A DNA stretch of 43,126 nucleotides, taken from Nitrospirota bacterium (GTDB lineage Bacteria; Nitrospinota_A; UBA7883; JAJRTC01). The notes under the pieces were generated by a model. That model was not told the origin of the DNA. It was given only the letters and a program-made list of their open reading frames with translations, and did not search any database. Both the position numbers and the translations under genes were made by a program. Positions 1 to 43,126 of the stretch are shown piece by piece (position 1 is the stretch's first letter; the number at the start of each line of letters is the position of its first letter). Where the stretch lies: positions 1 through 43,126 of the forward strand of contig JAJRTC010000202.1 in assembly GCA_024278445.1 (NCBI GenBank). The letters are read 5' to 3'.

Positions 1-1268
1 CGGGAGGGGTAGACATACACACCCATGTGGCGGGCGCAGGCTCGCAGGAACAATTGGCGCAAGCGGAACTGACAGGCATGCTATATGGACAAATGGGGTA
101 CAGCACGCTTTTAGACCCCGCTCTCTACCCTGCCCAATCCTCCCCGGCACATAAGCTCGCGCAAAAGATACCGCAAACGGACAAAGGTTTTTTGGCTATC
201 CTCTCGCCACAAGCAGAAGCGTTAAGGCTGATAGAAAAAAAAGATTGGAGCGCATTAAAAAATTTCATCTCACGCATTGTGACAGGCTCTATGGCGCATT
301 CTTTAAAACTTGTAAATCCGGGTGGCGAAGTTAGCCCGTATTCAGGAATAGACAAACGGCTTGACCGATTCAGCGTGACACCGCGCAGTATGATAACCGC
401 CGTTGCAGACGTAGTAACGTCATTATCTCTGCCGCATCCGCTTCACCTCCACTTAAATGACACAGGCACCACGGCAGGATATAAAACGGCCATTGCCACC
501 ATAGGGCTGTTAGAAGGACGTGAAGTTCATATCCCCCACATGCAGTTTTCCACTTACGGCGAAAAAGATAAAAAAGTAATATCGATGGCCCCCAAAGTAG
601 CAGACGAAATCAACGCCAACAAAAACGTTTCGATAGATATCGGGCAGGTGATTTTTGGTTCTACCGTAACCATAACGGCGGATAACGAACTGGCGCAAAG
701 GTTGCGGCATGTCACGGGCAATAGCGGGCATAATATCGAGGCGGGCCACGGTTGCGCTTTCTACATGACGCAATATGAATACAGCAGTGCATCGGTCATG
801 AATAGCATGCAGTGGACGGCGGGGCTTGAGCTTGCACTTTTAGTTAACGACCCGTGGCAGGTTTTTATTTCAACAGACCATCCTAACGGCGGACTGTTTA
901 CAGCTTATCCATATATTATCAACTTGCTTATGAACAAGGATTTTCGTGACGAAGAGTTTTCCAGAATCCACCCCAAGGCGCAAAACAACTCGCCGTTAAA
1001 AAATATAAGCCGGGAGTATTCGCTATACGAAATCGCCATAGCAACCAGATGCGGCCCCGCACGCAGGCTGGGGCTTGCCAACAAGGGAACCTTGAAAACC
1101 TGTGCGGATGCTGATATCGCCATATATAAAAAGGGTGACGACTTTGACGGCATGTTCAGAAACCCAGCATGGGTAATAAAAGGAGGCGAGATAATAGTGA
1201 AGGACGGCAAAACCGTAAAAAGGGTTGAGGGAAAAATGTTTCAGTTAGCGAATCAAGAACGGGATTAG
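1..1268 (+). CDS. Amidohydrolase of the formylmethanofuran dehydrogenase subunit A (FwdA/FhcA) type; 5' end lies outside the window
   Basis: The frame of ORF 27..1268 stays open back to nt 3 and reads GGVDIHTHVAG, the HxH metal site of the amidohydrolase fold. HLHLND, STDHPNGG and the C-terminal KGGEIIVKDGK resemble FwdA/FhcA-like proteins. Confidence 0.6.
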   Translation, partial: GGVDIHTHVAGAGSQEQLAQAELTGMLYGQMGYSTLLDPALYPAQSSPAHKLAQKIPQTDKGFLAILSPQAEALRLIEKKDWSALKNFISRIVTGSMAHSLKLVNPGGEVSPYSGIDKRLDRFSVTPRSMITAVADVVTSLSLPHPLHLHLNDTGTTAGYKTAIATIGLLEGREVHIPHMQFSTYGEKDKKVISMAPKVADEINANKNVSIDIGQVIFGSTVTITADNELAQRLRHVTGNSGHNIEAGHGCAFYMTQYEYSSASVMNSMQWTAGLELALLVNDPWQVFISTDHPNGGLFTAYPYIINLLMNKDFRDEEFSRIHPKAQNNSPLKNISREYSLYEIAIATRCGPARRLGLANKGTLKTCADADIAIYKKGDDFDGMFRNPAWVIKGGEIIVKDGKTVKRVEGKMFQLANQERD

Positions 1269-1322
1269 CCTAAAAAACCAAAATTCCACAACAATTGCCG
1301 CTATAATATTTGTCGTTCAATC

Positions 1323-2708
1323 ATGCAAAATAAACAGATGACCAAACGCAATAAAATTTCTTTTGAAACATTGGGGTGCAGATACAACAGGCTTGAGAGC
1401 GCCGAGATGGCCTATGAGCTTGAACGGGCGGGTTATGCCAAGGCCAAAGAGGGGGAGACCTCCGACGTGGTCGTGATAAACAGCTGTACCGTGACAGACA
1501 GGAGCGACGCTAAATGCCGCTCCACCATACGCCGTGTAAAAGCGAAAAACCCTGATGCCGTTGTGGTTGTGACGGGATGTTACTCGGAAACTAACCCGGA
1601 CGAGGTAGCGAAAGAGCCGGGCGTAGATATCGTGGTTGGTAATTCTGGCAAGTTTGAGATAGGCGAGCTGTTATCAAAACTTGAAGCTGATACAAGTTCC
1701 ACAGCCAGCGTTACAAATGATGATAAAAGATTTAACGTGCGCCCTGTAACGGGCATGGATGGGCGAACTAATGCATACAGAATAGCAAATGATGATAAAA
1801 AATTTAACGTACGTCCTGTAACAGGTATGGATGGGCGAACTAATGCTTATATAAAAGTGCAGGCTGGGTGCGATGAAGTATGCTCATTTTGTATTGTCCG
1901 TATAGCGCGGGGCAGGAGCAGTAGCGCCAGGGGTAGCGATGTTGTGGAGCAGGTAAAAAGGCTTCATGAGTCCGGGATAAAAGAAGTCGTATTATCCGGC
2001 ATAAACTTGGGCGAATATGGTTACGCTAAAAACGAGAATATCGCATGGCTACTGAGTAAACTTGTTGATGAAACGGAAATTGCCCGCATAAGGCTGTCTA
2101 GCATAAACCCGAACAACGTAACGGATGAACTTATTAATTTGATGGCCGGTTCGTCACGCATATGCAGGCACCTGCACATTCCGTTGCAAAGCGGCTCCGA
2201 TTCCGTTTTAAAAAGGATGCGAAGACCGTATACCGCAAAAGAATATGAAAACCTGCTAAACAGGCTGGCTGATAAAATTCCGGCTATCGGGTTGGGTGCC
2301 GACGTAATGGTAGGTTTCCCCGGCGAAACTGAGAAAGAGTTTAACGAAACTTTTGACGTTATAAAAAATGTTCCGCTAATGGCACTTCATGTTTTTGCCT
2401 ATTCGCTCCGCGAGGGTACAGAAGCTTTTGCCATGAATGGCCCTATCCCCAAAACCGTAAAAAAAGAGCGTTCGGCCAAGTTAAAAAATCTCGCCCAACA
2501 AAAGGGGCAGGAATTTCGCGAGCGTTTTATTGGCACAACCTTGCCCGTTTTAATTGAGAACACCCGCGATAACGCAGGGAACCTTAAAGGCTTCTCGGAT
2601 AACTATCTGCAAGTGGTGTTAGACGGCCCCGACAGCCTCATAAATAAAATCGTTCCGGTTAAAATCACCGTTTCAGAAAAAGAACACCTCATAGGCTCGT
2701 CCCGATAA
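1323..2708 (+). CDS. mtaB: Radical SAM methylthiotransferase, MtaB-like (tRNA t6A37 methylthiotransferase)
   Basis: N-terminal ISFETLGCRYNRLESAEM (MTTase UPF0004 domain), radical SAM motif CDEVCSFC, and a C-terminal TRAM-like end. It carries an internal 24-aa tandem duplication. Confidence 0.8.
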   Translation: MQNKQMTKRNKISFETLGCRYNRLESAEMAYELERAGYAKAKEGETSDVVVINSCTVTDRSDAKCRSTIRRVKAKNPDAVVVVTGCYSETNPDEVAKEPGVDIVVGNSGKFEIGELLSKLEADTSSTASVTNDDKRFNVRPVTGMDGRTNAYRIANDDKKFNVRPVTGMDGRTNAYIKVQAGCDEVCSFCIVRIARGRSSSARGSDVVEQVKRLHESGIKEVVLSGINLGEYGYAKNENIAWLLSKLVDETEIARIRLSSINPNNVTDELINLMAGSSRICRHLHIPLQSGSDSVLKRMRRPYTAKEYENLLNRLADKIPAIGLGADVMVGFPGETEKEFNETFDVIKNVPLMALHVFAYSLREGTEAFAMNGPIPKTVKKERSAKLKNLAQQKGQEFRERFIGTTLPVLIENTRDNAGNLKGFSDNYLQVVLDGPDSLINKIVPVKITVSEKEHLIGSSR

Positions 2709-2715
2709 CAAAAAA

Positions 2716-3516
2716 ATGAGTGTCGTTACATTAACCACAGATTTTGGAGACGCAGACGCCTTCGTCGGCATGATGAAGGGTGTTATGTTAAGCATAGATC
2801 CATCCGTAAGGTTTGTTGATATCTCGCACAAGGTCGCACCACAAAACATACGAGAGGCGGCATACCTCATCGCTACCGCGTTTGAATATTTCCCTGACGA
2901 TTCTGTTCATCTCTGCATCGTAGACCCTGGGGTGGGGTCTAACCGGCGGGCTTTAGCCTTCAAGGCGGGCGGACATTATTTCGTTGGCCCCGACAACGGT
3001 ATTTTTACGAATATTCTGCGCAGGTATACTTCTGTTAAAGCCTATGAGCTTGCCAACAGGGAAAAGATGGTGCTCTCAGTTTCGAATACGTTTCATGGCC
3101 GAGACGTTTTTGCACCCGCATCGGCATGGATAGCAAAAGGCGAGCCATTGCACGCTTTCGGCCCCGTTATTGAAAAACCTGTTTTACTATCATTGCCAGA
3201 GCAGTTGCGTTCCGCCCCCAACCTTATAGAAGGTGAGGTCGTTCATATAGATAACTTCGGAAATGCTATAACGAACATCACACAAAACCTTGTGGAACAC
3301 GTGCGGTTAGACTTTAAAGCCGAAAGAATGGAGATAGCGATAAAATCACATTTATTGACAGAAATTATGCAAAGCTACAGTTTTGCCGATGATAAAAAAA
3401 CCTTGTCGGCACTATTCAGCAGTTTCGGCACTCTTGAGTTTTTCGTAAAAAACGGATCGGCAAACTCCATGTTTGAACTATCGCCCGGCGACCATGTTGA
3501 AATCCGTTTTTTTTAG
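2716..3516 (+). CDS. SAM hydrolase / SAM-dependent halogenase family protein (DUF62, S-adenosyl-L-methionine hydroxide adenosyltransferase-like)
   Basis: The motifs TLTTDFGDADAFVGMMKGV, CIVDPGVGSNRR and VGPDNGIFT are typical of the DUF62 family. Confidence 0.8.
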   Translation: MSVVTLTTDFGDADAFVGMMKGVMLSIDPSVRFVDISHKVAPQNIREAAYLIATAFEYFPDDSVHLCIVDPGVGSNRRALAFKAGGHYFVGPDNGIFTNILRRYTSVKAYELANREKMVLSVSNTFHGRDVFAPASAWIAKGEPLHAFGPVIEKPVLLSLPEQLRSAPNLIEGEVVHIDNFGNAITNITQNLVEHVRLDFKAERMEIAIKSHLLTEIMQSYSFADDKKTLSALFSSFGTLEFFVKNGSANSMFELSPGDHVEIRFF

Positions 3517-4696
3517 GCTTTCACTCATCACCGTTTTTTCGCTCACCTCCGGGTGCCAAACTTTACGTGACCTGCAACTACAGACACCGGCACTTGAAAC
3601 GGTTTATGATTTTGATATGGGCCTGCCTGACGATATGGACTTTGCGTCGCTTGAAACGGCGGCAAACGAATCTATCAAGTACTACGAAAAATTAAAACCG
3701 TCCAGGATATTTCGTGTTGGCGGTAGAAAAGTTTCTGTAAAAGCTCTTTTAGCGTCGGTCAAAAGAATAGTGACCATCTTCAAGCAAACGAAGGATGCGA
3801 AAGAACGGGAGCGCATCATACTGCGAGAGTTTAATATCTACAGGGGAACAGGGCATTACAGGCTGGGAAATGTTCTTGTAACCGGATATTACCAACCTGT
3901 GTTAAACGGCTCGCTAACAAAAAATAAAACGTTTAAATGGCCCCTCTACGCCAAACCTCCCGACCTCGTAACCGCAAATCTTGGTGATTTTTATAAAAGC
4001 CTTAAAGGAAAAAGAATTACGGGACGCGTAAAAAATGGAAGACTCATCCCCTATCACGACAGGACGGCGATAGACAGAAAAGGCGTTTTGGCCGACAAAG
4101 GCCTTGAGATAGTTTGGGTAGACGACCCTGTAGACGTATTTTTTCTTCAGGTGCAAGGCTCGGGCGTCGTACGCCTGTCAGACGGGACAGAGTTTTATGC
4201 CAACTATTCTGCAGTAAACGGCAGGGCATACCGTTCCATCGGCTGGTTTTTGATAAAGAATGGTGCCATACCAAGAAAAGATATGTCGCTTACGGCTATC
4301 AGAAAGTGGCTTAACGAAAATCCTGACGAGCTTGAGCGTGTGCTCGACTATAACCCAAGTTACGTCTTTTTCAGGCGTATGAACGACGGGCCCTTCGGCT
4401 CAACGGGCGCAAAACTTGTTGCAGGCCGCTCCGCCGCGTTTGATCCGCGACGGTTCCCTAAAGGGGCTCTCGCCCATATAACTGTAGATACACCCGTTAT
4501 AGAAAATGGCGAGGTCATAAAATGGAAAAAGGTTGAAAGATTCGTTTTCAGTCACGATCGGGGCGGCGCAATTAAAGGGACTACCAGGATGGATCTATTC
4601 TTCGGGAAGGGAGACAACGCGGGCTTACGGGCCGGATTCATGAAAAACCCCGGCACACTGCTGTTTTTGGTGTTAAAAGATCGATTTGTTGGGTAG
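3494..4696 (+). CDS. mltA: Membrane-bound lytic murein transglycosylase A
   Basis: Lipoprotein signal (LTSGC) when started at ATG 3494. MltA-type motifs are present (YYQP, GSGVVRLSDG, GRSAAFDP, DRGGAIKG..RMDLFFG). Confidence 0.8.
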   Translation: MLKSVFFRLSLITVFSLTSGCQTLRDLQLQTPALETVYDFDMGLPDDMDFASLETAANESIKYYEKLKPSRIFRVGGRKVSVKALLASVKRIVTIFKQTKDAKERERIILREFNIYRGTGHYRLGNVLVTGYYQPVLNGSLTKNKTFKWPLYAKPPDLVTANLGDFYKSLKGKRITGRVKNGRLIPYHDRTAIDRKGVLADKGLEIVWVDDPVDVFFLQVQGSGVVRLSDGTEFYANYSAVNGRAYRSIGWFLIKNGAIPRKDMSLTAIRKWLNENPDELERVLDYNPSYVFFRRMNDGPFGSTGAKLVAGRSAAFDPRRFPKGALAHITVDTPVIENGEVIKWKKVERFVFSHDRGGAIKGTTRMDLFFGKGDNAGLRAGFMKNPGTLLFLVLKDRFVG

Positions 4697-4708
4697 TGGG
4701 TCAGTTTG
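4693..4708. repeat. Solo terminal motif GTAGTGGGTCAGTTTG of the dispersed inverted-repeat family
   Basis: The same 13-16-mer precedes GTCATTCTGAG arms at 18584, 24177 and 28723, and occurs inverted at 24318-24334. Here it overlaps the mltA stop codon and no arm follows it. Confidence 0.5.
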
Positions 4709-4755
4709 AATCCTAACTCCCTCGCATTGTATTTATCTCTATGCGATCATAACGT

Positions 4756-5002
4756 ATGGACAAGAAACCGAAAAGACCTAGAGAGACCCAAGCCAATTGG
4801 CTCATGCCGTTGTGAAAGCCGCTACAGAAGGCGAAGAAGAACCTATTAATGACGGTAAAACCCTGCCCCAGTTGAATTAGGCCGTCTTGGTGGTAAAAAG
4901 GGAGGAGTAGCCCGCGCCAAAAAACTCACCCCTGAACAACGTAAAGAAATAGCCCCAAAAGCCGCTAAAAAGCGGTGGGAACTTGATAATAATAACAAAT
5001 AA
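4756..5002 (+). pseudogene. Small lysine/arginine-rich protein gene (..GRLGGKKGGVARAKKLTPEQRKEIAPKAAKKRW), disrupted by two frameshifts
   Basis: Three consecutive frames read MDKKPKRPR / DPSQLAHAVVKAATEGEEEPINDGK / NPAPVELGRLGGKKGG...KRWELDNNNK*. The shifts lie near 4779-4785 and at the A4 run 4857-4860, where one more A would restore GKNP. Confidence 0.6.
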
Positions 5003-5145
5003 TTGCCCTTTTTATTCCTGCCGCCTCTCAACTCATTAAAAAAACAACAACATAGGCTAGTTAATCAAATCCTCCTTTTTCTTCCCTAAACTTTACAATA
5101 GTGCTAGCATATACGTGTAACTTAAATTCATATAAGGTTTTACCA

Positions 5146-5829
5146 ATGAAAAAGAAAAATGCCAACGAGGAGCTTTTTAACGTTCTTGGCTCCGATATCC
5201 CAATATCCTTTCTTCGCGATATTCCGCACATTCAGGTGCAGTCGTATAGCGAGGCCAATGAGTGTGTTAAAAATGACTATAGGTTTGCTGAACCTGAAGC
5301 AAAATACCTTTTGCCGCATATACGCCGAGCAAAGTTCGAACAGCTTTTCCGCCGACGCGCACTAGATTGTGGGCTTGTAGCAACAGTTGAGAGCACAAGA
5401 AAAAATGCGAATTACACTTTAGTTCGAGCTGGCAGATTTCTGCTTACCGCTTCGTTTGCTCATAATGAAAAGGAATTTGTGCGCCCTGCTCATTTTCGCT
5501 CACAACACGCTTACCTTAATTCGCTTCTAGGCCAGATGGACATGTTTAAGCCCAAAGGTGATGTCCCTCCCAATGATCTTTACGGCATCATTCGTCATGG
5601 AGTGTCCAAAACTAAAAGTGAATCTAAGAGGGACGAAGAGTCCAAAGATGAGAGCTATTTTTTAACAATAGCTATTCCATCCGAAGACAATAAAAGTTGG
5701 GTAGGGAATTATGACTTATTGGATATGATAAAAGTCAACGAAGAAAGAATTAACAGAATGGATTCTGCAGAAGAATTAGATATAGCAGTTCCAATGCCTA
5801 AACGTAAGGATATTCAAGGGGGGGAATAA
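5146..5829 (+). CDS. Hypothetical protein with no recognisable domain; candidate toxin/effector partner of the downstream HTH-peptidase
   Basis: Long ORF (the track gives 5101..5829; ATG 5146 MKKKNANEE is preferred). The stop TAA 5827-5829 abuts the next ATG. AT-rich codon usage. No TM segment or catalytic motif was seen. There is a charged KTKSESKRDEESKDES stretch. Confidence 0.6.
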   Translation: MKKKNANEELFNVLGSDIPISFLRDIPHIQVQSYSEANECVKNDYRFAEPEAKYLLPHIRRAKFEQLFRRRALDCGLVATVESTRKNANYTLVRAGRFLLTASFAHNEKEFVRPAHFRSQHAYLNSLLGQMDMFKPKGDVPPNDLYGIIRHGVSKTKSESKRDEESKDESYFLTIAIPSEDNKSWVGNYDLLDMIKVNEERINRMDSAEELDIAVPMPKRKDIQGGE

Positions 5830-7032
5830 ATGGGAGTTCCAAACACTGGTTTCTTTGGTGCACGGCTTGTTCAAGCAAGGGAGGTGAGGGGTTTATCTTG
5901 TTCTGACATAGCGCGTCAAATAGGGGTTACAAGAGCTTCTGTATCTAATTATGAGTTAGGTAAACAGTCCCCTCGACCCGATATGTTGGAAAAAATAGCT
6001 TCAATGCTAAATGTACCAATACCCTTTTTCATGCGTCCAGTTCCAGAGTTTAAGCAGAATACTGTTTTTTACAGGTCTAATACGACGGCAACAAAAGGTG
6101 CAAGAAAAAGAGCTGAAAAACGGTATGAATGGCTTCAGGAAGTAGTTGTCTATCTGCAAGAGTATTTTGATTTTCCAACTCTTAATCTTCCCACTCTTGA
6201 TATTCCAAAAGATTTTGAAGAAATTTCTATGGATATGGTTGAAGAAATAGCTCTGGAATGTAGAAAATTCTTTGGGATTGATCCGGGGCGAGTTCGCAAC
6301 ATGGTTTTACTCTTGGACAATAATGGCGTCCTTGTTCCTCAAGGTTATTTTGAAGCTGAGAAACTAGATGCATTTTCGGATACGCCTGCAGGGGGCCATC
6401 CTTTGGTTTTTCTTGGTTTGGACAAAGCTAGCGCCGTACGATCTAGATTTGACGCGGCACATGAATTGGCCCATCTGTTGCTCCATAAACATGTAAATCA
6501 AAGACATATAAACGGCAATAGAGCTTTTAAAATCATAGAAAATCAAGCGCACAGATTTGCTGGTGCCTTTCTCCTGCCGGAAAGTGATTTTTTAGAAGAA
6601 CTATGGTCTCCGAATTTAGATACATTCCGCGCGTTAAAATCGCGTTGGAAAATATCTATAGGAGCGCAAATAATGCGGTGCACTCATTTAGAAATCGTTC
6701 CAGAAGACCAATTAAAACGATTGTGGATAAACTATAATCGAAGAGGCTGGAGAAAAAACGAACCACTAGATGATAGGTTGGAAAGAGAGGAAAGTCGAGT
6801 GTTGCGGAGAAGCTTTGAATCTTTGATTGGGGGGAATATTAGGAGCAAAGAACAAATTCTTATGGATTTAAGGTTGCCGTCGGGGGATATTGAAGAGTTC
6901 TCAGGCCTTCCAATCGGTTTCTTTTCAGATAAAAAAGCTGAGATACTGCCTTTACCTAGAGTAAAGAACGCAAAAGAAAACGCTTCAAAATCAAGTGAGC
7001 GAGGGAGATTGATTAATTTCCCCAAAAGGTAA
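5830..7032 (+). CDS. XRE-family helix-turn-helix fused to an ImmA/IrrE (COG2856, peptidase M78) zinc metallopeptidase domain
   Basis: N-terminal HTH (LSCSDIARQIGVTRASVSNYELGKQSP), HELAH at 6460-6474 followed by ENQAHRFAGAFLLPE and KSRWKIS. A strong SD (AAGGGGGGG) lies upstream of ATG 5830. Confidence 0.85.
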   Translation: MGVPNTGFFGARLVQAREVRGLSCSDIARQIGVTRASVSNYELGKQSPRPDMLEKIASMLNVPIPFFMRPVPEFKQNTVFYRSNTTATKGARKRAEKRYEWLQEVVVYLQEYFDFPTLNLPTLDIPKDFEEISMDMVEEIALECRKFFGIDPGRVRNMVLLLDNNGVLVPQGYFEAEKLDAFSDTPAGGHPLVFLGLDKASAVRSRFDAAHELAHLLLHKHVNQRHINGNRAFKIIENQAHRFAGAFLLPESDFLEELWSPNLDTFRALKSRWKISIGAQIMRCTHLEIVPEDQLKRLWINYNRRGWRKNEPLDDRLEREESRVLRRSFESLIGGNIRSKEQILMDLRLPSGDIEEFSGLPIGFFSDKKAEILPLPRVKNAKENASKSSERGRLINFPKR

Positions 7033-7182
7033 TTTGTGCGGATTCATAAGTCTTTGAGGGTGACTCCTGCTATGGAAGCGGGCGTGACTGACAGGCTATG
7101 GAAGATAGAGGGAATATGCGAGTTAGTTCAAGAGGAAGCACCGAAGAAGCGAGGCCCCTACAAAAAGAAAAATTCAAACTGA
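7033..7182 (+). mobile_element. Remnant resembling the conserved C-terminal tail of a transposase-type protein (..VRIHKSLRVTPAMEAGVTDRLWKIE..)
   Basis: A 49-codon open frame starts directly after the stop of the previous gene with no ATG (only GTG 7036). From memory, the RIHxxLRxTPAMxAGVTDxxW tail is seen at the ends of some IS-encoded proteins. The catalytic part is absent. Confidence 0.4.
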
Positions 7183-7206
7183 GACACTACCCTTTGTTGG
7201 CGCCTA

Positions 7207-7234
7207 TTGACATTCGGGTGCCAGGTAATATAAT
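7207..7234 (+). promoter_or_regulatory. Sigma70-type promoter with consensus hexamers (TTGACA - 16 nt - TATAAT)
   Basis: TTGACA at 7207-7212 and TATAAT at 7229-7234. It lies 28 nt upstream of ATG 7262, with GAGGGG in between as SD. Confidence 0.6.
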
Positions 7235-7261
7235 CTCTGTTTTTTTATTACCGAGGGGCCA

Positions 7262-8797
7262 ATGCGCCAGAATCAGTATCTCGAACAGTTCAACACCATT
7301 CCACCTCTTGTAATGGAAGCTGTCGGCAAGGATCACACTCAAAAAACGCCTTCCCCAAAAGTCAGAAAAGAGATAGTGAATCGGATATGGATGGAACAAC
7401 CGTGGGGGGCGCATCCTGTTCAGGACATAAAAGGGCGCAAGCTTGAGATTCTCTCGCCAGGCTGGCTAAACGGCGGAGACGGGCCAGACTTTAAAGGAGC
7501 GCTTTTCCGGTATGACGGTGGCGACCAGGAGACAGGAGACGTAGTTATCCATGTTCGCTCCTCAGACTGGCTGAGGCATAAACACCATCGTGATTTAGCC
7601 TATAACGACACGAGGTTGCATGTGGTGCTATATTGCGATGCCATGTGCGAGCCAAGATTAACAAGCATGGGTGACGCTATTATAGAAGTGGAGCTTGGCA
7701 CAGTGTGCGCCAACGCTATAGACCGGATACGCGCAGAAGCCGAAATGGAACCTTCCAACAAAATTCCACAGGAACTTGCGGGCCGTTGTTCTTCTGCCAT
7801 GGCACGCATAGGGGGCGAGAGGGGAGGCACCCTTCTCGATGCGGCCGGCGAAACCAGGCTTGAGCTTAAATCGCGCAGATATTCTGAGGCCATTAAAAAA
7901 GGTGAAGGCGAAGAAGAGCTTTACTGCGGGCTTTTAGAAGCTTTGGGATACAAAGCGTTTAAAAACCAGTTTGAGCGGCTTGCTCGCGGTGCAACCCTTG
8001 GTAATATTCGCCTGTATCTTGAGGATATAAGGCAGAGCATGAGGCCTATCGCATTGCAGGGTTTGTTGCTAGGAGCGGCTAACCTGATTCCAAGCCCTCT
8101 TCTTGTTGCAAAAAAAGTTGATAAAGAAACAGCTGTTCATCTTGGATTGCTATGGGAAGCGTGGAATAGCGCACAAGATAGCGAAATGTTTCGGCCCGCC
8201 CTTACGGCTAGCGAATGGAAAGTGCCCGGAACACGCCCGGCAAACTTCCCGTCACGAAGGATAGCTGGCCTCGCCCATTTTCTCGCCGTACACGCAGACA
8301 GCGATCTGCACACACTGTTTATCCACCTTCTTAACGCTTTTCCGGCTGATGGAGACAGAAAAAATGTTAATAAGTGGTTTGACGGCGCATTGAACCTTTT
8401 CCCGCATCCTGAGGATGATTATTGGGCGCGTCGATATTCAATGGGAGGCAAAAGGCTTGAAAAACCACTCAGGTTTATCGGCAGAGAGAAGCTTACGCTG
8501 ATTTTAGTTAACGTACTTCTACCATATGCCATGGCATGCGCCCAAACCGGTGACATAACGTTGAGCAAAAGCAGGATCATGAACATTTACAGGTTCTCAC
8601 CATCCCCTGAACCCAATTCCGTGGTGAAATTTATGGTGGGCAGGTTTAAAAACGCCATGCCTCAAAAAGAACTTGTGCAAAATTCGATTCGACAATACGG
8701 GCTTATGCAGATATATTCCGATTTTTGCGCGGTTGATAGTGGTGAATGCCAATCCTGCGGGTTTGCCGCATACCTTGAGAAGCTCGGTTCTCACTAA
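7262..8797 (+). CDS. DUF2851-like protein
   Basis: The N-terminal region (ILSPGWLNGGDGPDFKGA, HVRSSDWLRHKHHRDLAYNDTRLHVV) matches my recollection of DUF2851. There is a C-terminal CxxC. Confidence 0.55.
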   Translation: MRQNQYLEQFNTIPPLVMEAVGKDHTQKTPSPKVRKEIVNRIWMEQPWGAHPVQDIKGRKLEILSPGWLNGGDGPDFKGALFRYDGGDQETGDVVIHVRSSDWLRHKHHRDLAYNDTRLHVVLYCDAMCEPRLTSMGDAIIEVELGTVCANAIDRIRAEAEMEPSNKIPQELAGRCSSAMARIGGERGGTLLDAAGETRLELKSRRYSEAIKKGEGEEELYCGLLEALGYKAFKNQFERLARGATLGNIRLYLEDIRQSMRPIALQGLLLGAANLIPSPLLVAKKVDKETAVHLGLLWEAWNSAQDSEMFRPALTASEWKVPGTRPANFPSRRIAGLAHFLAVHADSDLHTLFIHLLNAFPADGDRKNVNKWFDGALNLFPHPEDDYWARRYSMGGKRLEKPLRFIGREKLTLILVNVLLPYAMACAQTGDITLSKSRIMNIYRFSPSPEPNSVVKFMVGRFKNAMPQKELVQNSIRQYGLMQIYSDFCAVDSGECQSCGFAAYLEKLGSH

Positions 8798-8834
8798 TTA
8801 ATTTTCGCGCGGAATATCACTCCCCTGTCTCGTT

Positions 8835-9066
8835 TTACCGCTTAACTTTATAATTTAACGCAAGCTCATCACCTGGCATTCCACGAATCCCCCAGTTTAA
8901 CATCGGAGTTTCAAATATCGTTATTTCAACATCTTGTTCCTCGATACCGACTTGCTCTTTTATATTTATGAAGAGCAGGTTAATGAGCTTTTTTATCAAG
9001 CAGAACGTAGCGATGAAACCTTTTGTTTTCAGGCAGGCCAAAGGCCTCCATTAGCAGGTTGCTGAA
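8835..9066 (-). pseudogene. Decayed tautomerase-superfamily gene (4-OT-like two-domain type)
   Basis: The C-terminal frame reads ..IKEQVGIEEQDVEITIFETPMLNWGIRGMPGDELALNYKVKR*. A second frame upstream reads ..SNLLMEAFGLPENKRFHRYVLLDKKAH*. The two are joined only by a frameshift plus an internal deletion. There is no N-terminal Pro1 start, and the 5' end abuts a repeat element. Confidence 0.5.
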
Positions 9067-9169
9067 AAAGTCGTTCAAACTGTCATTCTGAGGAACCGCA
9101 GGTGACGAAGAATCTCATAACACTGTTAATACTAACGGTTGTGATTCTTCGCCTTTGGCTCAGAATGAC
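9065..9169. repeat. Inverted-repeat element (MITE/REP-like), two arms
   Basis: The left arm is GTCATTCTGAGGAACCGCAGGTGACGAAGAATCTC (9082-9116). The right arm is GATTCTTCGCCTTTGGCTCAGAATGAC (9143-9169). The outer flank AAAAAGTCGTTCAAACT (9065-9081) is identical, inverted, to 35432-35448. Confidence 0.8.
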
Positions 9170-9253
9170 CAAAATGATCCACGACCAAACGTCACATCAG
9201 AATCTTACAATCAACTTTTTTGACAGGTATGTTATAAAGAAGGCCAGATTTTT

Positions 9254-9781
9254 ATGGAGGCGATTTTGCGAAACAGATTTACAGCTTTTCTCCTTTTTGT
9301 AACGTTCACCCTGTCTGCGTGTGGATATGCCCTTGTGGGGAGAGGCACGTCACTCCCATCCGGGGTCAGAAGCGTTTCAATTCCTCAGTTCAAGGATAAA
9401 ACCGGCGAACCTAACATAGACACCATTGTCACCCGTGCGGTTAAAGATGAGTTTATAAGAGATGGCCGCCTTAAGGTAAAAACAGGTTCATCGGCCGATT
9501 CCATCCTTGAAGGCGAAATCAAGTCTTACACCCTGCGCCCGGTTGCATACGATACTAACAATAACGTAACGGAATATGTTATTACGCTTGGTCTTCTAAT
9601 CACTCATAAGAGCCAGGGGGGGTACGGAAAAGTTTTAAAGCGTGAAAACGTTCTTACAAAATGGCGTTATGAAGTAGATCCATCCATAACCATAGCCGAA
9701 AGTTTGCGGGTTTTAGCTATTGAAGAGGCGGCCTTAAGAGCGGCTGAGTCTATTGTGCCTCTGATTGTGGAATCATTCTGA
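9254..9781 (+). CDS. lptE: LPS-assembly lipoprotein LptE
   Basis: Lipobox LSACGYALVGRG followed by an LptE/RlpB-like beta-rich body of ~175 aa. Confidence 0.7.
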   Translation: MEAILRNRFTAFLLFVTFTLSACGYALVGRGTSLPSGVRSVSIPQFKDKTGEPNIDTIVTRAVKDEFIRDGRLKVKTGSSADSILEGEIKSYTLRPVAYDTNNNVTEYVITLGLLITHKSQGGYGKVLKRENVLTKWRYEVDPSITIAESLRVLAIEEAALRAAESIVPLIVESF

Positions 9782-11435
9782 AGGCGGGCGGATATCATTC
9801 GGGAGAAACTCGATTAAAGCGATAGAAGGCTCTCTTACAGGTCTTAAAACCTCCCAGTTGAGAGCTATCGAAAGGCTTTATCGGCGCAAAACCACGGCGA
9901 ACGCCATTATTACAACAGACATGGGTACGACCATGTGCAAGATTTCGCGGGAGATCGGGCGCCAGATCGGGGTGCTTATAGACCGGCGCGGAAAAGTAGC
10001 CTACGTCATAGCGGGTGGCCGGCATGAAGTGCTTATCCCCAACCTCAGCCGCGACAGGGCCGGGGCGAGCCGTCTTAAAGGATTGCGTTTGATCCACACC
10101 CACCTGGATAACGAGCCTTTATCCCGTGACGATTTAACTGACCTTGCCATGCTAAGGCTCGACCTTATTATGGCTATCGGCGTTGGAGATGCTGGAGAAC
10201 CGCGCACCGCATATATCGCCCACATAAACCCTGACGCCGAAAAACCGTGGGAGGCGCTCCCGCCCGAAGATTTTCAAAGGCTCAGCTTTCCTTTTGGCGA
10301 GTTTATTGAACAGCTTGAGAACGAGCTTCGCGACCGGAATCGTGGCAAGGAATCTAAAGACACATTAAACGCCGTTCTTGTTCATATTTCGAGCCTTTCA
10401 GCCAAAGAAGCAAAGGCAAGAATGGAGGAGTTATCCGAGCTTGCCAGAACGGAAGGTATAAAGGCTATCGACAGCGTAAAATACAAAGGGCAACCGAACC
10501 CGCGCAACATTTTGGGCTCCGGCAGAATAAAAGAGCTTGTGATCCGCGCCCTGTCGCAAAACGCAGACATGATTTTGTTCGATCAAGAACTGACACCTTC
10601 CCAGTCACGATGTATAGGAGATATAACAGACACGCCCATTCTGGACAGAACACAGCTTATCCTCAAGATTTTTGCCCGCCGCGCACACTCATCAGACGGT
10701 AAACTGCGGGTTGAACTGGCCCGCCTTAAATATATGTTGCCGAGGCTCGGCTTGAAAGACGACGCGCTTTCCAGAATAAGGGGCGGCATCGGAATGCGGG
10801 GGCCGGGCGAAACGGCCATGGAAGTTTCCCGCAGGAGAATAAAAGACCGCATACGCGCCATGCAAAAGCAGTTAGATAAACTTGGAATGGGGCGAAACCA
10901 GCGCAGACGTTTGCGTAAAAGGTCGGGAGTTTTTCAGGTGGCGGTGATAGGTTATACCAACGCGGGAAAGTCCACCCTCCTGAACGCTATCACCAAAAGC
11001 TCCGTCCTGGTTGAAGATAAACTTTTCGCCACACTTGACCCGACGTCCAGAAGGATACGTTTCCCGAAAAATATGGAGGTAGTGTTCTCAGACACTGTCG
11101 GGTTTATCCGTGATTTGCCAGAAACCTTGCTAGGCGCATTCCGCTCTACCTTAGAAGAGCTAAACGACGCAGACCTTCTTTTGCACCTTGTTGATTCGTC
11201 GTCCGATGATTATGAAAGAGAACTTGAAACGGTTGAAAAAGTTTTGCGCGATATCGGTCTTGATAAAATCCCAAGGAGGATAGCGCTTAACAAGATAGAC
11301 AAAGTCGCTCCTTCTGTTATAAAAAACCTTATTATAAGACACAACGCTATCCCTGTCAGCGCTTTGAAGGGGTTAGGGTTAAAGCAAATAACAGAAGAGA
11401 TCGTGGCAGGAATTGAGGCAAAGAAAAAACTTTAG
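9765..11435 (+). CDS. hflX: GTPase HflX (long N-terminal form)
   Basis: HflX N-domain (LILKIFARRAHSSDGKLRVELARLKY, GGIGMRGPGE) and G-domain (GYTNAGKSTL, DTVGF, NKID). Confidence 0.9.
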   Translation: MWNHSEGGRISFGRNSIKAIEGSLTGLKTSQLRAIERLYRRKTTANAIITTDMGTTMCKISREIGRQIGVLIDRRGKVAYVIAGGRHEVLIPNLSRDRAGASRLKGLRLIHTHLDNEPLSRDDLTDLAMLRLDLIMAIGVGDAGEPRTAYIAHINPDAEKPWEALPPEDFQRLSFPFGEFIEQLENELRDRNRGKESKDTLNAVLVHISSLSAKEAKARMEELSELARTEGIKAIDSVKYKGQPNPRNILGSGRIKELVIRALSQNADMILFDQELTPSQSRCIGDITDTPILDRTQLILKIFARRAHSSDGKLRVELARLKYMLPRLGLKDDALSRIRGGIGMRGPGETAMEVSRRRIKDRIRAMQKQLDKLGMGRNQRRRLRKRSGVFQVAVIGYTNAGKSTLLNAITKSSVLVEDKLFATLDPTSRRIRFPKNMEVVFSDTVGFIRDLPETLLGAFRSTLEELNDADLLLHLVDSSSDDYERELETVEKVLRDIGLDKIPRRIALNKIDKVAPSVIKNLIIRHNAIPVSALKGLGLKQITEEIVAGIEAKKKL

Positions 11436-11490
11436 CACCTTGACGATTGTCACTTGTCCTGTAAAACTATCCCATCATCGGGGGTTTTTA

Positions 11491-12396
11491 ATGGGCTTCT
11501 TGTTTCGATTGCAGATAATGGTTTTTGTGTCGTTTACGCTGTTGGCACAAAACGCTTTCCCTGAATCTGAAAACTTTGTTAAAGACATAAAAAGCAGGTC
11601 TGATAGTAGCAATACCACCATTTTTATAACCGCGTTATCTCCATTTAAATACCTGGTTTACAGGCTTGAAAACCCCGACCGGCTGGCAATAGAAATAAAT
11701 CACGTTCAAAACAGCCCCGCAGGTGATGAAATAAACCTTGAGGACGACCTTGTTAGCGATATAAACGTATTTTATTTTAAAAAAGCAGAGATATGGCGTT
11801 TGGAAATAGGGCTAAAAACAGAAGTTGTATACGACACTTCAATTCACGGCTCCACTCTTTTTATTGCAATAAAAGAGGCCGATGACAAAAAAGCCAAACT
11901 TAAAAAAGATCTCTCAGAGTCACAAGAGACGGTAGACAGGCTCTCAGCAGAACTGGCTGTTTTACAAAACAGGTGGCAAAAGGAAAAAGTGGAAAACAGA
12001 CCCGCCAAGGACTCCGCAGATCATGCCAAACAGCCTGGAGATATTGAGCATAATCAGGTCGATGAGCTAAGGCGTTTCGTAAAAGGGTGGATTGAAGCGT
12101 GGAAAAACAGGGATACATTAAGGTATAGTGAATATTATGCCGTCTCTTTCGTTGGCCGGGATATGAATAAGACCGAGTGGCTTGATTCTAAAAGAGGAAA
12201 GTTTGAAAACGCCATGTCGATAGATGTGAAAATAGAGGATTTTAAGGTAATTGTGGAAAAATCAAGAACCGTAGTCAGGTTCAAACAACACTACAGTGCA
12301 GACAATTACAGCGATACCGGCCTGAAAATTCTTATCATGGTTAAAGAAAACGACGAATGGCGCATAGGGTCAGAAAGATGGAGGCCCTTACCATGA
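11491..12396 (+). CDS. Secreted AMIN-domain / Cds6-like (NTF2-fold) protein associated with an L,D-transpeptidase
   Basis: Signal peptide from ATG 11491. An AMIN-like segment (YRLENPDRLAIEINHV), a coiled-coil linker, and C-terminal FVKGWIEAWKNRDTLRYSEYY..WRIGSERW typical of Cds6-family domains. Confidence 0.55.
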   Translation: MGFLFRLQIMVFVSFTLLAQNAFPESENFVKDIKSRSDSSNTTIFITALSPFKYLVYRLENPDRLAIEINHVQNSPAGDEINLEDDLVSDINVFYFKKAEIWRLEIGLKTEVVYDTSIHGSTLFIAIKEADDKKAKLKKDLSESQETVDRLSAELAVLQNRWQKEKVENRPAKDSADHAKQPGDIEHNQVDELRRFVKGWIEAWKNRDTLRYSEYYAVSFVGRDMNKTEWLDSKRGKFENAMSIDVKIEDFKVIVEKSRTVVRFKQHYSADNYSDTGLKILIMVKENDEWRIGSERWRPLP

Positions 12397-13475
12397 GGCC
12401 GTCAGGAGAAGGTATAGGAGATATTTTCAGGCGGATGTTTTATGTCACCGCTTGGCAGATGTCTATCAGCCGCGCTAACAAAGATGTAGAACGCGCTTTT
12501 CTTCCTGACGAGGGTTTTACGTTTCCAGACCTTACAAAAACCTTTACCGGCTTTACTTTTCTGGCCCTGCTAGCCTATGGCGCGATGAATTTTGCGGTGC
12601 AGTCCCCAATTACCATAACCCCGGCACCAACGAGCAACATTGTTAAAATAACGCCATATGAACCTCTCACGGTTGTGGTTAAAGAACCCCTTAAAACGGG
12701 ACTACATCTGCCTGTACCAGCTATGATTGAAGAGCCAGTTGAAATGGTGATAGACGAGCCGTTATCAGTTCCGGTCGAGGAACTTGCTAAAACATTCGTG
12801 GAGCCAATCGTGGAGCCAGCAATTGAAGAGCCGGTTATGAGCGAGGTTGAAGCGCTGTTGGCCGAAATAGAAAATTTGCCAAAGCCTGTAATGACTCCTA
12901 CGGTTCCACAAAGCTCGTCTGTTTTTATTCTTGCGGTAGATAAGGTAAAAAAAGAGTTGCTGGTGCTTGAGGAGACGGAGGAGAGCTTCAGGGTGGTAGA
13001 GCGCTACAAAGTGTCTTATGGCGAAAAGAAGGGTGACAAGAAAAGAGAGGGCGACCTGATGACACCGGAAGGCGTTTATCAAATTGTCGCGGTAAAGAGT
13101 GACGCTCAACTGCCGGCAAGATATGGCCCTGGAGCTTTCGTACTCAACTACCCTAACGACCTTGACCGAAAGCAGGGTAAAACCGGTAGCGGAATCTGGA
13201 TTCATGGCTCCGGTCTTGGCGAAAACGTAAAAGATACGGAAGGCTGTGTTGAGGTAAACGACACGGACATAGTATCCCTTGGCAAATTTGCAGAAAAAGG
13301 CACCCCTGTGTTCATATTCCCTGAAGGATTTAAGGTGCCTGAGGACAATATGAAAATAGACAAGGCCCTTGTGAATGTAAAAACGATTTACGGCATCAAG
13401 GAACTTTTCAAAAGTAACGTTATGGGCGAACATGTTATGAAAACACCCATCTTGCCTGCCGACCTCAGTGGCTGA
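12393..13475 (+). CDS. L,D-transpeptidase (YkuD family)
   Basis: ATGA start/stop overlap with the upstream gene. Catalytic region GSGIWIHGSG...TEGCVEVND. Pro/Glu-rich repetitive linker (EEPVE.., VEPIVEPAIEEPV). Confidence 0.8.
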   Translation: MRPSGEGIGDIFRRMFYVTAWQMSISRANKDVERAFLPDEGFTFPDLTKTFTGFTFLALLAYGAMNFAVQSPITITPAPTSNIVKITPYEPLTVVVKEPLKTGLHLPVPAMIEEPVEMVIDEPLSVPVEELAKTFVEPIVEPAIEEPVMSEVEALLAEIENLPKPVMTPTVPQSSSVFILAVDKVKKELLVLEETEESFRVVERYKVSYGEKKGDKKREGDLMTPEGVYQIVAVKSDAQLPARYGPGAFVLNYPNDLDRKQGKTGSGIWIHGSGLGENVKDTEGCVEVNDTDIVSLGKFAEKGTPVFIFPEGFKVPEDNMKIDKALVNVKTIYGIKELFKSNVMGEHVMKTPILPADLSG

Positions 13476-13715
13476 TCTTGATTGCGAGAAACCGCTTTTG
13501 CTATGAAAACAGCTACCCGAAACTCACTTTAATTTCAAGTATCCCACTCCTTTGCCGATAAAAAAGCATGATGATTTCACCATGTTTTTCACAAACTCAC
13601 GCTACAAGGTAACAGTTTGAAAAACAATGAAGTGAAAGTCGCCACACTCGGCTTTTTCGGGAATCTTTTCGCGGCATTTGGCATCAAAGAAGTGGACAAG
13701 AAAGGAGCTTTGAAA

Positions 13716-13931
13716 ATGAAGAAACAAAGCAAAACTATTGGAGCAAAAAAGGCAAACACGGCCTCAAAGGGCGATATAATGGATACGGAATTAGCACCCG
13801 AAAACAAATGTCATCATTGTGGTGGCGCACTTAAGTTCACACCCGACGGAGATGTGTGCATGATGTGCGGACGCGACAAGACACACAGGTGCGAGCATTG
13901 CCTCTACGGAGATGCAGGCGTTGCGGCATAA
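13716..13931 (+). CDS. Small zinc-ribbon protein (hypothetical)
   Basis: AAAGGAG SD 7 nt before ATG 13716. Two CxxC pairs (CHHCGG, CMMCG) plus CEHC. Confidence 0.5.
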   Translation: MKKQSKTIGAKKANTASKGDIMDTELAPENKCHHCGGALKFTPDGDVCMMCGRDKTHRCEHCLYGDAGVAA

Positions 13932-13935
13932 AACA

Positions 13936-14850
13936 TTATTGCGGCCCTGAGGAATTTTGAAACCTGAGAACAGCCGTTACGGTGGCGTTTACAGGGGTGG
14001 GAATTTTGTATTTTTCGCCAAGCGCTGCAACCTTGCCGTTAAAGGTGTCTATCTCCATCTTCCGCCCTTTTCGCCTGTCTACCAGCATTGAGGGGATAAC
14101 TTCGCCCCCCTTTAAGGTTATCTCTATGTTTTTATTTGCCATCTCAGGAGTTAGAGCGACTCCGTCTGCAACCGCCACTTTTATCCACTCTTCCATGGCT
14201 GAGTGTACAAGTTTTTTTGTTTCGTCGAATAAAAGCAGGGCACGAGCGTCGCAATCAAGAATTGTGCATATGGCGTTAAAACCTACGTTCCACACCATTT
14301 TTCCGTATATCTCGCGTTTTATGTTCTCAGGCGTTCTGCATTTAACCGAAGCCCTGGCAAACGCGTCGGCGATTGTAAGAATGCGATCCGAGACGGTATC
14401 CAAAAGCTCGCCAATTGAGATGTGGCCGAACGCCGTATGTAATATTATCCCCGGTTTTTCTACTCTCGACCCGATAAAAGAGATTCCTCCGATCAACGCC
14501 TTCTCGCCAAACGCGTCGGCCAATATAGTTTCGTTATCTATACCGTTTTGAAGGGAAAGGATAGTCGTCTGCGCCCCTACGTTCATTTTGTAAAGGTCGA
14601 TGGTGGAGGCTGTGTCGTATGATTTTACGCAGACGATAACAAGGTCTGCCACAGGAAAAGCACGCCCGTCTTCCCCACATTTTACGGGAATGGCAAAATC
14701 ACCGTTTATACTTTTTACGGCAAGTCCGTTTTTTGCCAAAGCGTCAAGGTGCGCCCCTCTTGCTATAAAAAAGACGTCATGCCCCGCTTTTGCCAACATG
14801 CCGCCGTAATAGCCCCCCACTCCGCCGGCACCCGCTATCAATATCTTCAT
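13936..14850 (-). CDS. panE: 2-dehydropantoate 2-reductase
   Basis: N-terminal Rossmann fold MKILIAGAGGVGGYYGGMLAKAGHDV and an ApbA/PanE C-terminal domain. Confidence 0.8.
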   Translation of the reverse strand: MKILIAGAGGVGGYYGGMLAKAGHDVFFIARGAHLDALAKNGLAVKSINGDFAIPVKCGEDGRAFPVADLVIVCVKSYDTASTIDLYKMNVGAQTTILSLQNGIDNETILADAFGEKALIGGISFIGSRVEKPGIILHTAFGHISIGELLDTVSDRILTIADAFARASVKCRTPENIKREIYGKMVWNVGFNAICTILDCDARALLLFDETKKLVHSAMEEWIKVAVADGVALTPEMANKNIEITLKGGEVIPSMLVDRRKGRKMEIDTFNGKVAALGEKYKIPTPVNATVTAVLRFQNSSGPQ

Positions 14851-14912
14851 CCAAGGGATTATACCATGCTTATATTGCCCACCCGGCAGAGCTGTGGTAA
14901 CGTCTGCTGGAT

Positions 14913-15203
14913 ATGGTCGTTGGAATACTTACCGTAAAACTTGGCATCCCCGGAGCCCGCTCACTCAAGGAGAAGCGGAAGGCGGTGAGAAGCGTAAAAG
15001 ACCGTGTTAAAGCAAAATTTAACGCATCCATCGCCGAAGTGGAAAACCATGACCTGCACCAGACCGCGACTTTAGGCGTAAGCGTGGTTTCGGCAGATGC
15101 TCCCCATGCGGATAGCCAGCTCCAGAAAATATTAAGCCTCATAAACGAAACGGCTCTCGTAAGCCACGTTTCCATGGAGCTTATTAACATTAACGAGCGA
15201 TAG
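14913..15203 (+). CDS. DUF503 family protein (YlxP-like)
   Basis: The sequence GARSLKEKRKAVRSVKDRVKAKFN..AEV and its position directly upstream of rbfA. Confidence 0.75.
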   Translation: MVVGILTVKLGIPGARSLKEKRKAVRSVKDRVKAKFNASIAEVENHDLHQTATLGVSVVSADAPHADSQLQKILSLINETALVSHVSMELININER

Positions 15204-15295
15204 GGCAAAATGCCCGCAAACGTAGTATCATCACGGTGCCGGGGGAAATTACAGGTATTTGCAATGCAAAATAATTTTTTGGGGTTCCGTAATAG

Positions 15296-15661
15296 ATGAA
15301 AAGGTTTCACAGGTCAGACAGGGTATCAGAGGAGATTATGAAAGAAGTCTCCGCGATTATCCAAAATGACATGAAAGACCCGCGCCTGGGGTTTGTATCG
15401 GTCATGAGGGTGGCTCTATCCCGCGACTTAAAACATGCCACTGTTTATTTCTCCGTTTATGGGTCTGATGATGAAAAGAAAAACACCCACACGGCGCTAA
15501 CCTGCGGGGCCGGTTTTGTGCGTGGCCTGCTTGCAAAACGGCTAAAACTTCGTTACACGCCGGAGGTTATTTTCAGGCTCGACAATTCGATAGAGCGTGG
15601 AATCCGCATAAACTCGTTATTAAGAGAAGTCCTGCCTAAAGACGACAACGCAGAAGATTAA
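15296..15661 (+). CDS. rbfA: Ribosome-binding factor A
   Basis: RVSEEIMKEVSAIIQNDMKDPRLGFVSVMRVALSRDLKHATVYF. Confidence 0.9.
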   Translation: MKRFHRSDRVSEEIMKEVSAIIQNDMKDPRLGFVSVMRVALSRDLKHATVYFSVYGSDDEKKNTHTALTCGAGFVRGLLAKRLKLRYTPEVIFRLDNSIERGIRINSLLREVLPKDDNAED

Positions 15662-15735
15662 ACTTCAAAACCCTTCCATTAAATCGCTGGCTGTTATACA
15701 ATTCAGGCTTTTTTCAAATATAGAGAAGTGAGTTT

Positions 15736-16647
15736 ATGGAAGGCTTTCTGAACATATACAAACCTGAGGGTATAACCTCCGCCGACGTGGTGCGGGTTAT
15801 CAAAAGGGAACTTAGGGTTAAAAAAATCGGGTATATCGGCACTCTGGACCCTATGGCTACGGGAGTTTTGCCGGTAGGCATGGGACGCGCTACGAAGCTT
15901 TTCCCTTTCCTTGAAAAAGATAAGAAGGAATATGACGCCATCATGACCTTAGGCTCCTCCACCGACACGCAAGACCGTACCGGCAAAGTTTTGAAAACTG
16001 CCGACCCGTCTTCCATCACCGAGGATCAGGTTAAAGAAGTGATAGAGTCGTTCGCAGGTGAGATAGAGCAGGTGCCGCCAATGTTCTCTGCCAAAAAGGT
16101 GCGGGGAGAGAGGCTTTATGACCTTGCGAGGCAAGGGATAGAAATTGAACGCCAACCTGTTAAAGTTACGGTTCGCGATATCAAATTCATTTCTAAAGAC
16201 AGCGAAAAAGTCCGTTTTACCGTTAAGGTTTCTCCCGGAACGTATGTTCGCACTCTCTGTCACGACATGGGCGAAAAACTTGGCGTCTACGCTCATTTAT
16301 CTGACCTGACAAGAACGGCGTCTGGCTCTTTTGGTGTCAAAAGCTCTCTTCCTCTTGAAGAAGTAAGGAGCGATAACTTGGAAAAGGTTGAAAACAGCCT
16401 TTTATCGTTTACAGAAGCCCTTGCGAATATGTCGCTTGCCATCGTTATCCCGCACGCGGTCGACAGAATCAGAAACGGGATGCCGCTCGGAGTGTCGGAC
16501 ATCGTGCGATTTGAACATGTTCCCGGCAACGAACATGTAAGGATTGTAGATAAGAATGAAAACCTTGTAAGCATAGGTGTTATGGGCGGTGTCCCGATGG
16601 CGGGGTTTCCGTTCTCTTCTATACAGCCCAAAAAAGTGTTGGGATAG
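15736..16647 (+). CDS. truB: tRNA pseudouridine(55) synthase
   Basis: GFLNIYKPEGITSADVV and GTLDPMATGVLPV (catalytic Asp), plus a PUA-like C-terminus. Confidence 0.9.
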   Translation: MEGFLNIYKPEGITSADVVRVIKRELRVKKIGYIGTLDPMATGVLPVGMGRATKLFPFLEKDKKEYDAIMTLGSSTDTQDRTGKVLKTADPSSITEDQVKEVIESFAGEIEQVPPMFSAKKVRGERLYDLARQGIEIERQPVKVTVRDIKFISKDSEKVRFTVKVSPGTYVRTLCHDMGEKLGVYAHLSDLTRTASGSFGVKSSLPLEEVRSDNLEKVENSLLSFTEALANMSLAIVIPHAVDRIRNGMPLGVSDIVRFEHVPGNEHVRIVDKNENLVSIGVMGGVPMAGFPFSSIQPKKVLG

Positions 16648-16821
16648 TAATTAAAATTAACAAATTTTGAGTATTTACGTAACAAATTATACCATATCAA
16701 TATCTTTTTTTTGTAGTCCTGTCGATATATCTACTTGATTTTTCAGCTCTTCACATTATGGCACAGCGTTTGCTCTATATAATCTGAACAGTTTGCGAAA
16801 TAGAAAGAAGGGGGTTTGAAA

Positions 16822-16899
16822 ATGAACACACTGTTTGCGATCGGTTCCGTTTTATGGCTATGCGGCATAGCCGTTTGCGTATCTCCAGCCAAAAAATAG
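16822..16899 (+). CDS. Possible 25-aa hydrophobic micropeptide (MNTLFAIGSVLWLCGIAVCVSPAKK)
   Basis: GAAGGGGG SD 6-7 nt upstream of the ATG, in an otherwise empty convergent intergenic region. There is no other support. Confidence 0.25.
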   Translation: MNTLFAIGSVLWLCGIAVCVSPAKK

Positions 16900-16917
16900 A
16901 ATCACCACGGTTTCACT

Positions 16918-18507
16918 CTACTTGGCGGGTGCCTTTCCCAGATGGGTTTTCAGGCGCTCGATAGATTTATCCAGCCCCAGCAAGACGACAAAACTGCCAA
17001 TTTTCGGGCCGGACGATTGCTTTAAAAACACAAGGTAGAGGGTTTTGAACCACTGCTTCATGTTTATATCACGCTCTTTGGCGGCACGAAACGACATGTT
17101 CTGTATAACGTCCGCTTCCGGCTTGTCGCCTGCGTTTTTCAGCTTTTCTAGCTCTTCGCAAAAAGCCAAGATAGCCTCGTCATAATCTCTTGACGGCTCT
17201 TCATCTACCTTGCGGGCAAGATAAACTTCTTTGTAATACTTCAAAACCTCGGCTATAAGCTGGTTAAAATATTCCATGTTCTCCGCTATCTTCGGCTGAT
17301 ACTTTAAAAGATATTCGCGCACGATGGCAGGATCCGTTTCGTTTAAGGCTAAAACGAGGTTGTATATCATTGAATAGTTGACGGCCTTATCGTCTCCCAT
17401 GGCGACGGCGTGAGCCCCTTTGGACAAGCGCGTGATAAACGTAACGGGAGAATCTACGGTTTCGCCGTCATATTTCGCCACAAGCTCAAGGTACTGGTCG
17501 ATAATTTTTGGCAGTAACGGCAAACCCATCTTTTTTGTTTGCTGAGGTTTTATGTACATAAAATAGAGGAGCGAATCTACAGGGCCATAGGAGAGCCACT
17601 GGTCGATAGAGACGCCGTTACCTATTTTCTTCGATATTTTTTTGCCATCCTCGTCGAGAAAAAGCTCATATTTAAAAAGCTCAGGCGGCTTGCCGCCAAT
17701 AACGCGGACAAGCTTTTTGGATAACCTGCCAGATTCCATGAGGTCTTCGCCGTGCATCTCGTAATCGACGCCAAGCGAGAACCACCTCAACGCCCAATCG
17801 ACTTTCCAGCCAAGTTTTAAGGTGCCGTCGAATATAGAGACTTCGCCCGTATGGCCGCAAGCGGTATATTTGCCTTCAAGCGACGAGTCGCAAACGTAAG
17901 ACACTTTATAGTTTTCCGTATCGTGGTTCGTCACGCGGGTGGAATATATTTTGCCGCAGTTTTCGCATACAGGAAAAAACGGGCTCCACGCGGCCCTTTT
18001 GTCTTCACTTATAGTTTTGGTAAAAAGTTCTATTATCTTCTGGTTATTGTTCATAACCCGTTTGAGCCCGTCATTGAATGCGCCTGCGGAATACTTTTCG
18101 GTCGATGACGCAAACTCGTATTCAAACCCGAATGAGTTCAGAAACTCCTGCAGTTTCCGGTTCATGTTATGTGCAAAAGATTTTTCTTCGCCGAAAGGAT
18201 CCGGAACGGAAGTTAACGGTTTTCCCAGGTGTTCTATTACCATGTCGCGGTTCGGGATGTTTTTTGGCGCTTCGCGCAACCCGTCCATATCGTCGGAGAA
18301 GGCTATGAGGTGCCGGTCTATCTCTGGCGCGATAATTTCTAGCGCCTTTAGCACAAACGACGTTCTGGCGACTTCGCCAAAGGTGCCTATATGTGGCAGG
18401 CCGGAGGGGCCATATCCTGTTTGGGCCACGACATTAGTTTTACCCAGCCGATCAAGCCTCTCTTTTATCCGCTGAGCCTCAATAAAAGGCCATTCTGTAT
18501 AATTCAT
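16918..18507 (-). CDS. lysK: Lysine--tRNA ligase, class I
   Basis: The class I signature GPSGLPHIGTFGEV (HIGH-type), KISKKIGNG (KMSKS-type), ~530 aa length, and a zinc-like CENCGK motif. Confidence 0.85.
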   Translation of the reverse strand: MNYTEWPFIEAQRIKERLDRLGKTNVVAQTGYGPSGLPHIGTFGEVARTSFVLKALEIIAPEIDRHLIAFSDDMDGLREAPKNIPNRDMVIEHLGKPLTSVPDPFGEEKSFAHNMNRKLQEFLNSFGFEYEFASSTEKYSAGAFNDGLKRVMNNNQKIIELFTKTISEDKRAAWSPFFPVCENCGKIYSTRVTNHDTENYKVSYVCDSSLEGKYTACGHTGEVSIFDGTLKLGWKVDWALRWFSLGVDYEMHGEDLMESGRLSKKLVRVIGGKPPELFKYELFLDEDGKKISKKIGNGVSIDQWLSYGPVDSLLYFMYIKPQQTKKMGLPLLPKIIDQYLELVAKYDGETVDSPVTFITRLSKGAHAVAMGDDKAVNYSMIYNLVLALNETDPAIVREYLLKYQPKIAENMEYFNQLIAEVLKYYKEVYLARKVDEEPSRDYDEAILAFCEELEKLKNAGDKPEADVIQNMSFRAAKERDINMKQWFKTLYLVFLKQSSGPKIGSFVVLLGLDKSIERLKTHLGKAPAK

Positions 18508-18583
18508 GTTTTCCTGTGAAAATAAAAAGGAATCATTCTAGCATGTGAAACGGCGAAAACCACCCAGGCGCTAAAAATATGCC

Positions 18584-18635
18584 AGTGGGTCAGTTTGGTC
18601 ATTCTGAGACAAAGGCGAAGAATCTCGAATTACAT
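18584..18635. repeat. Half copy of the inverted-repeat family, with terminal motif
   Basis: AGTGGGTCAGTTTG + GTCATTCTGAGACAAAGGCGAAGAATCTCGAATTACA, nearly identical in layout to 28723-28775. Confidence 0.7.
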
Positions 18636-18805
18636 GTGGCAACTTCCTTTTTATGTAATTCACCTGCTATCTTCTCCTTCTGGCGGGTTATCCGCCTTGT
18701 CACTATGCATGGTAAGGCAGGTTTCGATCTGATTAAACAGGAGGTGGAGGAAAAGTAGCAAAAGAAGAATTGGAGGGATATGGGGGATGTTGCGCTTTGT
18801 AAAAA

Positions 18806-18848
18806 ACAGGAAAAGTTGTCATCGTTAATGGATGACAACTTTTCCTGT
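18806..18848. other. Perfect 18-bp inverted repeat with 7-nt loop (stem-loop of unknown function)
   Basis: ACAGGAAAAGTTGTCATC (18806-18823), loop GTTAATG, GATGACAACTTTTCCTGT (18831-18848). Confidence 0.85.
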
Positions 18849-18961
18849 CACCATGAGCCTGTCGAAGAATCTCACAACTATTTGGCGAGATTCTTCGTCA
18901 CCTGACGGCTCCTCAGAATGACAACGTTAACTTTGTCATCCTGAACGCAGTGAAGGATCTC
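18847..18961. repeat. Composite or degenerate copies of the inverted-repeat family
   Basis: A degenerate arm GTCACCATGAGCCTGTCGAAGAATCTC, an inverted arm GAGATTCTTCGTCACCTGACGGCTCCTCAGAATGAC (18887-18922), and an extra arm GTCATCCTGAACGCAGTGAAGGATCTC (18935-18961). Confidence 0.65.
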
Positions 18962-19226
18962 AACAATAATTCTATAAAACAGGTGTAAAGAAACCTGACA
19001 CCTGTTTCTTGCAAAAACTGGACTGTTTTGCATATCCTTTTGAAATACAACAGGTTATCGCTAAAATGGCGGTTGCGGACAGCTGTAAAGAAAGTTTACG
19101 GCTAAATATCTACATCCTTACGCCGTGTGCGTTAAACATGATGTGCCACCATGTAACTATCGGATATTATAGCTGTTACACATCTGGCTGGTCGATTTGG
19201 GGCACCGTAAAAACCTTTTACACCCG

Positions 19227-19550
19227 CTATTTTACAAGTTTCATCTCTTCGGGGAAGCTTGTGGAGAACGTAAAATTTTTCACCACGCCGTTTTCATCAA
19301 AAACGATATAAAGGTCTTTTACCATCATCTTTCCGCCAACAGACGACTTTGAATAGTTATAGATCCACGTAGTGTCGCCGTTATCAACTCCGGTCATGTA
19401 AGGATAGCCGAACCAGCCATGTATTTGCGATCTTGTCGTGGAGTTTTTCTTAATGTTTTTTGTAGCATCCGCCGAAAAGTTTTTGCCGGTAGATACGCAT
19501 CCTGCACTAAAAAGCGATAGCAAAGCCAGAACGATAATAGTTTTTTTCAT
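19227..19550 (-). CDS. Outer-membrane lipoprotein, SmpA/OmlA (BamE-like) fold
   Basis: Lipobox LFSAGC, ~107 aa, and a pattern (TRSQIHGWFGYP...TTWIYNY...YIVFDENGVV) like the BamE family. Confidence 0.5.
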   Translation of the reverse strand: MKKTIIVLALLSLFSAGCVSTGKNFSADATKNIKKNSTTRSQIHGWFGYPYMTGVDNGDTTWIYNYSKSSVGGKMMVKDLYIVFDENGVVKNFTFSTSFPEEMKLVK

Positions 19551-20335
19551 TTTTTTACCATTTGAGCGACGTTCAAATCCGGCAGTGAGGAGCGGGCCAT
19601 GTCACGCTCTTCCCCCGTTAAGTTTCCCTTGATGAAGGTTATATCATAAAGGCTCTCAAACGCACGTATTAGTGCCTTTTCAAGCGTTTTGGCCGATATT
19701 GGCGTTTCTGTAAAATCGTTGATCCCGCCCATCCGCTTTTTTGTTTTTTCAATCTCCATGGGACTCTCCCATCGAACGCAGGCAAGGTTACGCTCAACGT
19801 CGTTCGATAGCGAAATAAAACCATGTTGCATGGCGGCGTTTTTTAGCCGTCTCTGGGCAGAACCTGTCACCTTGCGCCCATCTGCGATGATCTCGTATTT
19901 TGTTTTCGTGGCAAAACAGGAGCCCGCGCCACGGAAGCCGGTTTCGCAAGCGTCAGCGTCAACACTAACCCCGACATCCGCCAAGGTTTTTTTTAACGTC
20001 GCCGAGATAAATGTGTAAATATCTCTCAACGAGCCGTAACGAGAACTAGCGGCGGGAATGGTAACGGAATAAGTGACCTCGTCGTCGTGAAGTAGCGCCC
20101 GTCCGCCGGTCGGCCGCCTTATCACCGGTATTCCGTTTTGCTCTATGTACTCAAGGTTTAAGTCGTCATGACTTTGGGCGTAGCCTGTAGTCAGCGTAGG
20201 TTCTTCCCAACCGTAAAGCCTTAGTGTAGGGGTATCTGAAAGCCCCCGGTCGAGAGATGCGAGAAGAGCCGAGTCTACCGCCATGTTCCATGCCCCGCTC
20301 TTCTGCGAGTCAACAATCAGCCGCCACTTTTCCAT
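19547..20335 (-). CDS. Lipoate-protein ligase / octanoyltransferase family protein (BPL_LplA_LipB domain)
   Basis: NMAVDSALL, RRPTGGRALLHDDEVTYS and GRKVTGSAQRR. Confidence 0.8.
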   Translation of the reverse strand: MEKWRLIVDSQKSGAWNMAVDSALLASLDRGLSDTPTLRLYGWEEPTLTTGYAQSHDDLNLEYIEQNGIPVIRRPTGGRALLHDDEVTYSVTIPAASSRYGSLRDIYTFISATLKKTLADVGVSVDADACETGFRGAGSCFATKTKYEIIADGRKVTGSAQRRLKNAAMQHGFISLSNDVERNLACVRWESPMEIEKTKKRMGGINDFTETPISAKTLEKALIRAFESLYDITFIKGNLTGEERDMARSSLPDLNVAQMVKK

Positions 20336-20353
20336 TTTAACTTAAGGGAGCCT

Positions 20354-20707
20354 CTAATAAAGCGATTTAATTCCACGCTCCCCCGTTCGTATCCTCAAAG
20401 CGTCGTCCAACGGGATAATAAATATCTTGCCGTCCCCCAGAGAGCCTGTTCTGCAAACTTCGCTGAGAGTTGCCACAAGATCATCGCAATCCTTGTCATC
20501 CACCGCCACTTCGACCATAATCCTTTTTTTGAACTGCGGAAGATAACTTGCGTCGTCTGAACCTGTCGCCTCTACCTGACTTAGCGGTTTGCCGATTCCA
20601 AGAGCGTCCATCACAGACATCCCCGGCGCACCTGCCTCAAACAGTTTTTCCCGGATATCGTCCAGGTTCTCAATGCGGGTATAACAGCGGATCAGCTTCA
20701 TTAACAT
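20354..20707 (-). CDS. P-II family signal-transduction protein with atypical T-loop
   Basis: ~117 aa with the C-terminal GDGKIFIIPLDDALRIRTGERG. The T-loop region GIGKPLSQVEATGSDDASYLPQFKK is unlike the canonical GlnB/GlnK loop. Confidence 0.7.
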   Translation of the reverse strand: MLMKLIRCYTRIENLDDIREKLFEAGAPGMSVMDALGIGKPLSQVEATGSDDASYLPQFKKRIMVEVAVDDKDCDDLVATLSEVCRTGSLGDGKIFIIPLDDALRIRTGERGIKSLY

Positions 20708-20782
20708 ACCTTACCAGATCGTGATACGCAGATTATACCAGAGGTTGCGCATGTTAATGACAGGTTCCGGCCCGATTATCGC

Positions 20783-21643
20783 CTATGTCACTCTCTGTTT
20801 CAGCCATTTAACCATTATATTGAATGCGTTACGGCTAAAATAAAACCCTGAATGCCCCGTGCCGGCAATCTCCGCATTCTCATCTGCAAAGGAATGTTCG
20901 CAATTGGTATAGGGCAAAACAAGCTGGTCGTACTTCGAAAAAACCGAAAGTAACGGCGCGTTTATTTTGGTAGATATCATCTCGGCGAACATAGGGTTTG
21001 AAGGGTGCAGGTTACGGGCAAAAGGTGTGAGCGAAAGCACGGTAAGCCTCGACCCGCGAAACGGAGCCGCAAGAGCCACCACGGCGCGTATCTCGTCTTC
21101 GCCATACTCCATCGCATATTTGTAAGCTATCAACCCTCCCGCGCTATGCCCTATTAACACCGTTTCCTTTACGCCGGTTTCAGATTTTATCCGCAGAATC
21201 ATGTCACGCAGTTTTTCTGCGGCGCTCTCCACGTTCAGTTTTTTACGGTTGTATCCGAAGGTGACCACGTTTTCGATATCGTTATCATAAAACCTTTTTT
21301 TCATCAGCCAGAAGTGATCCTCAGAAGCCATGTATCCGTGAATCAACACAACCAGCGGTTTATCTTTGTTAAGGGGTGCCGGCGGGTCGTTACGCAACCA
21401 ACGTAACGGTTTTATAAATATGGCATGCGCAATGACCGTAGCCGTGTAAAGCCATGAATAAAAACATTCCATGAAAAACGACCGAACCGGCGAGGCGTTA
21501 TCCGCCCACATTGCGCTAAACCACGTCTGATCTTTGTCGTAATTCCTGTTGGAAACCTCATACCAGCGGAAGGCGTAATGTGCGCCCTCACTCACTATCG
21601 TAAGAATAGCGGCAATGGCAAAGGCGATAGCCAAATAAATCAT
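20783..21643 (-). CDS. Alpha/beta hydrolase (lipase/esterase-like) with N-terminal membrane anchor
   Basis: VVLIHGY, nucleophile elbow GHSAGG, and a late GTGH. Confidence 0.7.
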   Translation of the reverse strand: MIYLAIAFAIAAILTIVSEGAHYAFRWYEVSNRNYDKDQTWFSAMWADNASPVRSFFMECFYSWLYTATVIAHAIFIKPLRWLRNDPPAPLNKDKPLVVLIHGYMASEDHFWLMKKRFYDNDIENVVTFGYNRKKLNVESAAEKLRDMILRIKSETGVKETVLIGHSAGGLIAYKYAMEYGEDEIRAVVALAAPFRGSRLTVLSLTPFARNLHPSNPMFAEMISTKINAPLLSVFSKYDQLVLPYTNCEHSFADENAEIAGTGHSGFYFSRNAFNIMVKWLKQRVT

Positions 21644-21852
21644 ACAGACCGTCCGAACGCGACAAATACAAGGCCGCCAATCATAAGTCCAAAGCCTATA
21701 TACCTCAGTGTGCGCGGCTCGGCAGACAGGATAATCTCCGCCATCTCTTTTACCTTCTTCGGCATGGTGAAATATGGTATCCCCTCAAGGATCATTACCA
21801 CGCCTATTATAGTCATGAACGTTTTCAAGGTTTGGCTCCAAATATGGTTCAA
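21640..21852 (-). CDS. DUF2065 family small membrane protein
   Basis: VMILEGIPYFTMPKKVKE...LRYIGFGLMIGGLVF. It has a 4-nt overlap with the downstream hydrolase gene. Confidence 0.6.
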   Translation of the reverse strand: MNHIWSQTLKTFMTIIGVVMILEGIPYFTMPKKVKEMAEIILSAEPRTLRYIGFGLMIGGLVFVAFGRSV

Positions 21853-21954
21853 CTCAGATGTAGATTATACAGCTTGGGAAACTTTATAAAAGAGTGCAGG
21901 CAATTAAGTTGAACATTAGAACCTGATAGGCTATTATCAACCGTTCCGAAATGG

Positions 21955-22032
21955 GCGCCCGTAGCTCAGCCCGGATAGAGCGCTTGATTGCGGTTCAAAA
22001 GGTCACAGGTTCGAATCCTGTCGGGCGCACCA
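21955..22032 (+). tRNA. tRNA-Arg, anticodon read as GCG, with encoded CCA
   Basis: Manual cloverleaf. Acceptor GCGCCCG/CGGGCGC, D arm GCTC-AGCCCGGATA-GAGC, anticodon arm CTTGA-TTGCGGT-TCAAA (one C-A mismatch), variable AGGTC, T arm ACAGG-TTCGAAT-CCTGT, and A-CCA. Confidence 0.85.
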
Positions 22033-22147
22033 CTACTAGGCTTTTTATTTGCGCTACCACGCCGATAGCTAACGAAAGCCAATCAAAACGGCTTACAATG
22101 CTGTTTTCACCTGCCTCACCACTACCAGGCCTTTTATTTGCGCTACC
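22028..22147 (+). repeat. Pair of 31-nt direct repeats (29/31 identical), the first starting in the tRNA 3' end
   Basis: CACCACTACTAGGCTTTTTATTTGCGCTACC (22028-22058) and CACCACTACCAGGCCTTTTATTTGCGCTACC (22117-22147). Confidence 0.8.
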
Positions 22148-22187
22148 GCCAGCCATAAAGCCATACTAATAGCCGTATATAAATGTT

Positions 22188-22901
22188 TTAAGCAACTTTT
22201 ACGCTACGGCGATAATTTCTAATCTTGAGTTGTACATTAAAACCCAAGGTTTTGTACAAACGCTCACCGGCGACAGAGGCTTGAAGCGTCAAATACCTTG
22301 CAGGCATTTGGCGACTCCGCTTAATAACGTCTTTCATAAGCTTATAGGCAATGCCTTGCCCCCGATATTCCGGCAACACACCCATTTGATGTACGCCCAT
22401 AATATCTGCCGTTATAAAAAGAAGCGCCGTCGCAACCGGGCGATTGCCGATATACGCCATTAATAGCTGTATATCGGGGTTAACGGCTATTTTTTGGATA
22501 ACCGCTTTATCTACCTCATACCCGAATGAACGAGCGGCAATATCCACCCATGCCTGAATATCCCGCTCTGAACCGATTGATGTTACCTCAAGGTCGGATG
22601 GCCTCATGACCGGGCAGTTTTCCAAATCCAGATACATCGCGGTTTGCTCAAAAAGAACTGCAAACCCGCTATCGTCCAACAAACCTGAAAAATTGTCTGT
22701 AAATACGCTTGGCCCCGTCCACACGGGTATAACGAAGTTATTTGGCATTTTAGCGATGCTACGAGTAGTTATTGACATTTCAGCAACAAAAAGTTCGGGT
22801 TCCAGCCAACAACGATTCGGCCATCCAAGAGACATTCCAAACTTTTCCATACCCTCTAAAAAGCATGTTTTATCCCCCATTTGTTGCCAGAGCCGGGTCA
22901 A
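22188..22901 (-). CDS. GNAT family N-acetyltransferase
   Basis: C-terminal acetyl-CoA motif VHQMGVLPEYRGQGIAYKLM. Confidence 0.75.
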   Translation of the reverse strand: MTRLWQQMGDKTCFLEGMEKFGMSLGWPNRCWLEPELFVAEMSITTRSIAKMPNNFVIPVWTGPSVFTDNFSGLLDDSGFAVLFEQTAMYLDLENCPVMRPSDLEVTSIGSERDIQAWVDIAARSFGYEVDKAVIQKIAVNPDIQLLMAYIGNRPVATALLFITADIMGVHQMGVLPEYRGQGIAYKLMKDVIKRSRQMPARYLTLQASVAGERLYKTLGFNVQLKIRNYRRSVKVA

Positions 22902-23088
22902 ATTTTAAATGTTTGCCATTTTAAGTTGCATATCATTCATAACCTTATTCCACGTTGATTGGGATAATAGCGGCAGTCAATCCGCTATCCCCAACTAATA
23001 ATTTGAAAACCTCGTAATATGCTAGACTTTAAAGGAAGTCTAACAGCAATATTTGTTTACACCATGCGCCGCTGAAATTGTTTTTAAA

Positions 23089-23343
23089 ATGGCCAAAACT
23101 AAGAAAGCATCCAGAACAAAAAAAGACGTAGACACCGCAGTAAATGCACCGCCAGATAAAGCCGAGGACGGGATTAAAAAAATCGGGCGATGTTTCGAAG
23201 TGCCAGGTTGCGACAGCGAACTGGACATGGTGCCTGATAATAGTGCCGACGTACGCCACTTCTACATTGAGCTTTTAGCCGATGGAACCGTTGCGCTGGA
23301 ACTTATAGACGCAAAGGGTGAACCATCCGGCAATATTCTTTAA
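23089..23343 (+). CDS. Hypothetical small protein
   Basis: ORF only (MAKTKKASRTKK... with a basic N-terminus). There is no clear SD. Confidence 0.35.
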   Translation: MAKTKKASRTKKDVDTAVNAPPDKAEDGIKKIGRCFEVPGCDSELDMVPDNSADVRHFYIELLADGTVALELIDAKGEPSGNIL

Positions 23344-23442
23344 GAAGGGGTAGCCCTTAGAAACTTTTCCCTGAAATATAAATCCTGCTCAGAACATGAC
23401 TGCCCCCTCCAGTCGAAAACCGTAGACGAAATAGCCAAAAAG

Positions 23443-24165
23443 ATGTCTCAAACCCGCGCCAACATGGCTGAGGAACATCTTAAGAATAACGAGTTTGAGA
23501 AGGCTGAGGAAAAGTTCAAACGTAGCCTCAAGTTTGATGAAAATAATATGCAGGCGCTGGTAGGCCTTGGCAAAACCCATATGGAGCAAGACAGGGTTGA
23601 CGAGGCTATGGCCGTGTTTAAAAAAATAGGCGAGTACAACTCCCTGTATGAAGAGTCTAACAAACATACTTTCAATGATTTTGCGATCTATCTCCGAAAA
23701 AACGAGTTAATCGACCAGGCAATTGAAAATTATGAAAAGGCGATAATGCTCGACCCGCAAGATGAAATTCTCTACTACAACCTGGGCCGGGCCAAATGGG
23801 AGAACCAAGAGATGCAGGCGGCTATACAAAAACTCAGGGAAGGGCTTAAAATAGCCGACGATAAAAAGCGTAAATTGGCTGAAAACCCAAACGCCACAGA
23901 TAAAAATGGTGACGAGCTTGAAGAGAAAAAGTACCTAATGGAATCGGCCGACGTAGCTACACGAATTCTTGATTTCTATATGAAAAGTGAAAAGGAGATG
24001 CTGGAACAACTTTTCAGCAACCAGAAAGATGAAGATACCACAGCCGATAGCGCATCCCCTGGGGCAACCTCACACACGAAACGGGGTGAAAGCAAAGATG
24101 GTGAAGCCGTTGAAACCGGGCCTCCGACCAAGACGGTTAAAAGTAATATCACTTTAGACAAATAG
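23443..24165 (+). CDS. Tetratricopeptide-repeat protein
   Basis: Repeated TPR-like helices (ALVGLGKTHMEQDRVDEAMAVFKK, YEKAIMLDPQDEILYYNLGRA) and an acidic C-terminal tail. Confidence 0.7.
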   Translation: MSQTRANMAEEHLKNNEFEKAEEKFKRSLKFDENNMQALVGLGKTHMEQDRVDEAMAVFKKIGEYNSLYEESNKHTFNDFAIYLRKNELIDQAIENYEKAIMLDPQDEILYYNLGRAKWENQEMQAAIQKLREGLKIADDKKRKLAENPNATDKNGDELEEKKYLMESADVATRILDFYMKSEKEMLEQLFSNQKDEDTTADSASPGATSHTKRGESKDGEAVETGPPTKTVKSNITLDK

Positions 24166-24176
24166 GAAATCTGGCC

Positions 24177-24334
24177 GTGGGTCAGTTTGCGTATTATTGT
24201 CATGCTGAGCCTGTTCGATTCACTTTATTCACTCAAGGCGGGCTCCGCGAAGTATCTTAAATCTATTATTATAGTATCGGGTGTGATTCGAGATTCTTCG
24301 CCTTTGGCTCAGAATGACCAAACTAACCCACTAC
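24177..24334. repeat. Full-length copy of the inverted-repeat element with both terminal motifs
   Basis: GTGGGTCAGTTTG...GTCATGCTGAGCCTGTTCGATTCACTTTATTCACTCAAGGCGGGCTCCGCGAAGTATCTT ... GAGATTCTTCGCCTTTGGCTCAGAATGAC+CAAACTAACCCACTAC. Confidence 0.85.
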
Positions 24335-24385
24335 CGAAAATCTTAATATCTTTTGCGATCATCGGTTCTGCGCTAAAATGTAACA

Positions 24386-24640
24386 ATGCACATAATGTTA
24401 AAAAGTATTTCCGCAGGCTTGGCATTACTCTTTTTTCTTGCCTGCTCAACCTCTTTCGCCGGCGATTTTTACCAGTGGAAAGACGCAAATGGCGTGACCC
24501 ACTATGCTGATTCCATCTCCGGTGTTCCGCTTAGGTATCGCACTCAAATAACCGAAGGAAAGTTTAAAAAAAAGCAGGCTGAATCTACCGTCAAACAAAA
24601 CTCCGGAGCGCATCCATCCGGCAAGCAAACAAGCGAGTAA
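24386..24640 (+). CDS. DUF4124 domain protein (secreted)
   Basis: A signal peptide followed by FYQWKDANGVTHYADS. It ends at TAA 24638-24640, in the same frame as the next ORF. Confidence 0.7.
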   Translation: MHIMLKSISAGLALLFFLACSTSFAGDFYQWKDANGVTHYADSISGVPLRYRTQITEGKFKKKQAESTVKQNSGAHPSGKQTSE

Positions 24641-24736
24641 AAGACAAAACTAAAAAAGATAGAGATAAAATACAAGGCATACGAAGGCTCTGCCAGAAGG
24701 ATTATTATCCCCGTTACGTTCAACGGGTCGGTTACA

Positions 24737-25297
24737 GTGCCCATGTTGCTCGATACCGGGGCTCCGGGGCTTGTGATATCACCCAGGCTTGCCAACAAAC
24801 TCGGGCTTTTTAGCAACGACGATGGCAAGCTCTTAACAATGGCGGGCGGCATAGGCGGGTCGGTTCCCGCTGTTTTAACCATAATAGACACGGCATCCGT
24901 TGGCGAAGCTAAAGATACGTTTATTCCGGCAACCATAACCTCGTCCATTTCCGGTTCCTTTGAAGGTTTGGTAGGGATGGATTTTTTGGCGAATTTCTCA
25001 ATAAGCATAGACACAAGGCGTCACATTCTTGTTCTGCAGGAACGGGCTCCTGACAAAAACGAACCTGCCGGCCACGATAAAATATGGTGGAAAATAAACT
25101 TCCGTCAGTTTGCCAATATGCGTTCCGGCTGGTTGCGATATCGTAATTACATAAAAAAGCGCGTAAGCGGACAGAGCAACATGGAACGCCTTTTAAAGTT
25201 TGCAGACTTTCAATATCGGCAGGCAGACAAGCTTTTCCGCAAGCTGGAACAATACGCAGGTTACAATTCCGTTCCAACGCACTGGCGGAAATATTAA
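24737..25297 (+). CDS. Retropepsin-like (clan AA) aspartic protease domain protein; the domain sequence starts upstream of any canonical start codon
   Basis: MLLDTGAPGLVIS (DTGA active site) and LVGMDFL. The same frame is open back to 24641 and encodes RRIIIPVTFNGSVTVP, the first strands of the fold. No ATG/GTG/TTG occurs before GTG 24737. Confidence 0.65.
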   Translation: MPMLLDTGAPGLVISPRLANKLGLFSNDDGKLLTMAGGIGGSVPAVLTIIDTASVGEAKDTFIPATITSSISGSFEGLVGMDFLANFSISIDTRRHILVLQERAPDKNEPAGHDKIWWKINFRQFANMRSGWLRYRNYIKKRVSGQSNMERLLKFADFQYRQADKLFRKLEQYAGYNSVPTHWRKY

Positions 25298-25337
25298 AAC
25301 CCGTAACCCGTTATACAGATAAGGAAGTTAAACAATA

Positions 25338-26015
25338 TTGATAGCCCGGACCGGAAACAGGTTTTTGGCAAAACGTCAAAAAATGGTGGATGAACTTCTC
25401 GTCCCACTCGGCATAAAAGATAAAAGAACCCTTAAAGTTATGGGGCAAACTCCGCGCCACATGTTTTTAGACTCGGCACTGCACGACAGGGCTTATGAAG
25501 ACTATGCCGCGCCCTTGGGAGACGGCCAGACGGCAAGCAAGCCCAGCACGGTAGCGCTCATGACACAGACGGCAGAACTTAAAGGAAACGAAACGGTGCT
25601 GGAAGTCGGCACCGGCTCCGGTTATCAAACGGCGATATTAAGCCAGTTGGCAGAGAGGGTATACACAATTGAGCGTATAAACTCGTTTTCAAACCGCGCC
25701 AGAAAAACTTTTAACGAGCTTGGGTTAAACAACGTCGTCTGCCTGGTAGGCGACGGTTCCACCGGCGCTAAAAGTTATGCCCCCTTCGACGTGATACTCG
25801 TCACAGCAGGGGCGCCGCAAATACCTGTCCCGCTTGCAAAGCAGTTAAAGGAGGGCGGGCGGATGATCGTCCCCGTCGGCAACGGCGCAGAACAGGAGCT
25901 ATTGCTCGTCGTGAGGGCTGGCGACAGGTTCACCGTTAAAAAGAAAGAGGGTTGTTCCTTTGTCCCGCTCATCGGAAAACATGGCTGGAAAACAAAACCG
26001 TCTAAATATTCGTAA
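25338..26015 (+). CDS. pcm: Protein-L-isoaspartate O-methyltransferase
   Basis: QKMVDELL..GIKD..VMGQTPRHMF and the SAM motif VLEVGTGSGYQTAILS. Confidence 0.9.
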   Translation: MIARTGNRFLAKRQKMVDELLVPLGIKDKRTLKVMGQTPRHMFLDSALHDRAYEDYAAPLGDGQTASKPSTVALMTQTAELKGNETVLEVGTGSGYQTAILSQLAERVYTIERINSFSNRARKTFNELGLNNVVCLVGDGSTGAKSYAPFDVILVTAGAPQIPVPLAKQLKEGGRMIVPVGNGAEQELLLVVRAGDRFTVKKKEGCSFVPLIGKHGWKTKPSKYS

Positions 26016-26043
26016 CAAGAACATGCCCCGGCTACGAACCACT

Positions 26044-28683
26044 TCAATGATTTACGTTATCAAGCGCTCTCCTGATAACCTCGCTTAGCACGCTTTTGGA
26101 GATGGGCTTCATCACAAAATCAACAATACCCATGTCGCGCGCAATCTCCTCGTTTACGGTGTGGCTGTAACCTGTGCATAACACAACAGGAGTGTCGGGG
26201 CTAATGCGTAAAACCTCGCGGGCAAGTTCGATACCGGTCATGGAAGGCATCGTTTGATCCGTTAAGACGATATCGAATGATTCAGGTGCCGATTTAAAAA
26301 GATCAAGCGCGTCACACGGATTGGAAACCGCAACAACGTCGTAGCCCAAGCGGCTCAACGAACGTTCAACCATCATCGCGATGCTCTCCTCATCGTCAAC
26401 ATACAAAACGCGCTCGCTACCGCCTGTAGAAAAGATAAAACCGGCCTCGTCCTCAACAACAGGATGTTTCTGAACGGGAAGATAGATGGTGAAAGTGGTT
26501 CCCTTCCCAAGCTCGCTGGAAACGGTTATCAGGCCGCCATGGTCGCACACTATCCCGTGAACCACCGAAAGCCCCATGCCGGTTCCCTCTCCCACATCTT
26601 TCGTTGTGAAAAAAGGCTCAAAAATACGGTCGGCAGTCTCCTTGTCCATCCCGTGCCCCGTATCGCGTATGGTTAAACGCACATAAAAACCGGGTGCCAC
26701 GCCTTCATGTAGCGATGCAAAATCAGCGTCTGCTTCAAAACCGCCAAGAGTTATCTTCAGCACCCCGCCATTTTTACGCATGGAATGCTCGGCATTCGTA
26801 CAAAGGTTCATGATAACCTGCGTTATCTGGGTACCGTTGGCCATTATGGCTGGAAGGCTGTCGTCTATACTTTCACGGATAGATATGGTGGAAGGGATTA
26901 TGGGGCGGAGCATAGCAAGCGTATCCCTTACCACCGTTTGCAAATACACCTGGTTTACGGCTTGCTCCCCGTCTCTACTGAACGTTAATATCTCCGCCAC
27001 GAGATCTTTGGCGCGGGCTCCGGCCTTCAGGGCGGCATCAAGGTTTTCTTTAGCTTCGCTACCTTCTTTCAGGTCATCGTTAGCAAGCTCGGTATAACCT
27101 ATAATGCCTGTGAGGATATTGTTAAAATCGTGCGCTATACCACCTGCGAGAGTGCCTATCGCCTCCATTTTTTGCGAGGCCCGAAGTTTACTTTCAAGCT
27201 TTCGGTCACGGGTCACGTCGCGCTGGAGGCTTACATAGTTAACTATCGCCCCGTCTTGTCCGCGAACCGGGGATATTACGCAATCAGAGTCAAAAAAGGT
27301 GCCGTTCTTTTTTTTGTTAACAAAACGTCCTTTCCAGATGTCACCTGCATATATGGTGTTCCACATCGTTCTGTAAAAGGTTTCGTCCTGTTTCCCGCTC
27401 GACAGGATATCAGGTTTTTTGCCAAGTATTTCTTCCCGGCTATAGCCTGTTACACCCTCGAAAGCCAGGTTGACATACTGGATCGTCCCGTCCTTATCCG
27501 TCATCACAACCATCTCGTCGGCCTGCTCAACAGCCGCCGCAAGACACGCGTTATCTGCGCTGGCGGCTTCTAATGACTTGTAAAAAAACGAAAGTTCACC
27601 TTCAACACGGTTTATGGTTATGTAAAAGAGAACAAACAGGAGCGCACCGGTAACAAGGCTTACGGCGCCAACCAGAAGCACGTAGTAAAGAGCTCCGGCG
27701 ATGACTCCCGTTATGTTCCACAATATATAGAGGCTTGCAACACTTCTACCGGACACATCTTCTAACCGCATGATATTTACGTCATACCGGCTGTTCATAT
27801 CATCTTTGTAAAAGAAATTCGCTATGCCTTTTTTTTCGTCTGAAAATATTTTGTCCCGGCCCGATTTCACAATCTTCAACAAGTTGCCAATATCACCAAG
27901 GGATGTACCTGCGATAACAGAATCCAAAAGGCTGTTCCACTTGCCCTTGTGCCCAAACATCCCACTCCCCTCTTCCCAGTCACTTTGCTTAAGGAGGTTT
28001 TTGTCTATCGTCAGGATAAAATCGACATCAAGCGTGTTCTTTATGTTTTCAAGAATGTGCCCGATCTCCTCCCCAAGCTCCAGGTAGCCTATCAACTTGC
28101 CGTCCACAATCCAGGGTGAGACTACACGGAGGGTTAAATGCCCGAATTTGCCAAGCTCTATCCCGTAAAACAGGTTTTGCGTTTTTTCAGCTTTTAAAGC
28201 TACATAACGATTTATAAGATCACCATAAAACGCAGGGTTGTGCACACGCAAAAAATTCACCCTGTTTGGGGTCTGAAAATAAAAATGTGTAACCTTTTGA
28301 TTTTTACTTAGTTCCTGATAAACAGGATTTGCGGAGGCAAGCAAGGCGCCACGGTCGCCTTTAACCATCAGGGCGGCCAGCTCCCTGTTTTCAGATATAA
28401 AACCTATGGATACGGCCAGGGCGGCGGCGTCTGAATTTATCTGCACCCTGAAAAGCTCAAGGGCAGACTCTGCCAGCCGTTCAGACGCTTCATCGATATC
28501 GCGCAGTTCATGCTGGTATGTGTTAAAAATAAAAACCCCAAGAAAAACTATCAGGGCAAAAGTGAAAGAAACCAGCAAACGGGCCTTGAAATTTATATTA
28601 CCCAAATCATGGTTCCCCCCCACCGAGTTGAGTTTACAGCGAGTTTTCGCAAAAACTAAAACCTTACAACCTCTTGGATTCAT
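26044..28683 (-). CDS. Hybrid sensor histidine kinase / response regulator (periplasmic sensor, PAS, HisKA, HATPase_c, REC)
   Basis: Two TM segments flank a ~300-aa extracytoplasmic domain. Other elements are PAS (MVVMTDKDGTIQYVN), the H-box GGIAHDFNN, G-boxes DTGHGM/GTGMGL, and a C-terminal REC (YVDDEE...DQTMPSMTG). Confidence 0.9.
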   Translation of the reverse strand: MNPRGCKVLVFAKTRCKLNSVGGNHDLGNINFKARLLVSFTFALIVFLGVFIFNTYQHELRDIDEASERLAESALELFRVQINSDAAALAVSIGFISENRELAALMVKGDRGALLASANPVYQELSKNQKVTHFYFQTPNRVNFLRVHNPAFYGDLINRYVALKAEKTQNLFYGIELGKFGHLTLRVVSPWIVDGKLIGYLELGEEIGHILENIKNTLDVDFILTIDKNLLKQSDWEEGSGMFGHKGKWNSLLDSVIAGTSLGDIGNLLKIVKSGRDKIFSDEKKGIANFFYKDDMNSRYDVNIMRLEDVSGRSVASLYILWNITGVIAGALYYVLLVGAVSLVTGALLFVLFYITINRVEGELSFFYKSLEAASADNACLAAAVEQADEMVVMTDKDGTIQYVNLAFEGVTGYSREEILGKKPDILSSGKQDETFYRTMWNTIYAGDIWKGRFVNKKKNGTFFDSDCVISPVRGQDGAIVNYVSLQRDVTRDRKLESKLRASQKMEAIGTLAGGIAHDFNNILTGIIGYTELANDDLKEGSEAKENLDAALKAGARAKDLVAEILTFSRDGEQAVNQVYLQTVVRDTLAMLRPIIPSTISIRESIDDSLPAIMANGTQITQVIMNLCTNAEHSMRKNGGVLKITLGGFEADADFASLHEGVAPGFYVRLTIRDTGHGMDKETADRIFEPFFTTKDVGEGTGMGLSVVHGIVCDHGGLITVSSELGKGTTFTIYLPVQKHPVVEDEAGFIFSTGGSERVLYVDDEESIAMMVERSLSRLGYDVVAVSNPCDALDLFKSAPESFDIVLTDQTMPSMTGIELAREVLRISPDTPVVLCTGYSHTVNEEIARDMGIVDFVMKPISKSVLSEVIRRALDNVNH

Positions 28684-28722
28684 TATAAATTAATTTGACA
28701 AGACAAACAACGCCACAGTTTG

Positions 28723-28775
28723 GTAGTGGGTCAGTTTGGTCGATCTGAACCAAAAGCGAAGAATATCGAATTACA
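28723..28775. repeat. Half copy of the inverted-repeat family, with terminal motif
   Basis: GTAGTGGGTCAGTTTG + GTCGATCTGAACCAAAAGCGAAGAATATCGAATTACA. Confidence 0.7.
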
Positions 28776-28806
28776 AATTATCGTTGCCGGAATCAAACGT
28801 GTGTTG

Positions 28807-29829
28807 CTAATTTATCATCACCCGTTTATAGGTTTTCCACTCCTCCAACGCTATCCCAACGCCACGCACGACAGAAGTTAAAGGATGTTTGGCACGATAT
28901 ACCGGAGTTTTCAGTTCCACCTTCAAACGAGCCCCCAGACCTTTTATAAGGGCTCCTCCCCCGGCTAAAACTATGCCACGGGTAAGGATATCGGAAGCAA
29001 ACTCCGGCGTGGTATTTTCCATCGCCTTCTGGACGGCGGCGCAGATAGCATTTACGGGTTCATCAATCGCCTGGCGCACGTCCTCGTCGGTTAAGGTGAT
29101 TGTTTTAGGCATTCCCTTCGTCAGGTCACGTCCGCGAGCTGATGTTTCTATTCTTTTTTTCAGGGGATAAGCGGTTCCTATCTCTTTTTTAATTCGTTCC
29201 GCCTCGAAAATACCTATTTCCAGATTATATTTCTGACGTATAAAACGAGCCATGGCCTCATCCATCTCGTCGCCGGCCACACGGATAGACTCAGTGTAGG
29301 CCGTAGCGTAGATGGAGATAATCGCAACTTCGGTGGTGCCACCGCCGATATCAACGATAAGGTTGCCGCAAGACTCACCAACCGGCATTCGCGTTCCTAT
29401 AGCGGCGGCCATAGGCTCTTCAATAAGATGCACCTGCCGCACGCCAGACGCCATGGCAGAGTCTATTACCGCTTTTTTTTCTACCTGCGTTATACCGGAC
29501 GGGACGCCTATGATGATCTTGGGTTTGCGTGAGAAAAATGACGGCCTCACCGACTTTATGAAATAAGCGATCATCTTCCGTGTCGAGTCAAAGTCGGCTA
29601 TCACGCCATCTTTCATAGGACGTATAACCTCAAATTCGTCCGGCGTTTTGCCATACATGGCCTTAGCCTTCGCACCGATGGCTACGAGTTGGCCCGTATT
29701 ACGGGATAAAACGACCATCGAAGGCTCATCTATCACAACACCCCTCCCGCGTACATGAACAAGGGTATTCGCGGTGCCAAGATCCATAGCAAGATCTGCT
29801 GAAAAAAATTGGGTTAAAAAATCCAACAA
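28807..29829 (-). CDS. mreB: Rod shape-determining protein MreB
   Basis: DLAMDLGTANTLV, IVDIGGGTTEVA and GIVLAGGGALIKGL. Confidence 0.95.
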   Translation of the reverse strand: MLDFLTQFFSADLAMDLGTANTLVHVRGRGVVIDEPSMVVLSRNTGQLVAIGAKAKAMYGKTPDEFEVIRPMKDGVIADFDSTRKMIAYFIKSVRPSFFSRKPKIIIGVPSGITQVEKKAVIDSAMASGVRQVHLIEEPMAAAIGTRMPVGESCGNLIVDIGGGTTEVAIISIYATAYTESIRVAGDEMDEAMARFIRQKYNLEIGIFEAERIKKEIGTAYPLKKRIETSARGRDLTKGMPKTITLTDEDVRQAIDEPVNAICAAVQKAMENTTPEFASDILTRGIVLAGGGALIKGLGARLKVELKTPVYRAKHPLTSVVRGVGIALEEWKTYKRVMIN

Positions 29830-29834
29830 GATAA

Positions 29835-31361
29835 TTATATCTCCTGCTCTTTAACAGATCGAAGATGAACAGGGCGGTCCGTCTCCGGTTCGCCATGAAG
29901 TGAAATACGGGCTCCGCTAGCTCGTCTTGCGCGTTCCGCCGCCTCTTGAGCTTTTAAAATAAGCTCCTTAAGTTTGAGGCCGTCAGCCGGATATAAAGCG
30001 GCCCCGACAGCCGTTGAAACATGGATGTCATAACCACCGTAGAAAAACGGAGCGCCGTCAACCGCCTCCACGATAGACTTTATTTTTGGAACGACCTCAT
30101 CGCGCGAGGCGTTTTCAAGCAAGATAATGAACTTGCCGTAATAACGGCTTACCACGCCATCAACGCCAACGGCTTCTGCTATCCGCTCCGCCGTTTCTCT
30201 TAGCACGTTCTCCCCGTCTTCAAAGCCCAACCTTATGTTTATCTGCGTAAAGCCTACTATATTCAGCATAAGAACAGCCCCTGCACCTTTCAGGAAGGGC
30301 CTGTTATCCAAAAGGCTTTGATGGGAAATCATTCCGGTGACAGGGTCCGTTTGCGCTTCAATCTGTTTTTTTCTGCTAAACCGTAAACCTTCAAACGCAG
30401 ACGAAAGGGAAGATGCGAGGATAGCCAGGGACTTCAGGTCGACATTGCGAAATGCCTTTGCGTTGGCTGATACAAGGCCGATAGCACCGATAGCATTTTG
30501 CATGGCCATTACCGGCGCTCCGATAAAAGAGCGCCATTTACCAGAAGAACCAGGGTAAACCTCCACGCCCTTTAAATCGGGTATGCGTATCGGCCTGCCC
30601 TGCCCTATAACCCATCCTAAACGGTAGTGAGTAAGGGGTAGAACGGGTTCCGGCCCAACTCCAAAATCGGTAGAAGCCACACGCACCATGCAAAACCCGT
30701 CGTCGTCAAGCGAACGAACCGCCAGCAGAAGCTGGTCGTGACGTATATGCGCCCCCATATTCATTTTAAGGGTATGCGCAAGCCCGGCAAATTTTTCACA
30801 CACAGAAACTTTATCAATTATGTCGGATAACGCCTCAAACGCAACAGCCTCGGAATCAAGTTTTATCCTGTGTCTGCCATGAACTATGGCACTTGAGATA
30901 GCGCAGGTAAAATCACTCAAAAGCTTCACAATTTTATTCGTAAAAATATAGTGTTGCTTGCTGTCTATGGAAAGAACGCCTATAACCCGGTCTCCATCGA
31001 AAACCGGTGCGGCGGCGAAAGATTTTATTTCCTCGTCCTTTGAATAAAACCAGAGGGTTTTGGTATCGCGATCATAGTTGGTGGCATGGGTGGCTCTGCC
31101 GTTTTTCGCAACCCAGCCCACCAAACCACGCCCGACAGGTATTGAAGCGTTTTTTATGACGTTGTTTGAGAGGGACTGAAACGCAGAGAGCCTCAAGATG
31201 TCTTCGTCCTGGTCGTCAACCAGAAAAAGTGCGACGGTAAAGGCGTCGGTTACGTTGCCTACCAGCCGCACAAGGTTTTTGAGTTCGCAGTCAAGAGCTT
31301 GCGGCATACCCCAAAAACCCCGTTCCCCTCGATAAATATTAGCTTTAGATAAATCGCACAC
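29835..31361 (-). CDS. GAF-GAF signalling protein with a degenerate GGDEF domain
   Basis: Two GAF-like regions, then DPVTGM... with RYYGKF (30129-30146) in place of R-GGDEF. The start is uncertain (GTG 31361 or ATG 31307). Confidence 0.65.
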   Translation of the reverse strand: MCDLSKANIYRGERGFWGMPQALDCELKNLVRLVGNVTDAFTVALFLVDDQDEDILRLSAFQSLSNNVIKNASIPVGRGLVGWVAKNGRATHATNYDRDTKTLWFYSKDEEIKSFAAAPVFDGDRVIGVLSIDSKQHYIFTNKIVKLLSDFTCAISSAIVHGRHRIKLDSEAVAFEALSDIIDKVSVCEKFAGLAHTLKMNMGAHIRHDQLLLAVRSLDDDGFCMVRVASTDFGVGPEPVLPLTHYRLGWVIGQGRPIRIPDLKGVEVYPGSSGKWRSFIGAPVMAMQNAIGAIGLVSANAKAFRNVDLKSLAILASSLSSAFEGLRFSRKKQIEAQTDPVTGMISHQSLLDNRPFLKGAGAVLMLNIVGFTQINIRLGFEDGENVLRETAERIAEAVGVDGVVSRYYGKFIILLENASRDEVVPKIKSIVEAVDGAPFFYGGYDIHVSTAVGAALYPADGLKLKELILKAQEAAERARRASGARISLHGEPETDRPVHLRSVKEQEI

Positions 31362-31515
31362 AGTATAAACCGTTACTGCCCGCCCTTAAAGGATAAAGCA
31401 CCTTTAAAAACCGAATTAATTTGACCGTTTTTATAGTGTGCGCATAAAATGACTTAACTCCCTCGTTAATAACTTCCTGACTGGCATAGAAGAACCTTGG
31501 GGTAAACTTTACAAA

Positions 31516-32522
31516 ATGATCGCAACCAAAAAACTTCATGACGCCCTCTACTGGAAAAAGGTAACGGGCACTGAAAAAATTCAATGCGTCCTTTGCCCTT
31601 TTAACTGCATTCTCGTAGAAGGCAAGGTCGGCATATGTCACGGCAAACAAAACACAGGCGGAAAACTTTACGCCACGAATTATGGCAAAACGACCGCGCT
31701 GGCCTGCGACCCGATCGAAAAAAAACCGTTATATAACTTTTACCCGGGCACACGCATTCTCTCAGCCGGGCCTAACGGCTGTAACTTAAGGTGTCACTTC
31801 TGTCAAAATTGGCAGATATCACAAGAAACCGCCCGCACCATAAATGTGACGCCTGACGACATGGTTTCAAGCGCACTGCGTGAAGGGGCCGTTGGCATAG
31901 CCTACACATACACCGAACCGTTGATCTGGTTTGAGTTCGTTCTCGACACGGCAAAAGCCGCAAAAGCTGTGGGCCTTAAAAACGTTCTGGTCACAAACGG
32001 CCTTATAAACGAGGAGCCGCTAAAAGAGCTTTTGCCTTTCATCGACGCTATGAACATCGATATAAAATCGATGGACGACGGGTTTTACAAAAAATCTGTA
32101 AGGGGACTATAAACCCCGTGTTGAAAACGGTAAAAACGTCGGCAAAAAAAACTCATGTCGAAGTGACGAACCTCGTTATCCCCGGATTAAACGATACAGA
32201 CGAAATGTTTGAAAAACTAACTGACTTTCTGGCAGATATAAATCCGCTGATACCGCTTCACTTTTCAAGATATCATCCGAATTTCAGGATCTCAAACCCG
32301 GTGACACAAGAGAAGACCCTTTATCGTGCGGCCCAAATTGCAAGGCGTAAGCTAAAACATGTATATATCGGCAACATTCCCTCAGACACGCATAACCAGA
32401 CGACATGCCCCACATGTGGAAAACTGGTGGTTGAACGGGCAGGATACACTCTACTGAAAATGTCTGTTACCAACGGGTTGTGTAATTTCTGCGGCTCTGA
32501 AACCGGTGTGGTAACAAGCTGA
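31516..32522 (+). pseudogene. AmmeMemoRadiSam system radical SAM enzyme, interrupted by a -1 frameshift in an A6 run
   Basis: The N-part has CVLCPFNC, DPIEKKPLYNFYPG and GCNLRCHFCQNW. The frame breaks at A-run 32089-32094 (FYKKSVRGL*). With one extra A it would read FYKKICKGTINPVLKTVKT..., continuing into ORF 32118..32522 (NLVIPGLNDTDE, FSRYHP). Confidence 0.75.
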
Positions 32523-32641
32523 CAACGAAGCAAGTTACCCACTTTACCCCATAAGAATCAGAAACTTTACAAAACCGCTCGTAACCTTATCTTACTTCTC
32601 TTGCAACATCGTCACCTGCATAATCAGCGCATACATGACAT

Positions 32642-32670
32642 TTGTCCGATGTGGACAATTATGCTATAAT
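32642..32670 (+). promoter_or_regulatory. Sigma70-type promoter with extended -10 (TTGTCC - 17 nt - TGcTATAAT) upstream of the first haem-porin gene
   Basis: TTGTCC at 32642-32647, TG at 32662-32663, and TATAAT at 32665-32670. It lies ~185 nt upstream of ATG 32854. Confidence 0.5.
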
Positions 32671-32853
32671 TGAGACGATTTATACGGTCAGTATATGAAA
32701 ATTGCATTCTACTTTAGTGACTGTCTATGTAAGTAGACGTAATTATCATAGTTCGAGGGGTTTATTTGGTCAGTAAACAGCCTTTTTGACTTCACAGGAG
32801 ATTTCCAGGAGCCAAAGCGATACCTACCTTAAGCGAAAGAGGAGCCAAACAAC

Positions 32854-34092
32854 ATGAGAAAACAGGTTAACCTACTACTGGCGTTTGTTATAGCCATCGC
32901 CAGCATATTGCTAATGACACCCGCCACGAGCTCTGCCATGCCAAGTTTCGCACGGCAGACAGGCCAACCATGCATGACGTGCCATTTCCAACACATACCG
33001 AAGCTCAACGCTTTCGGACGCAATTTCAAACTCAACGGCTTTACCGACGCATCAGTAGATTTAATCGAGGACGACAACCTGTCTTTGCCGGGCCCGATGA
33101 TTCCCTTGTCTTTCATAACCAAAATACGCTATGTAAAAACCGAGGCCAGAAACAGTTCTGGCGTAAAATCCGGCACGGAGCGGGGTGAATGGCAGATACC
33201 GGACGAAGCCGCATTCATGCTCTCCGGTCGCGCAGGTGAACATGCTGGCTATGGATTTGAGATCGCCGATGGCAAAGTAGGCAACGCCAAGCTCGTGTTC
33301 CCGGTCTATAAAGGCGATATAACTGCTGGTTTTACCCTCCACACAACGGAAGGTCACGGGCCTGCAACCGCTATGGAACTTTTCAACACAGGTATACTTC
33401 CCTCCCAGCGTGGTTTTGAGTCGCGCAGAGAGGCGTTTGCCGCGCAAAAAGTTCTCTGGAGCGGATGGGGCGGTAAATCAACCGGCGCAGGTGTCTATGC
33501 CGGTTCAGACATGTTCATGGTCTACGTCACGGCTTGGGCGCCATACTGGGGTGTTGAAGACAAAATAGACACAGGCTCTGATATGTCCATTTATTATCGT
33601 GCCGCTGTCACGCCAACCGTGGGTGACTGGGACCTGATGTTTGGCGTCGCCGGTGCGAGCGGTGAAACCAAGTGCGTCGAGTGCGAGGGTTCAGGCGCGA
33701 CAGTAGTTACCAGCACCGAGACCGACATGATTATGATCGACGCCCAGGCTCAAGGTGAAATCGGCGGCATGACGCTTGAAGTTAACGCTTCATGGGTTGA
33801 CGCAGGCAATACAACTCCTACCGAAACTAACCGCAGAAACCTGTGGAAAGAGGCCAACGCATGGAGTTTGGCCGCCTCACTCGGAATCACACCCACCATT
33901 GGCCTAAAGGCGGGTTACGTCGATTACACAGACAAGAGCGCCGCGTCCGATGTGGATACTACCTCCGTGGTTCTTGGAGGATGGTATGCCATTGCCCAGA
34001 ACATTTACATCATACCGGAATATTCCTGGTATAACGATGAAGGCAGAGAGAACGACAACCAACTTACCCTGATGCTGTTCATGGGCTTCTAA
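32854..34092 (+). CDS. cyc2: Cyc2-like fused monohaem cytochrome c - outer-membrane porin
   Basis: AGGAG SD. A signal peptide ending SSA, then MPSFARQTGQPCMTCHF (CXXCH at 32971-32985). The rest shows alternating amphipathic beta-strand patterns, with C-terminal ..LMLFMGF (terminal Phe). Confidence 0.7.
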   Translation: MRKQVNLLLAFVIAIASILLMTPATSSAMPSFARQTGQPCMTCHFQHIPKLNAFGRNFKLNGFTDASVDLIEDDNLSLPGPMIPLSFITKIRYVKTEARNSSGVKSGTERGEWQIPDEAAFMLSGRAGEHAGYGFEIADGKVGNAKLVFPVYKGDITAGFTLHTTEGHGPATAMELFNTGILPSQRGFESRREAFAAQKVLWSGWGGKSTGAGVYAGSDMFMVYVTAWAPYWGVEDKIDTGSDMSIYYRAAVTPTVGDWDLMFGVAGASGETKCVECEGSGATVVTSTETDMIMIDAQAQGEIGGMTLEVNASWVDAGNTTPTETNRRNLWKEANAWSLAASLGITPTIGLKAGYVDYTDKSAASDVDTTSVVLGGWYAIAQNIYIIPEYSWYNDEGRENDNQLTLMLFMGF

Positions 34093-34113
34093 AGCTGCTT
34101 TTTGAACACTTCA

Positions 34114-34143
34114 CCCCCGCCTTTTAAAGGGCGGGGGTTTTTT
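34114..34143 (+). terminator. Rho-independent terminator
   Basis: CCCCCGCC - 8-nt loop - GGCGGGGG, followed by TTTTTT. Confidence 0.85.
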
Positions 34144-34240
34144 ACGATATTGGCTGGGCATAAAGCCTGCAAAGCCGAAGTCACCAGCCAGAACACCTTT
34201 ATTTTTCAAATTGTTAAACATATACCTATTGCAATTTAGG

Positions 34241-34269
34241 TTGACTTTTCAAAAGAGTTGCTGTAAGTT
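34241..34269 (+). promoter_or_regulatory. Candidate sigma70 promoter (TTGACT - 17 nt - TAAGTT) for the second haem-porin gene
   Basis: Based on hexamers and spacing only. Confidence 0.35.
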
Positions 34270-34292
34270 AGCCTCTAAAATAGAGGAGTGGA

Positions 34293-35276
34293 GTGCGCCC
34301 ACACGCTAAAGTTATTATGAGGAAGCATTTTTTTTCGCCGGTTGTTCTGGTGATTACGGTCGTTTTGGTGTTCGCGACGGGGGAATTGTGTTCCGCCATG
34401 CCGAACTACGCGAGGCAATCGGGTGTTTCATGTTTCGACTGCCATTCCAAAACCACAAACCCCGTGAGGAAAATGAAACCCGTAACAGGCGATACGCCCT
34501 CAGCCTATTCTGTTCCGGTCACAACGAAAGGTGTTGACGCGGGTTTTTCCATTCACACTGACCAAACGGAATCAGTATGGAGCGATATCACCCGCCTTCA
34601 GCACGGCGGCAGGGAAACAAAACTGCGCCTTAACAGCCACTCAGACGAAGCTCAAGACAGCCGCACATTAAAAGGTATCTCCACCCAGATTAACGGCAAG
34701 AGTTTTACGGCGGGCCTTGGCCTCGTTCGACAAGGCCTTACTCCAGATTCCAAACAGTCGCAAGACATGTCCGTATGGTACAGGCTGGCCTATAAACCCT
34801 CTTTAGGTAGGCTCAACATGACCGTTGGGCTATTCGGCTCATCATCGTCTTACGGCGAAGGCTCGCCTCTTGGCCTGAAAGGGCCCTACATGAGCTTCGC
34901 GCCCGAATCTTATGGGCTCGACGCCAAGATAAACGGCCGCATAGGCGAAGTCACTTTAGATCTTAAGGCCATGTATCTTAGCCGAAACACACACCCGGCA
35001 GAATCAGCCCTTGGCAACGACGGAGTAGACGACGGGTTTAGCGCATCGGCAAAGGTTAGCCTTTACGACGCTTTCGGTTTAAGCGCCGCATACCGCACAT
35101 ATAAAAGAGCGTCGGTGCAAGCCTCTGATAGCAGAAATATAACGTCTATAGGGGCGTGGCTGAACCTTGCCGACAACATGACGCTGGCATCGAAATACAC
35201 ATCTTTTGGTTCGTCAGACAAGGAAATACTTACAGAAGACAGCGTTTTCTCACTTCTCTTCATCACAAGTTTTTAG
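34293..35276 (+). CDS. Short divergent haem-porin paralogue (signal peptide, single CXXCH, beta-barrel-like body)
   Basis: GAGGAG SD before GTG 34293. A signal peptide ending CSA, then MPNYARQSGVSCFDCH (CXXCH at 34431-34445). Amphipathic strand patterns, with C-terminal ..FSLLFITSF. Confidence 0.6.
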   Translation: MRPHAKVIMRKHFFSPVVLVITVVLVFATGELCSAMPNYARQSGVSCFDCHSKTTNPVRKMKPVTGDTPSAYSVPVTTKGVDAGFSIHTDQTESVWSDITRLQHGGRETKLRLNSHSDEAQDSRTLKGISTQINGKSFTAGLGLVRQGLTPDSKQSQDMSVWYRLAYKPSLGRLNMTVGLFGSSSSYGEGSPLGLKGPYMSFAPESYGLDAKINGRIGEVTLDLKAMYLSRNTHPAESALGNDGVDDGFSASAKVSLYDAFGLSAAYRTYKRASVQASDSRNITSIGAWLNLADNMTLASKYTSFGSSDKEILTEDSVFSLLFITSF

Positions 35277-35312
35277 TTCTGCTGGCGCCAAGTTCGCCAC
35301 CCCACTTTCAGT

Positions 35313-35448
35313 TGTCATTCTGAGTCCGTTCGATTCACTTCGTTCACTCAGGGCAGGCTCCGCGAAGAATCTCAACTGTTGATATTAATAGTGCTATGAG
35401 ATTCTTCGTTACCTGCGGCTCCTCAGAATGACAGTTTGAACGACTTTT
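35313..35448. repeat. Full copy of the inverted-repeat element (long left arm)
   Basis: GTCATTCTGAGTCCGTTCGATTCACTTCGTTCACTCAGGGCAGGCTCCGCGAAGAATCTC ... GAGATTCTTCGTTACCTGCGGCTCCTCAGAATGAC + AGTTTGAACGACTTTTT. Confidence 0.8.
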
Positions 35449-35461
35449 TACATGTTACCTG

Positions 35462-36208
35462 CTAGAAGCGTTCGCCAACAAGCGGTGTGCGCAGTTCCTG
35501 TTCGATTCTGTCAAACATGGAGTTCGTAACTATGATGCTCGGCTTTGCGTTCACCCACTTGCGCCCGTCCCTCACTTCAGCAAAAGGAATGACCTTGATC
35601 TGGGTATAACTCCCGCGATCAAGCATCCTGATAGTGTATCTGTATCGAATAGCAAAGGAACGCGCGTTAACCGGGGTTAAAACGTCAAGAACGGTTGACG
35701 ACTTCATTTTATCTACAACCCATTCTGTAATAATGATTCCGCTGGAGCGATCTACAGTAGAGAGAGGGGTATCTAAAATAGCCTCAAGCGCCCTGCTCCA
35801 CGCAACGCCAAAGCGCATAGGATAATCTTTTTGTACGGCGTTGTTGTCGTATGTAAAAACTTTGGTAGGGGTGGCAGATTCGTCTACAAGCGGCGCAGAA
35901 GCGCCTTTTGCCGTTTCGTCTATCACCTCAAAATATTTGCGGCTCCCAGCCGTCCCCTTTAGTTGCTCGACTTTCAGGACTTTAGGCCGGCTCAAGGTGG
36001 TGCGTAGCTCGTTTTTTGTGGCGATAGGGTTCACCCTGTTTGTTTTCAGGCCGGACGGAGTAACTCCACCGCCACCCTCCCCTTTGGTTTCGCTTTCGGC
36101 CTTGCCTGTTTCGTCGTGCCCCCATATAAGTTTCGGGGTAGAACAGCCAGACACAATAAACGCGAATAAAACAGCAGGTAAAACAGTAAGCGCGAACGTT
36201 TTCTTCAT
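35462..36208 (-). CDS. Lipoprotein, DUF3576-like
   Basis: MKKTFALTVLPAVLFAFIVSGC lipobox from ATG 36208. The C-terminal half (FGVAWSRALEAILDTPLSTVDRSSGIIITEWV) resembles DUF3576. Confidence 0.5.
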   Translation of the reverse strand: MKKTFALTVLPAVLFAFIVSGCSTPKLIWGHDETGKAESETKGEGGGGVTPSGLKTNRVNPIATKNELRTTLSRPKVLKVEQLKGTAGSRKYFEVIDETAKGASAPLVDESATPTKVFTYDNNAVQKDYPMRFGVAWSRALEAILDTPLSTVDRSSGIIITEWVVDKMKSSTVLDVLTPVNARSFAIRYRYTIRMLDRGSYTQIKVIPFAEVRDGRKWVNAKPSIIVTNSMFDRIEQELRTPLVGERF

Positions 36209-36320
36209 ATTCGGATAGCACCACCAGATGATAAAAGATATAAATGCCCCTGTGGCATCCGCCATTATACGCCACAGGATTCTGATTAAAAGAGTTAAGT
36301 TTCAGGAAGTCCCCAATAAT

Positions 36321-38540
36321 TTATTTCCGGGGGGTTTTGCGCCGTGGCGAACCACGCCTTCGCGGACGACCGGTTTTTGCGGCTTTTGAGGCTTTTTTGC
36401 GGCCAGTTGTTGGCCTGCGAGCCGCTTTTTTACCACCTGTTACAACAAGCAGAAGCTCTATCTGGCGACGCTCCAGCAAAACATTCTCCACAAGAACCCG
36501 AACGCTGTCGCCCAACCGAAAAGACTTGCCGGAGCGCTCCCCTACAAGGGAGTGCCTCGTTTCATCGTAAATATAATAGTCGTCAAAAAGCGCGGTAACC
36601 CGCACAAGCCCCTCCACGGGAGGCGTTTGCAACTCGACAAAAAAACCGAACGCCGTGACGCCAGAGATGATTCCGTCAAACTCGTCTCCTACATGAGCCG
36701 CCATATATTGCGTCTGCCGCAGTTTTACCATGTCACGCTCGGCCTCGTCGGCGTTTCGCTCCATTTTAGACGCATGATTCGCAACCTGCGCCAAGGTCTC
36801 CTCGTCCGGGCCTTTTCCTTTTTTCCTGATACGCTTTTTTAAAAGCCTGTGAATCACGAGATCGGGATATCTGCGGATCGGGCTTGTAAAATGAGTGTAA
36901 TGGTCGAACGCCAAACCGAAATGGCCTATGTTATCTACCGAATATCTTGCCTGCTTCATGGAGCGCAGGAGAACATGGGTTACAAGTTTTTCCTCCGGCC
37001 TGCCCGCAAAGTGGGCGAGTATCTCCTGCATTTTTTTAGATGTTATTTTTTCATGGCTTTTCAAACGCACTCCGAAAGCATCCAGAAACTCACGGAAAGC
37101 CTCAAGCTTCACAGGGTCGGGCGAGTCGTGAACCCTGTAAATGGCCGGGGAGCCGGTTTCTTCCAAGTAACGCGCAACGGAGCTGTTGGCCGCTAACATA
37201 AACTCTTCTATTATCCGGTGTGCAACGTTCCGCTCGGCCAATATTATGCTTTCGGGGCGGCCCGTAACGTCCAGAATAATTTCAGGTTCCGGCAGGTCAA
37301 AATCTATCGCCCCACCCTTTTGCCTCTGTTTTCTTATGGCGGCGGCAAGTTTTTCCATCTCCTTAAAGCTTTTAACAAGCCCTTTATATTTGCCGATAAC
37401 CGCCTTGTCCTTTTTTTCCAGAATCGCGGCCACGTCGGTATACGTCATTCTTTCGGCAGAACAGATTACCGATTCAAAATATTCGCTCTTCTTTAAAACT
37501 CCGGCCTTGCTAAACGTCATGACGCAACTTAAGGTTAAACGCGAGACTTTGGGGTTTAGCGAGCATAAATCGTTAGACAGCTCGAACGGAAGCATCGGTA
37601 TCACCGCGCCGGGGAAATATACGCTCGTCGCGCGAGCCATCGCCTCAACGTCGAGCTTTGCGCCTTCCTTAACATAATGAGAGACATCGGCTATATGAAC
37701 GCCAAGACGCCATCCGCCATTAGCAAGTTTTTCTATATCTACAGCGTCGTCAAAATCTTTTGCGGTTTCGCCGTCGATGGTAACAACCTGTTTATCACGC
37801 AGGTCAAGCCTTCCCTTGAAATCTTTTTCAAGAGGAGCGGCAAACTTAACCGCCTCACGCAGAACGGCCTGTGGGAAATCTTTTCTTAACTTGAACTTGG
37901 CCGCCGATATTTCTATCTCTACGTTAAAATCGTCTTTTTTACCGAGAACCTTTACGATTTTACCCTGCGGTCTGCGGGCTTTGGTGGGGAAATCCGTTAT
38001 CTGCGCGATAACCGCATAACCGTCTTTTGCCCTCTTGCTATCCCCCGTGGCAATAAAAATGTCGTGGGTTACGCGCCTGTCGAAAGGAACCACATACCCG
38101 CCGCCACGAGCTTTTTCAAACGCACCGGCGATAGTTTCGCTACCGCGCTCCAGAACCCGTATAACGCGCCCTTCCCTGCGTCCGTCCGGTTTGGTGCTTT
38201 CCACCCGAACGATGACTTTATCGCCATGCATGGCGTCGTTAAAACTTCGCGGGCCAAGGAAAACGTCGTTCTCGTCCGGGTCGTCAGGAATTAAAAACCC
38301 GAAACCGTCAGGGTGAGCCTGTATGCTCCCGGTTACGAGGTTCATTTTTTCCGGCAACCCGTATCGGCCACCCTTGATTCTTACAACCGCGCCTTTCTCC
38401 GCAATGGCACGCACACGTTTTCTTGCCACGCTACGGGTAGCCAACGGGATTTTAAGGCGTGTGAGGATTTCACGCATCGAAAGCGGGTTAACAAGCAGGG
38501 CTTTTAAACGCTCCTCAAACCTGGAATCACTCAGCGGCAT
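36321..38540 (-). CDS. rnr: Ribonuclease R
   Basis: Cold-shock-like N-domains, the RNB catalytic region (DFDDAV, HYTHFTSPIRRYPDL), an S1 domain, and a Lys/Arg-rich tail. Confidence 0.95.
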   Translation of the reverse strand: MPLSDSRFEERLKALLVNPLSMREILTRLKIPLATRSVARKRVRAIAEKGAVVRIKGGRYGLPEKMNLVTGSIQAHPDGFGFLIPDDPDENDVFLGPRSFNDAMHGDKVIVRVESTKPDGRREGRVIRVLERGSETIAGAFEKARGGGYVVPFDRRVTHDIFIATGDSKRAKDGYAVIAQITDFPTKARRPQGKIVKVLGKKDDFNVEIEISAAKFKLRKDFPQAVLREAVKFAAPLEKDFKGRLDLRDKQVVTIDGETAKDFDDAVDIEKLANGGWRLGVHIADVSHYVKEGAKLDVEAMARATSVYFPGAVIPMLPFELSNDLCSLNPKVSRLTLSCVMTFSKAGVLKKSEYFESVICSAERMTYTDVAAILEKKDKAVIGKYKGLVKSFKEMEKLAAAIRKQRQKGGAIDFDLPEPEIILDVTGRPESIILAERNVAHRIIEEFMLAANSSVARYLEETGSPAIYRVHDSPDPVKLEAFREFLDAFGVRLKSHEKITSKKMQEILAHFAGRPEEKLVTHVLLRSMKQARYSVDNIGHFGLAFDHYTHFTSPIRRYPDLVIHRLLKKRIRKKGKGPDEETLAQVANHASKMERNADEAERDMVKLRQTQYMAAHVGDEFDGIISGVTAFGFFVELQTPPVEGLVRVTALFDDYYIYDETRHSLVGERSGKSFRLGDSVRVLVENVLLERRQIELLLVVTGGKKAARRPTTGRKKASKAAKTGRPRRRGSPRRKTPRK

Positions 38541-38698
38541 AACGGAAAAAACTGGAGAAAAAATTGTTCATTATCGACAGATTGTATCTCATCTTGAAAA
38601 TAATAGTGTTTTTTTAGGCTTCACCCCTTGAAGAACACAGGGGAACATGTTAAAACTTAAGGGGTTATAGCTTTTGCGGCATCTTACCGGAAACACAA

Positions 38699-39778
38699 AT
38701 GTGGCTTAATATAAACGAACTTAGCGCCGACGAAAAAAAAGTTCGCGCCCTCTACCAGTCGTTGCGGGACGACCTGCAACAGAACCTTATCGATTTTGCG
38801 CTTGTAGAATCATACGAAAACTTCAGAAAAGCAGGTGAGAACTATCCCTTTGTTGAAAAACGCGAGCTAAAACCACGCGCGAAAGTTCACGAAAGGGAAA
38901 ACTCCCTGATGAACAGCTTCATCGTGCTTTTCACAGAGTACCCACTCACGCAGAGCATGAAAAAGAACATCCGTTACTTTGACTCTAACAAAATGACCAA
39001 AGAAAACTTCGGCGAGATGAAATTAACCGACATGAAGTTTGCCGACAGGTTTCAGGCACAACAAAAATATTTCGAGTCAGACAAGTTCTACGACCTTTTG
39101 CGCTCGCTCCTCTCCGTAGACTACGCCCTGCTCATCCAGCGCGACACAACCGTAAAACAAAAAAACCGTTTTCTGCTAAGCCACTTTCATGTGCGGATAG
39201 ACTGGCTAATAGACAGCGCCGCAGAATCTCTTGGCAAGGAGTTGCGCTACATCTCAAAAGACCTTTACGAACGCGGCGAAGAATATGCCCAGGAGATGGG
39301 CGAAAAACTTTTCGAGTACTACTCGTTCCATCACTCTGTTGCAGGCAGAAGGACGGCGGCCATGCTAGCGGCCCAGTTCCTGCGCCAGGCGTCCAACTCC
39401 CTTAGCACCGTTTTTGTTTCATCCTCCGAGAGCAGGACGATAACCACGATATCTGAAAACGGAGCAAGCAAGGGGGCGCTTATCCAGCTTGATAAAAACG
39501 CTATCAAGGCGATAGAAGAACACCCGAACGGCGACCCGCAGTTCCGCAAAAAGTTTCTCATCCACGAAACGGCAGATTACGGCGTGGCCAAGTTTTTGGT
39601 GGTATATGCCGCCAATGAACATTCCAAACCGCCGACAGACGGCAAACTGCGAGAGCTTAAGGCGGATGTGCAATGGCAACGCATACGAAAACAGCTCCTG
39701 ATCCCGATCAGCAAATATTCCGCAACGCGCCCTGTCCGCTACCAGATTATTTATGACCAGCAAGACCCGTTATCGTAA
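38699..39778 (+). CDS. Hypothetical protein (359 aa), no recognisable domain
   Basis: A long ORF with host-like composition, divergent from rnr. No motif was identified by eye. Confidence 0.5.
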   Translation: MWLNINELSADEKKVRALYQSLRDDLQQNLIDFALVESYENFRKAGENYPFVEKRELKPRAKVHERENSLMNSFIVLFTEYPLTQSMKKNIRYFDSNKMTKENFGEMKLTDMKFADRFQAQQKYFESDKFYDLLRSLLSVDYALLIQRDTTVKQKNRFLLSHFHVRIDWLIDSAAESLGKELRYISKDLYERGEEYAQEMGEKLFEYYSFHHSVAGRRTAAMLAAQFLRQASNSLSTVFVSSSESRTITTISENGASKGALIQLDKNAIKAIEEHPNGDPQFRKKFLIHETADYGVAKFLVVYAANEHSKPPTDGKLRELKADVQWQRIRKQLLIPISKYSATRPVRYQIIYDQQDPLS

Positions 39779-39857
39779 GTTCCCACATTTTTTTTTCAGC
39801 GGCTATAATGGCGTTTTATATTTTAAGAGGATCCCTTAAGTAATTCAGAGGACAGGT

Positions 39858-40868
39858 TTGAGCAAAACACTTGTAACAGGAGCTGGCGGCTTCATCGGGT
39901 TCCATCTGTGCCAAAAACTGTTGGCACGCGGCGCCGAGGTTTTCGGCATAGATAACATAAACGACTATTACGACGTTTCCTTACAAAATGCGCGTCTTGA
40001 TATTTTAAAAAAGAACGCATCGTTTACGTTTAAAAAACTCTCGCTTGAAGACAACGAAGGTATCAGCGCTATATTTAGTGAAAACGACTTTCCTGTTGTC
40101 GTTAACTTAGCGGCGCAGGTAGGCGTGCGTTACTCGGTTGAAAACCCGTATGCGTATATAAACTCAAACCTTACGGGCTTCTGTAACATCCTTGAAGGTT
40201 GCAGGCACAATAACGTAAAACACTTGGTATACGCATCCTCAAGCTCCGTATATGGCGCGAACAAAACAATGCCCTTTTCTGAAACTGACAACGTGGATCA
40301 CCCGGTCTCGTTATACGCCGCCACGAAAAAGGCTAACGAACTAATGGCGCACACATACAGCAGTCTTTACGATATGCCTACGACCGGCTTACGGTTTTTC
40401 ACCGTTTACGGCCCGTGGGGCAGGCCGGACATGGCGCTGTTCAAATTTACAAAAGCGATATTCGAAGGCAAACCTATCGACGTATATAACCATGGCGATA
40501 TGCGGCGGGATTTTACATATGTAGACGACATAGTAGACGGCGTGATGAAAGTGATGGATAAAACTCCCACGGGCGACACTTCATGGAGCGGCGAGAAACC
40601 GACCCCCGGAACAAGTTACGCCCCATACCGCGTATATAACATCGGCAACCACAAGCCTGAGCCTCTGCTTAAAATGATAGAAGTGCTGGAGGGCGCCATC
40701 GGCAAGAAGGCTGAAAAAAACCTTATGCCAATACAGATGGGCGACATGAAAGAGACTGCGGCAAATATCGACGCTTTGCGCGCCGATTGCGGGTTTGAAC
40801 CTAAAACGTCTATCGAAGTCGGAATACCCGAGTTTGTAAAATGGTACCGTGAATTTTACAATGTTTAA
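39858..40868 (+). CDS. NAD-dependent epimerase, UDP-glucuronate 4-epimerase-like
   Basis: TGAGGFIGFHL, YASSSSVYG, YAATKK and GLRFFTVYGPWGRPDMA. The start is TTG. Confidence 0.85.
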   Translation: MSKTLVTGAGGFIGFHLCQKLLARGAEVFGIDNINDYYDVSLQNARLDILKKNASFTFKKLSLEDNEGISAIFSENDFPVVVNLAAQVGVRYSVENPYAYINSNLTGFCNILEGCRHNNVKHLVYASSSSVYGANKTMPFSETDNVDHPVSLYAATKKANELMAHTYSSLYDMPTTGLRFFTVYGPWGRPDMALFKFTKAIFEGKPIDVYNHGDMRRDFTYVDDIVDGVMKVMDKTPTGDTSWSGEKPTPGTSYAPYRVYNIGNHKPEPLLKMIEVLEGAIGKKAEKNLMPIQMGDMKETAANIDALRADCGFEPKTSIEVGIPEFVKWYREFYNV

Positions 40869-40933
40869 TTTTTTAAAGCCTGAATGTCATCGCGAACGTA
40901 ACTTGTGTTTCGCGTGGCGGTTTAGTTAACGCT

Positions 40934-41040
40934 GTCATTCTGAGCCCGTTCGATTCACTTCGTTCACTCAGGACAGGCTCCGCGAAGAATTTCGAAACAT
41001 AAGGCTCGTCGTCGCACTTAAAAGCGCTCCTCGCAATTGA
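40934..41040. repeat. Copy of the inverted-repeat element with a degenerate right arm
   Basis: GTCATTCTGAGCCCGTTCGATTCACTTCGTTCACTCAGGACAGGCTCCGCGAAGAATTTC ... GCGCTCCTCGCAATTGAC. Confidence 0.65.
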
Positions 41041-41095
41041 CTATTGGCGATTTCATGTTTACTAACAAGTTTCAGAACAAAAGGAAAGTTTTTCG

Positions 41096-41494
41096 ATGGC
41101 CGTTAAAATGACCGTAGCCGATTGCCAAGGGTGTCCTGGCAAATGCTGTTCCGACTTGGAAGAGCAGATAATAAAACCGCGCACAAAAGAGGATATCGAA
41201 AATTTAAAGTGGCAGTTGCATTTTGAAAACACACACGTTTTTATCCGCAACAAACGCTGGTACCAGTTAGCGCTTGGCAAATGCATATATCTTGCGGACG
41301 ACTATCATTGCACGATATACGAAGACCGCCCCGAAGTATGCAGAAGCCATATGCCGCCCGAATGCGAGCATTATGGAGAAATTTACGATGTTATTTTCCG
41401 TACTCCGGAAGATTTTATGGCCTACGTGGTAAAGGAAGACCGGAGAAAGAAAAAGATAGCCCGCGCGAAGAAGAAGAAAACGGCACGTAAATAA
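41096..41494 (+). CDS. YkgJ family cysteine-cluster protein with basic C-terminal tail
   Basis: CQGCPGKCCS and a later C..C....C pattern. Confidence 0.7.
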   Translation: MAVKMTVADCQGCPGKCCSDLEEQIIKPRTKEDIENLKWQLHFENTHVFIRNKRWYQLALGKCIYLADDYHCTIYEDRPEVCRSHMPPECEHYGEIYDVIFRTPEDFMAYVVKEDRRKKKIARAKKKKTARK

Positions 41495-41560
41495 GTATGC
41501 AGGGCACACATAAGATAACGTTCTCAGGCAAATGAAACTTCATATATGGCGGTAGCGCAA

Positions 41561-42424
41561 TTAAAAAAGCGGATAGCCCATCTCTTCGCGTAACGCAACA
41601 TAACCCTCCGCCACCTTGCGGGCGATTGCGCGCACACGGCCAATATACCTCGTCCGTTCGGTCACAGATATCGCCCCGCGCGCATCGAGCATGTTAAATG
41701 CGTGGCTACATTTCAAGCAATAGTCGTAAGCCGGCAGAACAAGCCCCGCATCTATCAGTTTATTCGCTTCCTGCTCATATTCGTCGAACCACCTGGCGTG
41801 AAGAGCCGTATCTGCGTGGTTGAAGTTATAGTCGGAAAACTGCACCTCGTCGCGGTGATGCACGTCGCCATAAGTAACGTTCTCACTCCACTTAAGGTCA
41901 TAGACGTTATCGACATTCTGCAAATACATCGTGATGCGCTCAAGGCCGTATGTAAGCTCTGCGGTGACAGGTTTTAAATCGATACCGCCGCACTGCTGGA
42001 AATAGGTAAACTGCGTGATTTCCATCCCATCGAGCCACACTTCCCATCCTAGCCCCCAGGCACCCAGGGTTGGCGATTCCCAATCGTCCTCCACAAAACG
42101 GATGTCGTGTTCGTCTGGCTTTACGCCAAGGTTCATGAGCGATTCCAGATATAGCTCCTGTGTGTTTTCAGGGTTAGGTTTTAACACCACCTGAAACTGA
42201 TAATAGTGCTGAAGCCTGTTAGGATTGTTGCCATATCGCCCGTCCGTCGGCCTGCGCGAAGGCTCCACATAGGCCGCACGCCACGGCTCCGGCCCTAACG
42301 CGCGTAAAAACGTGTGGCGGTTAAACGTTCCCGCCCCGACTTCTATATCGGTCGGCTGAAGTATTAGTGCGCCCCGATCGGCCCAGAATTTTTGCAGACT
42401 TAATATTACGTCCTGAAAAAACAT
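41561..42424 (-). CDS. glyQ: Glycine--tRNA ligase alpha subunit
   Basis: [36 protein letters not shown] and [18 protein letters not shown]. Confidence 0.95.
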
Positions 42425-42622
42425 TTTTAGTTACTCGTTACCTTTATTGTTATTCCGTCCCCCAAGCCGGAACCTGTGGTTTTAACCGGAAGACGCTAAA
42501 TGAAGTTAGAAGCCTTTCCAAACAGCTAAAGCAGGATAACGCGGACAGCAAACCTTTGCAACAAGGCAGCGCCACACACCTGCCTTTGCCAAATGTTATA
42601 TAATCATCGCTGGAGGTAGCCG

Positions 42623-43126
42623 ATGACCGCGTTACGCATTGCAAACACAGTATTAGCCGTTCTGATATGCGCTGTAACAATCAAGTGGGCTCTTGTTTTT
42701 TTCAAGCCGGATAACGTGGAGCCTCTCCCCGCCAAAGCAGTAGCTCCGGTAGAACGCACCAAAAGCAAACCTGAACAAGACACTGTTAAAAGCCTCCCAC
42801 TGTTCACACCCGTAAAAAAAACTGAACCGGTATCCATAGTAAAACTGGTCGTACCGTCACTAAATATTACCGACCTTGAATTAAAAGGAATCTTTGCCAA
42901 CACAGAAAACCCGAAACTTTCCATAGCCATTATCAAGGTGAAAGGAGCCAGTGAAGTTCCGGCGCAGGTGGGAGACGAGATAAAACCTGGTGTTACGTTA
43001 AACGGTGTTGGCGCAAATTACGTTATCCTGTCGTACGAAGGAGAACTCACACGGCTCGGTTTTCCAGGAAGGGTAGCTGGTAAGGGAACACCCGGCAACG
43101 CGATTGGCTCTATCACGCCAAACGCC
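42623..43126 (+). CDS. Type II secretion system protein C-like (GspC), 3' end outside the window
   Basis: This ORF is not in the supplied track because it runs off the window. GGAGGT SD, then ATG 42623, an N-terminal TM helix, and LELKGIFANTENPKLSIAIIKV..VGDEIKPGVTLNGVGANYVILSYEGELTRL, which is typical of the GspC HR domain. Confidence 0.45.
   Translation, partial: MTALRIANTVLAVLICAVTIKWALVFFKPDNVEPLPAKAVAPVERTKSKPEQDTVKSLPLFTPVKKTEPVSIVKLVVPSLNITDLELKGIFANTENPKLSIAIIKVKGASEVPAQVGDEIKPGVTLNGVGANYVILSYEGELTRLGFPGRVAGKGTPGNAIGSITPNA

Follow-up and report, generated by a model that had tools for sequence, protein, structure and literature searches.

The gene pair at positions 5146-7032 of the window (the whole 43,126-nucleotide stretch of DNA analysed here) is almost certainly a RosmerTA toxin-antitoxin and anti-phage module with the toxin gene first, as judged from protein-family matches. 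We regard it as a standard module because PADLOC models match both the toxin, RmrT, and the antitoxin, RmrA, and because an RmrA gene stands directly downstream in every relative locus that was fetched. The locus itself is routine, and a PADLOC or DefenseFinder run would call RosmerTA. New here are the assignment of the pair to an IS1-like carrier and a clamp-type loop motif in RmrT; the module itself was already known. Taken as a whole, our explanation of the locus, covering identity, carrier, regulatory logic and effector step, is in our judgement likely to be right.

Table 1. Features of the predicted RosmerTA pair and of its IS1-like carrier (window positions).
Feature	Position	Strand	Description
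Left target-site duplication TTTGTTG	4685..4691	.	7/8 positions match right copy 7192-7199; read from sequence
Left terminal inverted repeat (GGTAGTGGGTCAGTTTGAAT)	4692..4711	+	identical to perfect inverted repeats of the intact element in L002/L003
Small basic protein gene remnant	4756..5002	+	frameshifted, ends ...KKLTPEQRKEIAPKAAKKRW...; three-frame translation; blastn to L002 4045-4176
rmrT (gene 1)	5146..5829	+	227 aa, predicted RosmerTA toxin; ATG 5146, TAA 5827-5829
QMDMF codons, Q130-F134 of RmrT	5533..5547	+	canonical beta-clamp-binding-type motif, flexible loop
Shine-Dalgarno-like AAGGGGGGG	5816..5824	+	inside rmrT end, 5 nt 5' of rmrA ATG; from sequence
rmrA (gene 2)	5830..7032	+	400 aa, predicted RosmerTA antitoxin/regulator; ATG 5830
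XRE HTH of RmrA	about 5854-6027	+	Pfam HTH_3
M78 peptidase of RmrA	about 6349-6678	+	Pfam Peptidase_M78; HELAH 6460-6474
IS1-like transposase 3' stub (...IHKSLRVTPAMEAGVTDRLW...)	7036..7182	+	blastn: window 7033-7102 to L002 7116-7185
Right terminal inverted repeat	7172..7191	-	18/20 positions match left inverted repeat
Right target-site duplication	7192..7199		directly after right inverted repeat

The rmrT stop codon abuts the rmrA start codon, and this layout marks rmrA as translationally coupled to rmrT. Tight junctions, either abutting or overlapping by 4-23 nt, are found in 8/9 related loci. A longer rmrT starting at GTG 5101 is possible; the homologues start at ATG 5146. A search of the region upstream of rmrT for a promoter or operator gave nothing convincing.

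Searched against PADLOC, gene 1 matches four RmrT models, the best being PDLC03934 (E 2.9e-24), with PDLC03937 also matching (E 5.2e-18), both near full length. Because PDLC03934 is likewise matched by 88/88 sampled relatives, gene 1 falls in a catalogued Rosmer toxin family. Gene 2 matches the RmrA model PDLC03948 (E 2e-133, residues 5-398). By these matches the pair is an ordinary RosmerTA member and gene 1 is not a new effector family. Word-indexed homology searches, with gene 1 alone or as a profile, were near-empty, and an exhaustive search was required, which returned 262 representative relatives; tblastn of gene 1 against plasmids and against phages gave no match, and no streptococcal records were among the phage and plasmid search results. 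In public records, homologues of gene 1 are labelled 'hypothetical protein'.

The genomic linkage is consistent with a toxin-antitoxin pair. An RmrA gene lies directly downstream in 8/8 independent RmrT loci fetched, whose RmrTs are 25-52% identical to gene 1, and 2/2 plasmid loci have the same arrangement. In IMG/VR, 52 of the 80 (pro)phage RmrA loci have the gene 1 toxin family abutting upstream, all 52 of them within the 59 closest RmrA, and (pro)phage contigs often carry RmrT/RmrA pairs. A scan of viral contigs with one RmrA protein gave no match. The sequence-only reading had described the open reading frames, their junction and the internal Shine-Dalgarno sequence as we find them. It had also identified XRE-M78 fusions as the RmrA of RosmerTA, read the pair as a toxin-antitoxin or defence module, and expected homologues of gene 1 to be linked to HTH-M78 genes; the full-length RmrA match, the RmrT matches and the linkage counts all argue for these points.

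RmrA has the two domains expected from that reading, with Pfam HTH_3 at residues 15-66 and Peptidase_M78 at residues 174-283, and both the HELAH site and the ENQAHRFAGAFLLPE block are intact. H211, E212, H215 and E237 are invariant among 36 homologues, so the HEXXH...E signature is intact, and the C-terminal region beyond the HTH and M78 domains is also conserved. Against the NCBIfam spr1629 family (NF052239) RmrA scores 195.9 bits over model positions 2-373/377 (E 1e-57), which does not reach the cut-off of 335. CapP and CapH models and the CapP structure match gene 2 weakly.

Comparison with related elements establishes that an IS1-like insertion sequence, predicted to span about 4692-7191, carries the pair as a passenger. 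Shuffling the window 100 times gave 0 matches to the left inverted repeat, and the mltA stop codon (TAG 4694-4696) falls within this repeat. The same RosmerTA cargo is borne by an intact copy of the element elsewhere; one assembly holds a 3355-bp block with perfect 20-bp inverted repeats at two sites, with 100% identity between them, and perfect 8-bp duplications surround 5/6 complete copies elsewhere (L002, L003, L060, L100, L118). The full transposase in L002 is 280-285 aa long and ends ...FVRIHKSLRVTPAMEAGVTDHLW; it scores 57 bits against NF033558 (IS1; cut-off 100), with a faint match to Pfam DDE_Tnp_IS1. About 0.9 kb of the intact element, with the remainder of the transposase gene in it, is missing from the window copy. 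The small basic protein is 75 aa in its intact form, and its gene is intact in 29 of the 120 IS loci listed. Between this gene and the transposase is a variable cargo slot, occupied in sister copies by different defence genes, PD-Lambda-2_B and HEC-04. Identical 20-bp ends of the element are shared by at least 120 genomic stretches, drawn from species-representative genomes across many phyla. A search of metagenomes for the empty site, reconstructed as an mltA/DUF2851 junction, gave no match.

The element inserted into the last codons of mltA and later lost its transposase and acquired frameshifts in its small gene, so that the module, still intact, was left stranded. The surroundings are a housekeeping neighbourhood of mltA, DUF2851, lptE and hflX; the module lies within the IS-like element and not in a defence island. 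The AT-rich tract pointed out earlier is real, with a GC content of 0.39-0.42 over 4751-7250 vs 0.46-0.52 on either side. The accompanying observation, that an intact pair sits between decayed neighbours, holds for the pair, but the decayed genes (4756-5002 and 7036-7182) belong to the same IS-like element and the host genes that come next are intact (mltA, 3473-4696; DUF2851 gene, 7262-8797).

From a single sequence, AF2 modelled RmrT with a pLDDT of 34; the confident model (pLDDT 89.1, pTM 0.83) came from an 88-sequence alignment and depicts a soluble alpha/beta protein. The sequence-only reading had found neither a transmembrane segment nor a recognisable nucleotide-binding loop or catalytic motif in gene 1: the model indeed contains no transmembrane segment, but the family is recognisable as PADLOC RmrT. 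The charged KTKSESKRDEESKDES stretch that it noted is also real and is a lineage-specific loop insertion with pLDDT 64-77.

The QMDMF motif lies on the sole flexible loop of the model (loop block 131-140, pLDDT 63) and fits the published definition of a clamp-binding motif, Q-phi-x-[LM]-[FL] (PMC11139829). At the loop position, the strict published motif is present in 17/88 RmrT members (shuffle mean 0.6) and a relaxed form in 45/88 (shuffle mean 2.7), counts that overstate independence because the family members are related. The remaining 90% of RmrT residues contain only 2 strict and 15 relaxed matches. The loop motif also recurs in an independent viral RmrT set and in 12/12 distinct sampled sequences of another RmrT family, PDLC03935, which has no detectable profile similarity to the family of gene 1 (hhalign probability 0.4%). 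Conversely, a Gln-initiated motif is missing in about half of gene 1's own family, and the motif is wholly absent from a third RmrT type, PDLC03942. None of the NCBIfam toxin models match gene 1's RmrT family.

Suppressors of RipA, a pneumococcal Rosmer toxin that is ClpX-dependent, map to the hydrophobic pocket of DnaN (10.1101/2025.09.02.673660). Together, the QMDMF loop motif and the published RipA genetics therefore suggest that RmrT blocks the DnaN pocket. From motif, model and analogy, we give an even chance to the proposal that RmrT docks QMDMF into the partner-binding pocket of DnaN and evicts polymerases.

The family and the literature make the following logic probable. The RmrA HTH would repress the operon while RmrA keeps RmrT harmless, until a phage or stress cue inactivates or overrides RmrA; the M78 domain is probably the sensor or switch, as in ImmA, IrrE and CapP. 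Free RmrT would then arrest the cell. In the effector step, RmrT would present QMDMF on its flexible loop, the motif would enter the DnaN hydrophobic pocket, and with polymerases evicted from DnaN both chromosome and phage replication would stop, as genetics indicates for RipA. We also offer, somewhat tentatively, a broader joint proposal. The main RmrT families (PADLOC 03934/37/33/38/40 and 03935/32) would poison the sliding clamp, each through a canonical Q-phi-x-[LM]-[FL] motif exposed on a loop of a fold that is otherwise new. In that case RosmerTA would plug the DnaN pocket and so abort infection. As a separate matter, compact defence systems (RosmerTA, PD-Lambda-2-like, HEC-04) would be shuttled by an IS1-like element that is very widespread and has a dedicated cargo slot.

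RmrT is strongly conserved at R60, H151 and E65, R118 is invariant, and R61, R69, R113, H58 and E51 are also conserved. These Arg, His and Glu residues hint at an added, possibly enzymatic function, and clamp plugging alone leaves them unexplained. They suggest a phosphate-binding or catalytic site to a reading in which RmrT is a nucleic-acid enzyme, with a divergent PD-(D/E)xK-type or other phosphate-binding fold, and the loop motif, if functional, only a replisome tether. The model's best Foldseek matches are weak but fall repeatedly among PD-(D/E)xK nucleases: Hjc (E 0.023), EcoRV, McrC and RecE in the PDB, and exonuclease and PD-(D/E)XK proteins in BFVD (best E 5.6e-3). The AF2 order of secondary structure (helix, three strands, helix, strand) suits a PD-(D/E)xK core. 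However, in the structure search that the earlier reading had proposed, the confident model matches no solved fold, no PDB or BFVD match reaches E 1e-3, and TM-scores are <=0.37. The conserved D...(D/E)xK catalytic residues are also absent, the strands bearing Y90 and, at the strand-3 position, T101-A-S103, and neither Pfam, NCBIfam nor the PDB holds a sequence relative of the family, profile searches included. We consider an RmrT enzyme unlikely. ART, Tpt1 and HEPN-like readings, prompted by the conserved Arg and His, were dropped because such folds are absent among the Foldseek matches.

Rather less improbable is that the pair serves mainly as an addiction or stabilisation module of its mobile carrier, by post-segregational or post-excision killing, with no phage-defence role in the host. 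This reading concerns biological role and is compatible with the clamp mechanism. The position inside an IS-like element among housekeeping genes, away from any defence island, speaks for it, as do the lethality of antitoxin loss in other Rosmer systems and the survival of an intact module in an otherwise decayed element, as expected of an addictive pair. Phage protection by RosmerTA systems in two studies, the PD-Lambda-2_B and HEC-04 cargo of sister IS copies and the frequency of RmrT/RmrA pairs on (pro)phage contigs argue for defence instead, and we think a mainly addictive role doubtful. We see still less prospect for gene 2 as an ImmR-ImmA or cI-style repressor/antirepressor switch with gene 1 as a non-toxic accessory. 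Homologues in phage records do carry the labels 'cI-like repressor' or 'transcriptional regulator', gene 2 itself falls within a PHROGs 'transcriptional regulator' family (E 9.5e-95), and it shares its HTH and M78 domains with ImmR/ImmA and CapH/CapP, but a 2.5-kb IS remnant has nothing left to regulate, and strict co-occurrence with RmrT and the published lethality of antitoxin deletion suit a toxin partner. The sequence-only reading had favoured a novel two-gene module with an unrecognised partner, an effector of undescribed family. Gene 1 has no Pfam or NCBIfam match and no solved structure, and its homologues are publicly labelled 'hypothetical protein'; the profile search suggested as a check on novelty nevertheless returned PADLOC RmrT models for gene 1 and for 88/88 relatives (PDLC03934). 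These matches refute an 'uncatalogued' effector, leave the mechanism alone undescribed, and make a new effector family extremely improbable.

The RmrT families found here are without a described mechanism, and the motif in two of them, combined with the 2025 RipA genetics, provides a specific hypothesis that is cheap to test. If true, clamp binding could explain how a common anti-phage toxin-antitoxin system kills or arrests cells. The IS1-like carrier with its variable cargo slot illustrates a route that takes two-gene defence modules from one phylum to distant others and leaves them stranded in housekeeping regions.

The carrier resembles the IS1 family in its terminal inverted repeats starting GGTAGTG, its 8-bp target duplications and, with a score below the IS1 cut-off, its predicted single-ORF DDE transposase. 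It differs in having an extra small basic-protein gene and a variable cargo slot, and the window copy is without a transposase; passenger-carrying ('transporter') IS elements are the comparison class. For the antitoxin, ImmR/ImmA of ICEBs1, DdrO/IrrE of Deinococcus and CapH/CapP of CBASS each combine an XRE repressor with a COG2856/M78 metallopeptidase as a stress- or phage-triggered switch. In contrast, RmrA fuses both functions in 400 aa, has an extra conserved C-terminal region and is predicted to control a toxin.

Like the present pair, RosmerTA as described by Millman et al. (2022, bioRxiv 10.1101/2022.05.11.491447) is a toxin-first two-gene operon whose antitoxin fuses an XRE-HTH to a Zn-peptidase (M78); it protects against phage, and ΔrmrA was not transformable. 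The present, predicted pair differs in its setting, a decayed IS1-like element and not a defence island, and its toxin is of a subtype for which no mechanism has been described. RipA/RipB (Spr1630/Spr1629) of Streptococcus pneumoniae is a Rosmer system whose toxin targets DnaN (PLoS Genet 2025, PMC12795458). It shares the Rosmer architecture, and the alignment of the present RmrA covers almost all of the spr1629-family model, although its score lies beneath the family cut-off; the present RmrT has a motif of the DnaN-pocket-binding type, a possible likeness to RipA, whose suppressors map to that pocket. In SocAB of Caulobacter crescentus, as the RipA paper discusses it, the toxin acts on the sliding-clamp hydrophobic pocket and ClpXP helps to control it (10.1101/2025.09.02.673660). 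The clamp pocket is also the site proposed here, whereas the antitoxin type differs from RmrA. RmrT(D5)/RmrA of Gordonia phage Kita (Ernits et al. 2023, PMC10440598) is likewise a phage-defending RosmerTA with an ImmA-type antitoxin. Its toxin depolarises the membrane and has transmembrane helices at the C terminus; in contrast, the present RmrT is modelled as soluble. In the literature consulted, no Rosmer toxin other than RipA and the Kita toxin (PMC10440598) has been shown to affect cells, and, since the Kita toxin depolarises membranes, Rosmer toxins are mechanistically heterogeneous.

The two genes form a RosmerTA pair, in which gene 1 is rmrT, coding for the toxin RmrT, and gene 2 is rmrA, coding for the antitoxin-regulator RmrA. 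Gene 1 has no match in Pfam or NCBIfam, and the sequence-only reading had taken it for an unrecognised partner from a new effector family. However, it matches the PADLOC RmrT model PDLC03934 (E 2.9e-24, residues 8-194 of 227, profile positions 3-184 of 212) and three more PADLOC RmrT models. When 1.84 billion representatives were searched exhaustively with phmmer, 262 relatives were returned at E <= 1e-3, nearly all of them 205-240 aa long with full-length matches. PDLC03934 is matched by 88 of 88 aligned relatives, none of which has a convincing Pfam family. These matches place gene 1, by profile, in a catalogued Rosmer toxin family. Gene 2 matches the PADLOC RmrA model PDLC03948 over its full length (E 2e-133), and the Rosmer assignment suggested earlier was right. 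Millman et al. defined RosmerTA as the pairing of a Zn-peptidase antitoxin and a toxin whose function was unknown, and were unable to make a ΔrmrA mutant (10.1101/2022.05.11.491447). The feature is real, and the system it represents is an ordinary one that had already been catalogued.

Sequence and Pfam agree with the layout as first described. The stop of gene 1 abuts the start of gene 2, with AAGGGGGGG at 5816-5824, and gene 2 contains HTH_3 (residues 15-66) and Peptidase_M78 (174-283) domains. Its HELAH lies at 6460-6474, and H211, E212, H215 and E237 are invariant among 36 homologues. An RmrA homologue is found directly downstream in all seven contig-traced gene 1 relatives (25-52% identity; phmmer E 1e-30 to 1e-189), the junction being mostly abutting or a 4-nt overlap. 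The same arrangement is present on two plasmids, Agrobacterium pAtA47a_a and Ligilactobacillus pHN3, whose toxins are annotated merely as 'hypothetical protein'. Among 80 IMG/VR loci found via RmrA, the RmrT family of gene 1 abuts upstream in 52, all within the 59 closest RmrA; remoter viral RmrA are partnered by other RmrT types. The linkage on which the sequence-only reading had made its module depend is thus conserved, and the module stands. On pAtA47a_a (A. tumefaciens, L210 1-6185), the pair sits amid defence-like genes (an AAA ATPase, an LA2681-family HEPN protein and a DEAD/DEAH helicase), in contrast to the housekeeping context in the window.

The pair in the window is a conserved, tightly coupled toxin-antitoxin operon with an intact peptidase site, and it is the cargo of an IS1-like element spanning 4692-7191. 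The closest RmrA (68% identity) is encoded twice in one metagenome assembly, each time within a 3355-bp block; the two blocks lie at unrelated sites and are 100% identical. The block ends in perfect 20-bp inverted repeats, GGTAGTGGGTCAGTTTGAAT, and is flanked at both sites by perfect 8-bp direct repeats, the target duplications. It carries genes for a 75-aa basic protein, RmrT, RmrA and a 280-285-aa DDE transposase with weak similarity to IS1 (57 bits to NF033558, whose cut-off is 100; a faint Pfam DDE_Tnp_IS1 match).

Coordinates of the RosmerTA pair and its carrier in the window, and of related elements elsewhere
Feature	Position	Strand	Remark
Left inverted repeat of window element	4692-4711		same ends as 3355-bp block
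Frameshifted small gene of element	4756-5002		
Gene 1 (rmrT)	ATG 5146 to TAA 5827-5829	+	227 aa
Gene 2 (rmrA)	ATG 5830 to 7032	+	400 aa
Transposase remnant	7036-7182		last 48 codons
Right inverted repeat of window element	7172-7191		same ends as 3355-bp block
Intact 3355-bp block	L002 3892-7244; L003 3892-7244		two sites of one assembly
Cargo of sister IS copies	L014 1830-2981; L065 6201-7376; L037 1961-3445; L060, L061, L075, L082		

The inverted repeats of the window element match at 18 of 20 positions, where none would be expected by chance, and TTTGTTG is present on both flanks. The left repeat contains and supplies the mltA stop codon (4694-4696). The right duplicate (7193-7210) reads ttt gtt ggc gcc tat tga, or ...FVGAY*, presumably the original MltA C-terminus, which the insertion presumably changed from FVGAY* to FVG*. 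Compared with the intact element, the window copy has lost about 0.9 kb, including most of the transposase gene. What the window contains is therefore a stranded IS remnant that is non-autonomous but keeps its toxin-antitoxin cargo intact. This remnant explains the AT-richer tract reported from the sequence, which we recover as a GC content of 0.39-0.42 over 4751-7250 vs 0.46-0.52 in both flanks. It also explains the decayed neighbours, which do exist but are not independent genes, being the frameshifted small gene and the transposase end of the element itself. The intact host genes beyond it (mltA, a DUF2851 gene, lptE and hflX) are all housekeeping genes. Just beyond its right end, upstream of the DUF2851 gene (ATG 7262), lies a perfect 12/12 sigma-70 consensus (7207-7234; TTGACA, 16 nt, TATAAT).

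Species-representative genomes from many phyla contain the exact 20-mer GGTAGTGGGTCAGTTTGAAT, in at least 120 stretches (L010-L129), the hosts including Acidobacteriota, Actinomycetota, Proteobacteria, Chloroflexota, Nitrospira, Planctomycetota and Verrucomicrobiota. The transposase is present in 38 of these 120 stretches, the small gene in 29 and both in 20. The 73 with neither within 8 kb may represent solo ends or MITEs; one stretch (L054) has two IS ends 48 nt apart. RmrT was found in none of the 120. In sister copies where extra sequence separates the small gene from the transposase, the cargo is of other kinds and includes PD-Lambda-2_B homologues (E 6e-46 and 9e-44), a HEC-04 ATPase (E 2e-52), an HTH protein matching the PADLOC candidate models PDC-M64 beside an ORF with no match, an SDH-type protease, a P63C protein and a Bro-N protein. 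Given this variety, the slot that holds RosmerTA in the window is a general cargo slot, often occupied by defence genes, and the element has the look of a vehicle that moves compact defence or toxin-antitoxin modules. Elsewhere in the window, the first 17 nt of the IS end are matched exactly at 28722-28738, between ORFs 26044-28683 and 28807-29829, and the first 13 nt with one mismatch at 24323-24335; both are possibly remnants of further copies.

The AlphaFold2 model of RmrT (pLDDT 89.1, pTM 0.83; 88-sequence alignment) has three N-terminal helices followed by a mixed alpha/beta domain, with no transmembrane segment. Foldseek returned nothing significant in the PDB (best E 0.023, TM <=0.37) or BFVD (best E 5.6e-3), and a profile search found no relative among PDB sequences. 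The weak Foldseek matches recur on PD-(D/E)xK nucleases; a conserved D...(D/E)xK is absent from the family. Its conserved polar residues are R118 (88/88), R60, H151, T101, N125, E65 and E51. The C-terminal tail (window 5779-5802, residues 212-219), a lower-confidence region followed by basic residues, is conserved as D-x-A-x-P-x-x-K/R (D212 in 60/88, P216 in 75/88, K/R219 in 83/88) and might act as a degron, perhaps one read by ClpX, or as a site of RmrA recognition or cleavage.

RmrT is a soluble toxin with a position-specific loop motif of the beta-clamp-binding type. Its single low-confidence internal loop (block 131-140, pLDDT 63) contains Q130-M-D-M-F134. Canonical clamp-binding motifs read Q-phi-x-[LM]-[FL] or Q-phi-x-[LM]-x-[FL] and are often located in loops; the E. 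coli Pol III alpha motif is QADMF and the consensus QL(S/D)LF (PMC11139829, a 2024 review). The strict motif stands at the aligned loop in 17 of 88 members (for example QLSLF, QLDLF, QMELF and QVDMF), whereas shuffles average 0.6 and reach at most 4, and 2 matches lie elsewhere. Relaxing position 2 raises the count to 45 of 88 (shuffles mean 2.7, max 8), with only 15 matches in the other 90% of residues. An independent viral RmrT set shows the same pattern together with TPDLF, NNDLF and QMSLL-type variants. A second RmrT family (PDLC03935/03932), encoded by upstream ORFs of about 220-240 aa in IMG/VR loci L189-L209, has no profile similarity to the gene 1 family (hhalign probability 0.4%). Twelve of its 12 distinct sampled members carry a clamp-type motif at the same relative position (including QFDMF, QLELF, QLALF, QSSLF and QLKLDF). 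A third type (PDLC03942, L175/L184) is without the motif.

Going by its family, RmrA would repress the operon and neutralise RmrT, and loss of this control would free the toxin. The RmrT loop would then dock in the pocket of the sliding clamp DnaN and block replication, a step to which we give even chances. A second function may reside in the conserved Arg/His/Glu surface, which could be an interface with RmrA or ClpX; nucleic-acid binding or catalysis seems to us an unlikely role for it. Only this lead from the clamp motif and the IS1-like element with its cargo are of wider interest.

The proposed docking resembles what is reported for RipA (Spr1630), the toxin of the pneumococcal Rosmer system, whose antitoxin Spr1629 is an XRE and ImmA fusion. 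Mutations in dnaN that cluster in the hydrophobic partner-binding pocket suppress RipA and abolish its two-hybrid interaction, and ClpX is required to hold RipA harmless (Maziero et al., 10.1101/2025.09.02.673660, PMC12795458). Neither version of that study mentions a motif. We liken RipA to the RmrT of this locus by Rosmer type, and it may or may not fall within one of the two motif-bearing families. On the antitoxin side, at 195.9 bits and below the cut-off of 335, the window RmrA aligns along nearly the whole of the spr1629-family model.

Follow-up and report, generated by a model that had tools for sequence, protein, structure and literature searches.

A Cyc2-family fused cytochrome–porin, probably of the neutrophile type, and a shorter paralogue in an uncultured vent-type member of the Nitrospinota

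No gene serves more widely as a marker of neutrophilic iron oxidation than cyc2. According to Keffer et al. (2021, PMC8406198), a Cyc2 protein is recognized by a signal peptide, one CXXCH motif, the sequence AXPXFAR[Q/K][T/Y] upstream of the haem site (which they state to be unique to Cyc2), a PXL motif, a length of at least 365 amino acids (a filter used both by FeGenie and in their study), and a 16-strand OprO/OprP-like porin domain. In Cluster 1 of the family, which includes Cyc2PV-1 of Mariprofundus ferrooxydans as well as proteins from Gallionellaceae and Chlorobium, these elements are found in a protein of about 400 amino acids encoded by a monocistronic gene, and the PV-1 protein oxidizes Fe(II) in vitro (PMC8406198). 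[quoted passage not shown] The MtoAB, PioAB and MtrCAB systems also conduct electrons across the outer membrane by means of a barrel and c-type haem, but there the barrel is a protein of its own with 26 strands, and a decahaem cytochrome spans the membrane, whereas the protein considered here is a single chain with one haem and 16 strands (PMC8406198).

We analyzed a window of 43,126 nt (the whole stretch of DNA examined, 43 kb) from an uncultured, vent-type Nitrospinota related to class UBA7883 and to the BMS9AB35 group, in which the proteins neighboring the locus of interest are ~91% identical to those of a Manus Basin inactive-chimney bin. In contrast to Cluster 1 hosts, members of the phylum are known as oxidizers of nitrite or sulfur and not of iron. 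The gene in question (ORF1, Table 1) had been flagged in the initial annotation as a Cyc2-like fusion, and the open reading frame is present as called there; its exact sequence matched no record in public assemblies.

Table 1. Positions of the features discussed, numbered from the first nucleotide of the window
Feature	Position	Strand	Details or basis
Candidate sigma-70-like promoter of ORF1	32642..32670	+	TTGTCC-17 nt-TGnTATAAT; 10/12 matches, TG before the -10 element
ORF1 5' leader	~32677..32853	+	~177 nt, AGGAG at 32840-32844; sequence reading
cyc2-type gene (ORF1)	32854..34092	+	Fused monohaem cytochrome c and porin, 412 aa, ATG start
Sec signal peptide, residues 1-28	32854..32937	+	Predicted cleavage after SSA; sequence inspection (n-, h- and c-regions)
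Cyc2 signature	32935..33006	+	A28-M-P-S-F-A-R-Q-T36, G-Q-P, C40-M-T-C-H44, F-Q-H-I, P49-K-L51
Haem c attachment motif	32971..32985	+	CMTCH, single
Predicted 16-strand beta-barrel, residues 85-412	33106..34089	+	Ends in beta-signal ...LMLFMGF; AlphaFold2, Foldseek
Second CxxC, C274-V-E-C277	33673..33684	+	Loop between strands 9 and 10, predicted extracellular
Intrinsic-terminator-like hairpin of ORF1	34113..34138	+	11 bp with 8 GC pairs, then T run
Weak promoter-like element of ORF2	34241..34269	+	TTGACT-17 nt-TAAGTT; conserved in relative L084; under promoter-scan threshold
Short Cyc2-like paralogue (ORF2)	34293..35276	+	327 aa from GTG, or 319 aa from ATG 34317
DUF3576-like lipoprotein gene	35462..36208	-	Lipobox ..IVSGC; convergent with ORF2; DUF3576 23.6 bits vs cut-off 25

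ORF1 carries every published sequence and fold feature of Cyc2 among those tested. Its N-terminus reads MRKQVNLLLAFVIAIASILLMTPATSSA followed directly by MPSFARQTGQPCMTCHFQHIPKLNAFGRNFK; on inspection, the signal peptide runs from MRKQ through a hydrophobic core to TPATSSA, with cleavage before M, and the AlphaFold model places a helix at residues 2–19. The AXPXFAR[Q/K][T/Y] motif occupies residues 28–36 and is separated from C40 by three residues, PXL begins four residues beyond the CXXCH, and the protein is well above the length limit. Apart from C40 and C43 of the haem motif, the only cysteines are C274 and C277. Across 32 aligned homologues, A28, P30, R34, Q35, C40, C43, H44 and L51 are invariant, and exactly one CXXCH is present in each of the 120 best of 514 homologues; with its columns conserved to this extent, the motif is not a product of chance. 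The remainder of the protein is modeled by AlphaFold2 as a barrel (pLDDT 81.7, pTM 0.80) with 16 strands between residues 85 and 411, joined by connections that alternate between long and short as in porins, while the haem region is of low confidence in the same model (pLDDT <50 for residues 19–43). From the letters alone, the initial annotation had described a Sec signal peptide, a sole CXXCH, alternating amphipathic strands and a C-terminus in ...LMLFMGF, and had proposed barrel prediction as a check: each of these readings holds, there being no second CXXCH in ORF1, and the check returned a predicted 16-strand barrel. The P-x-F-A-R-x5-C-x-x-C-H sequence that it named as a Cyc2 hallmark agrees with the motif of Keffer et al. 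A feature that sets ORF1 apart from Gallionellaceae- and Chlorobium-type proteins is the second CxxC, which is missing from the latter; of the 33 closest homologues, 31 carry it, and in ORF1 it lies in a loop that the model predicts to face outward.

ORF1 has the layout of a separate transcription unit, with its own promoter-like site, ribosome-binding site and candidate terminator (Table 1), and in this it resembles Cluster 1. The extended -10 promoter and the GC-rich terminator proposed in the initial annotation were both recovered, the former as the top-scoring site of the region in a promoter scan, and the leader, put there at ~185 nt, is only slightly shorter. The promoter region is identical in a 92%-identical relative (L088), to which the upstream window at 32470–32860, leader included, is 91% identical; L084 also has the terminator-like hairpin, with sequence differences within the stem and beside it. 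Searching the leader against Rfam for riboswitches and known RNAs gave zero matches at E ≤ 1, and its folding stability is not unusual relative to shuffled sequences (z = -0.16). We also considered a Fur box upstream of ORF1 or ORF2, but the best candidate matches 11 of 19 positions, which does not exceed the background of the window. Separately, we note an exact palindrome, TTGTCC-N5-GGACAA (32642–32658), that overlaps the -35 element. It does not qualify as a general operator, as it occurs upstream of cyc2 only here and in the closest relative and is absent from more distant Nitrospinota loci.

The gene order around ORF1 (PCMT, MreB, GGDEF, radical SAM, cyc2, further genes, lipoprotein, RNase R) is common to other Nitrospinota metagenome-assembled genomes (MAGs), and this shared synteny indicates that cyc2 is a resident chromosomal gene. 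Whereas the A. ferrooxidans gene heads an operon with its partners, ORF1 stands alone, and, in contrast to Cluster 1, neither cyc1 nor cbb3 genes lie near it. Consistent with what had been noted initially about missing cytochrome and oxidase partners, the 43-kb window encodes neither a periplasmic cytochrome nor a cupredoxin or terminal oxidase, and among its open reading frames of at least 60 amino acids, none other than ORF1 and ORF2 (a downstream paralogue, see below) contains CXXCH. Conserved multihaem or other cytochrome partners beside cyc2 in relatives were likewise rejected, their occurrence being sporadic (L003, L007), and a COX1-like gene with a cytochrome c gene near the short gene in L082, L086 and L089 is not conserved.

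Sequence searches yielded 514 homologues of ORF1, with a further 349 relatives in species-representative genomes. The closest are from Nitrospinota MAGs (43–54% identity), and over its full length ORF1 is 30% identical to a protein of Gallionella sp. (E = 4e-45), 34% to one of Sideroxyarcus sp., and 35% to one of Chlorobium sp. N1, while identity among the three Cyc2 clusters is just 6–16% (PMC10654088). A study of the Southwest Indian Ridge placed Nitrospinota Cyc2 homologues in Cluster I (PMC9769843). Its supplement types the Dive96 bins L014, L015 and L021 as Nitrospinota_A class UBA7883, and ORF1 is 40–46% identical to proteins that they encode, which may be among the Cluster I homologues. 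In a neighbor-joining tree built without Cluster 2 or 3 references, ORF1 falls in a separate Nitrospinota clade. A search with a Campylobacterota homologue returned proteins from Sulfurimonas and Gallionella MAGs, with no isolate or Zetaproteobacteria names among them. These comparisons suggest that ORF1 is a neutrophile-type, Cluster 1-like member of the Cyc2 family, the assignment to a cluster being indirect. As a kind of protein, Cyc2 is already known, and homologues in Nitrospinota bins have previously been reported in vent metagenome surveys.

We consider it probable that ORF1 is a Cluster 1-like, Cyc2-family fused cytochrome–porin whose role would be Fe(II) oxidation. In such a mechanism, the precursor would be exported through the Sec pathway and cleaved after Ala28, haem c would be bound covalently at C40 and C43 with H44 as an axial ligand, and the C-terminal 330 residues would form the 16-strand outer-membrane barrel, with the small haem domain at or in its periplasmic mouth. 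Dissolved Fe(II) could then enter the pore and be oxidized at the haem. A soluble cytochrome c in the periplasm would take up the electron and hand it on to a terminal oxidase, or uphill to NAD(P)+; these partners would be encoded elsewhere in the genome. The host may in this way oxidize Fe(II) for energy.

The most serious alternative, which we nevertheless regard as unlikely, accepts ORF1 as a true Cyc2 haem-porin and gives it a role other than energy-conserving Fe(II) oxidation: it might detoxify Fe(II), sense iron or redox state at the outer membrane, oxidize some other small reductant in solution, or assist growth on metal sulfides in a bacterium that is chiefly a sulfur oxidizer. [quoted passage not shown] Thiodiazotropha). 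The class UBA7883 Nitrospinota are currently read as sulfur oxidizers, rDSR, Sox, Soe and Sqr genes abound in their genomes, and the nearest relatives live in inactive metal-sulfide chimneys. Partners for iron oxidation are, moreover, not linked to the cyc2 gene. Against this, the sole Cluster 1 protein to have been tested biochemically does oxidize Fe(II), the signature residues are fully conserved, and detoxification by Fe(II) oxidation would involve the same chemistry, such that it differs from the preferred reading in physiology and not in mechanism.

The fold of ORF1 also raises the question of whether it could be a common general porin of the anion or phosphate type, free of haem and with a fortuitous CXXCH, which we judge to be very improbable. 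Its model gave 264 matches in the PDB at E ≤ 1e-3 with Foldseek, the best of which are 16-strand porins, including OprP (2o4v, TMq 0.49), OprO (4rjw, TMq 0.51), OmpT, PorB and Omp32, with porin E-values from 3e-11 to 1e-7 and TMq values of 0.47–0.51. In addition, one homologue (P0112) is named an OprO/OprP family porin by NCBI, and the only hit of ORF1 in Pfam and NCBIfam is a sub-threshold match to Porin_4 (22.2 bits vs a cut-off of 27), although neither library holds a Cyc2 model. However, OprP and OprO have already been described as structural analogues of Cyc2 (PMC8406198), and the likeness is one of barrel fold and strand number: these porins have neither the haem domain and Cyc2 motif nor such an N-terminal extension, their identity to ORF1 is 9–15%, and a profile of the ORF1 family found no porin among PDB sequences. 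Furthermore, CXXCH, PxFARQ and PxL vary little or not at all from phylum to phylum, which would not be the case for a motif that had arisen by chance.

Directly downstream of ORF1 lies a second, shorter gene (ORF2), whose likeness to Cyc2 the initial annotation had missed. Its product has a signal peptide, the sequence A-M-P-N-Y-A-R-Q-S, three further residues, a single CXXCH (CFDCH) and a terminal F, and it is homologous to Cyc2 over both the haem motif and the barrel (profile–profile probability 100%, E = 7.8e-41; BLASTP against ORF1, E = 4e-12). It departs from the published Cyc2 definition in several respects: Y stands for F and S for [T/Y] in PXFAR[Q/K][T/Y], the haem site is followed by CH-SKTTNPVR in place of PXL, which is absent throughout the short family, and the protein falls short of 365 residues, being ~100 residues shorter than ORF1. 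The short family comprises ~22 clusters at 50% identity (~30 members known), with lengths of 283–334 amino acids and the consensus P-x-[YF]-A-R upstream of the haem site; its complete members share their ends and motifs, while P0148 is N-terminally incomplete and P0152 is without the upstream motif pattern. The family is rare, and every named member belongs to the Nitrospinota. The dN/dS ratio of ORF2 against its orthologue is 0.10, close to the 0.08 of RNase R, which places the gene under purifying selection. A decaying locus, in which ORF1 and/or ORF2 would be non-functional duplicates and ORF2 a truncated copy of ORF1, might be suspected from the smaller size of ORF2 and from the apparent frameshift that the adjacent radical SAM gene carries in the window (at 32098–32112), but it is largely refuted by the coherence of the short family and the low dN/dS of ORF2, with ORF1 itself intact in all of its conserved residues, and can hardly be the explanation.

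ORF2 lacks a segment matching ORF1 residues 45–149 (strands 1–4), and its barrel would accordingly be about four strands smaller, a strand number that derives solely from the alignment to ORF1. Structure prediction from 15 sequences gave a poor model (pLDDT 41.7) without significant Foldseek matches (E ≥ 0.027), Pfam and NCBIfam gave at most a sub-threshold Porin_4 match, and searches of PDB sequences with profiles of the short family and of the lipoprotein encoded next to it returned nothing useful. Upstream of the promoter-like element of ORF2, a 26-nt block (34192–34216) is conserved in L084. The convergent DUF3576-like lipoprotein gene is a conserved neighbor of the short gene, adjoining it in L002 and L081–L086 as the usual pairing, and any functional link between the two would be putative. 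The short gene appears to have passed by vertical descent through the Nitrospinota, pelagic lineages among them, keeping a fixed chromosomal position downstream of a radical SAM gene. Our suggestion for ORF2 is a tentative one, and we would sooner doubt it than rely on it: it may represent an undescribed, minimal class of fused cytochrome–porin with one haem and roughly 12–14 strands, forming a separate outer-membrane redox module that acts alone, with the lipoprotein, or with Cyc2, and that differs from Cyc2 in substrate or role. The filters used in Cyc2 screening (at least 365 amino acids, PXFAR) would discard such a short class, and surveys would have systematically missed it.

Inactive sulfide chimneys, groundwater and vents are rich in Nitrospinota that do not oxidize nitrite, and the presence of a complete Cyc2 in a conserved slot supports counting Fe(II) oxidation among their candidate metabolisms. 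The main comparative genomic study dedicated to the phylum omits an iron trait, with no mention of cyc2 or iron oxidation, while vent surveys have flagged such genes. The short paralogue exposes a blind spot of marker-gene screens that filter by length or motif, and the family to which it belongs (so far found in Nitrospinota only), its lipoprotein neighbor and the predicted outward-facing CxxC of ORF1 offer hypotheses on how the design of cytochrome–porins may vary.

The cyc2-type gene (ORF1) lies exactly where the initial annotation had called a gene for a Cyc2-like fused monoheme cytochrome-porin, and both the observations and the interpretation made there stand. The protein begins MRKQVNLLLAFVIAIASILLMTPATSSA/MPSFARQTGQPCMTCHFQHIPKLNAFGRNFK (slash, predicted signal-peptide cut), the CXXCH behind the signal peptide (C40/C43) is the only one in the sequence, and the C-terminus, ...LMLFMGF, ends in the claimed aromatic residue. 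The criteria for recognizing Cyc2 set out by Keffer et al. 2021 are a signal peptide, one CXXCH, a length of at least 365 aa, the motif AXPXFAR[Q/K][T/Y] upstream of CXXCH (described as unique to Cyc2), PXL four residues past CXXCH, and a 16-strand porin similar to OprO/OprP (PMC8406198). ORF1 carries A-M-P-S-F-A-R-Q-T, G-Q-P, C-M-T-C-H, F-Q-H-I and P-K-L, and thus matches every one of the sequence criteria; 32 aligned homologs show little or no variation at these positions, and a single heme motif is present in all 120 of the 120 best database matches. We consider it very probable that ORF1 is a Cyc2-family heme-porin. Routine annotation would label it hypothetical, since a Pfam scan gives only Porin_4, below threshold, and an NCBIfam scan gives no match; one homolog bears the database name OprO/OprP porin.

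Coordinates of the cyc2 locus and of other features in the window
Feature	Position (nt)	Strand	Details
242-aa ORF, then HTH + Peptidase_M78 regulator	5101-7032	+	
Lysyl-tRNA synthetase	16918-18507	-	class I type (PF01921)
Hybrid histidine kinase	26044-28683	-	dCache_3, PAS, HisKA, HATPase, receiver
GAF-GGDEF protein	29835-31361	-	
AmmeMemoRadiSam-system radical SAM gene	31516-32522	+	two ORFs
Promoter candidate TTGTCC-17 nt-TATAAT, TG extension	32642-32670		consensus scan, 10/12 matches
Palindrome TTGTCC-GATGT-GGACAA	32642-32658		perfect, N5 spacer
ORF1, cyc2-type	32854..34092	+	412 aa, ORF call
Sole CXXCH of ORF1	32971-32985		C40/C43
Second CxxC of ORF1	33673-33684		C274-V-E-C277
Terminator-like hairpin + T run	34113-34138		11 bp, 8 GC pairs, consensus scan
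Conserved 26-nt block	34192-34216		upstream of ORF2; kept in L084
Promoter-like TTGACT-17 nt-TAAGTT	34241-34269		upstream of ORF2; kept in L084
ORF2, short Cyc2-like gene	34293..35276	+	directly downstream of ORF1
Lipoprotein gene, lipobox IVSGC	35462-36208	-	weak DUF3576 match

The predicted fold is consistent with this assignment. An AlphaFold2 model built from a 32-homolog alignment (mean pLDDT 81.7, pTM 0.80) shows 16 strands in residues 85-411, bearing out the barrel that had been expected; as in classical porins, long and short connections alternate, and strand 5 leads into a 43-residue loop that contains short helices. The signal peptide and the heme region are the only poorly modeled parts, which for the latter is expected because the model contains no heme. 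Foldseek returned 264 PDB matches at E ≤ 1e-3 with 16-strand porins on top, OprP (2o4v) and OprO (4rjw) being among the matches (TMq 0.49-0.51), and a sequence-level search of the PDB with the ORF1 family matched no protein. The protein has four cysteines, two of which form a second CxxC that is kept in 31 of the 33 closest homologs; this motif is a feature of the Nitrospinota clade of ORF1, whereas Cyc2 of the Gallionellaceae/Chlorobium type lacks it. The predicted topology puts it on the outer face, in the loop joining strands 9 and 10, where it might form a structural disulfide or bind a metal at the mouth of the pore.

We found 514 homologs of ORF1 in a collection of 5.8 billion proteins, and 349 related loci in species-representative genomes. 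The closest match is a JGI protein (92% identical), followed by Nitrospinota MAG proteins (43-54%), and identity to proteins of iron-oxidizer lineages (Gallionella sp., E 4e-45; Sideroxyarcus sp., locus L075; Chlorobium sp. N1) is 30-35% over the full length; the three Cyc2 clusters are reported to be 6-16% identical to one another (PMC10654088). In a neighbor-joining tree of 197 sequences, ORF1 falls inside a 39-member Nitrospinota clade, distinct from both another Nitrospinota clade and a large clade of proteobacterial/Gallionellaceae sequences; as this tree was built without Cluster 2 and Cluster 3 references, the assignment of ORF1 to Cluster 1 is indirect. Cyc2 in Nitrospinota is already known from surveys: a Southwest Indian Ridge study assigned Nitrospinota Cyc2 homologs to Cluster I, its supplement typing the Dive96 MAGs as Nitrospinota_A class UBA7883 (PMC9769843), and Meier et al. 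2019 reported a Cyc2 homolog in a Nitrospinae bin from inactive chimneys of the Manus Basin. Three Dive96 MAG proteins (L014, L015 and L021) are 40-46% identical to ORF1, and the NITROSPINAE01 bin of Meier et al. matches the window at 92% (ORF2) and 91% (lipoprotein) identity. The gene order PCMT, MreB, GGDEF, AmmeMemoRadiSam radical SAM, cyc2, ..., lipoprotein, RNase R is common with other Nitrospinota MAGs, which makes ORF1 a resident gene of a Nitrospinota chromosome.

Upstream of the cyc2 locus are the GGDEF gene of this conserved order, which encodes a GAF-GGDEF protein, and a gene for a hybrid histidine kinase. A frameshift near 32098-32112 breaks the radical SAM gene in two, whereas its orthologs in L001 and L002 are read in one frame; either the gene is a pseudogene or the assembly is wrong at this point. 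Elsewhere in the window, the lysyl-tRNA synthetase is of the form that is rarer among bacteria, and a 242-aa ORF that matched nothing in Pfam is immediately followed by an ImmA/IrrE-like regulator, a layout frequent in mobile or defense-related modules.

The strong candidate promoter with an extended -10, the leader of ~185 nt and the gene's own GC-rich terminator that had been claimed for ORF1 were all recovered, the leader measuring ~177 nt. This promoter is the top-scoring promoter-like site of the region, and an RBS-like AGGAG lies 9 nt ahead of the ATG. The palindrome spanning its -35 element is a candidate operator; it is unchanged in L088, the 92%-identical closest relative, and did not turn up ahead of cyc2 at more distantly related loci. 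Both the ORF1 upstream region (leader included) and the ORF1-ORF2 spacer are ~90% conserved, the spacer well in excess of synonymous-site levels, and, set against a synonymous divergence from the related locus L084 of 0.39-0.57 in three genes (ORF2, the lipoprotein gene and RNase R), this suggests regulatory constraint on both stretches. The ORF1 leader matched no Rfam family and yielded no stable fold, and no Fur box was found upstream of ORF1 or ORF2.

The shorter paralog, ORF2, begins MRPHAKVIMRKHFF...CSA/MPNYARQSGVSCFDCHS. A GAGGAG is well spaced ahead of its GTG start, and the stretch from this GTG to an internal ATG contains synonymous differences from the ortholog. Its homology to Cyc2 is clear from profile-profile comparison (probability 100%, E 7.8e-41), and BLASTP aligns it to ORF1 at 22% identity over ORF1 residues 150-412, plus the N-terminal motif. 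ORF2 has one CXXCH with P-N-Y-A-R-Q-S upstream; unlike Cyc2, it lacks PXL and a counterpart of ORF1 residues 45-149 (strands 1-4 of the model), and given this loss its barrel probably has ~12-14 strands, about four fewer than ORF1. The AlphaFold model of ORF2 is too poor for a strand count (pLDDT 41.7). A truncated remnant is largely ruled out by a dN/dS of 0.10 against the ortholog, close to that of RNase R (0.08), and this level of constraint argues that ORF2 is a functional gene.

Exhaustive HMMER searching of 1.84 billion representatives (clusters at 50% identity) gave ~22 short-family clusters of at least 195 bits, 283-334 aa in length and nearly all aligned in one stretch, with a sharp score break below. 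Two longer proteins (P0151 and P0154, 425-439 aa) stand at the score boundary, and matches below 125 bits are nearly all full-length Cyc2 (~390-470 aa) aligned in two stretches, with a few fragments. Complete members have one CXXCH, P-x-[YF]-A-R and a terminal Phe in common, the exceptions being P0148, which is N-terminally incomplete, and P0152, which does not match the upstream motif pattern; all named members are Nitrospinae/Nitrospinota. Since published Cyc2 screens discard proteins of <365 aa or without PXFAR (PMC8406198), they would miss this family, and our literature search found no paper describing it.

Full-length cyc2 stands directly upstream of the short gene only in the window and in L002, L005, L084 and L088, with L002 (8001-12092), from a Nitrospinota MAG, carrying a tandem of two full-length copies (47% and 37% identical to ORF1) and then the short paralog. 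In L082, L086, L089 and L090, which are Nitrospinota contigs from Tara Oceans and elsewhere, the position immediately behind the radical SAM gene is occupied by the short gene only. Three of these loci contain, 1.5-4 kb away, genes for a small cytochrome c of the CBB3 type and for a COX1-like protein of ~450-465 aa (L082, 10980-13861; L086, 9595-11248; L089, 10443-12157), L082 additionally a CCP/MauG peroxidase; the window holds no equivalent. In the window and at seven further loci, the next gene after the short one is the convergent DUF3576-like lipoprotein gene, for which a PDB search found no relative, and the pairing persists where upstream neighbors differ; the two are not adjacent in L005, L087 and L091, and are 5 kb apart in L089. 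All of these genomes are related, and a shared ancestral gene order, rather than a functional link, may account for the adjacency.

The characterized Cyc2PV-1 oxidizes Fe(II), with a midpoint potential of 208 mV (PMC8406198). By analogy, we propose that a small heme domain would plug the periplasmic end of the ORF1 barrel, that dissolved Fe(II) would go into the pore and be oxidized there, and that the electron would be handed out to a periplasmic cytochrome. Oxidation of Fe(II) by the ORF1 protein appears reasonably likely, and growth of the organism on iron less so. As the initial annotation had noted, no such partner is encoded in the window: ORF2 is the sole other CXXCH protein there, and no oxidase is present. 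Among species-representative genomes, sulfur-oxidizing symbionts carry homologs of equal similarity, class UBA7883 is presently interpreted as sulfur-oxidizing, and a phylum-wide comparative study of Nitrospinota makes no mention of cyc2. ORF1 bears on the metabolism of non-nitrifying Nitrospinota, and the overlooked short paralog family, which could be a novel variant of the cytochrome-porin design, is a second point of interest.

Follow-up and report, generated by a model that had tools for sequence, protein, structure and literature searches.

The window (the whole 43,126-nucleotide stretch of DNA that was analyzed, from a bacterium of the Nitrospirota) contains two heme-porin ORFs in tandem on the + strand. 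The first (32854-34092, 412 aa) encodes a canonical Cyc2-type fused cytochrome-porin, as judged from the ORF and its homologues, and is followed by a strong intrinsic terminator made of a hairpin and a T-run (34113-34144, + strand). The second, the short gene (34293-35276, 327 aa), begins after a gap of 200 nt. Its GTG start at 34293 has GAGGAG 4 nt upstream, and a candidate sigma-70-type promoter (TTGACT-17-TAAGTT, 34241-34269, + strand) lies in the gap. An alternative ATG at 34317 would give a protein of 319 aa; most homologues begin at this position (Met9) and the gene may start there. The signal peptide is retained with either start. Downstream are a nested palindromic multi-copy element of REP/MITE-like type (35309-35437) and a convergent DUF3576-like lipoprotein gene (35462-36265, - strand), the latter assigned from a weak DUF3576 match. 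The surroundings of the short gene are housekeeping in character; besides the two heme-porins no cytochrome genes were found in the window, and no redox partner lies near the short gene.

The short protein consists of a signal peptide (residues 1-35, 34293-34397), a heme head MPNYARQSGVSCFDCH (34398-34445), a variable linker (residues 52-75, 34446-34517) and a predicted 12-strand β-barrel (residues 76-327, 34518-35273), all on the + strand. The original prediction of a CXXCH at 34431-34445 and a C terminus ..FSLLFITSF was borne out by the sequence. In full the head reads AMPNYARQSGVSCFDCH, with CFDCH at residues 47-51, and the corresponding head of the 412-aa protein reads MPSFARQTGQPCMTCH. 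On inspection the signal peptide has a basic n-region, a hydrophobic core and an A-x-A-like site, with cleavage predicted after C-S-A, and it aligns with those of the long family. A lipoprotein signal at Cys33 was considered and rejected; this Cys is unconserved in the short family and there is no lipobox.

P37, A40, R41, C47, C50 and H51 are invariant in all 32 short-family sequences, each of which contains exactly one CXXCH. A chance CXXCH was rejected because of this invariance. The spacing from the Arg to the first Cys is 5 residues, as in Cyc2. Compared with the Cyc2 motif AXPXFAR[Q/K][T/Y], the window's short protein reads AMPNYARQS, with Y in place of F and S in place of T/Y; the spacing is intact, and the literal PXFAR is narrowly missed. 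PXYAR occurs in 24 of the 32 sequences and PXFAR in 6, so that P-x-[FY]-A-R accounts for 30. The long protein of the window has AMPSFARQT, 3 residues and then CMTCH, with PKL 4 residues after the CXXCH. A PXL in this position is found in 118/121 long forms vs 1/32 short forms. The linker between head and barrel is poorly conserved and varies between 20 and 35 residues across the short family.

The short family comprises 19 close sequences and ∼24 clusters at 50% identity, whose proteins are 282-334 aa long. All full-length members contain one CXXCH and end in Phe. Between the short gene and its orthologue in locus L009 (92%) dN/dS is 0.105 at a dS of 0.395, and a 3-nt indel at 34611 in a related strain keeps the reading frame. 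In NJ trees (Poisson distance) 200/200 bootstraps recover the short clade as a bipartition, and it adjoins the long forms nearest to the window's long gene (P0021-P0048). The named Nitrospinae protein P0039 is among P0021-P0048. By these sequence comparisons the short family is conserved, monophyletic and under purifying selection.

No accepted Cyc2 is as short as this ORF, which also has no PXL; both traits would fit a degenerating or truncated pseudogene copy of the long gene, or a reading frame in which a CXXCH occurs by chance. This explanation is barely credible and was rejected on the family conservation and the low dN/dS; the invariant CXXCH and terminal Phe, the ∼24 clusters of similar length and a synteny conserved across the phylum all speak against it. 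The two outcomes that were named in advance as fatal to a heme-porin subclass, homologues devoid of CXXCH and a truncated pseudogene, were accordingly not what the family revealed. Two apparent size variants were also discarded. The 377-aa gene of 'intermediate length' in locus L002 is a 439-aa long form whose start was called wrongly, and there is no third size class; weak matches of 263-355 aa are fragments of long forms, apart from two true short forms, P0163 and P0164.

Outside the head the two proteins of the window had been described as barely alignable, which does not hold. BLASTP of the short protein against the neighboring long protein aligned 269 aa at 22% identity (E 5e-14), in addition to the head. 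The profile-profile comparison that had been proposed was run against the long Cyc2-type family with hhalign and gave clear homology (probability 100%, E 1.1e-45, 315 columns) with one gap; the long side was a 52-sequence alignment of proteins with the full Cyc2 signature, none of them a biochemically characterized Cyc2. Homologues of the long gene number >500, are 396-490 aa in length and include proteins from Chlorobium sp. N1 and Nitrosomonadales. Of the long family, 109/121 sequences have PXFAR at the 5-residue spacing, which together with PXL at +4 (118/121) constitutes the published Cyc2 signature. Porin_4 (PF13609) matched residues 109-307 of the short protein at 24.5 bits (E 2.8e-5), below the gathering threshold of 27 bits, and the long paralogue scored 22.2 bits. 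A search of NCBIfam with the short protein gave no match, and sequence searches of the PDB with short- and long-family profiles found no relative.

The single hhalign gap lies opposite residues about 55-148 of the long protein, and a joint MAFFT alignment maps it likewise. The short form is without ∼88 residues of canonical Cyc2, namely the post-heme module Q-H-x-P-x-L-N-A-F-G-R-x-F-K... onward, a stretch better conserved than any other in canonical Cyc2. Their place is taken by the variable linker (residues 52-75), which aligns opposite residues about 61-148 of the long protein. Residues of the module conserved at 84-100% are Q46, H47, P49, L51, N52, F54, G55, R56, F58, K59, G62, T64, S77, P79, K90, R92, G111, P116, D117, E118, G125, R126, G132, E136 and K146. 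Met407 (84%) and Met306 (71%) of the long family are also not Met in the short family. Since the conserved module and the Met positions are gone, the heme pocket may differ from that of Cyc2, and with it the ligation and potential of the heme, or the activity may be lost. Barrel residues common to the short and long forms are R164/R249, P169/P254, D210/D296, Y228/Y314 and Y267/Y355 (short/long). The missing segment probably includes room for about four strands, the first four of the barrel, a figure that follows from the difference between the 16 strands of the literature and the 12 of the model, and from how long the 88-aa gap is. A strand counter based on amphipathicity, intended for the segment found only in the long form, recovered 8 of the 12 known strands of the short form and was set aside as uninformative.

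AF2 was run with two different alignments of 19 and 108 sequences. Both runs predicted the identical 12 strands, at residues 81-88, 128-134, 138-146, 159-167, 174-185, 203-217, 220-231, 245-257, 261-272, 279-293, 296-307 and 317-325. The 19-sequence run had a pLDDT of 57; the 108-sequence run had a pLDDT of 75.7 and a pTM of 0.73, with strand blocks at 84-97. The heme head (mature residues 1-30) was modelled at pLDDT <50. The earlier suspicion that the protein is too short for the ∼16-strand barrel of Cyc2 agrees with this strand count. As to the third outcome named in advance as fatal, a predicted structure with no closed barrel, the model is of a β-barrel-type fold and does not refute the subclass. 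The strands are joined by short turns and longer loops in alternation, the pattern of classical outer-membrane proteins, and all 12 predicted strands are amphipathic. The modelled lumen face carries conserved small residues (G84, G128, S130, A166, G179, G208, G262 and G287) together with W162, R164, F181, D210, Y270 and W289. His88 (codon 34554-34556) also faces the lumen and is the sole family-specific His, present in 25/32 sequences (78%); it is a weak candidate for a distal heme ligand.

Foldseek matched the short model to outer-membrane porins only, with TM-scores ≤0.48; against the PDB it recovered the fold class alone and no 12-strand twin. TM-scores against 12-strand barrels (autotransporter β-domains, NanC and FapF) were 0.22-0.35. 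The 12 strands are a model prediction and their closure into a barrel is presumed; the true structure might instead have 14 strands, formed with the help of loop 89-127 or strand 76-78, or be closed by oligomerization, in which case the small-barrel reading would overstate the difference from Cyc2. The low confidence of the long loop L1 (residues 89-127), the extra 3-residue strand at 76-78 and the modest TM-scores are in keeping with such an arrangement. It is nonetheless improbable, given that the same 12 long strands appeared in both runs, that L1 is poorly conserved, variable in length and not amphipathic, and that the barrel has just ∼250 residues to work with.

The published criteria for Cyc2 include an N-terminal signal peptide, a single CXXCH close to the N terminus, PXFAR with 5 residues to the first Cys, PXL at +4, a porin domain of 16 strands and a length of at least 365 aa; sequences <365 aa are excluded from the published Cyc2 tree and by FeGenie (PMC8406198). 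At 327 aa the window's short protein, and at 282-334 aa its whole family, fall below this length, while the hhalign comparison places the family as homologous to accepted Cyc2 proteins. The likeness is closest to cluster 1 Cyc2 (Cyc2PV-1, Mariprofundus ferrooxydans; PMC8406198), in which a signal peptide, one CXXCH at the mature N terminus, an A-x-P-x-[F/Y]-A-R head with 5-residue spacing and a porin-type barrel ending in Phe are likewise found. The 412-aa gene of the window itself belongs to the cluster 1 type. Unlike cluster 1 proteins, which are about 400-490 aa long with 16 strands reported, short forms have 12 predicted strands, neither PXL nor the Q-H-x-P-x-L-N-A-F-G-R-x-F-K...P-D-E...G-R module, Tyr for Phe in the head in 24/32 sequences, residues other than Met at the conserved Met positions, and named members confined to one phylum. 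Cyc2 of Acidithiobacillus ferrooxidans and Cyt572 of Leptospirillum (clusters 2 and 3) share the principle of a fused monoheme cytochrome-porin but are more distant and by description are set apart by full-size 16-strand barrels.

Other outer-membrane systems are further removed. MtrCAB, PioAB/MtoAB and the Pcc of Geobacter are built of separate polypeptides, with 20-26-strand barrels and 8-12 hemes spanning the membrane, whereas the short form is one chain with one heme and 12 predicted strands; it has neither an adjacent multiheme gene nor a barrel of at least 20 strands. General and phosphate porins (Porin_4; OprO/OprP, OmpT and Omp38 were the best Foldseek matches) have the barrel fold class in common with the short model (TM-scores 0.4-0.48) but are heme-free trimers of 16-strand barrels. 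With autotransporter β-domains, NanC and FapF the short form shares the strand number, a functional analogy with no detectable homology. No paper describing a short Cyc2-like form was found in the literature searched. Family conservation, the CXXCH, homology to Cyc2, the 12 modelled strands and this lack of a description support the original prediction of an undescribed small-barrel subclass of heme-porins, insofar as the model of the barrel is correct. The family would be new as a cut-down variant of Cyc2; Cyc2 fused cytochrome-porins themselves are already known.

Related loci were found with a pattern-limited search using a 10-sequence alignment, which returned few loci. The tandem of long and short genes is present in the window, L009, L011, L002 and L006, and the tandem recurs on an 18.8-kb contig obtained independently from a related strain. 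The short gene directly follows a radical-SAM gene, with no long gene between, in L005, L013, L014, L016 and L017, and it stands alone in L004, L012 and L015. Depending on the locus, 0, 1 or 2 canonical Cyc2 copies lie upstream. In the MAG M3_3B_026 the locus breaks exactly between the long and the short gene, and each is found on a separate contig. Directly next to the short gene, and convergent with it, lies a DUF3576-like gene in the window, L001-L006, L009, L011, L012 and L014; in L015-L017 the two are not adjacent. Of the two heme-porin genes, the short one is the fixed occupant of the locus, and canonical Cyc2 is the variable, dispensable copy.

The terminator of the long gene has an 11-bp stem with 8 G-C pairs (34113-34138), a 4-nt loop and a T-run. 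The hairpin is present in L009 and L011 too, where substitutions in the stem maintain pairing. The promoter hexamers are TTGACT (34241-34246) and TAAGTT (34264-34269). As to the proposal that the short gene has its own promoter, a -35 with invariant TTGAC and a -10-like hexamer 17-18 nt downstream are conserved at four loci (identity of their short proteins to that of the window, 39-92%), which upholds it in part; the hexamers match just 8/12 consensus positions, for which reason the promoter scan omitted them. The conserved terminator, the conserved -35/-10 and a gene standing alone in most genomes agree with the predicted separate transcription, and the sequence evidence supports transcription of the short gene from its own promoter, independently of the upstream canonical Cyc2 gene. 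A search for RNA sequencing runs matching the window returned none.

The short form had also been proposed to act as a specialized partner of the first gene. As an obligate partner or subunit of canonical Cyc2 it would form a hetero-oligomer or serve as a regulator or chaperone, which would suit the five tandem loci and the presence of both genes, though unlinked, in M3_3B_026. We regard this as quite improbable. A terminator and a separate candidate promoter lie between the genes, the copy number of the long gene varies from 0 to 2, and no long gene is adjacent in 7 of ∼10 lineages, so that a neighboring Cyc2 is not needed.

The repeat element downstream of the short gene has palindromic arms at 35313-35324 and 35422-35433, with a predicted fold of -60.7 kcal/mol (z -4.4). 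Its terminal repeat occurs in 9 copies in the window vs 0.1 expected. In a related sequencing run the read depth over the element was 827-1182 vs 25.5 for the flanks (∼30-45x), and in a ∼97.5%-identical strain the element is missing at this site. It is a multi-copy mobile element. Being multi-copy, mobile and missing in a related strain, the repeat is no conserved part of the short gene; of the initial observation that the gene is followed by a repeat, the palindrome stands, and it is a strain-specific insertion.

The short gene product is probably a functional 12-strand mini-Cyc2, a single-heme outer-membrane redox protein. It would carry one c-type heme on a 16-residue N-terminal peptide, A-x-P-x-[Y/F]-A-R-x5-C-x-x-C-H, tethered by the linker to a 12-strand barrel. 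It probably arose as a deletion derivative of a Nitrospinota-type Cyc2 and then became a separate gene lineage across the phylum. Because almost no cytochrome domain remains, the heme peptide probably docks where the narrow barrel opens to the periplasm, either inside this mouth or against it. There the heme would exchange electrons with a small solute entering the pore, most probably Fe2+ by homology with Cyc2, with soluble periplasmic cytochromes as the next electron acceptors. The analysis established the conservation, the homology, the map of the deletion, the purifying selection, the synteny and a predicted number of strands; barrel closure, heme position, substrate and direction of electron flow are all inferred, and oxidation of Fe(II) by the short protein is suggested by homology with Cyc2.

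A heme-bearing small barrel with a changed function is a possible, although not a favored, explanation. Axial ligation could differ (for example His/His via His88, or five-coordinate), and so could the potential, which in Cyc2PV-1 is about +208 mV; the role could be electron export, use of another reductant, iron acquisition or surface redox sensing, any of them possibly a general housekeeping function of Nitrospinota. In its favor are the loss of the post-heme module, Met407 and Met306, the gain of a lumen-facing His88 and the housekeeping neighborhood of the gene, as well as a phylum-wide distribution. Every member with a name comes from Nitrospinota, the samples being of vents, sediments and open ocean; a Tara Oceans sample contained one of the clusters. 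Since oxic waters of the open ocean hold little dissolved Fe(II), this cluster argues against Fe(II) lithotrophy as a general role. Keffer et al. also allow that Cyc2 homologues may have other functions; Fe(II) oxidation is nonetheless the sole activity demonstrated for any member of the superfamily (PMC8406198). Also against a changed function, the Cyc2-specific head motif and spacing are retained, His88 is not invariant, and the sequence points to no specific alternative substrate.

More speculatively, the mini-Cyc2 might be a minimal trans-outer-membrane redox device, with the heme peptide threaded into a 12-strand lumen held open by the conserved Gly, Ser and Ala residues. The lumen of a 12-strand barrel can accommodate a peptide segment, so a lumen-docked heme peptide is conceivable. 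This would bring the heme iron close enough to both membrane faces for tunnelling, and electrons could cross the outer membrane without a substrate passing through the pore. We consider this arrangement unlikely but worth stating; if it were true, a globally abundant marine clade would gain an unrecognized means of extracellular electron exchange, with iron or another partner.

Among candidate markers for neutrophilic microbial iron oxidation Cyc2 is the principal one, and we know of no solved structure of it. The short family amounts to a natural deletion experiment, in which the heme-attachment peptide and 12 of the 16 strands have been kept under purifying selection, and it may inform which parts of Cyc2 are essential. 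As a smaller protein it could be a more tractable target for structure determination. Surveys of iron oxidation overlook the family systematically, since the 365-aa filter, and mostly also the literal PXFAR, discard its members. Nitrospinota are best known for nitrite oxidation, and a named membership confined to this phylum raises the question of what role such an outer-membrane heme protein would have there.

The short gene (34293-35276, + strand) encodes a 327-aa protein that opens with MRPHAKVIMRKHFFSPVVLVITVVLVFATGELCSA, continues with MPNYARQSGVSCFDCH and ends ...FSLLFITSF, with its CXXCH motif (CFDCH) encoded at 34431-34445 on the + strand. GAGGAG lies 4 nt upstream of the GTG start at 34293; in most homologues the protein begins at the equivalent of Met9 (ATG 34317), and the signal peptide is retained with either start. 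The long gene upstream (32854-34092, 412 aa) carries MPSFARQTGQPCMTCH, and a textbook terminator, at 34113-34138 with a T-run, lies downstream of it. Both proteins gave only sub-threshold Porin_4 matches in Pfam and no match in NCBIfam. They had been described as barely alignable outside the head, but a BLASTP-type comparison aligned them at 22% identity over 269 aa (E 5e-14) in addition to the head.

A search of 5.8 billion proteins returned 19 relatives of the short protein, all of 297-334 aa. A profile search of 1.84 billion representatives returned ∼22 clusters of 283-330 aa at E < 1e-35, below which scores fell to 400-450-aa proteins matching in two stretches, head and body. Two further divergent complete members have 304 and 282 aa. 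Exactly one CXXCH is present in every full-length short member (n = 32); all end in Phe, and P37, A40, R41, C47, C50 and H51 are invariant among them. Comparison with a 92%-identical orthologue (L009) gave a dN/dS of 0.105 (dS 0.395), and a ∼97.5%-identical strain from a public metagenome run differed by a 3-nt indel that falls in a loop and preserves the reading frame. The ORF had also been considered as a possible truncated pseudogene of a full-length paralogue. The conserved length of 282-334 aa and the dN/dS ratio contradict this; as judged from sequence, the gene belongs to a conserved family and the remnant reading fails. Every source-named short member is from Nitrospinota/Nitrospinae, and the sources include hydrothermal-vent bins and sediment MAGs; one cluster was found in a Tara Oceans sample as well. 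A 4.2-kb contig from a Krumholzibacteriia MAG (L008) has, at 2653-2958, a weak partial match to the short form (30% identity over query residues 43-145), which could represent a distant Cyc2-like gene beyond Nitrospinota.

In a published definition, Cyc2 combines five features, namely a signal peptide, one CXXCH, a head motif, PXL and a 16-strand porin (Keffer et al., 2021; PMC8406198). The Cyc2-specific head is AXPXFAR[Q/K][T/Y] with five residues from R to the first Cys, and PXL lies four residues past CXXCH (PMC8406198). Relatives of the 412-aa protein number more than 500 (396-490 aa; Nitrospinae, 'Deltaproteobacteria', Nitrospirae, Chlorobium sp. N1 and Nitrosomonadales). PXFAR with the 5-residue spacing was present in 109 of 121 long forms and PXL at +4 in 118 of 121, and by these motifs the long family matches the published Cyc2 definition. 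Nitrospinota Cyc2 has been assigned to cluster I (PMC9769843). The short family retains the head and its spacing, mainly as P-x-Y-A-R (24/32; PXFAR in 6/32), and PXL is found in a single short form of 32.

Profile-profile comparison, originally proposed as a check on this relationship, aligned the short (A1) and long (A4) families with a probability of 100% and E 1.1e-45 over 315 columns, leaving one large gap opposite long residues ∼55-148. A joint MAFFT alignment agreed with this map: long residues ∼61-148 are absent from the short form, which rejoins at VYKGDITAGFTLHT (long) = VPVTTKGVDAGFSIHT (short) and is then collinear through the terminal Phe. The absent segment is the best-conserved region of canonical Cyc2, and the positions conserved at 84-100% are Q46, H47, P49, L51, N52, F54, G55, R56, F58, K59, G62, T64, S77, P79, K90, R92, G111, P116, D117, E118, G125, R126, G132, E136 and K146. 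The short clade formed a bipartition in 200/200 neighbour-joining bootstraps (267 shared columns), adjoining the long forms nearest to that of the window, including the named Nitrospinae protein P0039; neighbour-joining on data this divergent is indicative only. The bipartition and this placement suggest a single origin for the short family, by duplication plus deletion.

AF2 prediction from a 19-sequence alignment gave a pLDDT of 57. With 108 sequences, comprising short and long relatives and the mature short form as query, pLDDT rose to 75.7, pTM was 0.73 and the strand blocks scored 84-97. An identical set of 12 long strands was predicted in the two runs, against 16 for Cyc2. These span residues 81-88, 128-134, 138-146, 159-167, 174-185, 203-217, 220-231, 245-257, 261-272, 279-293, 296-307 and 317-325 (ORF numbering), with an additional 3-residue strand at 76-78. 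The presumed loss of four strands is the arithmetic difference between 16 in the Cyc2 literature and 12 in the short-form prediction, and is consistent with the 88-residue gap. Turns of 2-6 residues on one side of the model and loops of 6-39 residues on the other would correspond to the usual outer-membrane topology with periplasmic N- and C-termini. Each predicted strand has one polar and one hydrophobic face; the polar (lumen) face carries conserved small residues (G84, G128, S130, A166, G179, G208, G262 and G287) together with W162, R164, F181, D210, Y270 and W289. The haem head and linker were modelled at pLDDT <50. Foldseek returned outer-membrane porins only, with TM-scores ≤0.48 and no close twin, and PDB sequence searches returned no solved structure among relatives of either protein.

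The gene order radical-SAM (rSAM) - long - short was found in the window (with convergent DUF3576 and RNase R), in L011, in L009, where the flank contains the 3' end of the long gene, and in an independent 18.8-kb contig of a related strain. In L002 and L006, rSAM is followed by two long genes and then the short gene. The short gene follows rSAM with no long gene in L005, L013, L014 and the Tara Oceans and related loci L016/L017, the latter preserving the window's upstream order PCMT - MreB - GAF-GGDEF - rSAM, and follows other genes, again with no long gene, in L001, L004, L012 and L015. In the MAG Candidatus Nitrospinota bacterium M3_3B_026, a 404-aa canonical Cyc2 follows MreB - GGDEF - CBS - rSAM (L018), and the short gene lies on another contig with DUF3576 and RNase R (L001); the two contigs are of 128 kb and 312 kb, and the ancestral rSAM - long - short - DUF3576 - RNase R locus has thus been split precisely between the two genes. 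The short gene is thus the constant resident, canonical Cyc2 varies from 0 to 2 copies, and the two are separable. The candidate promoter of the short gene is supported by four divergent loci, with an invariant -35 TTGAC and a -10-like hexamer 17-18 nt on (TAAGTT, TAAGTT, TAGAAT and TATACA); three of the four also retain the terminator hairpin upstream.

A 377-aa 'Porin domain-containing protein' deposited for L002 (MNBD_NITROSPINAE04-1147, 4659-5792), with its L006 counterpart, was considered as an intermediate size and rejected. Its true start is near 4473, and the 98%-identical P0152 has 439 aa with a signal peptide and Cyc2 head; the L002 locus therefore comprises two canonical Cyc2 genes and the short gene.

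The rSAM gene of the window (31516-32522) is interrupted near 32088-32117 and reads as two ORFs, of 198 and 134 aa, that are out of frame with each other; it is intact (334-338 aa) in L002, L005, L016 and L018. An additional A follows 32088 in the related strain of run X1, placing a 1-nt deletion in the window that is a genuine frameshift or else an error of assembly. In most loci from vents and sediments, the gene next to the short gene, in convergent orientation, is the DUF3576-like one (35462-36265, - strand; 267 aa, lipoprotein-like, weak match); in L016/L017 it lies 5 kb away. A 359-aa ORF at 38699-39778 (+) had no Pfam match and has 358-aa counterparts in the corresponding position after RNase R in L002 and L004. 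No cytochrome genes were found in the rest of the window, the remaining content being housekeeping. Among loci lacking the long gene, L016/L017 (8443-10157) and L005 (9980-11633) encode a COX1-like protein (445-465 aa) together with a ∼105-aa cytochrome c, 1.5-3 kb from the short gene; these are possible electron acceptors, or their proximity may be coincidental.

The repeat reported downstream of the short gene is present as a strongly folding nested palindrome (∼35309-35437) and is no conserved regulatory element of that gene. The window contains 9 copies of its terminal inverted repeat TGTCATTCTGAG, against 0.1 expected; they fall at five intergenic sites (9081-9170, 18597-18923, 24198-24319, 35313-35433 and 40933-40944), most of them paired and facing each other. 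In a related metagenome run, repeat depth was 827-1182 against 25.5 in the flanks (∼30-45x). At the 35.3-kb site of a related strain, 51 nt replace 154 nt that include the element, so presence differs between strains. The repeat is a mobile multi-copy REP/MITE-like element, recently inserted.

FeGenie and the Keffer et al. tree both discard sequences of <365 aa (PMC8406198), and published pipelines exclude the short form because of its length and largely also the literal motif. No account of a short Cyc2-like form turned up in full-text searches, which covered the principal Cyc2 papers as well as work on Cyc2 in Nitrospinae/Nitrospinota and on Cyc2 with 12 strands, a truncation or a short length. 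The protein departs from four literal criteria (PXFAR, PXL, 16 strands as judged from the model, and length) although homology is clear, and is classed as a variant of the Cyc2 kind outside Cyc2 as currently defined.

The gene is conserved and under selection, and its product is a predicted secreted protein whose Cyc2-type head carries one c-type haem-binding site and is fused to a porin-type barrel of 12 predicted strands. With the cytochrome module gone, only the barrel would be left to shield the haem. The docking site of the head is therefore probably the periplasmic mouth of the lumen or the lumen just inside it, and the conserved small residues would keep this lumen roomy. If the protein works like its homologue Cyc2, the pore would admit a small reductant to the haem, most likely Fe2+, and electrons would then pass to periplasmic cytochromes. 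His47 (window 412-aa numbering) is conserved in 84% of canonical Cyc2 relatives, and Met407 is placed in the last strand, on the predicted lumen-pointing face near the periplasmic end. Together with Met306 they are candidates for the distal ligand of the Cyc2 haem; the short family keeps none of the three. Met306 (71%) and Met407 (84%) are conserved in the long family and are not Met in the short family, and His88 is found in 78% of short forms against 2% of long forms at that column. These exchanges suggest altered haem ligation and potential, and make a changed substrate or direction of electron flow a serious rival to Fe2+ oxidation through the pore. The occurrence of the short family in the open ocean speaks against a general role in Fe(II) lithotrophy.
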